From assembly GCA_944386685.1 (NCBI GenBank), contig CALXCA010000004.1, positions 9,410 through 73,409 on the forward strand: 64,000 nt of DNA, in the 5' to 3' direction. This DNA is from an uncultured Clostridia bacterium. GTDB taxonomy: Bacteria > Bacillota > Clostridia > TANB77 > CAG-508. Made by a program: the position numbers and the translations under genes. This document shows, piece after piece, positions 1 to 64,000 of the stretch; position 1 is the first letter of the stretch, and every line of letters starts with the position of its first letter. A model generated the notes under the pieces. That model made no database searches. It had not been told where the DNA came from and was given only the letters and a program-made list of their open reading frames with translations.

Positions 1-2
1 CA

Positions 3-551
3 ACATATTATATAATTGCTTGTGCAGAAGCAAGTTCAAATTTAGGAAGATATGACGGAATAAGATATACATATAGATCAAAAGAAGCAAAAACCTTAAA
101 AGAAATTTATAAAAAATCAAGAAGTGAAGCATTTGGAGCAGAAGTAAAAAGAAGAATTATACTTGGAACATATGTATTGTCATCAGGATATTATGATGCA
201 TATTACAAAAAAGCACAACAAGTTAGAACTTTAGTTATGAATGAATTTAACAAAGCATTTGAAAAATATGATGTAATAGTAACACCAACATCTCCAACAA
301 CAGCATTCAAATTAGGTTCAAAATCAAATAATCCAATGGAAATGTATTTAGCAGATATTTGTACAGTTTCTGTAAATATTGCAGGTCTACCAGGAATTTC
401 AATACCATGTGGAATTGATAGTGAAGGTATGCCAATAGGAATGCAAATAATTGGAAATAAATTTTGTGAAGAAACAATTATAAAAACAGCCTATGCATAT
501 GAACAAGAAACAAAATTTAGAGACAAATACAAACCTACCTTTAAAAAATAA
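3..551 (+). CDS. gatA: Glutamyl-tRNA(Gln) amidotransferase subunit A, C-terminal part (5' end lies left of the window)
   Basis: Frame 3 is open from position 3. The translation [22 protein letters not shown]...[10 protein letters not shown]...IIGNKF matches the conserved C-terminal half of GatA. gatB lies downstream. Confidence 0.9.
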
Positions 552-572
552 ACAAAAGAAGGAGAATAAAAA

Positions 573-2201
573 ATGGGTGATGATTTTAAGTTTACAGCAG
601 GGCAAAAAAACAAAATATATAATGAACAACTAAAACCATTAAAATTAAGAATATCACAAATCTTATTATATGATACAAAAGTAGCTATACAACTTTTACA
701 AGAATATAATGAATTAATTGAAAATACACCAGATAATGAATTAATGGATAAAATTACAGAATTAGAATTTAGAATTACAGAATATGAAAAAGGACAAGGC
801 AAAGAGAAAAGTTTTGAAGATAAAAGCCAAACAATCATTAGTCAAATAGAAGAACTTAATACTATGTCTGAAAACTTAAGTTTAGATGATTTTGAACAAG
901 AAGTATCAAAATTAATTGAAAATTATAAAGATAAGCTTGGAGATTATAATTTTGGAGATAGAGATGAAATTGAAGATAAAATATATGAATTAAAAGCAAA
1001 ATTAGTAATGAGAGAAGTTAATGAATTATATCCAGACAATATAGATATTTCTAAAGAAGATGAAATAGGATTAATGATGTATTTAAACAAAGAACTAAAT
1101 AGAATGCAACAAAACAAAAATCCAAAAGTAAAGAGCTATATTGAAAGAGTAAAATATAATTTAATGAGTGGGCCAGAAGCATTACACAATAGTGAAACAT
1201 GGAAGTTACTTAGTTATGCCCAGAAAGAAAAATTTGAAACAGAAACTATAATAACAAATAAGCCATTATCTCAAAATACAGCATTATCTGTAATAAAAAA
1301 AACAAGACCTCAATTTAATTTAATGCAAAAAATAGTAAGCACTTTTTCTAGTAAGTTTTTTAGTAAAGACCCTAAATTACCACTTAGCGCAAAAGATTTA
1401 GGAAAAATTAGTTTAGACTGGCTTGCAAAATATATACCAATAGATATGGTAAAAGATATTGAAAATCAAAGGTTAGAAAAAGAAAATAGAGATACTGAAA
1501 ATAAGTATACACCAGATTCAAAAAGTGTAATATATTGGATAATGGAAAAACTTGAAGATCCAAATAAAATTGAAGGATATTATTGGAGTTTTGGATATAA
1601 TAAATTCTTTAAATTTGATAAAAAATTGAATTATGCAAATAAGTTTCTCTTTAATATAGATGATTTTGGAAATATGTTATTTACTAGATTAGAATACGTG
1701 TATAAACAGTGTGTCAAAATAGATCCGAAAATGAAATTGCCACAATGTTTGGCATATGCTGAATTAGTAGATGCAATAATGAAAACAAGTTTTGGATATT
1801 GTTTTTGTGATTGTTTGGAAGAATATTGCTCAGACAATAATAAAGCAGAACTTACATATGAGAAAGATGGTGAAAGTCTAAAATATTTTTGTCCTTCATA
1901 TGCAAAATACGACAAAGATCGTTATAAAGATTTATATAAAGGAATTCTTGAAAGTTTTGAAATGATACAACAAGAATGTAGAGAAACTAAAGATGCATTT
2001 TGGGAAGAAGAAAACCAAAAAAGAGAAGCTTTTTACAAAGCTCAAAAAAGTGAAAAAACAGCAGAAACAAAAGAACAACAATTTAGAAATCGTATACAAT
2101 CAGATGTAAAAATAAAAGCAGAAGGCATAGAAAATACGGAAGAGCAAAAGAAACGAGAAGAGAATCCAAAAAAAGTAGATAAAGACGATTTAACCAAATA
2201 A
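573..2201 (+). CDS. Hypothetical protein, 542 aa (charged helical N half, Cys-rich C half, K/E-rich tail)
   Basis: The ATG lies 21 nt after the gatA stop and follows aaggag. It is a long ORF with no motif I recognise. It has a Cys cluster: CVKIDPKMKLPQC ... FGYCFCDCLEEYC ... YFCPSY. Confidence 0.6.
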   Translation: MGDDFKFTAGQKNKIYNEQLKPLKLRISQILLYDTKVAIQLLQEYNELIENTPDNELMDKITELEFRITEYEKGQGKEKSFEDKSQTIISQIEELNTMSENLSLDDFEQEVSKLIENYKDKLGDYNFGDRDEIEDKIYELKAKLVMREVNELYPDNIDISKEDEIGLMMYLNKELNRMQQNKNPKVKSYIERVKYNLMSGPEALHNSETWKLLSYAQKEKFETETIITNKPLSQNTALSVIKKTRPQFNLMQKIVSTFSSKFFSKDPKLPLSAKDLGKISLDWLAKYIPIDMVKDIENQRLEKENRDTENKYTPDSKSVIYWIMEKLEDPNKIEGYYWSFGYNKFFKFDKKLNYANKFLFNIDDFGNMLFTRLEYVYKQCVKIDPKMKLPQCLAYAELVDAIMKTSFGYCFCDCLEEYCSDNNKAELTYEKDGESLKYFCPSYAKYDKDRYKDLYKGILESFEMIQQECRETKDAFWEEENQKREAFYKAQKSEKTAETKEQQFRNRIQSDVKIKAEGIENTEEQKKREENPKKVDKDDLTK

Positions 2202-2233
2202 TAAAATTTGAAATATGTACAAGGAGCATAAAG

Positions 2234-3505
2234 ATGAAAAAAGTAACAAAATCTACTAAGATTTTAAGTAGTATTTTACTAATATTGTGTATAATTGCAA
2301 TTGCTTTTGGCATAAAAAATGTAAATAAGCAAAAATCAAATAATTCAAATTATAATACTGTATTGACCTCAGAAACAGAAAATTCCAATGAGAAAGCTCA
2401 AACAAATTCAACAAGTCAAACAACTAAAACCGAAACAACAAGTTCTGTAGAAAGCAATCAAGAAGATTTTTCAAATGAATTATTTGCAAAATACTATGAG
2501 CAAGCAGAACAAATAATGAAAGATATGACAATAGAAGAAAAAGTTGGACAAATGTTTCTAGTAAGATATCCAGATAATGGAGTAATAGAACAAATAAAAG
2601 AAGAAGCTCCAGGAGGATATATATTATTTGGAAAAGACTTTGACAATGAAACCAAAGAAAGCATATTAAAAGAACTTACAGAAAATCAACAAGCAAGTAA
2701 AATAGGACTTATATTTGGAGTAGATGAAGAAGGCGGAACAGTTGTAAGAGTAAGTTCTCACAAAGCATTTAGAAGTTCAAAATTCCAATCACCACAAGAA
2801 TTATGGAAACAAGGACAATTACCAAAAATATTAGAAGATTCAAAAGAAAAATCAGAACTACTAAAAAGTATAGGATTAAACATGAATTTAGCACCAGTTG
2901 TAGATGTTCCAACAAAAACAACTTCATTTATATATAAGAGGTCATATGGAAGAGGAGCAGAAAAAACAGCTACATATGTATCAAGATTAATACAAACAAT
3001 GAATGAAGATAATATGATTTCTGTTATGAAACATTTCCCTGGTTATGGTGATAATGTAGATACACATACTGGAATTGCAATTGATGAAAGACCATATTCA
3101 ACATTTGAAACTTCTGATTTTCTACCATTTGAAAGTGGAATAAAAGCAGAAGGACCATGTATTTTAGTAAGTCATAATATAGTAAAATCAATGGATGAAA
3201 GTTATCCTGCATCACTATCAGAAAATGTGCATAAAATTCTAAGAGAAGAACTAAAATTTTCTGGCGTAGTAATAACAGATGATTTAGCAATGGATGCTGT
3301 TAAAACATATGCTGAAAATGGAGATGTGGCAGTACAGGCAGTACTTGCAGGAAATGATATGTTAATTACATCAGATTTTATAGAACAAAAGCAAGAAATT
3401 TTAAAAGCTATAGAAGAAAATAAAATAAGTGAAAACATTATAAATAAAGCAGTTAGAAGAATACTTTCAATGAAAATTGATTATGGAATAATAGATAATA
3501 TTTAA
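2234..3505 (+). CDS. Glycoside hydrolase family 3 beta-N-acetylhexosaminidase-like protein (NagZ-like) with N-terminal membrane anchor
   Basis: KHFPGYGDNVDTHTG and GVDEEGGTVVR are GH3-type motifs. There is a hydrophobic segment ILSSILLILCIIAIAFGI followed by an S/T/N-rich linker. Confidence 0.75.
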   Translation: MKKVTKSTKILSSILLILCIIAIAFGIKNVNKQKSNNSNYNTVLTSETENSNEKAQTNSTSQTTKTETTSSVESNQEDFSNELFAKYYEQAEQIMKDMTIEEKVGQMFLVRYPDNGVIEQIKEEAPGGYILFGKDFDNETKESILKELTENQQASKIGLIFGVDEEGGTVVRVSSHKAFRSSKFQSPQELWKQGQLPKILEDSKEKSELLKSIGLNMNLAPVVDVPTKTTSFIYKRSYGRGAEKTATYVSRLIQTMNEDNMISVMKHFPGYGDNVDTHTGIAIDERPYSTFETSDFLPFESGIKAEGPCILVSHNIVKSMDESYPASLSENVHKILREELKFSGVVITDDLAMDAVKTYAENGDVAVQAVLAGNDMLITSDFIEQKQEILKAIEENKISENIINKAVRRILSMKIDYGIIDNI

Positions 3506-3541
3506 AAATTTAACACAAAAAACAAGGAGGTTAACATATAA

Positions 3542-4981
3542 ATGGCAAGAGAAGATTATGAAGTAGTAATGGGACTAGAAGTTCACGCAGAACTTTCAAC
3601 AAAAACAAAAATATTTTGTAGTTGTCCTACAAAATTTGGAGCAAAGCCAAATACACAAGTATGTCCAATATGTATGGCAATGCCAGGAACATTACCAAAA
3701 TTAAACGAAAAAGTCGTAGAATATGCAGTAAAAGCTGGACTTGCAACAAATTGTGAAATATCAAGAAATAGTAAAAATGATAGAAAAAATTATTTTTATC
3801 CAGATTTACCAAAAGCATATCAAATTTCACAATATGACAAACCATTATGTGAGCATGGATATATAGAAATAGAAACAAGTAAAGGAAAAAAGAAAATAGG
3901 AATAACACGTATTCATATTGAAGAAGATGCAGGAAAATTAGACCATGATGATTTAAGTGGAGGAGCTCTTGTAGATTTAAACAGAGCAGGAGTACCACTA
4001 ATAGAAATAGTATCTGAGCCAGATTTCCGTTCAGTAGAAGAAGTAGATAGCTACTTAAAAAAATTAAAGTCAATACTTGAATATATAGAAGTATCAGACT
4101 GTAAAATGCAAGAAGGTTCATATAGAGCAGATGTTAATACTTCAATAAGACCAATTGGTTCTCAAAAACTAGGAACACGTACAGAAATGAAAAACATGAA
4201 CTCATTTAGAAGTATCACAAGAGCACTAGAATATGAAATAGGAAGACAAGTAGACATATTAGACAATGGAGGAACAGTTGAACAAGAAACATTAAGATGG
4301 GATGAGGTATCTGGAAAAACATTTTCTATGAGAGATAAAGAAGATGCACAAGATTATAGATATTTCCCAGAACCAGATTTAGTTGCAATAAAATTATCTG
4401 AAGAATATATAGAAAATATTAGAAAAACATTACCAGAAATGCCTGAAAGTAGAAAACAAAGATATTTAAATGATTATAAGTTATCAGAAAAAGATGCTGG
4501 AATTATAACATCATCTAAATATCTATCAGATTTATTTGAAAAAGCAGGAGAGATATGTGGTAATTATAAAGCAGTAAATAATTGGATTATTTCAGATATT
4601 TCTAGAATATTAAATGAAACGGAAATGGATCCAATTGAGATTCCATTTGATGCTAAGCAGTTAGCAAAATTAGTAACTTTAATAGATAAAGGAACAATAA
4701 GCTCAAGCATAGGTAAAAAAGTTCTAGAAGAATTATTTGAAAATCCAAGAGACCCAGAAGATATTATTAAAGAAAAAGGCTGGATACAAATTTCTGATGA
4801 AAGTGCAATAAAAGAAATTGTACAAAAAATTATTGAAGCAAATCCTCAATCTGTTACAGACTACAAGGGTGGAAAAGATAGAGCTTTAGGATTTTTAGTT
4901 GGACAAGCCATGAAAGAAACTAAAGGAAAGGCAAATCCACAACTTCTAAACAAACTATTTATAGAAGAACTAAACAAATAA
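3542..4981 (+). CDS. gatB: Aspartyl/glutamyl-tRNA amidotransferase subunit B
   Basis: The N-terminus YEVVMGLEVHAELSTKTKIFCSC and the C-terminal GatB/YqeY-type domain are present. aaggagg RBS. Confidence 0.95.
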   Translation: MAREDYEVVMGLEVHAELSTKTKIFCSCPTKFGAKPNTQVCPICMAMPGTLPKLNEKVVEYAVKAGLATNCEISRNSKNDRKNYFYPDLPKAYQISQYDKPLCEHGYIEIETSKGKKKIGITRIHIEEDAGKLDHDDLSGGALVDLNRAGVPLIEIVSEPDFRSVEEVDSYLKKLKSILEYIEVSDCKMQEGSYRADVNTSIRPIGSQKLGTRTEMKNMNSFRSITRALEYEIGRQVDILDNGGTVEQETLRWDEVSGKTFSMRDKEDAQDYRYFPEPDLVAIKLSEEYIENIRKTLPEMPESRKQRYLNDYKLSEKDAGIITSSKYLSDLFEKAGEICGNYKAVNNWIISDISRILNETEMDPIEIPFDAKQLAKLVTLIDKGTISSSIGKKVLEELFENPRDPEDIIKEKGWIQISDESAIKEIVQKIIEANPQSVTDYKGGKDRALGFLVGQAMKETKGKANPQLLNKLFIEELNK

Positions 4982-5046
4982 TAATTTATATTATATATTA
5001 ATTAAAAAGGAATAATTACGAAAGTTATATAGAATGAGAGTGGAAA

Positions 5047-6321
5047 ATGAATATAGAAGAATATTTATCTAATTTTTTTAGAGGAACTAAAAATCCGAGT
5101 TTAAATGCAATGAATTATTTAATGAATGAATTTAAACATCCAGAAGATAAACTAAAGGCAATTCATATTGCAGGCACAAATGGAAAAGGTAGTGTAACAG
5201 AAATGATTACAAATGTATTAATAAAGGAAGGATATACAGTTGGAAAATATATAAGCCCACATTTAATAAAATATAATGAAAGAATAAGTGTAAATAATAA
5301 AAACATTAGTAACAATGAAATGGAAAAATTAATAAATAAAATAAATCCATTAATAGAAAAATATAATTCTGAAAGTGATGTTCCTGTTACATTATTTGAA
5401 TTAGAAACAACAATGGCTTTTTTATATTTTGAAGCAAAGAAATGTGACTTTATTGTATTAGAAACTGGGCTTGGAGGACTTTATGATTGCACAAATATAA
5501 TAAAACATCCACTAGTAAGTGTTATTACATCAATTGGATATGACCATATGCATATTCTTGGAAATACACTACCAGAAATAGCATATCAGAAAGCAGGAAT
5601 TATAAAAGATAATTCTAATACGGTAATATTTGAGGGAAAACCAGATATTGACAATGTTTTTATAAATGAATGTAAAGAGAAAAATAATACTTTACATATT
5701 ATAGAGAAAACTAACATTTCTAATTATTCTTTTGATAATAATTTTCAATATTTTGATTTTAAAAACTTTAAAAATATAACTATTAATTTAAAAGGAAAAG
5801 CTCAAGTTCGAAATGCATGTTTATGTATAGAAGTATTTAAAATATTAAATAAATTAGGATATCATATTGATAAAGAAAGTATTCTAGATGGATTAAAAAC
5901 AGTTATACATAATGGAAGAATGGAACAATTAAAAGATAATCCTATAATTATTTTTGATGGTGCACACAATGAACCAGCCATAGAGAATTTGCAAGATATG
6001 GTAAAAATGTATTATGAGAAAAAGAAAAGAATTTATATTATTTCAATATTAAAAAGAAAAGATTATAATAAAATGTTGGAATTACTTGCAGAGGATAAAG
6101 AGGCTTTATTTGTATTAACATCAGGAAATAATCAAGATAAATTTGCATCAAAAGATGAACTATATGAATGTATGAAAAAATTTGTTAATACTGATAAAAT
6201 TTACAAAAAAAATTTAGATGAAGCCATTATTGATGCTATAAATAGTGATTCTAATACAGTAAATTTTATTATTGGTAGTTTTTATACATATGGAACAGTT
6301 ATTGAAATATTAAAAAAATAA
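5047..6321 (+). CDS. folC: Folylpolyglutamate synthase / dihydrofolate synthase
   Basis: Mur-ligase P-loop HIAGTNGKGSV, and the DGAHN motif near the C-domain. Confidence 0.85.
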   Translation: MNIEEYLSNFFRGTKNPSLNAMNYLMNEFKHPEDKLKAIHIAGTNGKGSVTEMITNVLIKEGYTVGKYISPHLIKYNERISVNNKNISNNEMEKLINKINPLIEKYNSESDVPVTLFELETTMAFLYFEAKKCDFIVLETGLGGLYDCTNIIKHPLVSVITSIGYDHMHILGNTLPEIAYQKAGIIKDNSNTVIFEGKPDIDNVFINECKEKNNTLHIIEKTNISNYSFDNNFQYFDFKNFKNITINLKGKAQVRNACLCIEVFKILNKLGYHIDKESILDGLKTVIHNGRMEQLKDNPIIIFDGAHNEPAIENLQDMVKMYYEKKKRIYIISILKRKDYNKMLELLAEDKEALFVLTSGNNQDKFASKDELYECMKKFVNTDKIYKKNLDEAIIDAINSDSNTVNFIIGSFYTYGTVIEILKK

Positions 6322-6334
6322 ACAGTAAATAAAC

Positions 6335-6361
6335 AACCAGGTGCACAAAGTGCACCTGGTT
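6335..6361. terminator. Bidirectional hairpin terminator between convergent folC and the 192-aa gene
   Basis: Perfect 12-bp stem aaccaggtgcac / gtgcacctggtt with a 3-nt loop. A T-rich run follows on the minus strand. Confidence 0.7.
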
Positions 6362-6370
6362 TCAACATGT

Positions 6371-6946
6371 TTAAAATTTGAACATTGGCATAATGCTTAA
6401 GCCAACATATTCCTCAAAGCCGATTTTCTTTTTGATAATATCTAGTTTGATTTTGTCATCAAACTTGGCATTTACCCAGTCGACAAAAGAAAAAGAATTA
6501 TCATCAAAGTAGAGCAGACTTTTTTCTACGTCCTGTCCAATAATTTTTTTAGAAACGATGCTCTGAATTTGCTTGTCATACAAGTTTCCTTTCAGCTGGT
6601 ATTCGCCCGAGATACCACGGGTGAGAGATACTTTACTCATAATAGGCATCTCCATATTAATAGCATTTAAAAAAGTTGCATAATACGGATTAATTGTACC
6701 TAGCATGAAAACTTCTCCATTAAGTGTTTTTACACTTTTATTGTCTTCGGAGTAAATATCAATTCCGTTGTTAGAGATAAAAAATTCTTCATTTTTGGAA
6801 CCAGCACCTATGATACCTGTAACACGTTTCAGCTTAGATCTGAAGTCGTCTTTGGTCATAGAGCAAATTCGTGTTTTATACTGTTTCTGCTGTTCGTCAA
6901 AATAAATTTCAGTCCGAATAAATGCCCAATTGTCGATTTTAATCAT
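6371..6946 (-). CDS. Hypothetical protein, about 192 aa, no recognised domain; visibly G+C-richer than its surroundings
   Basis: I chose the start at MIKIDNW (ATG 6946) because it follows aaggag at good spacing and lies downstream of a perfect promoter at 7010-7038. The track ORF start at 7000 would fall at or upstream of the predicted transcript start. Confidence 0.6.
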   Translation of the reverse strand: MIKIDNWAFIRTEIYFDEQQKQYKTRICSMTKDDFRSKLKRVTGIIGAGSKNEEFFISNNGIDIYSEDNKSVKTLNGEVFMLGTINPYYATFLNAINMEMPIMSKVSLTRGISGEYQLKGNLYDKQIQSIVSKKIIGQDVEKSLLYFDDNSFSFVDWVNAKFDDKIKLDIIKKKIGFEEYVGLSIMPMFKF

Positions 6947-7009
6947 GCCAATTCTCCTTTTCTTTAACATATTGTTTGGCGTATAATTGCAGATTAGCAA
7001 TCTTTAGAG

Positions 7010-7038
7010 ATTATATAATGTTTTTGTAGAATTGTCAA
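7010..7038 (-). promoter_or_regulatory. Consensus sigma-A type promoter for the 192-aa gene
   Basis: The minus strand reads TTGACA (7038-7033), a 17-nt spacer, then TATAAT (7015-7010). Confidence 0.65.
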
Positions 7039-7047
7039 GAATTATGT

Positions 7048-7283
7048 AAAATTATTTAGATTGAAAGGTAGATATATAAAATAATTTAAAGTTTTCCAAC
7101 TCATTACATTCAAAAAGAATTTATAAGGCTTTCTCATGAGCCTCTTTCACTCCGACCCTCTCGTAAACTCGAGTACCGTGAACATCCCTCATTCGAAAGC
7201 CTAATAAATTCTAATTTTCATTTCAATCGATTGTCAAACATTTAAATTATTTTATATATCTACCTTTCAATCTAAATAATTTT
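7048..7283. repeat. 236-bp nested palindrome with 43-bp perfect inverted terminal arms
   Basis: 7048-7090 (aaaattatttagattgaaaggtagatatataaaataatttaaa) is the exact reverse complement of 7241-7283. The 150-bp interior is partly self-complementary, for example 7126-7140 with 7188-7202, and is G+C-richer. The right arm touches the htpX stop codon. Confidence 0.85.
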
Positions 7284-8172
7284 ATTTCAAATTTCTTAAA
7301 GCTTCTATTCTATCTTCTGTGCTAGGGTGAGTAGACCATATACTAGAAGTACTTTTTTTATTTCTAAAAGGATTAGCAATATACATATTTTCTGTAGCCT
7401 TATTTGCAACTTTAAGCTGATTAGGGTCTGCAGAAATTTTTTCAAGAGCTGAAATCAAACCTTCTGGATTTCTAGTAAATTCAATAGCTGTTGCATCTGC
7501 TAAAAATTCTCTTTTTCTAGAAAAAGCAAGTTTCATTAACTGTCCAAAAATAGGAGCTAAAATTAAAAATATTAAACCAATTAACATTAAAATTGCATTT
7601 CCTTTACTATTATCATCATCTCTATCTTTAAAACCACCCCAAAAAGTAATTCTAGTAAACCAATCTGAAAGCATAACAACAAAACCAACCATTACAGAAA
7701 CAACTGCTGAAAATAGAATATCATAATTTTTTATATGTGCCATTTCGTGTGCAATAACACCCTCTAATTCATAATATTCTAATTTATCTAATAATCCAGT
7801 TGTAACACAAATTACTGCATTTTGTGGATTTCTACCGGTTGCAAAAGCATTTGGTTGAGCATCTTCAACAACATATAATCTTGGTTTTGCAGGTAAACCT
7901 GAAGAAACTACAAGAGCATCTAAAATATTTACTAATTTTAAATCCTCTTCTTTAGTTGCAGGTCTTGCTTTATTTAAACTTAGAACTATTTTATCACTAT
8001 AATAATAAGAGCCCCAAGTTGATATAATTGCAAAAATTAAAGCAATTATAATAGACATTTCTCCTAAATTTAAAGCCATACAAATGTAATAAACAATTAC
8101 TGATATAAAGGCTAAAAATAGAAAAACTATAAATGCAGATTTTATTTTATTTTTTTTAATATCTTCAAACAT
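7282..8172 (-). CDS. htpX: Zinc metalloprotease HtpX (peptidase M48)
   Basis: HEMAHIKNYD zinc motif, four hydrophobic segments, and the conserved C-terminal STHPSTEDRI. Confidence 0.9.
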   Translation of the reverse strand: MFEDIKKNKIKSAFIVFLFLAFISVIVYYICMALNLGEMSIIIALIFAIISTWGSYYYSDKIVLSLNKARPATKEEDLKLVNILDALVVSSGLPAKPRLYVVEDAQPNAFATGRNPQNAVICVTTGLLDKLEYYELEGVIAHEMAHIKNYDILFSAVVSVMVGFVVMLSDWFTRITFWGGFKDRDDDNSKGNAILMLIGLIFLILAPIFGQLMKLAFSRKREFLADATAIEFTRNPEGLISALEKISADPNQLKVANKATENMYIANPFRNKKSTSSIWSTHPSTEDRIEALRNLK

Positions 8173-8330
8173 AATAACTTCCTTTCTTAAAAGATTAATA
8201 TATATATATTAATTATAATAAATTAAAAGATATTATAATTAATTAAACTTTTTATTTCAAAAATTAATTATCAAAATATTATAAAATTGAAGAGATAGAA
8301 CCTAATTCTATCCCTTTATTAATAATTAAA

Positions 8331-8885
8331 TTATTTGTTAAAATCAACTTTAACATTTTTTCTTGCTTCATCACTTTCTGCTGCAAATAATTCTTTTTGT
8401 TTAAAATTAAACATTCCAGCAATAATATTTGAAGGGAAAACTTCTAATTTTGTGTTATACATTGTAACACTATCATTATAAAATTGTCTAGAAAAAGAAA
8501 TTTTATTTTCAGTATTACGTAATTCTTCAGATAAATCAGCAAAATTTTGATTTGCTTTTAAATCTGGATAATTTTCTGAAACAGCCATAATTGTTTTTAA
8601 TGCACTAGTAAGTTCTCCATCTAAATTAGCTTTTTCTCCAACTGATGAAGAATTTGCCCAAGATGTTCTTAATTGTGCAATTTTTTCAAATGTTTCAGAT
8701 TCATGAGTCATATAACCTTTAACTGTTTCAACAAAATTAGGTATTAAATCAAATCTTCTTTGTAGTTGTACATCAATTTGGCTCCATGCATTTTCAACTT
8801 TTTGTCTTGCTGTAACTAATCCATTGTACATACCAATTACCCAAACTACAATTAGTATAACTACAACTAAAACAATCCAACCCAT
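8331..8885 (-). CDS. lemA: LemA family membrane protein
   Basis: N-terminal TM segment followed by YNGLVTARQKVENAWSQIDVQLQRRFDLIPN, which is typical of LemA. The lemA-htpX pairing is common. The start could instead be 8897 or 8918. Confidence 0.85.
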   Translation of the reverse strand: MGWIVLVVVILIVVWVIGMYNGLVTARQKVENAWSQIDVQLQRRFDLIPNFVETVKGYMTHESETFEKIAQLRTSWANSSSVGEKANLDGELTSALKTIMAVSENYPDLKANQNFADLSEELRNTENKISFSRQFYNDSVTMYNTKLEVFPSNIIAGMFNFKQKELFAAESDEARKNVKVDFNK

Positions 8886-9241
8886 ATAAAATACCATTCC
8901 TTTCTCAATTAGTTTCAAGGTATATATAGTTGAGATGATATTTTTTCAACTCAAATACCTTATCATATTTAATATAATATCATAAAACATTTTAAATTAC
9001 AATTATTTTCATTAAATTTTCACAGAAATGGTTACTATATAATTTTTTTTATTTGAGCAAGAAATTTTCTAAAAAAAATAAAAATTTTAAGAATTTTTTT
9101 TGTACAAGCAGAATATAATATATTAAATACCAAGCAATGGCAAGGTTTGTAGATGATGGAAACACAAAAACAAAAAATTTGACAAAAAAATAAAAAATGT
9201 GTATAATAAATTTGTCGCAAAAAGGAGGATATAAAATTTTT

Positions 9242-10183
9242 ATGGAGAAAAAAGATAGAGCTTCTATCTCAATAATTAAAATTATTGGTGTAAGTCTTAT
9301 AATAATTTTTATATTAGGAGCAACGGCAAAGGCAACAGACTTAAATTTTAGAAGTGTAGAAATTACATTATCTAATGGATATAAAATGACAGTAGTAACA
9401 ACAAAAACAAATGTATACGAAATTTTAGAAGATAATAATATTATAATAGAAGAAGACGAAAGAGTAACTCCTGGAATAGAAGAAGACATTAATGAAAGCA
9501 ATAAAATAGTAATTACAGATAAATCTGTACAAGAAGTACAAATTGCAAAAATTTCAGAAAGTGGAATAGAAACAACACTAGATGAAATATTAAAAGGTTA
9601 CTCACCAATAATAGAAAAGATAGTCGTAGAACAACAAATAATACCATATGAAACAATTACAAAAGATGCAGCACAAGGTGCAACAGATACAAAAAATAAA
9701 GTTATCCAACAAGGAGAAGATGGATTAAAAGAAGTAACATATAAAATTAAATACCAAAATAATGAAGAAATAGAAAGAACAGTTATCTCAGAAAATATAA
9801 TAAAAGAACCAGTAGACAGAATAGTACAAGTACAAAAAAACATAGTAACAACAAACAGAGGTAGTGTAGAAAGAAAAGCAACAACAGGAACTAAAGTTGG
9901 AGAAACAAAAATATTTAAAGTTACAGCATATTGTTCATGTGCTAAATGTTGTGGAAAAACAAATGGAATAACAGCATCAGGAACAAAAGCAACAGCAGGT
10001 AGAACAATTGCAACATCTTCACAATTTTCGTTTGGAACAAAACTAGATATTGGCGGATATACTTATGTAGTAGAAGATAGAGGAGGAGCAATAAAAGGAA
10101 ATAGGATAGATATATATATGAATTCACATGCAGAAGCAATAGCATGGGGAGTAAAATATTTACCTGTAACAGTTGTAGAATAA
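9242..10183 (+). CDS. Cell-wall protein with G5 and C-terminal 3D domains (YabE/Rpf-like)
   Basis: TM anchor; a G5-like segment (VIQQGEDGLKEVTYKI); and a 3D-domain tail KVTAYCSCAKCCGKTNGITASG...VEDRGGAIKGNRIDIY. TTGACA-17-TATAAT lies just upstream. Confidence 0.8.
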   Translation: MEKKDRASISIIKIIGVSLIIIFILGATAKATDLNFRSVEITLSNGYKMTVVTTKTNVYEILEDNNIIIEEDERVTPGIEEDINESNKIVITDKSVQEVQIAKISESGIETTLDEILKGYSPIIEKIVVEQQIIPYETITKDAAQGATDTKNKVIQQGEDGLKEVTYKIKYQNNEEIERTVISENIIKEPVDRIVQVQKNIVTTNRGSVERKATTGTKVGETKIFKVTAYCSCAKCCGKTNGITASGTKATAGRTIATSSQFSFGTKLDIGGYTYVVEDRGGAIKGNRIDIYMNSHAEAIAWGVKYLPVTVVE

Positions 10184-10292
10184 AAGGGGAAATTTAAAAA
10201 ATTTCTCTCTTTTTTTTGTAAAAATAGTGAAATTTTATTAGAAACATGTTATAATAAAATAGCCAAGAAATATGAAAATGCTAGGAGGAAAA

Positions 10293-12101
10293 ATGGGACA
10301 AGAAAACATTAGAAATTTTTGTATTATAGCACATATAGATCATGGTAAATCAACACTTGCAGATAGACTTATAGAAAAAACCGGGGTTTTATCTAAAAGA
10401 GAAATGGAAGAACAAGTGCTAGATAACATGGATATAGAACGCGAAAGAGGAATAACAATAAAATCTCAAGCAGTAAGAATGAAGTATGAAGCAAAAGATG
10501 GAAAACAATATACATTTAACTTAATAGATACACCAGGACATGTAGACTTCAATTACGAAGTATCAAGAAGTTTAGCTGCATGTGATGGTGCAATACTTGT
10601 AGTAGATGCAAGCCAAGGAGTTGAAGCACAAACACTAGCAAATGTATATTTAGCAATAGATAATAATTTAGAGATTTTACCAGTTATAAATAAAATAGAT
10701 TTACCAAATGCAAGACCAGAAGAAGTAAAAAAAGAAATAGAAGATATTATAGGAATTCCCGCAATGGATGCCCCATGTATATCAGCAAAATCAGGACTAA
10801 ATATTGAAGAAGTATTAGAAAGAATAGTAACAGATTTACCAGCACCAAAAGGTGATGAAAATGCAAAAACAAAATGTTTAATATTTGACTCATATTATGA
10901 TAACTATAAAGGAGCAGTTGCTTATATTAGAGTTATGGATGGAAAAGTTAAAGTAGGAGATGAAATAACTTTAATGGCTGTTGGAAAATCATATACAGTA
11001 ACAGAAGTTGGATATTTTGCTCCTGGGCAATATATGCCAACACAAGAAATAAAAGCTGGAGAAGTTGGATATATTTCTGCAAGCATAAAAAGTTTAACAG
11101 ATATACATGTAGGAGACACAATAACACTAAAAAATAATCCTGCAGAAGAAGCACTTCCTGGTTACAAAAAAGTAACACCAATGGTATATTGTGGACTATA
11201 TCCAGTAGATGGAAGTGAATATGAAAATTTAAAAATAGCATTAGAAAAGTTAAAACTAAATGATTCAGCATTAGAATATGAGCCAGAAACATCTGCTGCA
11301 TTAGGATTTGGATTTAGATGTGGATTTTTAGGATTATTACATTTAGAAATTATAGAAGAAAGACTAGATAGAGAATTTGACTTAGGACTAATTACAACAG
11401 CACCATCAGTAATATATAAAGTACATAAAACAACAGGAGAAGTTTTAGACATATATAACCCTACAGATTTACCACCACAAACAGAAATATCATATATGGA
11501 AGAACCAATAGTAACAGCAGATATATTTACACCAAAAGAATATGTTGGAAATATAATGGAAATATGTCAAAATAGAAGAGGCACATTTATAGATATGAAA
11601 TATTTAGACGAAAATAGAGTAACACTAATTTATGACATGCCTTTAAATGAAATAATATATGACTTTTTTGACAGTTTAAAATCAAGAACAAAAGGATATG
11701 CTTCTTTTGATTATGAATTTAAAGAATATAGAAAATCAAATTTAGTAAAATTAGATATACATGTTAATGGAGAGCCTGTAGATGCACTATCTTTTATAGT
11801 ATGTAAAGAAAATGCATATGAAAGAGGCAAAAAGATGGTAGAAAAATTAAAAGAAGTAATACCAAGACATTTATTTGCAATCCCATTACAAGCAGTAGTT
11901 GGAGGAACAATAATTGCAAGAGAAACAATTTCTGCAATGAGAAAAGATGTATTAGCAAAATGTTATGGTGGAGATATAACTAGAAAGAAAAAATTATTAG
12001 AAAAGCAAAAACGTGGTAAAAAGAGAATGAGACAAATTGGAAGCGTAGAAATGCCACAAGAAGCATTTTTATCAGTTTTAAAATTAGATGATGATAAATA
12101 A
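10293..12101 (+). CDS. lepA: Elongation factor 4
   Basis: [15 protein letters not shown] and DTPGHVDF GTPase motifs, and the LepA C-terminal domain. aggagg RBS before MGQENIRNF. Confidence 0.95.
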
Positions 12102-12149
12102 GGTTTATAGGTAGAACCTTTATAAAAACCTAAATATATTATATAAGGA
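12102..12149 (+). repeat. Copy A of a conserved roughly 48-nt leader motif
   Basis: ggtttataggtagaacctttataaaaacctaaatatattatataagga, immediately upstream of rlmB. It is nearly identical to 35533-35580. Confidence 0.7.
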
Positions 12150-12163
12150 ATGAAAAACAATAA

Positions 12164-13039
12164 ATGAAAGAAAACACAAAAAAACAACCAAGAAAATTCC
12201 CAAAAGATAATAACAAAAAAAAATATAAAGAAAGCAAAAATATAAACAAAAATAGATTTAATAATATAAATAATCCAGAAATAAATGAAGAAAAAAAATT
12301 TGATGATCAAATAGAAGGAAGAAATTCTGTTTTAGAATTATTAGAAAGTGGAAAAGATATTAATAAACTTTTTGTAACAAAAGGCGAAAAGCATGGCTCT
12401 ATAAACAAAATTTTAGCGATTGCAAAAGAAAGAAAAATAATAATTGTAGAAAAAGATAAAAAACAAATGGACGAAATGGCACAAGAAGAAAATTATCAAG
12501 GAGTAATTGCAATAGTTCCACCATATGAATATGTAGAGATAGAGGACATATTAGAATATGCAAAACAAAAACAAGAAGATCCATTTATATTAATTTTAGA
12601 TGGAATTGAAGATCCAGGTAATTTAGGATCAATAATAAGAACAGCAGAAACTGCAGGAGTACATGGAATTATTATTCCAAAAAGAAGAGCAGCATCTGTT
12701 AATAGTACAGTAAATAAAGTTTCTGCAGGTGCAGTAGAATATATGAATATTGCAAGAGTAACAAATATATCTGATGCAATAGAAAAATTAAAACAAAATG
12801 GATTATGGATATGTGGAACATCAATAGATGCAAATAAATACTATTATAATCAAGACTTAACAGGACCATTAGCAATAGTTATAGGAAACGAAGGAAAAGG
12901 AATTGGAGAAAAAGTTAAGAATAATTGTGATTTTCTTGTTAAAATACCAATGAAAGGAAAAATAGGTTCTTTGAATGCAGGAGTTTCAACAGGAATTATA
13001 GTATATGAGGCTGTAAAACAAAGAATTAGAAAGGATTAG
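12164..13039 (+). CDS. rlmB: 23S rRNA (guanosine-2'-O)-methyltransferase, SpoU/TrmH family (RlmB-like), with a K/N-rich N-terminal extension
   Basis: SpoU motifs: LDGIEDPGNLGSIIRTA, IVIGNEGKGI and GSLNAGVSTGI. Confidence 0.85.
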   Translation: MKENTKKQPRKFPKDNNKKKYKESKNINKNRFNNINNPEINEEKKFDDQIEGRNSVLELLESGKDINKLFVTKGEKHGSINKILAIAKERKIIIVEKDKKQMDEMAQEENYQGVIAIVPPYEYVEIEDILEYAKQKQEDPFILILDGIEDPGNLGSIIRTAETAGVHGIIIPKRRAASVNSTVNKVSAGAVEYMNIARVTNISDAIEKLKQNGLWICGTSIDANKYYYNQDLTGPLAIVIGNEGKGIGEKVKNNCDFLVKIPMKGKIGSLNAGVSTGIIVYEAVKQRIRKD

Positions 13040-13042
13040 TAT

Positions 13043-14851
13043 ATGAGAAGTGTAAGTAAAAAAGTTGCAATAATTGTTATTTTAATTGTGTTAATTTTAG
13101 GAATATGTGGAGGAGTATTTGCATATTTGTTTTTAGCAACAGACACATTTAAAGATGAACAAGAACTATTTTTTAATTACTTTTCACAAGATTTAGAAAA
13201 AACAAAAGAATTATTAAAACTTAAAACCATAGAAAATTATCAAACATTAAAAAGTAATGCAACATATGAAGAAAACAATACAATTAATGTAAAATATGCC
13301 CAAGGAGGAGAAATTTCTAATCCATATAATAATTTAAGTATAAGTTTAAAAAATCAAAAAGATAATGATTATAATTACAAAGACTTTAAAATACTATTTG
13401 AAGAACAAAGTGCAATTCAAATAGAAGCAATAAAAAAAGCAGATACATATGGAATTAGATTTTCAAATTTACTTAAACAATTTGTAACTCTATTAAATGG
13501 TGAGAGAATAGATGGATTAGATATTGATGATGAAACTTTAGTAAAAATGAAAGCAATAATTGAAGATGATAGTAGTTATTTTCAAAATATGATTATTTCT
13601 AGCCAAGAGTTACAAAATTTAGAAAACAAATATTTAACAGTAATAACACAATCATTAAAACAAGGCGTATTTTCAAAACAAGCAAATGTAGTAACAACAA
13701 TTGGAACTGAAAATATTGAAACAAATACATATAGTGTTGACTTAACAGCATATCAATTTCAAAATCTATTAATTGAATTATTAAATAACTTAAAAATTGA
13801 TGAAATAATTATGGGAAAAATAGAAGAAATATCAGGAAGCTCTCAAAACTTTGTAAACACAATAGATAATTTAATTAGACAAGTTGAGGATAAAGATTAT
13901 AAACCTGTAAAAATAACATTATATGTAAATTCAGGAAATACAGTAAAAACAGAGTTAAAATCAGATGATTTTACTATAAATATAGAAAGTAATTCTGATA
14001 ATGGGAATGGAAGTACAAAAATAGAATATACAAATTCTGATGGAGAATCAAAAATTTTTACAATTACAAAACAATTATCAGAATATCAAGAAAATTTTGA
14101 TATAATTTATAGTGTAAAAACAAATGAAGAAGAATATGAATATAGTATAACATTAGAAAGCAATTTTGAAAGGACAGATATTGCATTTGGATATAAAAAA
14201 GATATAACAGAAATAGTAATATCACTAGAAAATGATATAACTACAAATGTTGGAGAACAAATAGAATTAACAACAGAAAATAGTATTAATTTAAATGAAA
14301 CAGTAGAACCAAATTTAAGTGTAACTTTAAATGTATTAAATGTACAAGTACCAGAAAAACTAAAATCTAGATATGATTTATTAATTCAAAAATTACAAGC
14401 TCAGGAATTTTTAGATATGGTAAAGGAAAAATATAATATATTTTTCGGAGAAGAGGTAGAAGAAGAACCTACAGAACCAGAAGAACAAGAGCCAAATTTA
14501 ACAGGTGAAGAAGAACCTACTAGTGAAGCAGATGATTTAACAACAGCAGAAGTAAACAGATTTAACGCTATGTTTGAATTTTATTCAGGAACAGGAATAT
14601 CTGGAAAGAATGTAAAACAATTGTTAGAAATAACAAAAGAACATTTAGAAAGTGTTAATATAGAAGTACTTCCAGAAGAAAATAATAAAGAGGAAATAAC
14701 ATTAAATATAAAATTAAATACACCAAATTCTGAATTAGCAGATAGTATTATAGAAAAAATAGATGATCAAAAAACATATATTGTAAATATGACATTTAGC
14801 GAAACAAATAATATATTACAAACAATAACAATAAAACAAGAAAATAATTAA
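13043..14851 (+). CDS. Hypothetical membrane-anchored protein, 602 aa, with an acidic E/P-rich linker
   Basis: Single N-terminal TM (VAIIVILIVLILGICGGVFAYLFL). No recognised domain. Its start codon lies 1 nt after the rlmB stop. Confidence 0.6.
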   Translation: MRSVSKKVAIIVILIVLILGICGGVFAYLFLATDTFKDEQELFFNYFSQDLEKTKELLKLKTIENYQTLKSNATYEENNTINVKYAQGGEISNPYNNLSISLKNQKDNDYNYKDFKILFEEQSAIQIEAIKKADTYGIRFSNLLKQFVTLLNGERIDGLDIDDETLVKMKAIIEDDSSYFQNMIISSQELQNLENKYLTVITQSLKQGVFSKQANVVTTIGTENIETNTYSVDLTAYQFQNLLIELLNNLKIDEIIMGKIEEISGSSQNFVNTIDNLIRQVEDKDYKPVKITLYVNSGNTVKTELKSDDFTINIESNSDNGNGSTKIEYTNSDGESKIFTITKQLSEYQENFDIIYSVKTNEEEYEYSITLESNFERTDIAFGYKKDITEIVISLENDITTNVGEQIELTTENSINLNETVEPNLSVTLNVLNVQVPEKLKSRYDLLIQKLQAQEFLDMVKEKYNIFFGEEVEEEPTEPEEQEPNLTGEEEPTSEADDLTTAEVNRFNAMFEFYSGTGISGKNVKQLLEITKEHLESVNIEVLPEENNKEEITLNIKLNTPNSELADSIIEKIDDQKTYIVNMTFSETNNILQTITIKQENN

Positions 14852-14876
14852 TAAATCATAAGAAAGGAAGTGTCAA

Positions 14877-15617
14877 ATGAATCAAATATTAGTTACCGAA
14901 AAAGTTTATGTAACACCAGAGCTAAAGAGAAAGAAAAAAGTATATAAAGGGTTATTTATGATTTCATTATTCAGTTTAATTTGTTTGACATCAATTTGCA
15001 TTTATGCAGCATATGATAGAAACAAAGAATCAGAAATATCAAATGAAATTGTAGAAAACATGTTTGCAGATACAACTGTTATTAGTCAAGAAGAAAATGC
15101 TTTAGTTGTAAAAATAACACAAGATTTTACTGAAAATGCAATAGAAAATCCAGTAGAAGAGGAAGAAGTTGAAGAAGAAAGCACTAATGTTCAGCAATCA
15201 TCAACATATACAGCATCTGATGGAACACAATATAATTATATTGGCAGAATAGTTATTCCTAAAATAAATGTAGATTATGCTATATTTGACCATTGGACAT
15301 ATGATTTATTAACTAAATCAATTTGTAAATTTCATGGAGGAAATCCAAATGAAGATGGCAATTTATGTTTAATAGGACATAACTGGAGAAATAAAAGATT
15401 TTTTAGTAAAGTTCCAACATTAGAAAATGGAGATATTATCCAAATAACAGATTTGAGTGGAAGAACAGTAGAATATGAAGTATATGATAAACATCAGGTT
15501 GATTATAAAGATGTTTCTGATACAACACAAGAGGTAGAGGGAAGAGAAGTTACATTAATAACATGTACAGATGATAGTAAACACAGAGTAGTAGTAAGAT
15601 GTAGAGAAAAGAAGTAA
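14877..15617 (+). CDS. Sortase family transpeptidase
   Basis: N-terminal TM; catalytic His in LIGHNW; TLITC Cys motif; and a downstream Arg (VVVRC). Confidence 0.8.
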   Translation: MNQILVTEKVYVTPELKRKKKVYKGLFMISLFSLICLTSICIYAAYDRNKESEISNEIVENMFADTTVISQEENALVVKITQDFTENAIENPVEEEEVEEESTNVQQSSTYTASDGTQYNYIGRIVIPKINVDYAIFDHWTYDLLTKSICKFHGGNPNEDGNLCLIGHNWRNKRFFSKVPTLENGDIIQITDLSGRTVEYEVYDKHQVDYKDVSDTTQEVEGREVTLITCTDDSKHRVVVRCREKK

Positions 15618-15790
15618 TAATAGTTAATGATATCCTTTTATATTTAATATAATTTTAAATTTTTTAATCCCTTTTAATAATATTTTAGATTAGGAGGGAT
15701 TTTTATTTATACAAAAAGAAATTTATAATTTTTTATTGTAAATGTAGCAAAAATATTATTGATCCATAAAATATATAAAAGGAGGAACTT

Positions 15791-16471
15791 ATGGCAAAAA
15801 TTTTAGTATTTAATCAAGATAGAAATAGGATGGAAACATATTACAGAGGAGAAAATGAATCTATGCCATATAATACAAATGGAACTCTTAAAGTTAGAGA
15901 ATTTAGAGGATCTAGCAAAAGTAATATATTATGGACAGATAAAAGAACGATGCAGGCATGGAATAGTCAAAGATATATTTATGGTGCTCCAATATATGTA
16001 GGCTTTGCATTTAAAAGACCTTATGAAGGAGGACATGGAAACCAAAGTCAACATTATGCAGGAACGGCATTTGATGTTGGGCAAACATTAACTAATGCTC
16101 AGAGAACAGTATTAAGAAATAGTGCTAGAAGCTCTGGATTGTGGTCATATGTAGAACCAGTGTCATTATCTCCTACTTGGGTGCATTTTGATAAAAGATT
16201 TGGAAATCCTGCATGTTCTACAGGTGGATATCCAGTAATAAGGCAAGGTTCAAGAGGAAATTATGTATGTGTAGCACAAGATGATTTAAATACTCTAGGA
16301 TATCCAACAGGTGGATTAGATGGTGTTTTTGGTGGACAGACATTTACATCTGTAAAAAAATATCAACAATCAAGAGGATTGGCTGTAGATGGAATAATTG
16401 GTTGCAATACATGGAGAGCATTGCAAGAAGAAGTAGTAGGAACAGGAGCTACAAGCACAACTATAAATTAG
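15791..16471 (+). CDS. M15-type zinc peptidase domain fused to a peptidoglycan-binding (PG_binding_1-like) domain; no signal peptide seen
   Basis: SQHYAGTAFDV and WVHFD resemble the M15 H-x6-D / H-x-D zinc ligands. The C-terminal LGYPTGGLDGVFGGQTFTSVKKYQQSRGLAVDGIIGCNTWRAL is a PG-binding repeat. The gene is visibly G+C-richer. Confidence 0.65.
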   Translation: MAKILVFNQDRNRMETYYRGENESMPYNTNGTLKVREFRGSSKSNILWTDKRTMQAWNSQRYIYGAPIYVGFAFKRPYEGGHGNQSQHYAGTAFDVGQTLTNAQRTVLRNSARSSGLWSYVEPVSLSPTWVHFDKRFGNPACSTGGYPVIRQGSRGNYVCVAQDDLNTLGYPTGGLDGVFGGQTFTSVKKYQQSRGLAVDGIIGCNTWRALQEEVVGTGATSTTIN

Positions 16472-16654
16472 TGTTATAGATAATTTCATAAAAAACTTTT
16501 AAATCTATTATAGAGAAACTTTTTAAATATGTATTATAGCAAATTTCAGTGTATTAAAGATTATAAACAAATAATTATTGCATAATATCAATTGAAATAG
16601 CAGTAAAAACGTGATATTATATAGTGGAATAAAATATAAAGGAATAGGCATTAT

Positions 16655-17011
16655 ATGAAAGAACAAAAAGAATTATTAGAATTATTAAATAGGCAAAGTA
16701 CAGTAGATGATGTACAAGAATATATTAGAAAAGTTATTACATTAAGAGGTTTTGCAAATCAAAGAGTTCAAGACAAAATGTTATTATTGCTAGAAGAAAC
16801 AGGCGAACTTGCAAAAGCTATTAGAAAAACATTACCAGAAGCCTCAATAGATTATAACAAAATAGAAAATTACACTAATATAGAAGAAGAAATTGCAGAT
16901 GTTTTTATAGTTTTGACTTCTATTTGTAATGAATTAAATATTAATTTATATGATGCAATTATAAATAAAGAGAAAAATAATGTAGAAAGAGAATGGAAAA
17001 TAATAAAATGA
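16655..17011 (+). CDS. MazG-like nucleotide pyrophosphohydrolase (small, single domain)
   Basis: LLEETGELAKAIRK and EEEIADVFIVL match the EExxE/ExxD helices of the MazG family. Confidence 0.7.
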   Translation: MKEQKELLELLNRQSTVDDVQEYIRKVITLRGFANQRVQDKMLLLLEETGELAKAIRKTLPEASIDYNKIENYTNIEEEIADVFIVLTSICNELNINLYDAIINKEKNNVEREWKIIK

Positions 17012-17108
17012 ATGATTTACAATCTCTGTATTTATTGTGGGCAACTATTTTGAATCAATCTCAAAGTGCAGAACAAGTATTATTAACTACTTCAAGAAAT
17101 ATTATTAA

Positions 17109-17150
17109 GTGGCTTGAACGAGAATCAAACTCGTGTCTTGGAACTGAAAA
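17109..17150 (-). other. Degenerate tRNA 3'-half remnant (acceptor 3' strand plus T-arm)
   Basis: gtggcttgaa is identical to the tRNA-Phe 3' end. The T-stem differs at three pairs but stays fully paired (acgag/ctcgt versus agtgg/ccact). The T-loop is degenerate and there is no 5' half. Confidence 0.5.
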
Positions 17151-17210
17151 AAAAATTAAATTTTTTAGATGTTCTTAAAAAATTTAATTTTTTTGATGCA
17201 AATTATTGCT

Positions 17211-17286
17211 TGGTGGCTTGAAGTGGAATCGAACCACTGACACAGGGATTTTCAGTCCCTTGCTCTACCGACTGAGCTATCAAGCC
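17211..17286 (-). tRNA. tRNA-Phe (anticodon GAA)
   Basis: I folded the cloverleaf by hand. Acceptor ggcttga/tcaagcc, anticodon loop ctGAAaa, T-loop ttcgatt, encoded CCA. Confidence 0.95.
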
Positions 17287-17332
17287 ATTTATTATATTAG
17301 GATATGTTTATTGGACATATCCTAATTATTTT

Positions 17333-17409
17333 TGGCGACCTGGAACGGGCTCGAACCGTCGACCTCTAGCGTGACAGGCTAGCGTTCTAACCAACTGAAC
17401 TACCAGGCC
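17333..17409 (-). tRNA. tRNA-Asp (anticodon GTC)
   Basis: Acceptor ggcctgg/ccaggtc, anticodon loop ctGTCac, T-loop ttcgagc, encoded CCA. Confidence 0.95.
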
Positions 17410-17417
17410 ATAAAGTA

Positions 17418-17493
17418 TGGTGGTCGCTATAGGGCTCGAACCTATGACCCTCTGCTTGTAAGGCAGATGCTCTCCCAGCTGAGCTAAGCGACC
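17418..17493 (-). tRNA. tRNA-Val (anticodon TAC)
   Basis: Acceptor ggtcgct/agcgacc, anticodon loop ctTACaa, T-loop ttcgagc, encoded CCA. Confidence 0.95.
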
Positions 17494-17801
17494 ATTTCTT
17501 TCGACAATGATAAGTATACTATGTTTTAAAATAAAAGTCAATAGTTTTTTTGAAAATTTTTCATATTTTTTTTACAATATAAAAATTTTACTTTACTATT
17601 GTAAAAAAGATTACTAATACTAGCCTTTTGAAAATCTAATCTTTCAGTAGAAAACTCGAATTGATCGAGAATAAATTAAATATATTATAAATAAGAAACA
17701 TATTTTACAAACAAAATTAATAAATATTAAACAATATTATATAATGAGAAATAAAAAAATTTTCTCTTAAGTAATTTGATATTATGAAAGGAATAGAAAA
17801 A

Positions 17802-18407
17802 ATGAAAAAAAAATATTGGTTAATATTATTAATTTTAATAATAATTATTGTAATTGGATTAATTTTTTTTAGAAAAAGTGTTAAAAATAACAATATTGGT
17901 AATAATAAAAATAGTCAAGAAATTGTAGATTATATTTTAAATCTTAGTTCATATGAAACCCAAATAACAGTAACAGTTACAAGTAATAAAAACACAAATA
18001 AATATATTATAAAACAAAATTTCCAAGACTCTAATAAAAATATTCAAGAAGTAATTGAGCCAAGTAATATGGCAGGAGTAAAAATTGAAAATGATGGAAC
18101 AAACTTAAAAGTTGAAAATACTAGGTTAAATGTAAGTAAAATATTGGAGAATTATAGTTGCCTTGGAGATAATTGTTTGGATTTATCAACATTTTTAAAA
18201 GATTATAAAGAAAATAATAAATCATATTTCGAAGAAAATGATAAAGAAATAATTATGAATACAGTAAGCAATATAGAAAACATATACATGCAAGAAAAAA
18301 CACTACATATAGATAAAGTTACAGCAAAACCTACACAAATGGTAATAAAAGACAATAAACAAAAAACAACAATTTACATATTATATAATGAGGTAAAGAT
18401 TAATTAA
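17802..18407 (+). CDS. Hypothetical membrane-anchored protein, about 201 aa
   Basis: MKKKYWLILLILIIIIVIGLIFF anchor after an aaagga RBS. No recognised motif. Confidence 0.55.
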   Translation: MKKKYWLILLILIIIIVIGLIFFRKSVKNNNIGNNKNSQEIVDYILNLSSYETQITVTVTSNKNTNKYIIKQNFQDSNKNIQEVIEPSNMAGVKIENDGTNLKVENTRLNVSKILENYSCLGDNCLDLSTFLKDYKENNKSYFEENDKEIIMNTVSNIENIYMQEKTLHIDKVTAKPTQMVIKDNKQKTTIYILYNEVKIN

Positions 18408-18499
18408 TATGTAAATTATATCAAATCTTTACTTTGAACTTAGAAATAAAAAATACGAATATACAAACTTGATATATAGTAATTTAAGGAGTGAAGAAA

Positions 18500-18847
18500 A
18501 TGATAGTAAAAAGAGGAGATATGTTTTATGCAGATTTAAGTCCAGTTGTAGGTTCAGAGCAAGGAGGAATTAGACCAGTTATTATTATACAAAATGATTT
18601 AGGTAATAAATATAGCCCAACTGTAATTACTGCAGCAATAACTTCTCAAACTAATAAAACAAAATTACCAACACATATAGAAATTGGAGAAAATACAAGT
18701 GGACTTAAAAGCAATTCTGTTGTTTTAACAGAACAAATACGTACAATAGATAAAAGTAGATTAAAAGAAAAGATAGGTCATATAGATGATGCAAATATAT
18801 TAAATAAATTAAATGATGCCCTAGAAGTTAGTTTCGGATTAGAGTAA
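18500..18847 (+). CDS. mazF: MazF/PemK/NdoA-type endoribonuclease toxin
   Basis: MIVKRGDMFYADLSPVVGSEQGGIRPVIIIQNDLGNKYSPTVI...KLPTHIEI is close to the Bacillus NdoA/MazF pattern. aaggag sits 8 nt upstream of ATG 18500. Confidence 0.85.
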   Translation: MIVKRGDMFYADLSPVVGSEQGGIRPVIIIQNDLGNKYSPTVITAAITSQTNKTKLPTHIEIGENTSGLKSNSVVLTEQIRTIDKSRLKEKIGHIDDANILNKLNDALEVSFGLE

Positions 18848-19197
18848 ATATAAAATATAAATTATTATAATTTATAAAAAATAATTGATAAGTACAAAAT
18901 ATTAATTCTTGAAAAAATAATTAAACAGTATAAAAAAGATTTTGAATAATTTCTTTTTATTTAAATAGACAATATATTTAGATAGACTACTAAAAATTTA
19001 AAATGTAGTATAACAATAATATAATTAATATGTTTTTATAAATATAGAAAAATAAATAAACTACAGAAAATAAATACGTGTTAAATATCATTATAAAAAT
19101 TAATATTACTTTGCAACAAAAAAATAAATAAAGTACTTGATTTTTTTTATAGAAACCAATATAATGTCAATATAAATAAAAAGAGGTGTGATTTCAA

Positions 19198-20271
19198 ATG
19201 AGAAAAGCAATTCAAGAAGAATTGAGCCAAGAAAATAATTATAAATATAAAATTATTGCAATAGATGATGAAAGAGGAATATTAGATTCATTATCTATAT
19301 TTTTAAAAAGAACAAATTACGATTTTGTAGGAATTACTGACCCAATAGAAGGAATTGAAAGAATAAAAAAAGAACACTTTGACTTATTATTATTAGATTT
19401 TATGATGACACCACTACATGGTGATGATGTGGTTCAAGAAATTAGAAAATTTAATAAGGAATTATATATTCTATTATTAACAGGTCATAAGGACTTGGCA
19501 CCACCATTAGAAACAATTAGAAGACTAGATATACAAGGATATTGTGAAAAAAGTGATAAATTTGAACAACTACTATTATTAATAGAATCTGGTATAAAAT
19601 CAATTTCACAAATGAAAGAAATAAAGAAGATAAATGAACAATTAAAAGAATCTAAAGATGAATTAGAAAAAGCATATTTAGATATGATACAATCTTTAAG
19701 ATATGCAGTTGAAGCCAAAGACCCATATACAAGAGGACATTCAGATAGAGTTTCAGAATTTGCAGTATTAATTGGAAGAAAATTAGGACTTCCGGATAAT
19801 GAAATAAGAACTTTACAAATAGGGGGATTATTTCATGATATTGGAAAAATAGGAGTACCAGATAATATCTTACAAAAAGAGGCAAAATTAACAGATGATG
19901 AATATTCTCAAATAAAAAATCATCCATCAATAGGAGCACATATATTAGGTGAAGCAGAGGTATTTAAAGATATAATTCCTATAGTAAAACATCACCATGA
20001 AAGATTTGATGGAAATGGATATCCATCAAAATTAAAAGGTGAAGAAATTCCATTTTTAGCAAGAATTACTGCAGTAGCAGATTCATTTGATGCAATGACA
20101 AGTAAAAGAAGCTATAGAGGAGCATTAGATATTCAATTTGTAAAAGAAGAAATAGAAAGATGTAAAGGAACACAATTTGATCCTAATATTGCAAATGCAT
20201 TTTTAGAGATTTTAAATAAAGAATATTATAAAATAGAAGAAGTGCAAACAAAATTTCCTAATAACTTTTAA
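19198..20271 (+). CDS. Response-regulator receiver domain fused to an HD-GYP phosphodiesterase domain
   Basis: REC fold (IIAIDDE...LLLLDFMMTP...). HD-GYP motifs: HDIGKIGVP and HHERFDGNGYP. Confidence 0.85.
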   Translation: MRKAIQEELSQENNYKYKIIAIDDERGILDSLSIFLKRTNYDFVGITDPIEGIERIKKEHFDLLLLDFMMTPLHGDDVVQEIRKFNKELYILLLTGHKDLAPPLETIRRLDIQGYCEKSDKFEQLLLLIESGIKSISQMKEIKKINEQLKESKDELEKAYLDMIQSLRYAVEAKDPYTRGHSDRVSEFAVLIGRKLGLPDNEIRTLQIGGLFHDIGKIGVPDNILQKEAKLTDDEYSQIKNHPSIGAHILGEAEVFKDIIPIVKHHHERFDGNGYPSKLKGEEIPFLARITAVADSFDAMTSKRSYRGALDIQFVKEEIERCKGTQFDPNIANAFLEILNKEYYKIEEVQTKFPNNF

Positions 20272-20344
20272 AGATGTTTTGTCATGATAGTGCAAGCATT
20301 AAAAATAACACTGGATAAAAAATTTCCAGTGTTATTTTTCCTTT

Positions 20345-22528
20345 TTATAATTTCATACTTAAACCTACTTTTTTCTTTTCTGTATCTATTTTTATAACTT
20401 TAACTTTTATAACATCACCAACAGAAACAACATCAGAAGGTGACTTTATATAATTTTCACTCATTTCAGAAAGATGAACTAAACCGTCATATTTAACTCC
20501 TATATCAACAAAAGCTCCAAAATCGATTACATTTCTAACTGTTCCAGTAAGAATCATTCCAATTGTTAAATCTTCAAATTTTAATACATCATTTCTAAGA
20601 ACAGGTTTTGGCATATCTTCTCTTGGATCTCTACCAGGTTTAGAAAGTTCTTCTATAATATCTGTTAAAGTCATTTCTCCAATATTTAATTCTTTAGAAA
20701 GTTCTGAAACATTCGCTTGTGCCAATTTTTCATTTAATAGATTTAATTTTTCTTTATTTCTTAAATCATTTTTATCAAACCCGAGTTTTTCTAAAAGTTT
20801 TTCTGTCTGTTCATAATTTTCTGGATGAACAGCTGTATTTTCTAAAGGGTTAGTTCCATCAGGAATTCTAATAAAACCTGCACATTGTTCATAAGCAACT
20901 TTACCTAATTTAGGAACTTTTAAAAGTTCTTTTCTCTCTTTTAATTTACCATTTTCATCTCTGTATTTTACAATATTTTTTGCAATTGTATTATTAATAC
21001 CAGAAACATAAGAAAGTAAAGAGGGAGTTGCAGTATTTACATCTACACCAACTTTATTTACACTATCTTCAACTACACCAGTTAAACTTTCTGATAATTT
21101 TTTCTGATTAACATCATGTTGATATTGACCAACACCAATTGATTTTGGGTCAATTTTTACAAGTTCTGCAAGAGGATCTTGAAGTCTACGAGCAATAGAA
21201 ATTGCTCCTCTAATAGAAACATTTATATCTGGATATTCCTCTGTAGCAAGTTTGGAAGCAGAATATACAGAAGCACCAGCTTCACTAACAATTGCATAAA
21301 ATATATCATGTTTAACATCTTTTATTAAATCTGCAATAAACATTTCAGATTCTCTAGAAGCTGTACCATTTCCAAGTGCAATCATATCAACATGGTCTTT
21401 ATTAATTAAATCTAATAATATTTTTTTGGCACCTTCAACATCATTTTGTGGTTCTGTAGGATATACTGTTGCAATATCTAAAACTTTACCTGTCTCGTCA
21501 ATAACAGCAATTTTACAACCAGTTCTATATGCAGGGTCAAATCCCATAACTGTTTTTCCTTTAATTGGACTTGCAAGTAGTAATTGTTTTGCATTTTTGC
21601 CAAATACTTTTATTGCTTTTTCTTCTGCTTTTTCTGTTAAGTCAGAACGAATTTCCCTTTCAATAGAAGGCTCTATTAATCTTGTATAAGCATCAGAAAT
21701 AGTAGAAATTAACATATCTGTAAACTGAGTTTTTCCTATAATTATATCTTTTTGCATATAATATAGAATTTTTGCTTCAGGTTTATTAATAGTAACTTTT
21801 AGAAATTCTTCTTTTTCACCTCTATTTATAGCTAAAATTCTATGGCTAGGTAATTTACAAACTTGTTCAGAAAAATCATAATACATTTCGTAATTTGATT
21901 TCTCATCAGGTTTTGTAGCTTTTGTAACAATAGTTCCCTCTCTATAACATACCTTTTTTATGTATTTTCTGTATTTTGCGTTATCAGATATATCTTCTGC
22001 TATAATATCTAGAGCACCTTGTATTGCTTCTTCAGCAGTAGAAACAACTTTGTCTTTATTTTTCTTATCTTCATCAGATAATTTATCTATATTTATATAG
22101 TCTTTTGCTATTTCATTTATGTCTTTTGTTTCTTTTTGTTCATATATAATTTTTGCAAGAGGTTCTAGACCTTTAGCTTTTGCTACTGTAGCTCTAGTTT
22201 TTTTCTTTTGTTTAAATGGTCTATATAAATCTTCAACTTCTGCAAGTGTTTCTGCAGATGCAATAGCAATTGTTAATTCATCTGTTAATTTTCCTTGCTC
22301 ATCAATAGATTTTATAACTTCTTGCTTACGAGTTTCTAGATTTCTTAAATAATTTAATCTTTCAAATAAATTTCTTAAAATTTCATCACTTAATCCACCA
22401 GTAACTTCTTTTCTATATCTCGCAATAAAAGGAATAGTATTTCCATCATCAATTAATTTTACTGCATTTTCTACTTGTGTATTTTTTACATTTAATTCTT
22501 CAGCAATTCTGTTTATAATTTTATCCAT
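20345..22528 (-). CDS. tex: Tex-like transcription accessory protein (YqgF/HhH/S1 domains)
   Basis: N-terminal IPFIARYRKE, a central YqgF-like region, and a C-terminal S1 domain GTVRNVIDFGAFVDIG. Confidence 0.9.
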   Translation of the reverse strand: MDKIINRIAEELNVKNTQVENAVKLIDDGNTIPFIARYRKEVTGGLSDEILRNLFERLNYLRNLETRKQEVIKSIDEQGKLTDELTIAIASAETLAEVEDLYRPFKQKKKTRATVAKAKGLEPLAKIIYEQKETKDINEIAKDYINIDKLSDEDKKNKDKVVSTAEEAIQGALDIIAEDISDNAKYRKYIKKVCYREGTIVTKATKPDEKSNYEMYYDFSEQVCKLPSHRILAINRGEKEEFLKVTINKPEAKILYYMQKDIIIGKTQFTDMLISTISDAYTRLIEPSIEREIRSDLTEKAEEKAIKVFGKNAKQLLLASPIKGKTVMGFDPAYRTGCKIAVIDETGKVLDIATVYPTEPQNDVEGAKKILLDLINKDHVDMIALGNGTASRESEMFIADLIKDVKHDIFYAIVSEAGASVYSASKLATEEYPDINVSIRGAISIARRLQDPLAELVKIDPKSIGVGQYQHDVNQKKLSESLTGVVEDSVNKVGVDVNTATPSLLSYVSGINNTIAKNIVKYRDENGKLKERKELLKVPKLGKVAYEQCAGFIRIPDGTNPLENTAVHPENYEQTEKLLEKLGFDKNDLRNKEKLNLLNEKLAQANVSELSKELNIGEMTLTDIIEELSKPGRDPREDMPKPVLRNDVLKFEDLTIGMILTGTVRNVIDFGAFVDIGVKYDGLVHLSEMSENYIKSPSDVVSVGDVIKVKVIKIDTEKKKVGLSMKL

Positions 22529-22636
22529 ATTTTTAAATCCTTTCTTAAAGTATGTATAAATCTTTATACAACAGAAAGATTATATAATTAAAATTATCAA
22601 AAATCAAGAAAAATCTTGATATTTCGTAAAAAGCTG

Positions 22637-22726
22637 TTTCAGTCCACTGAGAAATTTTTATATATTAATAATTGCATAAATTTTTCGACTCAATGCGGAA
22701 ATATTAAAATTCTCAGTGGACTGAAA
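22637..22726. repeat. Palindromic intergenic repeat, family copy 1 (truncated form)
   Basis: Arms tttcagtccactgagaa / ttctcagtggactgaaa. It contains the family core tgagaaatttttatatattaataat, and a segment tgcataaatttttcgactcaatgcggaaatat that matches the reverse complement of copy 2. Confidence 0.8.
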
Positions 22727-22734
22727 TTAAAAAT

Positions 22735-22763
22735 TTGACATAAATCACAAACCATATTATAAT
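22735..22763 (+). promoter_or_regulatory. Consensus sigma-A type promoter for the lipoprotein gene
   Basis: TTGACA (22735-22740), a 17-nt spacer, then TATAAT (22758-22763). Confidence 0.65.
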
Positions 22764-22829
22764 ATAAGTGTAGGCAAAAGCTTATAATTGGAACTTTAGC
22801 TATTATACAACAACAAGGAGGACAAAAAC

Positions 22830-23240
22830 ATGAAAAAGGCTATTATTTCTGCAATTATGGCAATTGCAATTGTCATGTCCATGGCAGGGTGCTCCATTTC
22901 CAGCAATGGGAATGGGGGGATTACTATTAACCCTTCGTTCGAGATAGGCAATTCCGACTATAATCGGAATGAGTGGACTGTAAAATTGGAAGGTGATGAG
23001 TGGTCGAAGTATGGCATTGGAACTGGCTCTAGTGTTAAGTTTAGACTTAACAGCTATGGTGCAACAGCTGATTTTGACCTCAGGTTGGACCTTTCGAAGA
23101 CCACGAGGGACGAAGTGGTAGATGAAATGAGCGATTTCATGAGGAGATATTTAGGCGTTTCTGGAGACGCCATTGTTTCCTCGAATGAGAGTTGGACTAA
23201 TAACTCCAGACTGAAGTTCACTCTTAACTTCAGGTTCTAA
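22830..23240 (+). CDS. Small lipoprotein, 136 aa, unknown function; visibly G+C-richer than its flanks
   Basis: Signal peptide with a lipobox (IVMSMAGC). aggagg RBS 8 nt upstream. Confidence 0.7.
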   Translation: MKKAIISAIMAIAIVMSMAGCSISSNGNGGITINPSFEIGNSDYNRNEWTVKLEGDEWSKYGIGTGSSVKFRLNSYGATADFDLRLDLSKTTRDEVVDEMSDFMRRYLGVSGDAIVSSNESWTNNSRLKFTLNFRF

Positions 23241-23281
23241 GTTCTTAAGACAAGTGTAACCATTAATAGCTAAAGTTTTCT

Positions 23282-23323
23282 AGCCATTGCCTCCGGACAT
23301 AAATGAGTCTGGAGGCAATGGCT
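23282..23323 (+). terminator. Rho-independent terminator 1 after the lipoprotein gene
   Basis: agccattgcctcc ... ggaggcaatggct stem followed by ttttt. Confidence 0.75.
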
Positions 23324-23342
23324 TTTTATATTGTATAGGGTA

Positions 23343-23392
23343 AAAAAGTGCCGGTTCTCTTTTTTTGGACAAAAAGAGAACCGGCACTTTTT
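23343..23392. terminator. Second long hairpin (22-bp stem)
   Basis: aaaaagtgccggttctcttttt / aaaaagagaaccggcacttttt, with T/A runs on both sides. Confidence 0.7.
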
Positions 23393-23623
23393 TTCCCTTT
23401 TTTACCCATATATCAAAATTTTTATGATTTTAAAAAGGCAACAATTTACAACAAAAAATAACAATAAAATCTTGAAATTTTCACATTCATAGAGTAAAAT
23501 TATTATTAGCTTATTTATTATTAAGTAAATAATAGAATAAAATATTTTTTAAAGTATTTTTAAGTATAAGAAACAATATAAAACTTTAAGTTACATATAA
23601 AAACAAAGAAAGGAGGAAACTTT

Positions 23624-24355
23624 ATGGATAAGGATTTAAGCAAAATTGCAAGAATACATTCCATGGAAAGCTTTGGAACAGTAGATGGACCAGGAATAAG
23701 ATTTGTACTATTTTTACAAGGATGTAGTTTAAAATGTAAATATTGTCATAATAGAGACACATGGGATATAAATGGAGGAGAAGAAAAAACATTAGAAGAA
23801 ATAGTAGAAAAAATAAAAAATTATAAAAATTATATAACAATTTCTGGAGGAGGAGTAACAGTAACAGGAGGAGAGCCATTATTACAAGTTAAATTTTTAA
23901 TAGAATTATTTAAAGCTCTAAAAAAAGAAAAAATACACACTTGTATTGATACATCTGGAATGGTAAATATTACAGAAGATATAAAAGAACTTTTAAAATA
24001 TACAGATTTAGTATTATTAGATATTAAACATATTGATGATGAAAAGTGTAAAAAATTAGTAGGAGTATCTAATAAAAAAGAATTAGAATTTGCAAGATAT
24101 TTAAGTGATAATAATATAAAAATATGGATTAGACAAGTTTTAATTCCAGGATATACAGATGATGAAAAAGATTTACTAAAATTAAAAGAATTTTTAGGAA
24201 CATTAAAAACATTAGAAAAAGTTCAAATATTAAAATATCATAATTTAGGAAAACATAAATGGGAAAAGATGGGCTTAAAGTATGAATTAGAAGGTGTAAG
24301 AGAAGCAACAATAGAAGATGAAGAAAGAGCAAAAAAAATATTAGAAATTATATAA
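23624..24355 (+). CDS. pflA: Glycyl-radical enzyme activating protein (pyruvate formate-lyase activase type)
   Basis: GPGIRFVLFLQGCSLKCKYCHNRDTW radical SAM cluster motif, and GGVTVTGGEPLLQ. Confidence 0.85.
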   Translation: MDKDLSKIARIHSMESFGTVDGPGIRFVLFLQGCSLKCKYCHNRDTWDINGGEEKTLEEIVEKIKNYKNYITISGGGVTVTGGEPLLQVKFLIELFKALKKEKIHTCIDTSGMVNITEDIKELLKYTDLVLLDIKHIDDEKCKKLVGVSNKKELEFARYLSDNNIKIWIRQVLIPGYTDDEKDLLKLKEFLGTLKTLEKVQILKYHNLGKHKWEKMGLKYELEGVREATIEDEERAKKILEII

Positions 24356-24544
24356 AAATTTTAATACTGGTTTATTTGATATTTTTTTACATGATTTAAA
24401 ATAAAAGCTTTAGAGAGAAAATTGTTAAAAAGTAAAATAAAATATTTATATTATATATTAAAATTAATCAAATTTTAATAACTTAAATCTTGTTATTTTT
24501 CATAATTTGTAGTAAAATACAAACATATAAAAAGGAGAAAAAAT

Positions 24545-25336
24545 ATGCCATCAAAAACAAATAGTGGTAGAATGAGTAAACAAAGAGAAATAGAAATAAA
24601 AAAACGTAAGAAAAGAAAAATTAGATTAATAATTTTTCTATTATTAGTGGTTGTGATAGGAATTATTACATATTTATTAAAATCACCAACTTTTGCATTA
24701 AAAGATGTAGAAATAAAAGGAAACAATCAATTAACAACAGAAGAAATATTTGCACAATCAGGGTTAGAATTAGGAAAAAGTATTTTTTCTAGTTTTAATA
24801 TTGTTACAAAAGTAAAATTAAAACAAAATGGATATATAGAAGATGCAAAAGTAAGTAAAAAGCTTCCTAACATAATTCAAATAGAAGTTAAAGAAAGAGA
24901 AAAAATGTTTCAAATTGAAACTAAAACAGGATATTTTATAGATATTGATGAACAAGGATATATAATAGATTGTTCACAAGAAAGAGAAAATCTAATTGTT
25001 ATAACTGGAATGGAAATTACAGAAGAAAATATTGAACAAAAGAAAAGACTTGAAAATGAAGATTTAAATATAAGAATGGAAAATATTTTACACATAAAAA
25101 AAGAAACAGAGCAAATTGGAATTTTTGAGAAGCTTACTTCAATTCAAATAGGAGAAGAATATATTTTAAAACTAGATAATGATGGAATAACAATAAATTT
25201 AGGAGACTGTACAGACTTAAAAAATAAAATATATTATGTACAATCAATATTAGAAAAAGAAGCAGGAAATAGAGGAACAATAAATGTAAATGGTAATTTA
25301 AATGAGGGATTTTTACCATATTTTACAGCAGAATAG
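24545..25336 (+). CDS. divIB: Cell division protein DivIB/FtsQ
   Basis: Basic N-terminus, one TM segment, a POTRA-like FALKDVEIKGNNQLTTEEI, and its position upstream of ftsA-ftsZ. Confidence 0.7.
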   Translation: MPSKTNSGRMSKQREIEIKKRKKRKIRLIIFLLLVVVIGIITYLLKSPTFALKDVEIKGNNQLTTEEIFAQSGLELGKSIFSSFNIVTKVKLKQNGYIEDAKVSKKLPNIIQIEVKEREKMFQIETKTGYFIDIDEQGYIIDCSQERENLIVITGMEITEENIEQKKRLENEDLNIRMENILHIKKETEQIGIFEKLTSIQIGEEYILKLDNDGITINLGDCTDLKNKIYYVQSILEKEAGNRGTINVNGNLNEGFLPYFTAE

Positions 25337-25444
25337 AAAAGAGTATATAAAAATTAAGAAAAAGAGAATTTAAGTAAAAATAAGTTTATATTATATTTAT
25401 AAAAAATATAAATAATAAATTTAGTATTGGAAAGGGAGATATAA

Positions 25445-26167
25445 ATGCTAAAAAAAGAAAAAATAAGTTTAGTATTAGGTGGGATGTGTTTAGTTTTATC
25501 ATGTGGTATAGCTATACAAGTTAGATCAATTTCCAATGTAGGAACACCATCAAGTTTAAATACCACAGAAAATAACTTAAGAGATGCAGTATTACGTACA
25601 AAAGAAAATTACGATAATTTATATGAAGATGTAGAAAATGCAGAAAAATTGCTAGAAAGAGAAAGAAACAGTGCTACAGAAAATAATGAAGAATTATCTA
25701 ATTTGCAAAAAGAAATAAATACACTTAATACACAACTTGGTCTAACAGATGTAACTGGAAAAGGTGTAATTATACAATTAGATGATGCAAAATCAGTAAC
25801 AGCTAATTGGCTAGGAGATCCAAATGACATGATTGTACATGATAATGATATCATAAGTGTAGTTAATGAATTAAAAAATGCAGGAGCAGAGGCAATTTCT
25901 GTAAATGATCAAAGAATAGTTGCAAATACAGTAATAGAATGTGATGGTTCTGTTATAAAAATAAATGGAGAAAAAGTTGGAGCACCATTTACAATAAAAG
26001 CAATAGGGATGCCAGAAACATTAAAAAATGCATATAGATATGGCTCATATTTATATATTTTGGAAAATGACTATTTTTTAGAAGTAGATTTTAAAACATC
26101 AGAAAATGTAACAATACCAAAATATACAGGAACATATAAATTTAATTATACAGAAATTGATCAATAA
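25445..26167 (+). CDS. DUF881 family protein (YlxW-like)
   Basis: TM anchor, coiled-coil region, a GKGVIIQLDD-type segment, and the conserved divIB-ylxW-ylxX-sbp-ftsA order. Confidence 0.75.
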   Translation: MLKKEKISLVLGGMCLVLSCGIAIQVRSISNVGTPSSLNTTENNLRDAVLRTKENYDNLYEDVENAEKLLERERNSATENNEELSNLQKEINTLNTQLGLTDVTGKGVIIQLDDAKSVTANWLGDPNDMIVHDNDIISVVNELKNAGAEAISVNDQRIVANTVIECDGSVIKINGEKVGAPFTIKAIGMPETLKNAYRYGSYLYILENDYFLEVDFKTSENVTIPKYTGTYKFNYTEIDQ

Positions 26168-26220
26168 CAAAATAAATTTCCAAACTAAATATTTTAAACG
26201 AGAAAGGAAACAGTTTAAAT

Positions 26221-27009
26221 ATGAGAATAAAAATGCCACAAATAAAAAAACCAAAAATAAAAATGAGTAAAGAAAAACTAGTAATGAATATTACAATTGG
26301 AATTGCATGTTTTGCATTAATGCTTGTAATGTTTATGCAATTTAAGGTAGTAAACCAAACAGATATAACATCAATAGAAACAATGAGAGAAGAAGATTTA
26401 CGAACAGAGCTTGCTGATTGGAGAGAAAAATATACTGAATTAACAGATAGATATAATGATGTAATGACTAAAATTACAGAATACCAAACAGAAAAAGAAA
26501 ATGATGAAAAAACAGCACAACTATTACAAAAAGATTTAGAACAATTAAGTTTAGCTTTAGGAACAACAAATGTTAAAGGCGAAGGAGTAACAATTATATT
26601 AACAGATAATGGAGGTAATTCTTTAGCTGATGATGAAGATGTAATTATATCTAAAATAACTAATTATGATTTATTATTAGTTTTAAGAGAATTATATATA
26701 GCTGGAGCAGAAGCTATATCTATAAATGACAATAGAATAGTAGCAATGACAGATATATTTTTAAGAGAAAGTAATGATATATCAATTATGCAAATAGATA
26801 GTCAAAGAATAACATCGCCATATGTTATTAAAGCAATAGGAAATAAGTCATATTTGGAAAGTGCAGCAAATAGTAAAGATGGAAAATTAAAACAGTTACA
26901 ATTAGCAGGACATGGAGTAGAAGTACAAACATCTAGTGCAAGTAGACCAATTACAATAGGAGCATATACAGGTGAAATAGAAACTAAATATATGAAAGAT
27001 AAAGAATAA
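26221..27009 (+). CDS. DUF881 family protein (YlxX-like)
   Basis: Paralogous architecture (GEGVTIILTD, AGAEAISINDNRIV). The start codon is uncertain. Confidence 0.75.
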   Translation: MRIKMPQIKKPKIKMSKEKLVMNITIGIACFALMLVMFMQFKVVNQTDITSIETMREEDLRTELADWREKYTELTDRYNDVMTKITEYQTEKENDEKTAQLLQKDLEQLSLALGTTNVKGEGVTIILTDNGGNSLADDEDVIISKITNYDLLLVLRELYIAGAEAISINDNRIVAMTDIFLRESNDISIMQIDSQRITSPYVIKAIGNKSYLESAANSKDGKLKQLQLAGHGVEVQTSSASRPITIGAYTGEIETKYMKDKE

Positions 27010-27025
27010 GAAAGGGATGTGAAAA

Positions 27026-27412
27026 ATGATAGTAATAGCAATAATTTTAGGTTGTACAATAGGAGCAATAATAGGAATAAATGCACCTATTATACCATAT
27101 ACATATTCAACATTTTTAGCAATAGCTGTTATAGCAGCTTTAGACTCAGTATTTGGAGGAATAACATCTGTATTAAAGAAAAATTTTGACTTAACAATTT
27201 TTATTACAGGTTTTTTCTGTAACAGTATTTTATCAATTGCATTAACATATTTAGGACAAAGACTAAATATAGATATATACCTTGCAGCTCTAGTAGTTTT
27301 TGTAGGAAGAATGTTTACAAACTTAACAATTATAAGAAGACATTATGTAGATTTGTGGAAAAGAAAAATGGCTGAAAAGGCTGTAAACTCTAAGAAAGTA
27401 AGTAAAAATTAA
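27026..27412 (+). CDS. sbp: Small basic protein Sbp (DUF1290)
   Basis: Small multi-TM protein with a basic tail, lying immediately upstream of ftsA as in Bacillus. Confidence 0.7.
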   Translation: MIVIAIILGCTIGAIIGINAPIIPYTYSTFLAIAVIAALDSVFGGITSVLKKNFDLTIFITGFFCNSILSIALTYLGQRLNIDIYLAALVVFVGRMFTNLTIIRRHYVDLWKRKMAEKAVNSKKVSKN

Positions 27413-27586
27413 ATGTTTAAAATCTGTGTTACAAATTTGTTACACAGATTTCAAAAACATTACAAAAATATTTCAAAAATATTTCGAATTATATTGACAT
27501 TTTTTTTAAAATGTAATATATATAACAAAGAAGAAAAAATAATCTATAAACAAATAGAAATCTAACATAAAAATGGAGGAATCATT

Positions 27587-28816
27587 TTGGCAATAGGTGA
27601 TATCATAGTTGGTATTGATATTGGTACATCTAAAGTTTGCACAGTTGTTGGGGAAGTAAACAACTTTGGACAGATAGAAACACTATGTAGTACAGCCTGT
27701 AAATGTAGTGGCATAAAAAAAGGCAAAATAATTAATGAAGAAGAAGTTAGTTTAAGTGTAGCAAAAACAATAAAAGAAGCAGAAGAAACAGCCGAATTTA
27801 AAATTAACTCAGCATATGTAACAATTCCAGGAAAAGAAGTAACAATTGTTCAAAATAGTATTTTAAAAGAGTTAAAAGACAAATTTGCTGGAATTTCTTT
27901 AAGAGATGTGCAAAATGCAATTATGCAAGCTAAAGATATAGAAATACCAGAAGGGAAAACAATAATAGATATAGTACCATCAGAAGTAATACTTGATAAT
28001 GGAAAAGTAGTTACAGATCCAATTGGCAATTTAAGTTCTAATTTTACACTAAAAGCACAAGTTATTTTAGCCAATAAAGATTATGTAAGACAGCTAACAT
28101 CTATTTTTAAAAGAGTAGGAATAGAAATAGATGGAATAGTTCCAACTGCTTTAGCAGAAAAAAATCTAGTATTAGATACAAATGAATTATATGATAATGT
28201 TATGTTATTAGATATAGGAGCAGGAAACACAGAAATAGGGGTATTTGAAGGAAATGACTTTACATATACAAATACAATACCTTTAGGAGGAGATAATATA
28301 ACAAATGATATTTCATTAGTATTAAACATTACTGAAGAAGAAGCAGAAAAACTAAAAAAGCAATATGGGTTAGCACTAAAATCATTTATAGATAATGATA
28401 ATGAAATAATGTTAAATACATGTAAAGATGAGAGCAGAAATAAAGTTATAAAAAGTTCAGAATTAATAGAAATTATAGAAGCAAGAATAGAAGAAATATT
28501 TACATTAATAAATAAAGATATAACAAACAATAATGTAAAATCTCTTATCAATACAGTAGTGTTAACAGGAAGAGGAATTTCTACTATCAATAAAAGTGAT
28601 GTAGCAGGAAAAATAAACTTAAATATACCTGTAAAAATGTCAACAGGAAGACTAATTAGTACAATAAAACCAGAATTTAGAACTAGTTATGCACTTGTTA
28701 GATATATTGCAGCAAGACCATTTGCAAAATCAGTATCAAGTAGCATTGATGAACAATCAAATGAAAGTATATTTAAAACAATATTTAATAGAATAAAAGA
28801 GTTCTTTTATTCTTAA
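27587..28816 (+). CDS. ftsA: Cell division protein FtsA
   Basis: Actin-fold motifs IVGIDIGTSKVCTVVGE and LLDIGAGNTEIGVF. TTG start after ggagg. Confidence 0.9.
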   Translation: MAIGDIIVGIDIGTSKVCTVVGEVNNFGQIETLCSTACKCSGIKKGKIINEEEVSLSVAKTIKEAEETAEFKINSAYVTIPGKEVTIVQNSILKELKDKFAGISLRDVQNAIMQAKDIEIPEGKTIIDIVPSEVILDNGKVVTDPIGNLSSNFTLKAQVILANKDYVRQLTSIFKRVGIEIDGIVPTALAEKNLVLDTNELYDNVMLLDIGAGNTEIGVFEGNDFTYTNTIPLGGDNITNDISLVLNITEEEAEKLKKQYGLALKSFIDNDNEIMLNTCKDESRNKVIKSSELIEIIEARIEEIFTLINKDITNNNVKSLINTVVLTGRGISTINKSDVAGKINLNIPVKMSTGRLISTIKPEFRTSYALVRYIAARPFAKSVSSSIDEQSNESIFKTIFNRIKEFFYS

Positions 28817-28852
28817 AAAACAATAAGTTAGTTTTATGGGGAGGAAAACTTA

Positions 28853-29971
28853 ATGAAAGAATATGAAGAAGTAACAATGATGGATGGAGCAGCCACAATA
28901 AAAGTTATAGGTGTTGGCGGAGCAGGAAACAATGCTGTAAATAGAATGATAGAAGCTGGAATAAAAGGAGTAGATTTTATTGCAGTAAATACAGATAGAC
29001 AAGCATTACAAAAATCAAAAGCAAGTGCAAAAATTCAAATAGGAGAAAAAATAACAAGAGGATTAGGAGCAGGAGCAAATCCAGATATAGGGGCACAATC
29101 TGCAGAAGAAAATAAATCAGAAATTGCAGAAACATTAAGAGGAGCAGATATGGTATTTGTTACAGCCGGAATGGGTGGAGGAACAGGTACAGGTGCAGCA
29201 CCAATAGTAGCACAAGCTGCTAAAGAAATGGGAATATTAACAATAGGAGTTGTAACAAAACCATTTACTTTTGAGGGCAAAAAAAGATTATCACAAGCAG
29301 AAAGAGGAATAGAAAGTTTAAAAGGAAAAGTAGATGCATTAGTAGTTATACCAAATGATAAATTATTACAAATAATAGATAGAAAAACATCAATAAATGA
29401 AGCATTTAGAATGGCAGATGATGTATTAAGACAAGGTGTACAAGGAATATCAGACTTAATAGCAGTAACAGGAACTGTTAACTTAGACTTTGCAGATGTA
29501 AAAACAATTATGAAAGATACAGGAATGGCACATATGGGAATAGGTAGAGCATCAGGAGAAAATAGAGCAGAAGATGCAGCAAAACAAGCAGTACAAAGTC
29601 CATTATTAGAAACATCAATAGAAGGAGCAAGAGGAGTTATTATAAATATAACAGGTGGAGATGACTTAGGATTACATGAAGTTAATACAGCAGCAGAATT
29701 AGTTCAACGCAGTGTAGACCCAGAAGCAAATATAATATTTGGTACAGTAACAGATCCAGAAATGGGAGATGAAATACAAATTACAGTTATTGCAACAGGA
29801 TTTGAAAAACCAGAAGCAAGAACAGCTTCAACAGTAGACAGTTTTATAAATAAATCTTGGGGAGAAAAGAAAGCAACATCTTCTATACCAACATCAACAG
29901 ATTTAAATTCTAATTCAGGAGATTTAGACATCCCAGCATTCTTACGTAAAAATAAAGGAAAAAACATGTAA
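28853..29971 (+). CDS. ftsZ: Cell division GTPase FtsZ
   Basis: [13 protein letters not shown] and the tubulin signature [12 protein letters not shown]. Confidence 0.95.
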
Positions 29972-29992
29972 AACGAAATTAATTTTTATAAA

Positions 29993-30025
29993 AAAGATAC
30001 TAATTTTTTTAGTATCTTTTTTTTA
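29993..30025 (+). terminator. Rho-independent terminator after ftsZ
   Basis: agatacta / tagtatct stem followed by a T-run. Confidence 0.65.
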
Positions 30026-30156
30026 CAAACAAAGTTAATAATTTCTATTGACACAAAATTTCATTATGATATAATTAAATCACATGATGACAATTTGTAA
30101 CAAAAGAATTTAAAATATGAGAAAAATCATAAAAAAATACGAAAGGAAAAGGGAAA

Positions 30157-33100
30157 ATGAAAGGTTCTAATAATGAAAAAAGTTCTAATAATTCTCCAAT
30201 TGTTTTAGAATTTAATCTTAGTAAAGTTATTCTAATATTAATTGCTATAATTGTATGTATATCTGCAATTATGACTGTAAAAGTTATAAAATCAGAACAA
30301 GATAAACCTACAATTAATTCTATGGCAAATGATGAAAATAATGAAATTTTAGAAGAATCAGAAAAAGACAATACAATTATTGCTAATTTAAATAATGAAG
30401 AAGAAAATAGTAATTTAAATAAAGATGTGCAACAAACCAATGAAGTAACAACACAAGAAAATATTGACTTACAGCAAGAAAAAGCTGGACCAATAAATAT
30501 TGCACATATTAAAATTAACAGTGAAACAGTATCTTTACAAGATTCTGGAAAATCAAAAATAACTTTAACTAGTGCATTTGATTCAAAAGAAATTGATTCA
30601 GAAAATTTACAAGTAGAATGGATTAAAGAATCAACAGATGGTGGAGATGTGGAAGTAAAATCATATGGAGAAAATCTATATGTATATGGAAAAAGCATTG
30701 GAACAGTTAATTTAAAAGCCAAAGTTACATATAATGGCACTGCAATAGAGACAAATACTATTACAATAAATGTAAAAGATGAATTAGATGATGCATATCA
30801 AAAAGTAACATTATTTAAATATGATTCAGAAGAGCTATTTGAAATGGGAGGTTCTATAAAAGATATAAGTAATCAAGGAATTTATTTTACTGGAGGAGAC
30901 TTTGTTACAGGTAACAGCATGACTTTTAGTGCTTGGAACAGTTATAATGTTTATGCACCAACTAAACCTTATACAGGATTAGTTGAAAATACATTGGATG
31001 AAAATGGAAATATAGTTTTTACTAAACCAGATAATGGTATTTTTGATGAAAGCATAACACAAGGTAAAGAAATATATAAAAATGTAGGACTACCATTTAA
31101 ATCAATAGGAAATGGAAAATATGAATTTATAAGTTCAGAAACAGAAGTTAATTTTGGAGGTCAAACACCACAAAGTGATATAAATTTGGTTAGCTCAGAT
31201 ACTAAAAATACATATAGCGGATATGAAGGATTTTTCCCATTTAACTATAGAAATGGCGAACAAGCAATATATCATTTTGGAATGCATGCACAAATACCAT
31301 TTTATATGACAGAAGACGGAAAAACAAATATTGGAGAAAGTGAAGATATAGTATTTGATTTTTCTGGAGATGATGATGTATGGATATTTATAGATGGAAA
31401 ATTAGTAATAGATTTAGGTGGAATTCATGATGAAATAGCTGCAAATATTAATTTTGCTACAGGAGATATTACAACTTATTCAGGCTTAAAAAGTACAAAT
31501 AAAATATTAAAAGTTGAACAACTAACAGATATATTAGGTGAAGATTGGAATAATAATTTAGAAGAACAGCACACATTAGACATATTTTATTTAGAAAGAG
31601 GTGCTGGAAGATCAAACTGTTCAATAACATATAATATGCCAAAAGAAGTACAAACATCAAAAGTTGTTGTACATCACTATATAGATGGAACAACAGATAA
31701 AGTAAGAGAAGATGAAATAATAAAAGAAAATGTTGGAGAACTTTATGTAACATCACCAAGTGAAATAAAATATATTCCGCCAATGTATGAAGTTGTTGAA
31801 GAAAAATTACCAGACAATGCAATGGGAATTGTAGAATTAACAAATGAAGATGTAATATATTATTATAGATTAAAAGAACAAAGTAAAATAACAAAAACAG
31901 GAACAGAAGAAATAACATCATTAACACAACCTGTTGAATATAATATAGTTTATGATGCAGCAATTAAAGACTATCCTGGAATTGCAATTGTAGAAATTGT
32001 TGATAAATTACCATATAAAATTGATGAAGCTAAATCAAATTTATCTAATGGTGTTTATGATGACAATGCCAAAACAATAACTTGGAAAGGATTATATGAT
32101 GCAAATACAGATATATTAACATGGGATAATGAAAATGCAGGAGAAAATGAGGGAGTTGAAGTTCTAGCTAGTGGAAATATAAAGATAACCAAAAATATAT
32201 CTATAGTTTATAAAGATATACCGCTAACAGAAGGAACTGTACTTGAAAATCAAATAGAAGGAAGACTAGAAACAAAAAAAGGATTTGATGAAACTACAGG
32301 AGATACATTTGAAACAAAAACAGACTTTAAAACAAAAATAGAGATAGAAAAAGTTTGGTTAGGAGATTTTGAAGAAGATAGACCAGAAACAATAACAGTA
32401 AAACTATTAGCAAATGGACAAGAGCAAGATACAAGAACATTAGATAAAAATAATTCATGGGAAGCAAGTTTTGAAAATTTAAATAAATATGACGATGAAA
32501 GAAATGAAATAAAATATACAATAGAAGAAGTTGTTCCAGATGGATATTTTATATCAAATGAAGAAATAACAGATATAGAAAAAGGTCAAAAATATGTACT
32601 AACAAACTTTAAATATGGAGAATTACAAATAACAAAAGTAGCAGAAGAAGACAATTCTATTAAATTAGAGGGAACAGAATTTGAATTATATAAAAATATA
32701 TCACATACAAATTTAGACAATGAATTAATAGACAGGAACAATTTTGCAACAAATTGGGAATTAGTTAATACATATACTGCAGGAAGTGATGGAATAATTA
32801 ATTTAACAGATTTAGACAAATCTTTTGAATATAGATTAGTAGAAACAAAAGCTGCAAATGGAAGAATATTACCAGAAGGTCAATGGAAAATTGAATTTGT
32901 ATATGGTGATTATGATGAAAATGATGATACTATAAAAAATATTAATGGAACATTAGTAAGAATAAGTAAAATAGGAAGTACACCAAATTTTGTAATAACA
33001 GATGATGGTAATTTATTATTACAAAACAAAAGTTATTATGAACTTCCAAAAAGTGGTGGTAGTGGTAATACAAGTTTCTATATTGTAGGTATTGTTGTTG

Positions 33101-33180
33101 CAATATTAGGTACTATAGTATTAATTGGAAATAGACATTATGCTTCTAAAAATTATTTAAAAATAAAAAATTTAAAATAA
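30157..33180 (+). CDS. Large sortase-anchored surface protein (Big_2-like, PA14/fibro-slime, Cna-B-type and SpaA-like domains)
   Basis: N-terminal signal anchor. FSGDDDVWIFIDGKLVIDLGGIHD is the fibro-slime/PA14 motif. Cna-B-like KVWLGDFEEDRPETITVKLLANG...YTIEE. The C-terminal sorting signal is LPKSG, then a hydrophobic stretch, then a basic tail. Confidence 0.8.
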   Translation: MKGSNNEKSSNNSPIVLEFNLSKVILILIAIIVCISAIMTVKVIKSEQDKPTINSMANDENNEILEESEKDNTIIANLNNEEENSNLNKDVQQTNEVTTQENIDLQQEKAGPINIAHIKINSETVSLQDSGKSKITLTSAFDSKEIDSENLQVEWIKESTDGGDVEVKSYGENLYVYGKSIGTVNLKAKVTYNGTAIETNTITINVKDELDDAYQKVTLFKYDSEELFEMGGSIKDISNQGIYFTGGDFVTGNSMTFSAWNSYNVYAPTKPYTGLVENTLDENGNIVFTKPDNGIFDESITQGKEIYKNVGLPFKSIGNGKYEFISSETEVNFGGQTPQSDINLVSSDTKNTYSGYEGFFPFNYRNGEQAIYHFGMHAQIPFYMTEDGKTNIGESEDIVFDFSGDDDVWIFIDGKLVIDLGGIHDEIAANINFATGDITTYSGLKSTNKILKVEQLTDILGEDWNNNLEEQHTLDIFYLERGAGRSNCSITYNMPKEVQTSKVVVHHYIDGTTDKVREDEIIKENVGELYVTSPSEIKYIPPMYEVVEEKLPDNAMGIVELTNEDVIYYYRLKEQSKITKTGTEEITSLTQPVEYNIVYDAAIKDYPGIAIVEIVDKLPYKIDEAKSNLSNGVYDDNAKTITWKGLYDANTDILTWDNENAGENEGVEVLASGNIKITKNISIVYKDIPLTEGTVLENQIEGRLETKKGFDETTGDTFETKTDFKTKIEIEKVWLGDFEEDRPETITVKLLANGQEQDTRTLDKNNSWEASFENLNKYDDERNEIKYTIEEVVPDGYFISNEEITDIEKGQKYVLTNFKYGELQITKVAEEDNSIKLEGTEFELYKNISHTNLDNELIDRNNFATNWELVNTYTAGSDGIINLTDLDKSFEYRLVETKAANGRILPEGQWKIEFVYGDYDENDDTIKNINGTLVRISKIGSTPNFVITDDGNLLLQNKSYYELPKSGGSGNTSFYIVGIVVAILGTIVLIGNRHYASKNYLKIKNLK

Positions 33181-33431
33181 AAATATACTAAAATAATTTT
33201 ATAGTTTTTGCTAATGAAAAATTAAGATAGATAAAAAATAAATTTCTATCTTAATTTTTTTGTGCAATTTAGTATTTTATATAAACTGTAAAAAAATGGA
33301 CAAATATAAAAAGAAAATAGTATAATTTCCATTTGACAAAAATATATTATATATGGAGAATTAAAATAATTAATGAAGAAAGGTAAGTATAATATAGTAA
33401 ATTTTATTATATTATACAAGGTATATTGTTT

Positions 33432-34319
33432 ATGACAATATATATAGATATAATATTTTTAGAAAATATTATAATGAATTCAATTATCTTATATGCAACA
33501 TCTATAATTTTAAAAAAGAAAACTAAGTTCTTTAAAATAGTAATATCGGCTAGTATAGGAGCAATTTATTCAATTGCAATGTATTTAACTAATTTAAAAA
33601 TTTATACATCTGCAATTTTTAAAATAATTTTATCAATTATAATGATATATATTGCATTTAAACCTAACAATTTTAAGACCGCATTAAAGCAAGTAATTAT
33701 TTTTTATTTAACATCATTTATCTTTGGAGGAGTTGCATTAAATTTAATAAATAATTTAAATTCAGAAAAAATATCAATAAAAAATGGAGTATATACTGGA
33801 GAAGATGTGTTTAAAGTAATTATTTTAGGGGCAATCTTTGCATTTATAATAGTTAAAATATCAATAAAAATAATTAAGAATAAATTTATATCAAAAGATA
33901 TGTATTGTAACATAAAAATGAAAATAAATGAAAAGACTGTAGAAACCAAAGCAATGATAGATACAGGAAACTTGGTAAAAGAGCCAATAACCAATATACC
34001 TGTTGTAATAGTTGAAAGTAGTTTATTAAATGGAATTATTCCAAAAGAGATTTTAGATAATTTAGAAAATATATTATGTGGAAACTTGAATAATATATCT
34101 TTAGACGTACAAAATGAATATTTTACAAAATTACGTTGTATTCCATTTTCATCTTTAGGAAAAGAAAATGGAATGTTAGTGGGAATTAAAATTCCAGAAA
34201 TATTAATAGAAAAAGATGAAGAAGAAAGAAAAACATCTAACATAATAATTGGATTATATGATAAATGTTTAACCAAAAAGGGAGAATATAGAGCATTAGT
34301 AGGTGCTGAATTAATTTAA
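33432..34319 (+). CDS. spoIIGA: Sigma-E processing peptidase SpoIIGA
   Basis: Multi-TM N half. Aspartic protease motif MIDTGNLVKEPITNIPVVIVE. It lies upstream of sigE. The start could be TTG 33426. Confidence 0.85.
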   Translation: MTIYIDIIFLENIIMNSIILYATSIILKKKTKFFKIVISASIGAIYSIAMYLTNLKIYTSAIFKIILSIIMIYIAFKPNNFKTALKQVIIFYLTSFIFGGVALNLINNLNSEKISIKNGVYTGEDVFKVIILGAIFAFIIVKISIKIIKNKFISKDMYCNIKMKINEKTVETKAMIDTGNLVKEPITNIPVVIVESSLLNGIIPKEILDNLENILCGNLNNISLDVQNEYFTKLRCIPFSSLGKENGMLVGIKIPEILIEKDEEERKTSNIIIGLYDKCLTKKGEYRALVGAELI

Positions 34320-34666
34320 TATAACAAATAAAATTGTTAGTATATAAAAATATTATTATATTAAAGATAGAGAAATAATCGAAAATTATCGATTATTTCT
34401 TTTTTTCTACACTAAGAAAAGACAGCTTTTTTATAGCCAAAGTTGTACAATAACATTAAATAATGTTAAGTTAAATTTCTTAATTTAACCGGTATAGTAC
34501 TTGGAGGTGATAAAATTTGATAGGTAAATAAAATGCTATAATCGCCAGCCCTTTGAGATTTTCTAATTATAGTCGAAAACTCAAACCGGGTGAGAACAAA
34601 TTAAACAAAAATGGAAGATTTTTCTTAGATGTTCTCGAAATTTTCTTGGAAAGGAATTAAAGTAAG

Positions 34667-35404
34667 ATGAATTTTTTAGAATTAATAAAAAAAGGTTTGA
34701 ATAATTTATATGCCAAATATATAGATAAAAATACAGAAGATGAGATTTTGCCAATTTTTTATGTCGCTGGAAGTCAAACATTACCGCCACCGCTTTCACA
34801 AGAAGAAGAGGAAGAGATTATAAAAAAATTAGACACAGAAGAAAGAGAAGAAGCTAGAAAAATACTTGTTGAAAGAAATTTAAGATTAGTTGTATATATT
34901 GCAAAAAAGTTTGAAAATACTGGTATTGGGATAGAAGATTTGATATCAATTGGAACAATAGGTTTAATGAAAAGTGTTAATACATTTAATTCTGATAAAA
35001 AAATAAAATTAGCAACATATGCATCTAGATGTATTGAAAACGAAATTTTAATGTATTTAAGAAGAAATAACAAAATAAAATCAGAAATATCTATTGATGA
35101 GCCATTAAATAAAGATAGTGATGGTAATGAATTATTATTATCAGACATATTAGGAACAGATCCAGATGTTACATATAGAAAATTAGAAGATGAAGTAGAT
35201 ATGAAATTATTAAAAGAGGCTATAAGAAAGTTGAATGATAGAGAAAAAAATATAATGGAAATGAGGTTTGGTTTTATTAGTGGAAGAGAGAAAACACAAA
35301 AAGAGGTAGCAGATGAGTTAGGGATTTCTCAAAGTTATATTTCAAGATTAGAAAAAAAGATTATAGGAAAAATGAAAAAAGAGATAATGAGTAAAACAGG
35401 CTAG
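34667..35404 (+). CDS. sigE: Sporulation sigma factor E (pro-sigma-E)
   Basis: Pro-sequence followed by [18 protein letters not shown]. Sigma-70 regions 2 and 4 are present ([48 protein letters not shown]). Confidence 0.9.
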
Positions 35405-35532
35405 ATTTTTAATAAATTTAATGATATAATAGGTAAAGTATAGAAATATATTAAATGTAAAAAAATTAAGATTTATATTAAATAACAATAAATATTTGTA
35501 TTAAATGTAAATAAATATTTATTTATACTATT

Positions 35533-35580
35533 GGTTTATAGGTAAATCCTTTATAAAAAACCTAAATAATCATATAAGGA
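35533..35580 (+). repeat. Copy B of the conserved roughly 48-nt leader motif
   Basis: ggtttataggtaaatcctttataaaaaacctaaataatcatataagga, upstream of ynbB. Compare 12102-12149. Confidence 0.7.
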
Positions 35581-35626
35581 GTAAAAGATTAATTTATTGC
35601 ATTAGATAAATTAAAAAATATAAAAG

Positions 35627-36886
35627 ATGTTGTATAAAGAATTTGGAATAAAAGAAGAAATATTAGAATTATCAAAAGACGTAGAAAAAGATGTTGAACC
35701 TATTTTTAGAGAAATTGATAAAATAAAAGAAATTAATAGTTTAAAAGTATTAAATGCTTTTCAAAAATGTGGTTTATCAGAAATGCATTTACATTCGTCA
35801 ACAGGATATGGAATTGATGAAGTAGGAAGAAATAAGATAGAAGAAATTTATGCTAAAATATTTGGAACAGAAGATGCATTAGTTAGAGCACAATTAATAT
35901 CTGGAACACATGCGTTAGCAGTAACATTATTTGGCTTATTAAGACCAGGAGATACAGTGCTAAGCATTACTGGATTACCATATGATACTTTGCAAACAGT
36001 TATTGGCATAAGTAAAGAAAATAGTAAAAGTTCTTTAAAAGAATTTGGGGTAAAATATGAACAAATTGAATTAATTGATAATGATTTTGATATTGAGAAA
36101 ATAAAAAATAGAGTATCAAAAAAAGACATAAAATTAATTGAAATTCAACGCTCAAAAGGCTATTCTACAAGAAAAAGTTTGACAATAGATAAAATAGAAA
36201 AAGCAATAAAAGCAATTAGAGAAGTAAATGAAAATGTTATAATAATGGTTGATAATTGTTATGGAGAGTTTGTTGAAGATAAAGAGCCTACAGATATTGG
36301 TGCAGATATAGCTGTTGGCTCACTTATGAAGAATTTAGGTGCAGGAATAGCTACTAGTGGAGGATATATTGTAGGAAAAAGGAATTTAATTGAATTATGT
36401 GCAGAAAGGTTAACTGCACCAGGAGTTGGAAAAGAAATAGGTCCTTCACTGAACCAAAATATTCCATTTATAAAAGGATTGTTTTTTGCACCAAGTGTTG
36501 TAGCAAGTAGTGTTAAAACTGCAGTATTTGCTAGTAGAATATTAGAAAAGATGGGCTATAAAGTAGATCCAGTTTTTAATGAAAAAAGAGCTGATATTGT
36601 TCAGACAATAGAATTAGGAGAGGCAGATGAATTAATAAAATTTTGTCAAGGAATACAACAAGGGTCTCCAATTGATTCAAATGTTATACCAGAGCCAAGT
36701 GATATGGGAGGATATGATGATAAAATAATAATGGCTGCAGGTACTTTTACAGAAGGTTCAACAATAGAATTAAGCTGTGATGGTCCAATTAGACCACCAT
36801 ATATTGCATATATGCAAGGTGGATTAACATATGAATATGGAAAACTAGGAATTATGAAAGCATTATCTATTTTGAAAAACAAATAA
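35627..36886 (+). CDS. ynbB: PLP-dependent methionine gamma-lyase-like protein (YnbB / aluminium-resistance family)
   Basis: LHSSTGYGIDEVGRNKIEEIYAKIFGTEDALVRAQLISGTHA is typical of the YnbB family. The RBS is weak, so the start is uncertain. Confidence 0.7.
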   Translation: MLYKEFGIKEEILELSKDVEKDVEPIFREIDKIKEINSLKVLNAFQKCGLSEMHLHSSTGYGIDEVGRNKIEEIYAKIFGTEDALVRAQLISGTHALAVTLFGLLRPGDTVLSITGLPYDTLQTVIGISKENSKSSLKEFGVKYEQIELIDNDFDIEKIKNRVSKKDIKLIEIQRSKGYSTRKSLTIDKIEKAIKAIREVNENVIIMVDNCYGEFVEDKEPTDIGADIAVGSLMKNLGAGIATSGGYIVGKRNLIELCAERLTAPGVGKEIGPSLNQNIPFIKGLFFAPSVVASSVKTAVFASRILEKMGYKVDPVFNEKRADIVQTIELGEADELIKFCQGIQQGSPIDSNVIPEPSDMGGYDDKIIMAAGTFTEGSTIELSCDGPIRPPYIAYMQGGLTYEYGKLGIMKALSILKNK

Positions 36887-37024
36887 AAAATTTTGGATTT
36901 TAAAAAGTGAACCCAAATTATTAGATAAAAGTTTAATTGGGTTCACTTCAGTTTTTATGACAAATTTTTTTAAGGATTGCATTAATTTTGTGTAATAATA
37001 GATATATACAATATATATGAATTT

Positions 37025-37780
37025 TTAATCAAATGTTGGAATATAATATCCAATTCCTCTTTTGGTAATTAAATATTGAGGATTAGAAGTATCTTTTTCT
37101 ATTCTTTCTCTAATTCTTCTTACTGTTACATCAACAGTTCTTATATCTCCATAATATTCATATCCCCAAACTTGTTCAAGAAGAGCTTCTCTTGTAACAA
37201 CTTGACCTTGTTGTTGAGCTAAATATTTTAAAACTTCAAATTCTCTTAATGTTAAATTTACAATATTTCCATCAACATTAACTTCATATTTTTCTAAATC
37301 TAAAATTAAATTTCCTAGTTTTATTAAATTTTGTTTTCTAGGTTCTTTTTTTGTTTCTATTTCATTATTTAATCTTTGATTATCAAAATGACTTTCAGAC
37401 TTTCTTAAATTAGCTTTTACTCTTGCAACAACTTCTCTTACACTAAATGGTTTTGTAATATAGTCATCTGCTCCAATTTCTAATCCAACAATTTTATCTA
37501 ATTCATCATCTTTTGCAGAAACCATTAAAATAGGAACATTGTAATAATTTTTTATTTTCTTACAAACAGTAAGTCCATCTACGCGAGGAATCATAATATC
37601 AAGTAATATTAAATCTGGACGTTGCTCAATTGCAATATCTATAGCAGTTTGTCCATCATTTGCTTGTAAAGTATTATAACCTTCTCTACCTAAATTATGA
37701 ACTAATAAGTCAACAATTTTTTGTTCATCATCTACAATTAATATAGTTTTCTTTTCATCATAATAATTATTATTTTCCAT
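37025..37780 (-). CDS. OmpR/PhoB-type response regulator (receiver plus winged helix) with a long linker
   Basis: ILIVDDE...DLILLDIMIP receiver domain. C-terminal LTLREFEVLKYLAQ...TVDVTVRRIRERIE. There is no histidine kinase on either side. Confidence 0.85.
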   Translation of the reverse strand: MENNNYYDEKKTILIVDDEQKIVDLLVHNLGREGYNTLQANDGQTAIDIAIEQRPDLILLDIMIPRVDGLTVCKKIKNYYNVPILMVSAKDDELDKIVGLEIGADDYITKPFSVREVVARVKANLRKSESHFDNQRLNNEIETKKEPRKQNLIKLGNLILDLEKYEVNVDGNIVNLTLREFEVLKYLAQQQGQVVTREALLEQVWGYEYYGDIRTVDVTVRRIRERIEKDTSNPQYLITKRGIGYYIPTFD

Positions 37781-37868
37781 ATGTAACCTCCATATTGTTT
37801 ATAATATATTTATATCACAAAAATTCCTATTATACAAGTTAATTTAAAAATAATATTAATATTTGTGC

Positions 37869-38004
37869 TAAAGTTCAGTGAGAAATTTTGATATATTAAT
37901 AATAAATAAATTTTGAATACGATTGGAGGAAATTCTTATATTTCCGTATTGAGTCGAAAAATTTATGCAATTATTAATTTATCAAAATTTCTCACTGAAC
38001 TTTA
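37869..38004. repeat. Palindromic intergenic repeat, family copy 2 (full length, nested)
   Basis: 35-nt arms taaagttcagtgagaaattttgatatattaataat and its reverse complement (1 mismatch), plus an inner imperfect palindrome. Confidence 0.85.
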
Positions 38005-38028
38005 ACATATTTATATTATTGAATAAAA

Positions 38029-38054
38029 GAGTAGGTGTCATTTGACACCTACTC
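38029..38054 (-). terminator. Terminator of the 336-aa gene
   Basis: gagtaggtgtca / tgacacctactc stem. A T-rich run follows on the minus strand. Confidence 0.7.
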
Positions 38055-38094
38055 CAAAATAATTTTTTTGTTCTCCTATGATTAAAACCGTAAA

Positions 38095-39105
38095 TTATTC
38101 AACATTTAATAAGTTCCAAAGGTCACTTACATGGAACGATTCGTAACTGCCATATTTTTCGTAGGTTACAAATACAATGTCAAGAATGTTACCACTGTTA
38201 GTTTTAGAAGAACTTTTTGCTAAAACGAATTGGTCTGGAACATTTCTAGCTCTTTTTTCAGCCACTTTGTTCCAAATTTGTTCTTTTTTGATTTTTACTC
38301 TTGTATCAAGATTGTTTTTTACAATCTCATAATAAAGAGTTTTAGCTTCAGATGTTTTGCTATACCGCGCTCTTTCGATCGCTTTCTCAAAAATTTCAAA
38401 TTGCATGCTTTGCGGACAATTAGCAAAGTCAATAAAACAATTAAGAGTTTTGTCATAAAGCTTTTTTATGTGATTTATTTCTACAGAATTAAATTTACTA
38501 ATACCTTCAGAATAAAGCACATTCCAAAAAGCATTTTGAACTTTTTCTTTAATTAAATCTTCTTGTGTTTTCACACCTTTCTTAGAATATTGTACAATAG
38601 TATTTAAATCTGAATCAGTATCAGGAAAGTCTACAGAAAACTTAATTTCTGCTTTTTTTAAGGCTTTCTTAATAGACTCTATTCCTGCTTCTTTTTCTAA
38701 AGAAGTTAAAGTAACAGGAGTGAAAGAAATGCTTCCTCTATAATGCTTTTGTGCAGTAATATTATAACAAATAAAATTAAAAAGTAATTCATGAGAATCA
38801 ACTTTAATAAAAAAGTTTCTTTCCAAAAGATTATTCTTTTTTAATTCTGTTGTTAAGACTGCTACTGAAGTGTAATAACCAGCTTTCTGGTCAAAACTAA
38901 AGCTTTTAATTGGAAAAGATTTGTTTATGCTATTCCAAGAATCCCGATATAATTCCAGCCAAACTTCTTCATAGATTTGATTTTTCCTTTGCTCATCGAG
39001 CAAATCAAAATCATTGAGAATTTTTGCAAGGAAAGGGTACTGGTTTTGTTTTGGATTTTTTACAAAATCCAGTGTTTCAAGCAATTTTTCATTAATAAGA
39101 ATCAT
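38095..39105 (-). CDS. Hypothetical protein, 336 aa, no recognised domain; visibly G+C-richer
   Basis: Long ORF with a ggagg RBS 6 nt upstream of ATG 39105, and its own terminator. Confidence 0.6.
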   Translation of the reverse strand: MILINEKLLETLDFVKNPKQNQYPFLAKILNDFDLLDEQRKNQIYEEVWLELYRDSWNSINKSFPIKSFSFDQKAGYYTSVAVLTTELKKNNLLERNFFIKVDSHELLFNFICYNITAQKHYRGSISFTPVTLTSLEKEAGIESIKKALKKAEIKFSVDFPDTDSDLNTIVQYSKKGVKTQEDLIKEKVQNAFWNVLYSEGISKFNSVEINHIKKLYDKTLNCFIDFANCPQSMQFEIFEKAIERARYSKTSEAKTLYYEIVKNNLDTRVKIKKEQIWNKVAEKRARNVPDQFVLAKSSSKTNSGNILDIVFVTYEKYGSYESFHVSDLWNLLNVE

Positions 39106-39283
39106 AAAGAACCTCCATTTTAGTAATTATTTTAATGAAAAGAACGTACAAAATATAATATACCACATTTTACATAATTTGTCCATAATTGATTTTGATT
39201 TTAAAAATATTTTACATAGAAATGATTTTGGAATATATAAATAATAAAAAATATCTTTGAAAAATGAGTTTATAAATGTTTTT

Positions 39284-39312
39284 TTGAAAAATTTACATAA
39301 ATATGTTATAAT
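39284..39312 (+). promoter_or_regulatory. Promoter of the 74-aa gene
   Basis: TTGAAA, a 17-nt spacer, then TATAAT with an upstream TG. It is nearly identical to 49496-49524. Confidence 0.6.
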
Positions 39313-39404
39313 ATAGTTATATAAAGCTGAATGCTTTAAAATGTAAACCTTATGGTTTACAAGTCCGTATGTACGCTTCAAAGATAGTTCTAGGAGGGAA
39401 AAAA

Positions 39405-39629
39405 ATGGCAATGTATCAGTGTCCCAGTGTTAAGATTGTAATCTCTAATTCTGTTCCTGTTGAAGGACAGAAAATGAGATGCTCCAGATTGGAGTACTTT
39501 TCTAACTTGGGGGTGAAGTTTGACGAAGTTTTAACTTCGACTGTGGTTGAAGTTAAAACGCTGGACTTGAATGAACGAGTCTATGCGGTGAGAACCAAAA
39601 ACACATGCTATGTGGTAAAGGTTGGCTAA
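39405..39629 (+). CDS. Small hypothetical protein, 74 aa
   Basis: aggaggg RBS 7 nt before ATG 39405 (MAMYQCPSVKIV...). G+C-richer. The stop is embedded in the hairpin gtaaaggtt/aacctttac. Confidence 0.5.
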   Translation: MAMYQCPSVKIVISNSVPVEGQKMRCSRLEYFSNLGVKFDEVLTSTVVEVKTLDLNERVYAVRTKNTCYVVKVG

Positions 39630-40012
39630 CCTTTACTAAAAAAGAATCATCTTTCTCTCACTTTGTTGGTGGGAGTTTTCTTTGTTTTATGTTTTCTTCA
39701 AATTGTAATTGATTAAAAACTTCAAGTGATTTATCCAAATTTTGTCTATATAAAAAAACTTACAAACCTTACAGTCCGTAAGTTGCTTTCAAATGAAGCG
39801 ATTACGGAGCAGGTATGCGAAAAAATTACATACACTTGTTTCAAGCTCTTATATAACTCGATTTATTGTTTATACTTTAACATAAAATTTATATTTTAGC
39901 AATAGTTATAAAGAATAAATATCTATTAATTAGAATATCACAAATTTTGTCTATAGAAATAATATTGGCTTATCATCAATTATCAATCTATCCATATATT
40001 CATTTTCCCATT

Positions 40013-40186
40013 TTAGTGTTTTTCATTCCAAAAGAAGCCAGATGGAACATTTGCATTAAATTCACTATCATATTTTCTAATTAAATTAGAATCAATAAAC
40101 AATGGAATATTTCTTTCAGTATCAATATCTACAAAATCAAGTTCAAATTGAGATTTTGTTAAATTTAATTTCTCACTAATTTTCAT
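40013..40186 (-). pseudogene. 57-codon ORF that looks like the N-terminal stub of a larger gene
   Basis: Strong RBS (gggggag) before ATG 40186. MKISEKLNLTKSQFELDFVDIDTERNIPLFIDSNLIRKYDSEF... ends abruptly. It is below the ORF-track cutoff. Confidence 0.35.
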
Positions 40187-40326
40187 TTTTCTCCCCCAAA
40201 AAAATTCTTATTTTTACAATATTATAGAATATTTTTAAAAATTTTCAAATAGTATTGATTACAAAACTTATGTTTGGTATAATAATAAAAATTAATTGTT
40301 ATATTATTTCAAAAGGAGGTCAAGAT

Positions 40327-40793
40327 ATGCCAGAATTAAGCGTTTTAAATCAAAAAATAAACTATATACAAATTGATGATGAAGATTATATATCAATTAC
40401 TGATATGTTAAAATCAAAAGATGGAAATTTCTTTGTTTCAGACTGGCTAAGGAATAGAAATACTATTGAGTTTTTAGGTATTTGGGAAGAAATTCATAAT
40501 CCTAATTTTAATTATGGCGAATTCGCCATAATTAAAAGTCAAGCAGGTTTAAATAGTTATAAAATTAGTGTTAAAGAATGGACAGAAAAAACAAATGCGA
40601 TTGGAATAATATCAAAAGCAGGAAGATATGGAGGAACTTATGCTCATAAAGATATTGCTTTTGAATTTGGAATGTGGATTAGTCCAAAATTCAAACTATT
40701 ATTGATAAAAGAAAAAGACTTGAAAAATTAAATAAAATAGCTATATCACAAATGCAAATTTTAAATGATACTGATATTAAATATTTAAAGTAA
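40327..40793 (+). pseudogene. KilA-N domain protein interrupted by a frameshift in an A5 run
   Basis: aggagg RBS. YISITDMLKSKDG...WLRNRNTIEFLGIWEEIHNPNF...GGTYAHKDIAFEFGMWISPKFKL is KilA-N-like. The frame stops at 40731. Adding one A to the run at 40723-40727 continues the frame as KKLNKIAISQMQILNDTDIKYLK, ending at 40793. Confidence 0.65.
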
Positions 40794-40885
40794 TAAATAT
40801 GAGAATACTTTTTCTATATTAAAATTATTTATAATTGAAAAAACAAGTGGATTGCATTCTATATTTGCAACCCACTCATTTTTAA

Positions 40886-41206
40886 TTACTTGAACAATTC
40901 CGTATGCTCAATCAATCGATAATCATTTCCGTCAGGTAACTGAAACTTGAATCTCTTATCAAGAGTTATATCATATCTTTCGATTTGATATTTGTCCCTG
41001 CCATTTCCTGAACTAGCATACTTATAGACGTACAGTGTAAAATCTTTGATTTTAGAAGCTTCCTCTTTGGTAAGAAAACTAATTGTTTGAGTTTCGGGTT
41101 CTTAAGCACCATATTCCCAAACATCTCTAAAACAATGATATTCACTTTTTTTGTTTTCTTAGAACTCACTTGTTCCAATACTTTTAAATGGTTCGACGAA
41201 AACGCA
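40886..41206 (-). pseudogene. Decayed reading frame with two in-frame TAA codons and no start
   Basis: The minus-strand frame reads CVFVEPFKSIGTSEF*ENKKSEYHCFRDVWEYGA*EPETQTISFLTKEEASKIKDFTLYVYKYASSGNGRDKYQIERYDITLDKRFKFQLPDGNDYRLIEHTELFK*. A terminator hairpin lies downstream at about 40844-40880. Confidence 0.35.
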
Positions 41207-41358
41207 TTATGGAGCGAATCACATACAAGTTACGAACTCTCTTGTTCTCTTTCTAATGATATTATATATAAATTACTATTGAAATTCAATTGAAATATAG
41301 AAAATTTTTGATATTTGTTATATAATAATTACATATTTATACTTTATGGAGTGATTAT

Positions 41359-42363
41359 ATGTTAAAAGAAATAAAAATAGAGTTAACTAATAAATGTGCT
41401 AGGAATTGTAAACATTGTTCTAGTAATGCTACTAATAATATTGACAATCTAAAAGAATTAGATTTTGATAGTGTATATAAAATTATTACAGAAGCAAAAG
41501 TAATGGGTGTTGAAGATATAGTTTTTACAGGTGGGGAACCTTTAATGTATGATAGCCTTTCTGAACTTGTTGAGTTAACTTCAAAATTAGAAATGAAATC
41601 AACTATTTATACCTTTGCATATAGAACTGATGAAACTTTAAATAAATATAAACATTTAATTAATTTAGGATTAAATAAAATTGTTTATTCTCTCGCAGAT
41701 TCTTTATCAGATGAAAAAGATATTTCTATATATAACAATCAAGAATTTTTTGATAAAGTTTTTGAAGAAAATGATGCTAAATTAGGATTTCATTATACCG
41801 TTTCTAAAGATTCATATTCTAAATTTAAGGATGTTATAATTAGTGCAATAAATACATTTAAAAGCAGAAAATATTTTGATAAGGTAAGTTTATTAAGATT
41901 TGTCCCTCATGGAAAAGGAACAACTTATATGGATTTATCAAAAGAACAATTATTAGATATTAAAGATTTTTATTTAAATTTTGCTGACAAAAATAGAATT
42001 AGACTTGGTAGTCCTTGGAATATATTAGGTATTGAAAATAGTCCTTGTATTATTGCTGATAAAATAATGATAATTGGCTTTGATGGAATTGCTTATCCTT
42101 GTGATTCAATAAAATATTTTACTGAATTAGGTATTAGTGGAAATATAAACGATAACTCTTTAATGGATATGTATAATTCTGAATACTTTAGTAATATTAG
42201 AAATTTTAATATTAATAATTCTTGTTCTTCTTGTGAACAATATTCAATTTGTAAAAGTGGCTGTATAGGGCAAAAAATAATAGCAAATTATACTGATAAC
42301 AAAGATAAAGTACTAACATTAAAAAGTTGTATTAATTCACGAGATCCAAAATGTATGAGGTAA
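41359..42363 (+). CDS. Radical SAM enzyme with a C-terminal SPASM-type auxiliary cluster domain
   Basis: CARNCKHC (CxxxCxxC) at residues 13-20. GGEPLMY. C-terminal C-x17-C (CIIADKIMIIGFDGIAYPC) and CSSCEQYSICKSGC, which is Cx2Cx5Cx3C. Confidence 0.85.
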   Translation: MLKEIKIELTNKCARNCKHCSSNATNNIDNLKELDFDSVYKIITEAKVMGVEDIVFTGGEPLMYDSLSELVELTSKLEMKSTIYTFAYRTDETLNKYKHLINLGLNKIVYSLADSLSDEKDISIYNNQEFFDKVFEENDAKLGFHYTVSKDSYSKFKDVIISAINTFKSRKYFDKVSLLRFVPHGKGTTYMDLSKEQLLDIKDFYLNFADKNRIRLGSPWNILGIENSPCIIADKIMIIGFDGIAYPCDSIKYFTELGISGNINDNSLMDMYNSEYFSNIRNFNINNSCSSCEQYSICKSGCIGQKIIANYTDNKDKVLTLKSCINSRDPKCMR

Positions 42364-42367
42364 GAAT

Positions 42368-43315
42368 ATGAAAAAAAGACAAGAAGTATATGATTTATAT
42401 TGGTATTTTGCTTGCGAAAGACAAAGTATTTTTTGGAAAAAAGTAAACGGAGAATCTGCTCCATGGACTAATGATAGAATTTTACAAGAATATAAATTTT
42501 GTAATAGTTATCGAGTTAATGATAGAGTTAGTCAATATTTGCTAAAAAATGTTATATATAACGGAAAAAAATATTCTAATGAAGATATATTATTTAGAAT
42601 ATTATTATTTAAATTGTTTAATAAAGAATCCACTTGGGAATTGTTAAAATATAATTTTGAAGAAATAACGCTAAAGTCATTTAAAATTAAAGAATATTCT
42701 AAAGTATTAGAAAATGCCATATCAAGAGGTACGAAGATTTACAATGATGCATATATAAGCTGTGCTAATAAGGCATTCGGTTATGATAGAAAACATGACA
42801 ATCATCTAGCACTACTAAATAAGATGTTTGGCGAAGATAAAATACAAGATAAAATTGTTAATTGTAAAACTATGGAAGAAGCTTTTTATATTATTAAAAG
42901 TTATCCTCTAATTGGTAACTTTATGGCTTATCAATTAGTTACTGATATTAATTATAGTGAAGTTGTGAATTGGAAAGAAGATGAATTTACAGTTTCTGGA
43001 CCTGGTTCACTTCGTGGAATTAAAAAATGTTTTATAGACAAAGGTAAAATGAGTAATGAAGATATAATTAGATATATGTATGAACATCAAGATGAAGAAT
43101 TTAAAAGACTAAATTTGAATTTTAAAAGAATTGGAAATAGACCTTTACAATTAATAGATTGTCAAAATATATTTTGTGAATTAGATAAGTATTGTAGACA
43201 AGCTATTCCTGATTTAAGGTCTAATAGAACTAAAATAAAAAAACATTATATACCTAAGAAAGATAAAATTGAATATATTTATCCACCAAAATGGGCAATT
43301 AATCTAAAAAATTAA
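42368..43315 (+). CDS. Protein resembling the aGPT-Pplase / 5-hmdU DNA kinase helical-domain family (putative DNA base hypermodification protein)
   Basis: The N-terminal pattern YWYFACERQSIFWKKVNGESAPWTNDRILQEYKFCNSYRVNDRVSQYL matches my memory of that family (YW.F..ER..IF...G...PWT.D.IL..YKFCN..R..DR.SQYL). The start lies 4 nt after the radical SAM stop. The family call is unverified. Confidence 0.5.
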   Translation: MKKRQEVYDLYWYFACERQSIFWKKVNGESAPWTNDRILQEYKFCNSYRVNDRVSQYLLKNVIYNGKKYSNEDILFRILLFKLFNKESTWELLKYNFEEITLKSFKIKEYSKVLENAISRGTKIYNDAYISCANKAFGYDRKHDNHLALLNKMFGEDKIQDKIVNCKTMEEAFYIIKSYPLIGNFMAYQLVTDINYSEVVNWKEDEFTVSGPGSLRGIKKCFIDKGKMSNEDIIRYMYEHQDEEFKRLNLNFKRIGNRPLQLIDCQNIFCELDKYCRQAIPDLRSNRTKIKKHYIPKKDKIEYIYPPKWAINLKN

Positions 43316-43338
43316 AATTGTATTAGAAATATCTAAAA

Positions 43339-43374
43339 GACAGCACTACTAAATTTGTTAGTGTTGACTTTTTT
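43339..43374. terminator. Shared terminator between the two-gene operon and the convergent ORF6N gene
   Basis: gacagcacta / tagtgttgac stem (one mismatch, one G-U pair) followed by tttttt. Confidence 0.65.
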
Positions 43375-43376
43375 AA

Positions 43377-44285
43377 TTACAAATTAATTATTTTTTCTAT
43401 AATTTCTTTATCTTCTATTTTATTAATTCCAAAACATTTTTTGCCTAAATCTTTGATTGAAGCTCCTAAATGATACATTTCTTTATTATCTATAATAATA
43501 AATCTATCATGAAATTTATTGGTTTTAGCAACTTTTAAGATAGGATATTCTTTATTGAATTTTTTGATGTCTAAAGTGTCAATATTACTTTTATCAGATG
43601 TTAGAATAACAACTTCTACATGGTTATTCTTCTTAGCTAACATTTTTAAAACACTATCATCAATATAATTATCTATAATTAAAATTTTATTATTTGCTTT
43701 TCTTATAATGTCTACAATTAAGCTATATGCCTCATATATCTGACCATCAAAAAATATTCTCTGTTTTATATTTTCTTCCAATTGCAATTGATTAAATACT
43801 TCATCAAATTTTTTATCATGTTCTAATAATTTGTATTCTATACTTGTTAATCTCTCAAAAACGTGTCCATTTAAGGATATAAATTTTCGCATTTCTATAA
43901 AAGATTTTATTATATTAATGCTAACTCTTACTGCTATATCATTTTTTAAAACACCTGCTAACATAGCAATTCCTTGTTCTGTAAAAACATATGGTAAATA
44001 TCTTCTTCCTCCTCTAAGCTCATCATCTATCTTTAGATTTTGTTTTGAGGTTCCAATTTGGAACCTCAAAGTTTCAAATTCATTTTCTGTTAATTGAAAA
44101 CAAAACTCTTCTGGAAATCTATCAATATTTCTTTTTACAGCTTTATTTACATTTTTTGTTTCATAATGATATAGCCTAGCTACATCACTGTCTAGCATAA
44201 CTTGTTTTCCTTTTATAGTATATATTAAATTTTTTATATCTTCATTAGTTAATTCATTTTGAATTGCTAATTTATTTTCTTCCAT
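43377..44285 (-). CDS. ORF6N (KilA-N-related) DNA-binding domain protein with a C-terminal degenerate PLD/HKD-like module
   Basis: LIYTIKGKQVMLDSDVARLYHYETKNVNKAVKRNIDRFPEEFCFQLT...GGRRYLPYVFTEQGIAMLAGVLK is a classic ORF6N sequence. The C-terminus has FHDRFIIID...GASIKDLG. I chose the start at MEENK (44285) after aagga. Confidence 0.7.
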   Translation of the reverse strand: MEENKLAIQNELTNEDIKNLIYTIKGKQVMLDSDVARLYHYETKNVNKAVKRNIDRFPEEFCFQLTENEFETLRFQIGTSKQNLKIDDELRGGRRYLPYVFTEQGIAMLAGVLKNDIAVRVSINIIKSFIEMRKFISLNGHVFERLTSIEYKLLEHDKKFDEVFNQLQLEENIKQRIFFDGQIYEAYSLIVDIIRKANNKILIIDNYIDDSVLKMLAKKNNHVEVVILTSDKSNIDTLDIKKFNKEYPILKVAKTNKFHDRFIIIDNKEMYHLGASIKDLGKKCFGINKIEDKEIIEKIINL

Positions 44286-44652
44286 AAATTCACATCCTTT
44301 TCTTACTTTATACATTCTAAAACATTCGTTCTTTAATGTCAAGACTTTTGCAATTTTTAATTTTAAAATTTATAATTTCTATTCCTTGAAAGAAATTTCT
44401 TAAATTAATGTATTTAAAATTTGACAATACAATTGTTCCTTACTTGCTTACTAAGTTGAATAGCATAATATGAAGGCTAAGTTTTCAATTTTATAAGAAT
44501 TTGTTTAACTTCTTTGAGATTATACTTCTGCTGATATTCCTTAATATAGAATGGTTTACTAGATATTTCATTCACTTTTCCAGAAAGAGAACATATTGGT
44601 TTTATACGAAAAAACAACCTACAAACTTTATAATTCGTAAGCTGTTATAATT

Positions 44653-44728
44653 TGGAGCCACTAAGCAGAATCGAACTGCTGACCTACGGGTTACGAATCC
44701 GTTGCTCTACCAACTGAGCTATAGTGGC
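44653..44728 (-). tRNA. tRNA-Thr (anticodon CGT)
   Basis: Acceptor gccacta/tagtggc, anticodon loop ttCGTaa, T-loop ttcgatt, encoded CCA. A terminator hairpin plus T-run follows immediately downstream at 44609-44646. Confidence 0.9.
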
Positions 44729-44795
44729 AATCAAAAAAATTATAACATATATAAAATTGAAAAACAAGAGAATTAACATTATTTGCTTAAAATCA

Positions 44796-44858
44796 GTTAC
44801 AGTTAAGTGAAAAATTTATTTATTATTAATATATCAAAATTTCTCACAAAACTGTAAC
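44796..44858. repeat. Palindromic intergenic repeat, family copy 3 (short form)
   Basis: The reverse complement of the right arm, gttacagttttgtgagaaattttgatatattaata, shares a 24-nt identical core with copy 2. Confidence 0.8.
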
Positions 44859-44864
44859 AAATAA

Positions 44865-45716
44865 TTAGTATTTTAATTCTATAATTTTATTATTTAAGTA
44901 ACTTAAAATTCCACTATTTGAAGAAAAACAAAATTGTAATTTATAACTACACAATTGTTGATATTTATATCCTAACTTCTTATTAACAGAATTTATTCCA
45001 TATTTACCATCACCAACAATAGGGTATCCAATATGAGCCAAATGAGCTCTAATTTGATGAGTTTTTCCTGTTTCTATTTCAACATCTAATAAAGAAGTAT
45101 TATTTGGGAATTCTTCTAAAACTTTGTAAGATGTAATAATTTTTTGATAGCCTTTTTTAAAAGTATCAGATATATATACTATAGAGTTTTTAGTATCTTT
45201 AAATAAAAAAGCTTCTAAACGAGCATTTTTTACTTTAGGAATTCCATAAACAAGAGCCCTATAAAACTTTTTTATTTCATGATTTTTAAATTTATTAAAT
45301 AATATATCTAAAGCTTCTTTATTTTTTGCAAATAAGACTAATCCAGTAGTATTTCTATCTAATCTATGACAAGGCATTATATTATTAGAAGAAAACTTTT
45401 TATTAATTAAATTAGTTAAACTATTTTCTCCAACAACTTCAATATTATTTGGCTTATTTACAATTAATATATTATCATCTTCATAAATTATTTCTAAGTT
45501 AATACTAGGAAATAATAGATTATCTGCAATATATACAGATAACTTATCATCAACATATATTGTACAATCTGTATTAATGCGTTTGCCATTTATTCTAATA
45601 TCTTTTTGTCTTAATGCTTTATAAAAAGTATTTTTAGCTAAATTTGGAAAAGAATAAAAAACAAAAGAGCTTAATTTTTTTCCATTGAAATTATTAGTAA
45701 CTATTAAACTTTTCAA
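44865..45716 (-). CDS. RluA-family pseudouridine synthase with an S4-like N-terminus
   Basis: Catalytic motif HRLDRNTTGLVLFAK, and KTHQIRAHLAHIGYPIVGD. Confidence 0.8.
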   Translation of the reverse strand: MKSLIVTNNFNGKKLSSFVFYSFPNLAKNTFYKALRQKDIRINGKRINTDCTIYVDDKLSVYIADNLLFPSINLEIIYEDDNILIVNKPNNIEVVGENSLTNLINKKFSSNNIMPCHRLDRNTTGLVLFAKNKEALDILFNKFKNHEIKKFYRALVYGIPKVKNARLEAFLFKDTKNSIVYISDTFKKGYQKIITSYKVLEEFPNNTSLLDVEIETGKTHQIRAHLAHIGYPIVGDGKYGINSVNKKLGYKYQQLCSYKLQFCFSSNSGILSYLNNKIIELKY

Positions 45717-46025
45717 AATATAATTTCATTCCTTTCAATCAAGTTTTTATATATAAATAAAACAAAATAAAGAATTTTTCACTTAATTAAGATGTACTAC
45801 ATTTTAACATAAAAATATACATAAATCAACTTTGTCAAATAAGAAAAATAAAGAAAAAATGAATAAAAATGAGAAAAAAAGAGTAAAATATAAACAAAAA
45901 ACCAAAAAATTAAATAAAAAATAGATTGAAAAACGGCTAAATAACTGAGAGATGAATTATTAACTTGAAAAAAGCATAAAATTATGTTATAATATTCCTC
46001 GGTCGCTAAATTTTAGTCTAGATAA

Positions 46026-47027
46026 ATGGACGAAAAGGAGTGGATATATATTTTAAAAAAGAAGCTAAAGTACTATACAAAAGAAAGCTGTAGATTTTTT
46101 ACAATTATGGCGTTTGGATTAGGCTTAATAATAGCGATTATTTTATTAAAATATAAGCCAGCATATGTAGTTAGTTTGTCAGGAGAACAAATAGGCTATG
46201 TAAATAGTGCAACAGAATTAAAAAACAAAATTCAAGAAGAAATTATTAATATGGAAGGAAAAAATATAGACTTTGTTACACTAGAAAATATGCCAAATTA
46301 TGAAATAAAATTAGTAGACAGAAACCAAGAAACGAACGAAGATGAAATATTACTTGCATTAAAAGATGATGCAAAAATAATGTATAAATATTATGCAGTT
46401 GTTTTAAATAATGAAACTGTAAGCTATGTTGACAATATGGAAGAAGCGGAAAATGCAGTAAACCAAATAAAAGAAGAACATAAAAATGATTCTATAAAAT
46501 TAGATTTACTTATAACAACAAACTATACAGAAAACATTAACGAAATTGGAATACAACCTGTTACAGTAGCTAAAGAAGAAGTCGAAGAAAAAGTTGATTT
46601 TCTAATAGAAGAAGATTTAAAAACAAAAAGACCATCAATTAATGGAGTTCTTTTAGCTGTAACACCAGTAACTGGACGTATTAGTTCCAGATTTGGTTCA
46701 ATAAGTAGTATTCGTTCTGGAGCACATACAGGAACAGATATTGCCTGTGCATTTGGAACACCAATAAAAGCAGTTGCAAATGGAACAGTTACTTTTTCTG
46801 CAAAAAACGGCTCTTATGGTAATCTTATAAAAATAGACCACGGAAATGGTGTAGAAACATGGTATGCCCATTGTAATAAATTGTATAAAACTGTAGGAGA
46901 AAAAGTAGAGGCAGGAGAAGAAATTGCAGAAGTTGGATTAACAGGAAATACAACTGGTGCACACTTACATTTAGAAATTAGAGTAAATGGAAAAGCAATA
47001 AATCCACAAAAATATTTATATAAATAA
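46026..47027 (+). CDS. Membrane-anchored M23 (LytM-type) peptidase
   Basis: HTGTDIA, GNLIKIDHGNG and GAHLHLEIRVNG zinc-site motifs. One TM segment. Confidence 0.8.
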   Translation: MDEKEWIYILKKKLKYYTKESCRFFTIMAFGLGLIIAIILLKYKPAYVVSLSGEQIGYVNSATELKNKIQEEIINMEGKNIDFVTLENMPNYEIKLVDRNQETNEDEILLALKDDAKIMYKYYAVVLNNETVSYVDNMEEAENAVNQIKEEHKNDSIKLDLLITTNYTENINEIGIQPVTVAKEEVEEKVDFLIEEDLKTKRPSINGVLLAVTPVTGRISSRFGSISSIRSGAHTGTDIACAFGTPIKAVANGTVTFSAKNGSYGNLIKIDHGNGVETWYAHCNKLYKTVGEKVEAGEEIAEVGLTGNTTGAHLHLEIRVNGKAINPQKYLYK

Positions 47028-47147
47028 AAAGTATTAATAAAATTTAAGTTTTCACATTAAACTTATGCTTTAATAACTATGTATATTTTTTAATACAGAG
47101 GAAAGCATAATATTTAATGTGAAAATTTTAAAATTATTAATACTTTT
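47027..47147. repeat. 121-bp nested palindrome between the convergent M23 and glmS genes
   Basis: The 35-nt arms 47027-47061 and 47113-47147 are complementary apart from a few mismatches. Inner arms are atgcttt / aaagcat. Confidence 0.75.
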
Positions 47148-47167
47148 TATTTTTCCATTTAGCTTTT

Positions 47168-49009
47168 TTATTCAACTGTTACAGATTTTGCAAGATTTCT
47201 TGGTTTATCAACATCTAATCCTTTTTCTTTTGAAATATAATAAGAAAGTAATTGCAAAGGAATAATTGATAATATAGGTGATAATAAAACATTTACATTT
47301 GGTACAGTAATAATAGTATCAAAATTATTAGCAGGTAATTCTTGATTTGTAATAACTAATGTTTTTGCACCACGAGTTATAACTTCTTGAATATTACTAA
47401 TTGTTTTTTCAACTAATTTTGGGTCAGAAATAATACTTATAACAGTAATTCCATTTTCAATTAGTGCAATTGGACCATGTTTTAATTCACCTGCAGCATA
47501 TGCTTCTGAATGAATATAAGAAATTTCTTTTAATTTTAAAGAAGCCTCTAATGCTGTATTATAATCAACACCTCTTCCTAAGAAAAATACGTCTTTTTCT
47601 TGATAAATGTTTTTTGCAAATTCTTGAATTCTTTTTGCACTTTTCAATGCAATTTCTATTTTGTTTGGAAGTTCTAATAATTCCTTTTTCAAATCTTTTA
47701 ATTCAAAAACTGAAGCTGTTTCTAATATTTCTGCAAAATATATAGCTAATAAAATTAACAAAACTATTTGAGAAGTATATGCTTTTGTTGAAGCAACAGC
47801 TATTTCTGGACCTGCATGTGTATAAATAGAATAATTTGCTTCTCTTGTAATAGAACTACCAATTACATTAGAAACTGCAAGTGTTGTAGCTCCTTTTGAT
47901 TTTGATAATTTTAATGCAGCAATTGTATCTGCTGTTTCTCCAGATTGTGAAATAAAAATACACAAAGTGTTTTTATCTATAATAGGATTTCTATATCTAA
48001 ATTCTGAAGCAATATCAACAGTTACAGGGATTTTGCAAAGTTTTTCAATTGCAATTTTTCCAGATAGACCTGCGTGCATTGCAGTTCCACATGCTACAAT
48101 ATATATTTTGTTAATACTTGCAAGAAAATCTTTTGTAAATTTTAAATCTTCAAAATTGCAAGGTTCGTTTTCTGGTAAGCGAGAGCCAATGGTTTCTCTT
48201 ATAGAAGTAGGTTGTTCATGTATTTCTTTTAACATATAATCATCAAAACCATTTTTATCGGCTGAGCTTGCAGACCATTCAATGTTTTTTACATTTTTAT
48301 TAATTTTATTTAAATCAATATCATAAAAATCTACTTTATCTTTTGAAAGTAGTGCAAATTCATTATCATTTAAAAGATAAAAATCTCTAGTAAATGATAA
48401 AATTGCAGGTATATCAGAAGAAATATAACATTCTCCATCACCTTTTCCTATAACTAATGGGCTATCTTTTCTAACAACTATCATGTTATTTGGCATATAC
48501 TTTGAAATTACTTGAATTGCATAACTTCCTTTTAAATCTTTGCAAGTTGATTGAACTGCACGTAATAATTTTAATTCATCATCATTTTTATCTTTTGAAT
48601 AATAATAATGAATTAGATTTGGGATAACTTCTGTATCTGTTTGAGAATAAAAAGTATATCTTTCTTTTTCTAGAAAATTCCTTAAATCACTATAATTTTC
48701 TATTATGCCATTATGAACAACAGCAAAACTTTTACTATTATCCATATGTGGATGAGAATTTTCTTTTGATGGTTTTCCATGTGTTGCCCATCTTGTATGA
48801 GCTATTCCTATTGTTCCTTGTAAATCATCAATACCTTTTAAATTATATAAATTTTTTACTCTTCCTTTATCTTTCATAACAGAAAGACCGTTTTTTTCGA
48901 TTGTAGCAATTCCTGCTGAATCATATCCTCTGTATTCTAGTCTTAAAAGACCATTAATTAATATAGGTGTAGCTTTTTTGCTTCCTATATATCCAATAAT
49001 TCCACACAT
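47168..49009 (-). CDS. glmS: Glutamine--fructose-6-phosphate aminotransferase
   Basis: MCGIIGYIG N-terminus, two SIS domains, and the C-terminal NLAKSVTVE. Confidence 0.95.
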   Translation of the reverse strand: MCGIIGYIGSKKATPILINGLLRLEYRGYDSAGIATIEKNGLSVMKDKGRVKNLYNLKGIDDLQGTIGIAHTRWATHGKPSKENSHPHMDNSKSFAVVHNGIIENYSDLRNFLEKERYTFYSQTDTEVIPNLIHYYYSKDKNDDELKLLRAVQSTCKDLKGSYAIQVISKYMPNNMIVVRKDSPLVIGKGDGECYISSDIPAILSFTRDFYLLNDNEFALLSKDKVDFYDIDLNKINKNVKNIEWSASSADKNGFDDYMLKEIHEQPTSIRETIGSRLPENEPCNFEDLKFTKDFLASINKIYIVACGTAMHAGLSGKIAIEKLCKIPVTVDIASEFRYRNPIIDKNTLCIFISQSGETADTIAALKLSKSKGATTLAVSNVIGSSITREANYSIYTHAGPEIAVASTKAYTSQIVLLILLAIYFAEILETASVFELKDLKKELLELPNKIEIALKSAKRIQEFAKNIYQEKDVFFLGRGVDYNTALEASLKLKEISYIHSEAYAAGELKHGPIALIENGITVISIISDPKLVEKTISNIQEVITRGAKTLVITNQELPANNFDTIITVPNVNVLLSPILSIIPLQLLSYYISKEKGLDVDKPRNLAKSVTVE

Positions 49010-49129
49010 TTAAAATTCCTCCTGATTTAATAAATTTATATTTTTTAATTTAAAACAAATTTTAATTTGTTTTTGTGGAATTGAAATATACAACTTATGT
49101 ATTAATTTCTGTTATAATATTACTATTAT

Positions 49130-49328
49130 TTTTTGTTTAATACTATGAATTAAGTAATTCACTAGAGCATCCGCCGAATATTTCGATAAACTCTAGACCT
49201 CGTCAACAATTTTCAAAAATTCTTTGCAGTCCTAAAATTCAAATTGGGCGAGAACAAACTAAAGAAAAATTTTTGATTTTTCGATTTGTCCTATATAATA
49301 AGAACTTTTGAATTTTGCCCTGGCGCTT
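49130..49328 (-). ncRNA. glmS ribozyme/riboswitch in the glmS leader
   Basis: The minus strand reads AGCGCCAGGGC ... UUGACGAGGUCUAGAGUUUAUCGAAAUAUUCGGCGGAUGCUCUAG, which carries the conserved core blocks of the glmS ribozyme. The 3' boundary is approximate. Confidence 0.8.
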
Positions 49329-49495
49329 AATAAAAACTCCTTTCTTAAAATTTTTTTATGAATATTTCAATTTCTATTATATTATATTACAACATTTTTG
49401 AATTTGTAGCAAGTATTTTTTTATAATGAAATAATATGCAACTTTTTGATTTCAAAAAACTGTTAATAACACTAAGCAAAAATAAAATTTAACAC

Positions 49496-49524
49496 TTGAA
49501 AATTTACATAAAATGTTATATAAT
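49496..49524 (+). promoter_or_regulatory. Promoter of the DEAH helicase gene
   Basis: TTGAAA, a 17-nt spacer, then TATAAT. The stretch ttgaaaatttacataaaatgttata is nearly identical to 39284-39310. Confidence 0.6.
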
Positions 49525-49623
49525 TAAAAAAGTACCTTGAAATTTGAAAAAATCCTTTTTTATTGTATAGAAAATCTATACAATAAAGACATTCGCTTAA
49601 ATTATATATAGGAGGAAATTAAT

Positions 49624-52221
49624 ATGTTGCCTATTGAAGCTTTCCGCGAAAAAATAGTGAATAGTGTTTTAAAAAACCGGGTAACCATTGTTACAGCTGA
49701 AACAGGTTCAGGTAAGTCGACTCAAATTCCGAAGTATTTGTCTCAGTATTTTAAGCAAGTTATTGTAACTGAGCCAAGAAGAATGGCTGCAAAAACTTTA
49801 GCGATTCGAGTTTCTGACGAACTTGAGACTCCACTTGGTAAAACAGTAGGTTATAAAACAGCCTATGACAAATGTGCTTCCAATGATAGTAAAATCATTT
49901 ATTGTACAGATGGTTTGCAACTTGTACGTTCACTTTTGGGAAGTGATGATACAAGAAGTATTATATTAGTGATAGATGAAATTCACGAATGGAATATCAA
50001 TCAGGAGCAACTCATTGCATGGACAAAAATCAAAAATATCAAAACAGTTATAATGAGTGCTACTATGGATGTACAAAGCTTAATGGATTATTATAAAGAT
50101 GAAGTTAATGCTATTTACGTTCCTGGCAGTCAGTATAAGGTTGAGATAGAAGAAAGAAGTAGTTTGGAATTTATAAAATGTATCAAAGAAAATATTTCTG
50201 CTGGTAAAAATGTTTTAGCATTTTTGCCTGGCAAGAAAGAAATTTTTGAAACAATAGAAAAACTCAAAGGAGAGAATGCAGTTGTATTTCCTCTTCATGG
50301 GGAGATGGATTGGGAAGACCAGAATAAATGCTTTAAAAAATACAAATTACCAAAAGTAATTTGTGCTACTAATGTGGCTCAAACCTCAATTACAATTCCA
50401 GATATTGACGTAGTAGTTGATCTTGGATTGGCAAGAATTTCTGATGTCAAAGATGGGATTCAAGGAGTGTTTTTGCAAAAAGTCAGCCAAGCTGATATTA
50501 TGCAGAGAGCGGGGCGCGCTGGTAGAACTAAGAATGGTAAATATATTCTGTGTTCTGATAATCTTATTAATTACAGACCTAAGTTCCAAAAACCTGAAAT
50601 TGAAAGAAGCCTTCTTGAAAGAGTTGTTCTCCAATTTGCCAATATAGGCTTAGATGCAGAAAAAATCAAATTTTTCCATCAGCCTAGTAAAGATGCTATT
50701 AGTTTAGCTAAAACAGAATTGATAAATTTGAGAGCTATGAATCAAGTTGGCATAGTAACTGATATAGGAAAAGAAATGGTCAGAATTCCTCTTAATGCCC
50801 AATTGGCTCGGATGATTGTTGAAGCTGAAAAATTTGGGGTTACTGAGGATGTAATTACAATTGCAGCTATTGTTGAGATGGGAGGATTGCTTTCAAAAGA
50901 TAAGTATTATTTTTCTTTTACTCGTGAGAGAAAGAGTGATTTGCTAGCAGAGCTTGATGTATGGAAGTACTGCAATAGCCTAGAAAAAATTGATTTTGAA
51001 AAAGAAGGAATTAATAAGAAAAACTTCTTCAAAATTAAAGAACATATTAAAGCTATTAAAGAAGCGGTTAATGGAATTATTACATTAAAAACTTCAAATA
51101 ATAGAAATGATATTTTAAGGGCTTGCATTAGTGGTTTTGTTACTCATATCTTTTTCAATAATTGGGGTGATACTTTAATTGACAAAAATGGCGTAAGCAG
51201 AAAGCTTGACCGTAAGTCTTGTATTCAAACTTATGGAAAATGTGTTTTAGGAATTCCCAAAACGATTGAGTTTAAAAATTGCTATGGATATCTTTCAAAA
51301 ATGGAATTGGTGACTTTTGCAACAGAAATTGATGAAGATACGGCTCTAGAGATTGTTCCTCAAAGTTATATTTCTTCTAAAACTTCTGAAATTTATTCTG
51401 CCGAAGAAGATGTTGTTGTACAAAGAACAATTAAGAACATTTTGAATTTCCCTGTGAAAGTGATTGATATTAAGGAATATAACCATCCTAAATATGAAGA
51501 ACTTAAGCAGGAGTATATGTCTGCATTTGGCGATTATTATAACTTTAATCGAGATTCTAAGAAAAATCGAATTAGAATTCAAGGAAAAGAATACATAGTT
51601 TTTTTGGATGGCAAAGACCCATATATTCAGGTTGATACTTATGATTTGTTTAACATTGAAGAGGAAAAAATCACTTTGAATGATGGAACTATTGCAACAG
51701 TAAAATGCAAAGGTAAATCTAGTAAAAGTATTACAGCTCTTAAATCAATGGTATATGAGTATGTATCTGTAATTATCAGAAAAAGTAACCGTGAAAAATA
51801 CAATAAAAATATTGTGAATTCTATCTTGGATTTTGATTTGATTAAAGAAAAATTGGGCAAGATTAAATTAAAAGGAGAGGATTTTGGTTATAGCAACATA
51901 ACCGTTGATGCTTTTGGCTGTTTGAAGATTCAGAAAGATGGGAGAGTTGTTTTAGACATCGTAGAAGATGAAACTACTGCAAAAAAGCATACGGAAGAAG
52001 CAATTCAATATTTAGCAATGAGAAAGCTAAAAAAAGAATATGTGGATTCTAAATTCAGTCATCAGACAGGCAAGAAGAGAAAGGAGTTAAGCGAAGAAGA
52101 GAAGAAGATAAAAGAGGATTTTTGGCATCTAGCTATAGATGTCGTTGCCTTTATGGATTCAACAAATGTGGAAGAGTCTCTGCAATTCATTGAAGAATAT
52201 TATGCAGAGCTTATGAGCTAA
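49624..52221 (+). CDS. DEAH/RHA-type (HrpA/HrpB-like) helicase, 865 aa, with an uncharacterised C-terminal region of about 290 aa
   Basis: Motif I AETGSGKST, motif II DEIHE, motif III SAT, motif VI QRAGRAGR. An HA2/OB-like region follows. aggagg RBS. Confidence 0.85.
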   Translation: MLPIEAFREKIVNSVLKNRVTIVTAETGSGKSTQIPKYLSQYFKQVIVTEPRRMAAKTLAIRVSDELETPLGKTVGYKTAYDKCASNDSKIIYCTDGLQLVRSLLGSDDTRSIILVIDEIHEWNINQEQLIAWTKIKNIKTVIMSATMDVQSLMDYYKDEVNAIYVPGSQYKVEIEERSSLEFIKCIKENISAGKNVLAFLPGKKEIFETIEKLKGENAVVFPLHGEMDWEDQNKCFKKYKLPKVICATNVAQTSITIPDIDVVVDLGLARISDVKDGIQGVFLQKVSQADIMQRAGRAGRTKNGKYILCSDNLINYRPKFQKPEIERSLLERVVLQFANIGLDAEKIKFFHQPSKDAISLAKTELINLRAMNQVGIVTDIGKEMVRIPLNAQLARMIVEAEKFGVTEDVITIAAIVEMGGLLSKDKYYFSFTRERKSDLLAELDVWKYCNSLEKIDFEKEGINKKNFFKIKEHIKAIKEAVNGIITLKTSNNRNDILRACISGFVTHIFFNNWGDTLIDKNGVSRKLDRKSCIQTYGKCVLGIPKTIEFKNCYGYLSKMELVTFATEIDEDTALEIVPQSYISSKTSEIYSAEEDVVVQRTIKNILNFPVKVIDIKEYNHPKYEELKQEYMSAFGDYYNFNRDSKKNRIRIQGKEYIVFLDGKDPYIQVDTYDLFNIEEEKITLNDGTIATVKCKGKSSKSITALKSMVYEYVSVIIRKSNREKYNKNIVNSILDFDLIKEKLGKIKLKGEDFGYSNITVDAFGCLKIQKDGRVVLDIVEDETTAKKHTEEAIQYLAMRKLKKEYVDSKFSHQTGKKRKELSEEEKKIKEDFWHLAIDVVAFMDSTNVEESLQFIEEYYAELMS

Positions 52222-52241
52222 AAGAAAGAGAGGTGAAAAAA

Positions 52242-52283
52242 ACTAGCTATTTTGACAAATGTCAAAGTAGCTAGTTTTTTTTT
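52242..52283 (+). terminator. Strong rho-independent terminator after the helicase gene
   Basis: actagctattttgac / gtcaaagtagctagt stem followed by a 9-nt T-run. Confidence 0.8.
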
Positions 52284-52640
52284 CGAAAAGTAGGTAGTTT
52301 TTTTAAAAAATCAGTTGACAAGCCTATATAAAATATGATAAAATAATATGCGTATAAATTTGCAAAATGGTAATTTGTTACATATTATTTAACACTTTTA
52401 AATAAGTTCAAAATGTGATAAGATGTATATTTTAAGTCAAAAACAAATTACTAAAAATTAATTCAAAACGGATAAAATTTAGAAAAATAAGAATTAAATA
52501 TAAAAGAAGCAAAGCGGAGAAAATTGTAAAAGCAGACAATTATCAAAACTTTGCTAAATTATATTATAAGAGGGGATTTTTCTAATTTAAATATTTATCA
52601 ACATTTTTTACTGCTTAATATTTAATAAGGAGTGATTTTT

Positions 52641-55600
52641 TTGAAAATCAAAGATGTTAATTTCGGAAGAACAACCCGTAAAGATTTCTCAAAAGTTGGC
52701 GACTTTATAGAAATGCCAAATTTAATCAAAGTTCAAAAAGATTCTTATGACTGGTTTGTAGAAGAAGGTCTAGGAGAAGTATTAAGAGACATATCTCCAA
52801 TTGTAGACTACACAGGAAATCTAGTACTAGAATTTTTTGATTATTACATGGAAGACAAAACAAAATACACTGAAGAAGAAGCAAAAGAAAGAGATGCAAC
52901 ATATTCAACAAGATTACATGTAAAAGTAAGATTAATAAACCGTGAATCTGGAGAAATAAAAGAACAAGAAATCTATTTAGGCGACTTTCCACTAATGACA
53001 GAAAGTGGAACATTTATAATAAATGGAGCAGAAAGAGTTGTAGTAAGCCAATTAGTACGTTCACCAGGATGTTATTATGATGAAATATTTGACACAAAAA
53101 CAGGAAAGAAAACATACACATCAACAATTATGCCATTAAGAGGAGCATGGCTAGAATATGAAACAGACGGAAATGATATGATGTGGGTACGTGTAGACAG
53201 AACAAGAAAAATACCAATAACAACATTATTAAGAGCAATTGGACTTGTATCTGATGACCAAATAAGATCATTATTTGGAGAAGAGCCATTAATAGAAACT
53301 ACAATTCAAAAAGACCCAATAAAAACAGGAGAAGATGCATTAATAGAAATATACAAAAAATTAAGACCTGGAGAATTACCAACAGTTGATGCAGCAAGAA
53401 GTTTATTTAATGGATTATTCTTTGATAATAGAAGATATGATTTGGCAAAAGTTGGAAGATTCAAATTTAACCAAAAATTAAGTATAGCAAATAGAATAAA
53501 AAATCAAGTAGCATTTGAAGACATAATGGATAAAGAAACAGGAGAGGTATTTGTTACAGCAGGAGAAGTTATTACACCAGAAATGGCAGAAACAATTCAA
53601 AACGCAGGAATAAATGTAGTTGATATAAAAATAAATGATAAAAAAGTAAGAATTATAGGAAATGGAATAGTAAATATTCATGCAGTATTACCAAATGTTG
53701 ATTTAAGCAGTTTACACATAAAAGAATATGTAAACTATGAAGTGTTAAAAAATATTATGGAAAACACTTCTGAAGAAGATTTAGTAAAAACACTAAAACA
53801 AAGAGAAGAAGAACTAGTTCCAAAATATATTACAACAGAAGATATGATTTCATCTGTAAACTTTTTATTAAACATGTACCATGGATATGGAAAAGCAGAT
53901 GACATAGACCATTTAGCAAACCGTAGAATAAGATGTGTAGGAGAATTATTACAAAATCAATTTAGAATTGGTTTAGCAAGACTAGAAAGAGTAGTACGTG
54001 AAAGAATGACAATTCAAGACTTAGATGTAATTACACCACAAACATTAATAAACACAAAACCAATTACATCATCAATAAGAGAATTCTTTGGAAGTTCACA
54101 ATTATCACAATTCATGGATCAAACAAATCCACTTTCAGAATTAACACATAAAAGAAGAATTTCAGCATTAGGACCAGGAGGATTATCAAGAGAAAGAGCT
54201 GGATTTGAAGTTCGTGATATTCACTATACACATTATGGTAGATTATGTCCAATAGAATCACCAGAAGGACCAAACATTGGATTAATATCAGCATTATCAT
54301 CATTTGCGAATATAAATGAATATGGATTTATTGAAACACCATATAGAAAAATAGATCCAGAAACACATAGAGTAACAGATATTGTTGAATATATGAGTGC
54401 AGATGTTGAAGATAATTACATGATAGCACAAGCATCAGAACCTATGAATGAAAATGGTGAATTTATAAATCAACGAGTACGTGTAAGACACCAAAATGAA
54501 ATAATAGAAGTTGATAAAGATTTAGTTCAATATATAGATGTATCACCAAAACAATTAGTATCTATTGCAGCAGCAATGATACCATTCCTAGAAAATGATG
54601 ACGCAAAACGTTCTTTAATGGGTTCAAACATGCAACGTCAAGCAGTTCCATTAATGACATCAGAAGCACCAATTATTGCAACAGGTATAGAATATAGAGC
54701 AGCAAAAGATTCTGGAATACTAGTATTAGCAGAAGAAGATGGTGTTGTAGAAAAAGTTACTGGAGACAGTATTACAATGAAATATGAAAATGGTAAAACT
54801 GTTGTCCATAAATTACGTAAATTCAAAAGAACAAATGGTGGAACATGTATAAACCAAAGACCAATTGTTGTAAAAGGAGAAAAAGTTAAAAAAGGTGATG
54901 CTATTGCAGATGGACCTGCAACAAAAGATGGAGAAATGTCATTAGGAAAAAATATGTTAGTAGCATTCTCAACATGGGAAGGATATAACTACGAAGACGC
55001 TATATTATTAAATGAAAGATTAGTACAAGAAGACATATTTACATCAATACATATAGAAGAATATGATTGTGAATGTCGTGACACAAAATTAGGTCCAGAA
55101 GAAATAACTAGAGATATACCAAATATTGGTGATGATGCATTAAAAGACTTAGATGAAAACGGAATTATTAGAATAGGGGCAGAAGTTAGACCTGGAGACA
55201 TATTAGTTGGAAAAGTTACACCAAAAGGAGAAACAGATTTAACAGCAGAAGAAAGACTATTAAGAGCAATATTTGGAGAAAAAGCAAGAGAAGTTAGAGA
55301 TACATCATTACGTGTACCACATGGAGAAGCAGGAACAATTGTTGATGTAAAAATATTTACAAGAGACAATTCAGAAGAATTAGGACCTGGGGTAAATCAA
55401 GTAATTAGATGTTATATTGCAACAAAGAGAAAAATTTCTGTAGGAGATAAAATGGCTGGTCGTCATGGAAATAAAGGTGTTATATCAAGAATACTACCAG
55501 CAGAAGATATGCCATTTTTACCTGATGGAACACCAATAGATATTTTATTAAATCCATTAGGTATACCATCTCGTATGAATTTAGGTCAAATACTAGAAGT

Positions 55601-56381
55601 TCACTTAGGAGCAGCTGCAAGAGCTTTAGGATGGAAAGTATCTACACCAGTATTTGATGGAGCATCAGATCAAGAAATAGAAGAACTACTAAAAGAAGCA
55701 GGATTATCACCAGATGGAAAACAAACATTATATGATGGAAGAACTGGAGAACCATTTGCAAGTCCAATTACAGTTGGAGTAATGTACATGTTAAAATTAC
55801 ATCACTTAGTAGATGATAAAATACATGCTCGTTCTACAGGACCATATTCACTAGTAACACAACAACCTTTAGGTGGAAAAGCACAATTTGGTGGACAACG
55901 TTTTGGAGAAATGGAAGTTTGGGCATTAGAAGCATATGGAGCAGCATATACACTACAAGAAATACTTACAATAAAATCAGATGATGTTGTTGGACGTGTT
56001 AAAGCATATGAAGCAATAGTTAAAGGAGAAAATATTCCAGAACCAGGAGTTCCAGAAAGCTTTAAAGTTCTTGTAAAAGAATTACAAGCATTAGGACTTG
56101 ATATTAGACTATTCTCAGAAGATAACCAAGAACTTGAACTAAAAGAACATATAGACGAAGGTATAGATTATGAGGATGTTGAAAAAGAAAAAGTTCTTAC
56201 AGAAGAAGATGTATTAAACTTATCAGATTTAGAAGATGGTTATAAAGAAGAAGAAATGGTTGATGAAGAAGAAGAAAGTGATGAACTTTTTGATGAAGAT
56301 AATTTTGATGATGATGAAGACATTTATGATAATGATATGGCAAATGATAATCTAGATAATGATAATGACATTATAGAATAA
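52641..56381 (+). CDS. rpoB: DNA-directed RNA polymerase subunit beta, with an acidic D/E/N-rich C-terminal tail
   Basis: Conserved throughout (for example [29 protein letters not shown]). I preferred TTG 52641 as the start because the track's GTG 52632 overlaps the aaggag RBS. Confidence 0.95.
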
Positions 56382-56566
56382 GTATAAAACCTAATTGTAA
56401 AAAGTATCAAGAGCTGGCAAATTAAATAATGCTAGTTCTTGATAAGATAATTTAATAAATTTTTAAAAATATTTTATATGACATAAAAATTTGCAGGAGC
56501 GGGGGATATGTAAATTATTGTTTAAAAATTACCCAAAAAATTTAAGAAGGGGGACATCTAATAAAG

Positions 56567-59500
56567 ATGGAAGAAGACGAATTAGAGATATTTAACAAAT
56601 TAAAGATAGGAATTGCATCAGATGAAAAAATAAGAGAATGGTCAAAAGGTGAAGTTAAAAAGCCAGAGACAATAAATTATAGAACACTAAAACCAGAAAA
56701 AGATGGATTATTTTGTGAAAAAATATTTGGACCAACAAAAGACTGGGAATGTCACTGTGGAAAATATAAAAGAGTAAGATATAAAGGAATAGTATGTGAT
56801 AGATGTGGTGTAGAAGTTACAAAATCAAAAGTAAGACGTGAAAGAATGGGGCACATAGAACTAGCAGCACCAGTGGCTCATATATGGTATTTTAAAGGAA
56901 TTCCAAGTAGAATTGCATTGATGTTAGATATATCACCAAGAAATCTTGAAAAAGTAATATATTTTGCTGCATATATTGTAACAGATAAAGGAACATCTGG
57001 ATTAGAAAAATGCCAAATATTAACTGAAAAAGAGTATCATGAAGCTGAAGAAAAATATGGAAAAAAATCATTTAAAGCAGAAATGGGAGCAGAAGCAATC
57101 AGAAAACTATTAGAGGAGATTGACTTAGAAAAATTAACTGCACAAATAGAAAAAGACATAGAAAATGCAAGTGAACAAAGAAAAGCAAAATTAATAAAAA
57201 GATTAGATACTGTAGAAGCATTTTATCAATCAGGAAATAGACCTGAATGGATGGTAATGAATGTCATACCAGTTATTCCACCAGATTTAAGACCAATGGT
57301 ACAATTAGATGGTGGTAGATTTGCAACATCAGATTTAAATGATTTATATAGAAGAGTAATAAACAGAAATAATAGATTAAAAAGATTACTAGAACTTGGT
57401 GCACCAGAAATAATAGTAAGAAACGAAAAAAGAATGTTACAAGAATCTGTTGATGCATTAATAGACAACTCAAGAAGAGGAAGACCTGTTACAGGAGCTG
57501 GAAATAGACCATTAAAATCTTTATCAGATTTATTAAAAGGAAAACAAGGAAGATTCCGTCAAAACCTATTAGGAAAGAGAGTTGACTATTCAGGACGTTC
57601 AGTAATCGTAGTAGGACCAGAACTAAAAATTTATCAATGTGGTCTACCAAAAGAAATGGCAATAGAATTATTCAAACCATTTGTAATGAAAGAACTAGTT
57701 GCAAGACATATAGCACATAACATAAAAAATGCAAAAAGAATGGTAGAAAGATTAAGCCCAGAAGTATGGGGAATACTAGAAGATGTTATAAAAGATCATC
57801 CAGTAATGTTAAACAGAGCACCTACATTACACAGATTAGGTATACAAGCATTTGAACCTGTTTTAGTAGAAGGTAGAGCAATAAAATTACATGCATTAGT
57901 ATGTGAAGCATTTAATGCAGACTTTGATGGTGACCAAATGGCAGTACACTTACCATTAACACCAGAAGCTCAAGCAGAATCAAGATATTTAATGATAGCA
58001 ACAAATAACCTTTTAAAACCACAAGATGGTAAACCTGTTGCTGTACCAAGACTAGATATGATTTTAGGAAGTTATTATTTAACAATGGTACTAGATGGAG
58101 AATTAGGTGAAGGAAAATACTTTAAAGATCCTGATGAAGCATTATTAGCTTATCAAAATGAAGCTGTATCAATACATGCAAAAATACATGTAAGAATAAC
58201 AAAAGAAATTGATGGAGAAATAAAATCAAAAACTATTGAAACAAGTGTAGGAAGAATAATCTTTAACCAAGGAATTCCACAAGACCTAGGATTTATAGAT
58301 AGAAAACAAGATCCATTCCAATATGAAATTGATTTTCCAGTTATGAAAAAGTCAATGGGAACAATAATAGAAAGAACAATAGATAAACATGGATTAATTG
58401 AATCTGCAGAAGTAATAGACTATATTAAAGAACTTGGATTTAAATACTCAACACTTGCAGGAATAACATTCTCAGTTGCAGATGTAAAAGTTCCAGATGC
58501 TAAAAAAGATATTTTAGCACAAGCTGACCAAGAAGTTGAAAAAGTTAGAAAACAATATAGAAGAGGTTTAATTACTGATGATGAAAGATATCAATCAATA
58601 GTTAATATCTGGGAAAAAGCAACAAATGATGTAAGTAAGGCAATGGAAGAAAACTTTGATGATTTAAACCCAATATATATGATGGTAAAATCAGGAGCCC
58701 GTGGTAATATGAACCAATTAAGACAAATTGCAGGTATGAGAGGACTTATGGCAAGTACAACAGGTAAAGCAGTAGAAATACCAATTCGTTCTTGTTTCCG
58801 CGAAGGTCTAGATGCATTGGAATATTTCATATCTTCACATGGTGCACGTAAAGGACTTTCAGATACAGCTTTAAGAACAGCAGACTCTGGATATTTAACA
58901 AGAAGATTAGTAGATGTATCACAAGATATTATAGTAAGAGAACATGACTGTGGAACTACAGATGGATTAACTATAGAAGATATTAAAGATGGAAATCAAA
59001 TTGTTGAGGGATTACAAGAAAGACTTGAAGGAAGATTCCCATTAAATGATATTATAGACCCACAAACAAATGAAGTTATAGTAGATACAAATACTATGAT
59101 AAATAAGGAAATTGCAAAACGTATAGTAGATGCAGGTATTACAAAAGTTGTAGTACGTTCTGTAATTGCTTGTAGAGGAAAACATGGTGTATGTCAAAAA
59201 TGTTATGGTATGGGACTAGCAAGAAGAGATTTAGTATCAATTGGAGAATCTGTAGGTATTATAGCTGCACAGTCAATAGGTGAACCAGGAACACAGCTAA
59301 CAATGAGAACAATACATTCTGGTGGTGTAGCAGGTGTAGCAGATATAACACAAGGTCTTCCAAGAGTTGAAGAAATCTTTGAAGCTAGAAAACCAAAGGG
59401 AGTAGCAGTAATTACAGAAATAGATGGTAAAGTAAAAATTTCTGAATCAAAGAAAAAATTAGAAGTAATAGTTACATCTAAAGACGATTCTAGAACATAT

Positions 59501-60181
59501 GTAATACCATTTGGTTCAAAACTAAAAGTTAAAGATGGAGATGACGTTAAAGCTGCAGATCCATTAATAGAAGGTTCAATAAATCCATCAGAAATTTTAG
59601 CTATAAAAGGACCTGAAGGAGTTTATGAATATGTAATTTCTGAAATTCAAAAAGCATATAGAAATCAAGGTGTTGATATAAATGATAAACACGTTGAAGT
59701 AATTGCAAGACAAATGCTTCGTAAAGTTAGAGTTGATGATGGTGGAGATACAGATATGTTCCCAGGATCATTAGTTGATATGTATGAATTTGAGGATAAA
59801 AATAAAGAAGCATCAGCACAAGGTAAACGTCCTGCAACAGGAAAAAGAGTATTACTAGGAATAACGAAAGCTTCACTTGCAACAGATAGCTTCTTATCTG
59901 CAGCATCATTCCAAGAAACAACAAGAGTATTAACAGAAGCTGCCATAAAAGGTAAAGAAGATGATTTAATAGGATTAAAAGAAAATGTTATTATTGGTAA
60001 ATTAATTCCTGCGGGTACAGGCATGAAGAGATATCAAGATGTAAGAATAGAAGTTGAAGGAGAAGAAAAAACTCAACAAGAAGAACAACAAGAAGAACAA
60101 CAAGCGGAAAATACAAACCAAGAAAATCAAGAACAAAAACAAGAGCAAGATGAAACACAAGAAACTTCAGAAGAAAACTAA
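56567..60181 (+). CDS. rpoC: DNA-directed RNA polymerase subunit beta', with a Q/E-rich C-terminal tail
   Basis: Zinc finger [23 protein letters not shown], and the catalytic NADFDGD. Confidence 0.95.
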
Positions 60182-60218
60182 AAAATAAGAACCTTAGGGA
60201 GAAGATTCCTTAGGGTTC

Positions 60219-60770
60219 TTATTTTTTAGTTATAATTTTTTGTTTTACTTTAAATTGTACTGCATACATAATTAATGAAAAGATTGTAGCAAGAATTGCC
60301 AAATAATATAAATATAAATCAAATTTAAATGGCAAATTAATGTGGAATTGATTAATAATAAGAGAACATATAATAGCCAAATAGAACAATGTAGTAGCAA
60401 GTTTTCCATACCATTTACTATAAACTACAAAATCTTTTCTTTTGTATAAAAAAGATGCAGTTATAATAATTGTACATTCTTTAATAAAAACAATTGCTAA
60501 AATCCACCAAGGTAAAATATTTAATATAGTCAAAGCAAGGAGTAAAGAAATTTGAGTAATTTTATCAGCAAGTGGATCAATTAATTTTCCAATATCAGAG
60601 ATATAATTATATTTACGTGCAATATAACCATCTAAAATATCTGTAAACGCAGAAATAGTAAATATAATTATACCAACTAGATAATGGTGAGAAATGACTG
60701 CAATAAATATAAATGGTATCAAAATAAATCTAATTCCAGTTAATATATTTGGAATATTTTCTTTTCTCAT
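60219..60770 (-). CDS. pgsA: CDP-alcohol phosphatidyltransferase (PgsA-like)
   Basis: DILDGYIARKYNYISDIGKLIDPLADK is the DG(x2)AR(x8)G(x3)D(x3)D motif. The protein has multiple TM segments. Confidence 0.75.
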   Translation of the reverse strand: MRKENIPNILTGIRFILIPFIFIAVISHHYLVGIIIFTISAFTDILDGYIARKYNYISDIGKLIDPLADKITQISLLLALTILNILPWWILAIVFIKECTIIITASFLYKRKDFVVYSKWYGKLATTLFYLAIICSLIINQFHINLPFKFDLYLYYLAILATIFSLIMYAVQFKVKQKIITKK

Positions 60771-60805
60771 ATTTATAAAAATCCTTCCTAATTATAAATG
60801 TCAAT

Positions 60806-63169
60806 TTACACAACTTTAATTTTCAATTCATCATTTTCCATATCAACATTAAGAGTCTGACCATCAGTTACTTCAGTTCTTAATATCATCTCAGAAATTT
60901 CATCTTCAACATATCTTTGAATAGCTCTTCTTAAAGGTCTAGCACCATATTTTAAATTTGTACCTTTAGCTAAAATAAATTCCTTAGCAGAATCTGAAAC
61001 ATTTAAAGAAATATTTCTTTCTTTTAAAGCATTTGAAGTATCTTTTAACATTAAATCTACAATTTGAAGAAGTTCTTGTTTAGTTAAAGGATCAAATACT
61101 ATAATTTCATCAATTCTATTCAAAAATTCTGGTCTAAATACTTGTTTAAGATTTTCTTCAATTTTATTATTATCAACTGTTTTTTTATCAAAACCAATTG
61201 AATTATTATTTAAATTAGAACCAGCATTTGATGTCATAATAATTATTGTATTTTGGAAACTAACAACATTTCCTTGAGCATCTGTAAGTTTTCCATCATC
61301 TAAAACTTGTAATAAAATATTGAATACATCTGGATGAGCTTTTTCTATTTCATCAAATAAAATAATAGAATAAGGTTTTCTTTTAACTTTTTCTGTAAGT
61401 TGACCTGCATCATCATATCCAACATATCCTGGAGGTGCACCTATTAATTTTGCTGTAGAATGACTTTCCATATATTCAGACATATCTACTCTTATAATAG
61501 AATCTTCTGAACCAAACATTTCATATGCTAAACTTTTTGCAAGTTCTGTTTTTCCAACACCTGTAGGTCCTACAAATATAAAAGATGGTGGACGTTTTGT
61601 ACTTTGTAAACCTGCACGTTTTCTTCTAATTGCACGAGAAACAGCACTAACAGCTTTATCTTGACCAATAACTCTTTTATGAAGATTTGTTTCAAGATTT
61701 AATAATTTTTGTGTTTCTGCTTCAGTTATTTTTTTAACAGGTATTTTTGTCCAGTTTTCTATAACTTGAGCAATATCTTGAATTGTTAAATATTTTGGCT
61801 TAATTATACTATTTAAATGATCAATTTCTTCAATTAATTGACATTCTTTAGTTTTTAAATCAGCTGCTTTTTGATAATCTTCAGTAGAATCTGCTTGTGC
61901 TGCATCTTCTTTTTGAGCTTGAACTTTTGCAAGTTCTTGTTTTAGAATTTCTAATTTAAATAATTCTTTGTTTTCAAGATTAATTCTTGAACATGCTTCA
62001 TCTAATAAATCTATTGCTTTATCTGGTAAAAATCTATCATGAATGTATTTTTCTGACATTATAACTGTTTGTTTAATAACATCATTAGATATTATTACTT
62101 TGTGGTAATCTTCATAATATTTTTTTATTCCATTTAAGATTGAAATTGTGTCATCAACATTTGGTTCTTCAACTAAAACTTGTTGGAATCTTCTTTCTAA
62201 AGCTGTATCTTTTTCAATAAATTTTCTGTATTCTCTTAAAGTAGTAGTTCCAATTAATTGAATTTCGCCATTTGCAAGAGAAGGTTTTAAAATATTTGCA
62301 GCATTCATTGAATGTTCTCCATCTCCAGCACCTATAATATTATGAATTTCATCTATTACTAAAATAATGTTTTTTAGTTCTTTACATTCATCAATAATAC
62401 CTTTCATACGAGCTTCAAATTGTCCTCTAAATTGAGTTCCAGCAATAACTGCTGTCATATCTAATAAATAAACTTCTTTGTTTAAAAGTTTTGCAGGTAC
62501 ATTGTTATTTGCAATTTTTATAGCTAAACCTTGAGCAATCGCAGTTTTTCCAACACCTGGTTCTCCAATTAAACAAGGATTGTTTTTTGTACGTCTATTT
62601 AATATTTGAATAACTCTTTGAATTTCTTTGTCACGTCCAATAACCATGTCTAATTCATTATTTTTTGCTTTTAAAGTTAAATTTGTTCCAAAAGTATCAA
62701 GAAATTTCTTTTTCTTTTTTGCCTTTTTTTGTTCAACTTTTACTTTTTGCCTACCATTATTTGAAGAATTATCTTCTTCAGATGGTTTTGAGTTTTTTGG
62801 AACAAAATTTGCAAAAATAGAACCAATTGGAATTCCCATTGCTATACCTTCTGGTGAATTTTCTTCATCTCCATCTTCATCACCATTTTCAAAATTTTCT
62901 AAATCTATATTTTCGATATTTTCTAATTTTAAATTTGAAGATAAATCTTTAAACAATGATTCTAGTTGCTTTGACATATTGTTCATATCTATATTATTTA
63001 TATTATTAAATGAATTAGAATTGTTCTGATTTGGATTTTGATTTTCAGGTACTTCTAATCCACGTTTTTTTGCACATTCTTTACATAATCCTTCCATTGA
63101 AGAAACGCCATTTTCTATTTTGTTTATAAAAACAACTGCTGTATTTTTTTTACATTGTGAACATATCAT
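60806..63169 (-). CDS. clpC: ClpC/ClpB-like AAA+ chaperone (two ATPase modules) with an N-terminal CxxC...CxxC zinc-ribbon-like segment in place of the Clp_N repeats
   Basis: Walker A motifs GEPGVGKTA and GPTGVGKTE, a middle coiled coil, and an N-terminus CSQCKK...CKECAKKRG. Confidence 0.8.
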   Translation of the reverse strand: MICSQCKKNTAVVFINKIENGVSSMEGLCKECAKKRGLEVPENQNPNQNNSNSFNNINNIDMNNMSKQLESLFKDLSSNLKLENIENIDLENFENGDEDGDEENSPEGIAMGIPIGSIFANFVPKNSKPSEEDNSSNNGRQKVKVEQKKAKKKKKFLDTFGTNLTLKAKNNELDMVIGRDKEIQRVIQILNRRTKNNPCLIGEPGVGKTAIAQGLAIKIANNNVPAKLLNKEVYLLDMTAVIAGTQFRGQFEARMKGIIDECKELKNIILVIDEIHNIIGAGDGEHSMNAANILKPSLANGEIQLIGTTTLREYRKFIEKDTALERRFQQVLVEEPNVDDTISILNGIKKYYEDYHKVIISNDVIKQTVIMSEKYIHDRFLPDKAIDLLDEACSRINLENKELFKLEILKQELAKVQAQKEDAAQADSTEDYQKAADLKTKECQLIEEIDHLNSIIKPKYLTIQDIAQVIENWTKIPVKKITEAETQKLLNLETNLHKRVIGQDKAVSAVSRAIRRKRAGLQSTKRPPSFIFVGPTGVGKTELAKSLAYEMFGSEDSIIRVDMSEYMESHSTAKLIGAPPGYVGYDDAGQLTEKVKRKPYSIILFDEIEKAHPDVFNILLQVLDDGKLTDAQGNVVSFQNTIIIMTSNAGSNLNNNSIGFDKKTVDNNKIEENLKQVFRPEFLNRIDEIIVFDPLTKQELLQIVDLMLKDTSNALKERNISLNVSDSAKEFILAKGTNLKYGARPLRRAIQRYVEDEISEMILRTEVTDGQTLNVDMENDELKIKVV

Positions 63170-63290
63170 ATATTATTCCTCTTTTCTTCTTATAATATTA
63201 TATATTCTACATTAATTTTTCCAAATAGTCAAGAGAAAATACATTTTGGGACTAGACAAAAAAAATTTTTTGTGTTATATTATTTAATAT

Positions 63291-63373
63291 GCTGATGTGG
63301 CGGAACTGGCAGACGCACTGGACTCAAAATCCAGCGGGAAACCATGTGGGTTCGAGTCCCACCATCAGCACCA
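63291..63373 (+). tRNA. tRNA-Leu (anticodon CAA), class II with a long variable arm
   Basis: Acceptor gctgatg/catcagc, anticodon loop ctCAAaa, variable arm cgggaaaccatgtg, T-loop ttcgagt, encoded CCA. Confidence 0.9.
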
Positions 63374-63583
63374 ATAATAAATCTGTTCTAACTAATAAGG
63401 CAGATTAACACAAATATCATTCAGAAATGGATGATATTTTTTTGTTGTAAAAAATTATCTCAATAAATTTATTGATTCACAGAGCCCAGAGTTTTGATAT
63501 AATTTCAAAACTCATATGGAGTTAGGACTTATGACAAGGTCAAAATCCTAAGCTACGAAGAACATTCAAGGAGTTAAAAAGTT

Positions 63584-63709
63584 ATGAAAGAAAATAAAGT
63601 TGAGAATATAATAAATATAATTAAAAATTTTGCTACTAAAGATAATTTGATATTAGGAATTTGCTTAACTACAAGTGATTCAGCTAATATTTTATATAAT
63701 AAAACATAA
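63584..63709 (+). CDS. Small ORF, 41 aa, unknown
   Basis: aaggag sits 10 nt upstream. The stop is immediately followed by the next ATG (taaATG). It is below the ORF-track cutoff. Confidence 0.3.
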   Translation: MKENKVENIINIIKNFATKDNLILGICLTTSDSANILYNKT

Positions 63710-63904
63710 ATGTATGAGAAATTTAATACTATGTTAAAAGAAGTTGATGAAGAATATAGAACTACTTTAGTAAATTTTGCAAAATATAAGATTGTAATGT
63801 TTACAATGGCTAAAATTATGGAGATGGAACAAGTTGAAAGAAATCAAGTTTATTTGTATTTGTTTAATAATACTAACTTAAATAAAAAGATTAGTCGTAA
63901 TTAG
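63710..63904 (+). CDS. Small ORF, 64 aa, unknown
   Basis: It is directly abutted to the preceding small ORF. No motif recognised. Confidence 0.35.
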   Translation: MYEKFNTMLKEVDEEYRTTLVNFAKYKIVMFTMAKIMEMEQVERNQVYLYLFNNTNLNKKISRN

Positions 63905-64000
63905 GCAATGAGTATTAGTGGCTAAAGTGTTGAAAAAGCATATATTTTGTGATATACTATTTACACGTTAAGGGGGAAAAATGGATAAAGAAGAAATATT

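What the first reader, a model, noticed from the sequence alone, without database searches (positions are those of the whole stretch)
41359..43315. Stand-alone operon: radical SAM/SPASM enzyme coupled to an aGPT-Pplase-like DNA-hypermodification protein, without the usual partner enzymes
**Seen in the sequence:**
- The two ORFs are intact and separated by 4 nt, with the second RBS inside the end of the first gene.
- They are bounded by an AT-rich promoter region and a hairpin plus T-run terminator (43339-43374).
- They sit in a decayed island next to tRNA-Thr, where almost everything else is broken.
- ORF1 has a canonical CxxxCxxC radical SAM site and an exact Cx2Cx5Cx3C SPASM motif.
- The N-terminus of ORF2 (YWYFACERQSIFWKK..APWTNDRILQEYKFCNSYRVNDRVSQYL) matches my recollection of the family called aGPT-Pplase / 5-hmdU DNA kinase helical domain.

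**Established knowledge:**
- In phages, that family appends amino acids or polyamines to pyrophosphorylated 5-hydroxymethyl-dU in DNA.
- Radical SAM enzymes take part in some of those phage pathways.

**Inference:**
- No dUMP hydroxymethylase, 5-hmdU DNA kinase, PLP enzyme or glycosylase is nearby.
- SPASM enzymes normally act on peptides, not DNA.
- This minimal pair could therefore be a new DNA (or nucleotide) modification module, or an anti-phage effector that acts on hydroxymethylated or hypermodified phage DNA.
- Its intactness amid pseudogenes suggests selection.
Basis: partly seen in the sequence, partly recalled or inferred. Interest (0 to 1): 0.8.

Follow-up and report, generated by a model that had tools for sequence, protein, structure and literature searches.

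The report
Radical SAM enzyme paired with DNA-base-binding protein
A small mobile two-gene cassette in gut bacteria always couples a radical SAM/SPASM iron-sulfur enzyme to a protein of the family that phages use to grip 5-hydroxymethyluracil in DNA; it is most likely an undescribed radical-chemistry variant of the anti-phage systems built from DNA-modification enzymes, but its chemistry is untested.

Summary
ORF1 (41359-42363) is a radical SAM enzyme with a full 7-Cys SPASM domain. ORF2 (42368-43315) is a full-length stand-alone HMUDK_hel domain (PF18723, E=4e-107). ORF2 has no kinase domain and no aGPT-Pplase Pfam match, but its fold resembles aGPT-Pplase clade 1.

The linkage is one-sided. 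All 76 ORF1-type rSAM loci with enough flank have HMUDK_hel 2-4 nt downstream, whereas only 26 of 76 assessable species-level loci (80 fetched) for ORF2 carry the rSAM. The cassette sits in at least 58 different flanking contexts. Both genes are under purifying selection (dN/dS 0.19 and 0.08) and co-evolve (r=0.80). The cassette carries a decayed tRNA-Thr copy in its leader. In the window it lies between that copy and an intact tRNA-Thr.

No precursor peptide, RRE domain or RiPP neighbours were found. Distant versions of the pairing occur next to TIR and Nmad2 genes in Parabacteroides and next to HTH/ImmA genes in a viral contig. A stand-alone HMUDK_hel protein is a component of the experimentally validated E. 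coli defence system DS-4.

Best reading (confidence about 0.45): a two-subunit enzyme that acts on a flipped pyrimidine in DNA, with a defence or conflict role. It is a new variant of a known kind; the chemistry is unknown.

The parts
41189..41262 (-). Decayed copy of tRNA-Thr(CGT), forming the left boundary of the islet. It is part of a conserved leader of about 150 nt that travels with the cassette.
   Evidence: Local alignment to the intact tRNA-Thr (44653-44722) scores 32, against 16.5+/-2.9 for 1000 dinucleotide shuffles; none reaches 32. The leader is 71-78% identical among cassettes whose rSAMs are about 70% identical. In L059 an intact tRNA-Thr(cgt) occupies this position.
41298..41326 (+). 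Promoter-like -35/-10 pair (TAGAAA-17-TATAAT).
   Evidence: 10 of 12 positions; such matches are not above chance in this AT-rich DNA. The TATAAT block is conserved in alignment A8. This assignment is inferred, not shown.
41348..41351 (+). Ribosome-binding site (GGAG) of ORF1, 7 nt before the ATG.
   Evidence: Sequence; conserved GGAG/GGGG.
41359..42363 (+). ORF1: radical SAM enzyme with a SPASM domain (334 aa). It has C13/C17/C20 plus seven auxiliary-cluster cysteines and no N-terminal RRE.
   Evidence: dN/dS is 0.19.
42357..42360 (+). Ribosome-binding site (GAGG) of ORF2, inside the last codons of ORF1; the intergenic gap is 4 nt, which suggests translational coupling.
   Evidence: Sequence. 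Across 76 metagenomic loci the gap is 2-4 nt.
42368..43315 (+). ORF2: stand-alone HMUDK_hel protein (315 aa), predicted to be an all-helical module that binds DNA and flips a base.
   Evidence: Pfam E=3.9e-107. AF2 model pLDDT 94. Foldseek matches the SP10 5-hmdU DNA kinase at TMq 0.81 and aGPT-Pplase1 at E=3e-9, with weak HhH-GPD glycosylase resemblance. dN/dS is 0.08. The polar core is invariant across architectures.
43338..43376 (+). Hairpin plus T-run between the convergent ORF2 and ORF6N genes; a probable bidirectional terminator.
   Evidence: Fold of -13 kcal/mol, z=-2.4. The consensus scan did not call it.
43377..44342 (-). ORF6N-domain gene: a passenger in the islet, present in some strains of this species and absent in others.
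   Evidence: present in L008, L009, L013 and L014; absent in L007 and L010-L012.
44653..44728 (-). Intact tRNA-Thr(CGT), forming the right boundary of the islet.
   Evidence: aligned to the decayed copy.

Best explanation
ORF1 and ORF2 form a co-translated two-subunit enzyme carried on a mobile, integrase-less islet.

ORF2 (HMUDK_hel) is the substrate-holding subunit. Like the helical domain of phage 5-hmdU DNA kinases and the related amino-acid:DNA transferases, it would bind double-stranded DNA and flip a thymine-type pyrimidine into a conserved polar pocket. The most likely base is 5-hydroxymethyluracil or a close analogue.

ORF1 is the catalytic partner that replaces the kinase, MazG, glycosyltransferase or methyltransferase found with HMUDK_hel elsewhere. 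It would cleave SAM to a 5'-deoxyadenosyl radical, abstract a hydrogen from the C5 substituent of the flipped base, and pass the electron to its two auxiliary Fe-S clusters. That is a BtrN/anSME/DesII-style two-electron oxidation, for example 5-hmU to 5-formyl-U, or thymine-CH3 to an electrophilic 5-methylene species.

The biological role is most likely conflict or defence: damaging or de-protecting foreign (phage) DNA in strictly anaerobic gut bacteria. HMUDK_hel would also have an autonomous activity that explains its frequent solitary occurrence.

**Shown:** domain identities, one-way obligate linkage, mobility, purifying selection, co-evolution, absence of RiPP features, and defence-type contexts of relatives.
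**Inferred:** complex formation, DNA as the substrate, the target base, the oxidation chemistry and the defence role.
For: **Domain identity**
- ORF2 is full-length HMUDK_hel.
- Its fold matches the helical domain of the biochemically proven SP10 kinase and aGPT-Pplase1.
- The solved relative PUGT flips its target nucleotide out of dsDNA (PMC11472151).

**A swappable enzymatic partner**
- HMUDK_hel is fused to a P-loop kinase, MazG/MazG_C, a glycosyltransferase or MT-A70.
- In phages it neighbours HMUD2 kinases, TS-like enzymes and ADDT.
- The same polar core is invariant in all nine forms aligned: rSAM-paired, solitary, TIR/Nmad2-linked, DS-4, kinase-fused and MazG-linked.

**Linkage of the pair**
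- 76 of 76 rSAM loci have HMUDK_hel 2-4 nt downstream.
- 26 of 80 species loci of ORF2 carry the rSAM.
- Pairwise distances of the two genes correlate at r=0.80, and dN/dS is 0.19 and 0.08.

**Distant SPASM rSAMs also abut HMUDK_hel**
- Seen in L182, L193, L194 and P. distasonis.
- ORF1's only hit at E<1e-8 in 7.3 Gb of plasmid sequence is that HMUDK-linked rSAM.

**Defence and mobility signals**
- ThsB-TIR, PDC-M50A and Nmad2 sit beside the Parabacteroides pair; HTH and Peptidase_M78 sit beside the L182 pair.
- Plasmid homologues have CBASS phospholipase, TIR, MazG, ImmA/IrrE and ABC-3C neighbours.
- DS-4 contains a stand-alone HMUDK_hel.
- The cassette occupies at least 58 contexts, and part of its neighbours are defence or mobile-element genes.
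- tRNA-Thr sequences flank the islet.

**Chemistry**
- ORF1's fold matches include the small-molecule SPASM/twitch dehydrogenases BtrN, DesII and BlsE, and anSME.
- ORF1 has no RRE and no precursor ORF travels with it.
Against: - No experiment bears on this pair.
- ORF1's best structural matches are peptide maturases (PqqE, SuiB, SkfB), and no SPASM enzyme is known to act on DNA (my knowledge).
- About two thirds of close ORF2 homologues (up to 87% identity) lack the rSAM, and no residue distinguishes the two classes. The rSAM is therefore dispensable for whatever HMUDK_hel does alone.
- Neither protein hits a PADLOC model specifically. ORF1's pVip hits cover only the generic rSAM core, and ORF2 has no hit.
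- Many cassette neighbours are housekeeping genes.
- DS-4's recorded phenotype is weak (about 10-fold on lambda), and lambda has no hmU.
- The homology between ORF1 and the distant HMUDK-linked rSAMs is not reciprocal-specific: the L182 rSAM scores the same against PqqE.
- No effector or self/non-self discrimination mechanism is evident in the two-gene form.
Confidence: 0.45

Rival explanations
1. Self-DNA modification. The pair installs a modified thymine, or oxidises thymine to hmU/fU, in the host's own chromosome. This would be an oxygen-independent, kinase-free epigenetic or protective mark that shields the host from its own or invading nucleases.
For: - The family's proven role is building thymidine hypermodifications (PMC8989533; phage contexts).
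- The pair has no nuclease or other effector, as expected of a modification-only module.
- It shows strong purifying selection and is kept across strains.
Against: - No cognate restriction or reader gene recurs next to it.
- The rSAM is gained and lost repeatedly while ORF2 stays almost unchanged (at least 10 switches). That is odd for a genome-wide mark.
- Relatives sit with TIR, CBASS and ImmA genes rather than R-M genes.
- Solitary ORF2 would have no substrate under this model.
Confidence: 0.2
2. Protein maturase. ORF1 post-translationally modifies ORF2 itself, as anSME matures sulfatases or QhpD cross-links its partner. The modification could be a cross-link or an oxidised residue that tunes HMUDK_hel activity.
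For: - SPASM enzymes mostly act on peptides or proteins. Fold matches include PqqE, SuiB, SkfB, EpeE and anSME.
- The rSAM never occurs without HMUDK_hel and is translationally coupled to it.
- ORF2 has several conserved cysteines.
Against: - No residue or cysteine is specific to rSAM-paired ORF2 proteins; the largest frequency difference is 0.55.
- Unpaired orthologues up to 87% identical are maintained.
- In L182 and Parabacteroides the gene order is reversed and the HMUDK_hel context differs, yet an rSAM is again present.
Confidence: 0.12
3. Nucleotide-pool chemistry. The pair acts on free (deoxy)nucleotides rather than DNA. ORF1 would make a modified or chain-terminating nucleotide, as viperin does, and ORF2 would bind or process a pyrimidine nucleotide.
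For: - HMUDK_hel co-occurs with MazG, TS-like enzymes, dCTP deaminase, dUTPase, and NT5C/HD nucleotidases.
- NCBI names it 'nucleotide kinase domain-containing protein'.
- Viperins appear among the fold and PADLOC matches.
Against: - The viperin matches cover only the generic rSAM core: NF038283 scores 36 bits against a cutoff of 180, and viperins lack SPASM.
- Characterised 5-HMUDKs act on DNA (PMC8989533), and PUGT flips a base in dsDNA.
Confidence: 0.12
4. RiPP or peptide maturase that merely happens to lie next to an unrelated HMUDK_hel gene.
For: A SPASM domain and generic similarity to PqqE, SuiB and SkfB.
Against: - 76 of 76 loci show linkage with a 2-4 nt gap.
- No RRE is present.
- No conserved small ORF lies within 400 nt upstream or 320 nt downstream.
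- No transporter or protease partner recurs.
- The genes co-evolve at r=0.80.
Confidence: 0.03

Closest known systems
Phage 5-hmdU DNA kinases (5-HMUDK: M6 gp54, SP10 gp186, ViI gp67/gp243; Lee et al. 2018 and 2021)
   Same: ORF2 is the same helical domain: PF18723 over its full length, with Foldseek TMq 0.81 to the SP10 kinase. The partnership logic is also the same, with a helical DNA or base-holding module plus a catalytic module.
   Different: - ORF2 has no P-loop kinase domain in cis or nearby.
- No dUMP hydroxymethylase supplies hmU.
- The partner is a radical SAM/SPASM enzyme.
- The host is a bacterial chromosome, not a phage. ORF2 is at most 31% identical to versions in cultured phages.
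aGPT-Pplase / amino-acid:DNA transferases (PUGT, PaMx11 gp46; PF18724 ADDT)
   Same: A related all-helical fold: aGPT-Pplase1 at E=3e-9 and ADDT at E about 0.02-0.1. The solved member flips the target base from dsDNA.
   Different: No Pfam or sequence match to these families. There is no evidence that ORF2 transfers amino acids or polyamines.
DS-4 ('NTTI') defence system of E. coli (DefensePredictor, Science 2026, PMC13092281)
   Same: DS-4 contains a stand-alone HMUDK_hel protein that is homologous over its full length to ORF2 (29% identity, E=3e-32) and keeps the same invariant core. It is a bacterial anti-phage context.
   Different: DS-4 has a TS-like enzyme, a small kinase, TIR and Nmad2, and no radical SAM. 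The window has only rSAM and HMUDK_hel. The DS-4 mechanism is unknown and its recorded phenotype is weak.
Parabacteroides distasonis operon PDC-M50A / ThsB-TIR / Nmad2 / HMUDK_hel / rSAM-SPASM / 521-aa protein (NZ_OY725812.1; also L193 and L194), uncharacterised
   Same: HMUDK_hel (41% identical to ORF2, E=1e-74) sits directly next to a SPASM radical SAM, which is ORF1's best match outside its own clade.
   Different: - The gene order is reversed.
- The rSAMs are only about 26% identical.
- Four extra genes are present, including TIR and Nmad2.
- The host is Bacteroidota and the operon lies next to an integrase gene.
Phage M6 gp53, the radical SAM glycinyl-thymine isomerase (the first rSAM shown to install a DNA modification)
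   Same: A radical SAM enzyme working on a hypermodified thymine in DNA, within an hmU-derived pathway.
   Different: gp53 resembles spore-photoproduct lyase and has no SPASM domain. ORF1 belongs to the SPASM/twitch group, with no SPL among its top 50 fold matches. No ORF1-like gene is found in cultured phages or in 2.9 million viral contigs.
SPASM/twitch radical SAM dehydrogenases and maturases (BtrN, DesII, BlsE, anSME, PqqE, SuiB)
   Same: The same fold class and cluster complement.
   Different: ORF1 is below every NCBIfam equivalog cutoff. It has no RRE and no peptide or sugar-pathway neighbours.

Membership tests
HMUDK_hel (PF18723) | Full-length profile match above the gathering score | tested here: met
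   358 bits against a cutoff of 25; residues 6-284 match profile positions 2-280 of 281.
5-hmdU DNA kinase (5-HMUDK) | P-loop kinase domain fused to, or encoded next to, the helical domain | tested here: not met
   ORF2 is 315 aa and consists entirely of HMUDK_hel. No kinase lies within +/-10 kb. True fusions look different.
5-hmdU DNA kinase (5-HMUDK) | Phosphorylates 5-hmdU in DNA | not testable with these tools
   Requires a biochemical assay.
aGPT-Pplase / ADDT (amino-acid or polyamine:DNA transferase) | Profile match to the aGPT-Pplase or ADDT Pfam families | tested here: not met
   HMUDK_hel is the only Pfam hit at E<=1. PDB sequence and profile searches find no PUGT.
aGPT-Pplase / ADDT (amino-acid or polyamine:DNA transferase) | Shared fold | tested here: met
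   Foldseek gives aGPT-Pplase1 at E=2.9e-9 (TMq 0.67) and ADDT at E=0.02-0.1.
Phage thymidine-hypermodification gene cluster | Co-located dUMP hydroxymethylase (TS-like), DNA kinase, transferase, and PLP, FAD or GNAT tailoring genes | tested here: not met
   None lies within +/-10 kb, and none appears among the 25 Pfam families listed for the 64-kb window. Phage loci show them.
Radical SAM superfamily | CxxxCxxC motif and a PF04055 match | tested here: met
   C13/C17/C20 are invariant. PF04055 scores 58.6 bits against a cutoff of 29.5.
SPASM subgroup | C-terminal 7-Cys motif for two auxiliary clusters and a PF13186 match | tested here: met
   C230, C248, C289, C292, C298, C302 and C332. PF13186 scores 37 bits against a cutoff of 21.5.
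RiPP maturase (PqqE, sactisynthase or ranthipeptide type) | RRE/PqqD domain or partner, and an adjacent precursor peptide gene | tested here: not met
   The rSAM motif starts at residue 13. No conserved small ORF is present. All equivalog scores are far below cutoff.
Prokaryotic viperin (pVip) | NF038283 match above cutoff and a viperin-type C-terminal domain | tested here: not met
   36 bits against a cutoff of 180. PADLOC pVip hits cover only residues 5-138.
SPL-like DNA radical SAM (M6 gp53 type) | Spore-photoproduct-lyase-like fold | tested here: not met
   No SPL among the top 50 PDB fold matches. gp53 itself was not compared directly.
DS-4 / NTTI defence system | TS-like enzyme + kinase + HMUDK_hel + TIR + Nmad2 in one operon | tested here: not met
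   Only the HMUDK_hel component is present.
Anti-phage defence system (generic) | Protects against phage when expressed | not testable with these tools
   Only contextual evidence is available.
tRNA-targeted integrated islet | Flanked by a tRNA gene and a partial or decayed direct copy of it | tested here: met
   Window 41189-42262 region: the copy at 41189-41262 aligns to the tRNA at 44653-44728; L059 has an intact tRNA-Thr at the leader position.
tRNA-targeted integrated islet | Encodes its own integrase | tested here: not met
   No recombinase lies between the repeats. Some other contexts have a serine recombinase nearby.

The most novel reading that the evidence does not exclude
ORF1 would be the first SPASM-type radical SAM enzyme that works on a base in DNA. 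The base would be presented by a dedicated base-flipping subunit (HMUDK_hel). This would give strict anaerobes an oxygen-, TET- and kinase-independent way to oxidise or functionalise the C5 substituent of thymine or 5-hmU. They could use it either to wreck hypermodified phage DNA or to write a new mark in their own DNA.
Probability: 0.3. Interest if true: 0.85.

Novelty: new variant of a known kind. Interest (0 to 1): 0.62.

Why it matters
HMUDK_hel proteins are emerging as a shared core of bacterial conflict systems built from phage-style DNA-hypermodification enzymes, and DS-4 is the first validated example. What the stand-alone domain does is unknown, and no structure or mechanism exists even for the phage kinases.

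The rSAM-linked form is the simplest genetically defined version: two genes, obligately coupled, abundant in human and animal gut bacteria. That makes the question directly testable in vitro.

If the radical enzyme acts on DNA, it would add a new reaction class to DNA modification and antiviral biochemistry. It could also become a tool for oxygen-independent editing of thymine or 5-hmU.

If the rSAM instead matures ORF2, that would reveal how the domain is activated.

Tried and rejected
- The diverse alignment A1 was too divergent for the genome scan. A2 replaced it.
- Sequence and profile searches of PDB with ORF2 found nothing, not even PUGT. No residue mapping onto a solved structure was therefore possible.
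- The third large protein search, with a profile spanning ORF1 and the distant rSAMs, listed only close orthologues. The breadth of the wider rSAM subfamily remains unknown.
- Single-protein viral scans with the Parabacteroides-type and L182-type rSAMs returned only themselves.
- The phage-collection hits for the rSAMs were generic. They were PqqE in an 'Acinetobacter phage' contig, a Mycobacterium prophage oxidoreductase, and a 735-kb megaphage rSAM with no HMUDK_hel nearby. All were rejected as relatives.
- The maturase idea was tested by looking for residues specific to rSAM-paired ORF2 proteins. None was found.
- The RiPP idea was tested by looking for conserved small ORFs. None was found.
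- A riboswitch or RNA in the conserved leader was considered, but Rfam gave no hit. The conservation is explained by a decayed tRNA-Thr plus a promoter.
- The neighbouring OGG glycosylase in L001-L006 was considered as a functional partner of solitary ORF2. It was rejected because the neighbours of the 50 unpaired loci are otherwise unrelated.
- Iyer et al. 2013 and Burroughs et al. 2015 are not held in the library. What I say about them rests on memory and on citations in other papers.


Full report
**1. Observation**

The two ORFs are exactly as described: ORF1 at 41359-42363 (334 aa) and ORF2 at 42368-43315 (315 aa). They are separated by 4 nt. A GAGG lies inside the last codons of ORF1, 7 nt before the ORF2 start, and ORF1 has its own GGAG.

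ORF1 matches Radical_SAM, Fer4_12 and SPASM in Pfam. Its orthologues keep C13/C17/C20 and the seven SPASM cysteines: C230, C248, C289, C292, C298, C302 and C332. It reaches no NCBIfam equivalog cutoff. PqqE scores 66 bits against a cutoff of 381, and viperin scores 36 against 180.

ORF2 is a complete HMUDK_hel domain (PF18723, E=3.9e-107) with no other Pfam, NCBIfam or PADLOC match.

The consensus scan did not call the proposed terminator. The sequence does fold as a hairpin plus T-run (-13 kcal/mol, z=-2.4). The promoter-like hexamers at 41298-41326 are no more than chance would give in this AT-rich DNA, but the -10 block is conserved among cassettes.

The window is about 26% G+C and is core chromosome, with GatB, FtsA/FtsZ, SpoIIGA, RpoB/RpoC, LepA and Tex. 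Its source is a gut MAG labelled 'uncultured Clostridia bacterium' (L021).

**2. What ORF2 is**

An AlphaFold2 model is confident (pLDDT 94, pTM 0.92) and all-helical.

Against viral predicted structures it matches several groups:
- the helical domain of the biochemically proven SP10 5-hmdU DNA kinase (E=2e-14, TMq 0.81);
- stand-alone 'HMUDK helical domain' proteins of several phages;
- aGPT-Pplase clade 1 (E=3e-9);
- amino-acid:DNA transferases, weakly.

The family is large: 4274 cluster representatives at E<=1e-3. Its fusions are to thymidylate-kinase-like P-loop domains, MazG/MazG_C, a glycosyltransferase and MT-A70.

A polar core is invariant in the nine forms aligned, whatever the partner. 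It comprises R18, R49, D52, R53, H143, Q189, D193, Y196, E204, G211-P-G213, D264, N267, C270, E271, D273, K274 and R277. I infer that the domain performs one constant task, holding a flipped pyrimidine and perhaps acting on it, while the partner supplies variable chemistry.

**3. The pairing**

Strains of the same species keep the pair, while the flanking KilA-N and ORF6N genes come and go.

rSAM orthologues at about 78% identity in other species are again followed by HMUDK_hel at the same junction, in unrelated contexts. One context includes Mob_Pre, a serine recombinase and a CHAT protein.

In 80 species-level genome loci found with ORF2, 26 have the rSAM directly upstream, 50 clearly do not, and 4 lack enough flank. 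Solitary copies reach 87% identity to ORF2. One such group lies between the rplKAJL cluster and an OGG gene.

The reverse test gave a different result. Of 80 metagenomic loci found with the rSAM, all 76 with enough flank have HMUDK_hel 2-4 nt downstream. The linkage is therefore obligate for the rSAM and optional for HMUDK_hel.

Further evidence on the pair:
- Solitary copies have unrelated housekeeping neighbours and no other recurrent partner.
- No residue or cysteine separates paired from solitary ORF2 proteins.
- Both genes are under purifying selection, with median dN/dS of 0.19 and 0.08.
- Their pairwise distances correlate at r=0.80, and the rSAM evolves about 1.6 times faster.
- The paired state changes at least 10 times on a neighbour-joining tree of 69 species.
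- The cassette occupies at least 58 distinct flanking contexts in 106 loci.

**4. Mobility and the islet**

The roughly 150 nt upstream of the rSAM are conserved among divergent cassettes. They contain a decayed, full-length copy of tRNA-Thr(CGT). Window 41189-41262 aligns to the intact tRNA-Thr at 44653-44728 with a score that none of 1000 shuffles reaches. In L059 an intact tRNA-Thr(cgt) occupies that position.

In the window, same-orientation tRNA-Thr sequences therefore bracket the rSAM, HMUDK_hel and ORF6N genes. This is a ~3.5-kb integrase-less islet.

**5. Not a RiPP system**

- The CxxxCxxC motif starts at residue 13, leaving no room for an RRE.
- No small ORF is conserved within 400 nt upstream or 320 nt downstream across contexts.
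- No protease or transporter recurs among the neighbours.
- No Rfam family matches the region.

**6. Relatives elsewhere**

In viral contigs, ORF2 relatives are at most 48% identical, apart from one contig-end fragment at 84% (L181). They are embedded in classic hmU hypermodification clusters with TS-like enzymes, YfbR/HD nucleotidases, HMUD2 kinases, ADDT, GNAT, dUTPase and dCTP deaminase. Cultured hypermodifying phages carry the domain at no more than 31% identity.

The ORF1-type rSAM is absent from 2.9 million viral contigs and from cultured phages. It is not the SPL-like type used by phage M6.

Three viral or prophage contigs do carry a SPASM-class rSAM directly next to HMUDK_hel, in the reverse gene order. 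It is 26-27% identical to ORF1 over nearly its full length.
- **L182:** HTH_3, Peptidase_M78, a 271-aa protein, a kinase-HMUDK_hel fusion, then the rSAM.
- **L193 and L194:** these equal an annotated Parabacteroides distasonis locus lying next to an integrase gene. Its genes are PDC-M50A, ThsB-type TIR, Nmad2 (E=9e-60), HMUDK_hel (41% identical to ORF2, E=1e-74), rSAM/SPASM and a 521-aa protein.

One caveat applies. The L182 rSAM scores the same against PqqE as against ORF1 (106 and 107 bits). The homology is therefore at SPASM-class level from that side. From ORF1's side, however, the Parabacteroides HMUDK-linked rSAM is the only hit at E<1e-8 in 7.3 Gb of plasmid sequence. At least 253 plasmid records carry SPASM-type rSAMs, the listed ones mostly PqqE.

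**7. Defence link**

DefensePredictor (PMC13092281) validated E. coli system DS-4 ('NTTI'). [quoted passage not shown] ORF2 aligns to that protein over its full length (29% identity, E=3e-32). The one phenotype row I found for NTTI, in part 1 of 9 of that table, is modest, about 10-fold with small plaques on lambda. Lambda DNA has no hmU (my knowledge).

On plasmids of Cyanobacteria, Alphaproteobacteria and Actinobacteria, stand-alone HMUDK_hel proteins 42-50% identical to ORF2 sit with a CBASS-type phospholipase, MazG, TIR, TS-like enzymes, dCTP deaminase, HTH-ImmA/IrrE pairs and an ABC-three-component system.

Neighbours of the Bacilli cassette are mixed. Many are housekeeping genes. A visible minority are defence or mobile genes: AAA_15/AAA_21 ATPases, DUF1016/YhcG (PDC-S02), PIN_8, resolvases, Ltp and NT5C/HD.

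**8. ORF1 chemistry**

The AF2 model is moderate (pLDDT 73), with low confidence in the cluster-binding loops. Fold matches are generic SPASM/twitch enzymes: PqqE, SuiB, DesII, SkfB, BlsE, BtrN, MoaA, EpeE, viperin, anSME and GDGT-MAS. This sets the class, one SAM cluster plus two auxiliary clusters, but not the substrate.

Several of these enzymes carry out a two-electron oxidation of a C-H next to a heteroatom, with the auxiliary clusters accepting the electron (established knowledge for BtrN, anSME and DesII). Applied to a flipped 5-hmU, that chemistry would give 5-formyl-U. Applied to a thymine methyl, it would give the same electrophilic 5-methylene intermediate that phages reach through hmU phosphorylation. 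This step is inference.

**9. Conclusion**

The finding is real and more than chance. It is a conserved, mobile, selected two-gene cassette. A radical SAM/SPASM enzyme is obligately tied to a stand-alone HMUDK_hel protein.

The best-supported reading is a two-subunit enzyme acting on a flipped pyrimidine in DNA within a conflict or defence setting (confidence about 0.45). The rivals are self-DNA modification (0.20), maturation of ORF2 by ORF1 (0.12), nucleotide-pool chemistry (0.12) and a RiPP system (0.03).

It is not a member of the 5-HMUDK kinases, the aGPT-Pplases, DS-4 or any curated rSAM family. It is a new variant, with a radical-SAM partner, of the HMUDK_hel-centred systems. I found no paper describing this pairing.

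Noticed in passing
window 41189-41262 (and L059 6783-6858): A decayed full-length copy of tRNA-Thr(CGT) lies in the conserved leader of the cassette. L059 has an intact tRNA-Thr at the same place. With the intact tRNA-Thr at 44653-44728, it brackets a ~3.5-kb integrase-less islet.
   Followed up: yes
window 43377-44342 and 39100-41300: The ORF6N-domain gene and the KilA-N/DUF8370 remnants are present in some strains of the same species and absent in others. In one strain the KilA-N gene is split in two (L007-L014). This makes the region a strain-variable hotspot beside tRNA-Thr.
   Followed up: partly
window 38095-39105 (-): A 336-aa protein with no Pfam match is conserved next to the islet in all strains examined. 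Its function is unknown.
   Followed up: no
window 30157-33180 (+): A 1007-aa Cna_B/SpaA/MucBP surface-protein gene sits between ftsZ and spoIIGA in this genome and some strains (L008, L009, L013). It is missing in others (L007, L010), where ftsZ is followed directly by spoIIGA.
   Followed up: no
L229 5354-10509 (Parabacteroides distasonis NZ_OY725812.1; also L193 and L194): A six-gene operon next to an integrase gene: PDC-M50A, ThsB-type TIR, Nmad2, HMUDK_hel, rSAM/SPASM and an unannotated 521-aa protein. It is probably an undescribed multi-gene defence system related to DS-4, with the TS and kinase replaced by a radical SAM.
   Followed up: partly
L182 5246-10033: HTH_3, Peptidase_M78 (ImmA/IrrE), a 271-aa unknown protein, a thymidylate-kinase-like/HMUDK_hel fusion (whose kinase part hits PADLOC PDC-M51B) and a radical SAM, on a 51% G+C viral contig. 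This is a third architecture joining HMUDK_hel to an rSAM.
   Followed up: partly
L001-L006 (gene at 10001-10948 of L001): A solitary ORF2 homologue (84% identity) lies between the rpmG-secE-nusG-rplKAJL cluster and an OGG/HhH-GPD glycosylase gene. The adjacency to a DNA glycosylase may be coincidental.
   Followed up: partly
L079, L093: HMUDK_hel proteins about 72% identical to ORF2 occur in Saccharibacteria/Nanosyncoccus MAGs. This suggests recent transfer between phyla of small-genome host-associated bacteria, unless the contigs are mis-binned.
   Followed up: no
L059 9037-9759, L061 3999-4724, L065: In the cassettes with a 22-nt gene gap, an HNH-endonuclease protein with a ParB-like C-terminal region follows HMUDK_hel downstream (domain call by eye from the sequence, not profile-scanned).
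   Followed up: no
L233 114-4660 (Gloeothece citriformis plasmid pP742404): A CBASS-type cGAMP-activated phospholipase gene overlaps the start of a stand-alone HMUDK_hel gene (50% identical to ORF2). A MazG-family pyrophosphohydrolase, a TIR protein and a 210-aa hypothetical protein follow.
   Followed up: no
L034 7764-8117: One species locus has only a degenerate rSAM-like fragment (38% identity, residues 109-237) abutting the HMUDK_hel start. It is possibly a decaying partner gene. No remnants were detected at the other 50 solitary loci.
   Followed up: partly
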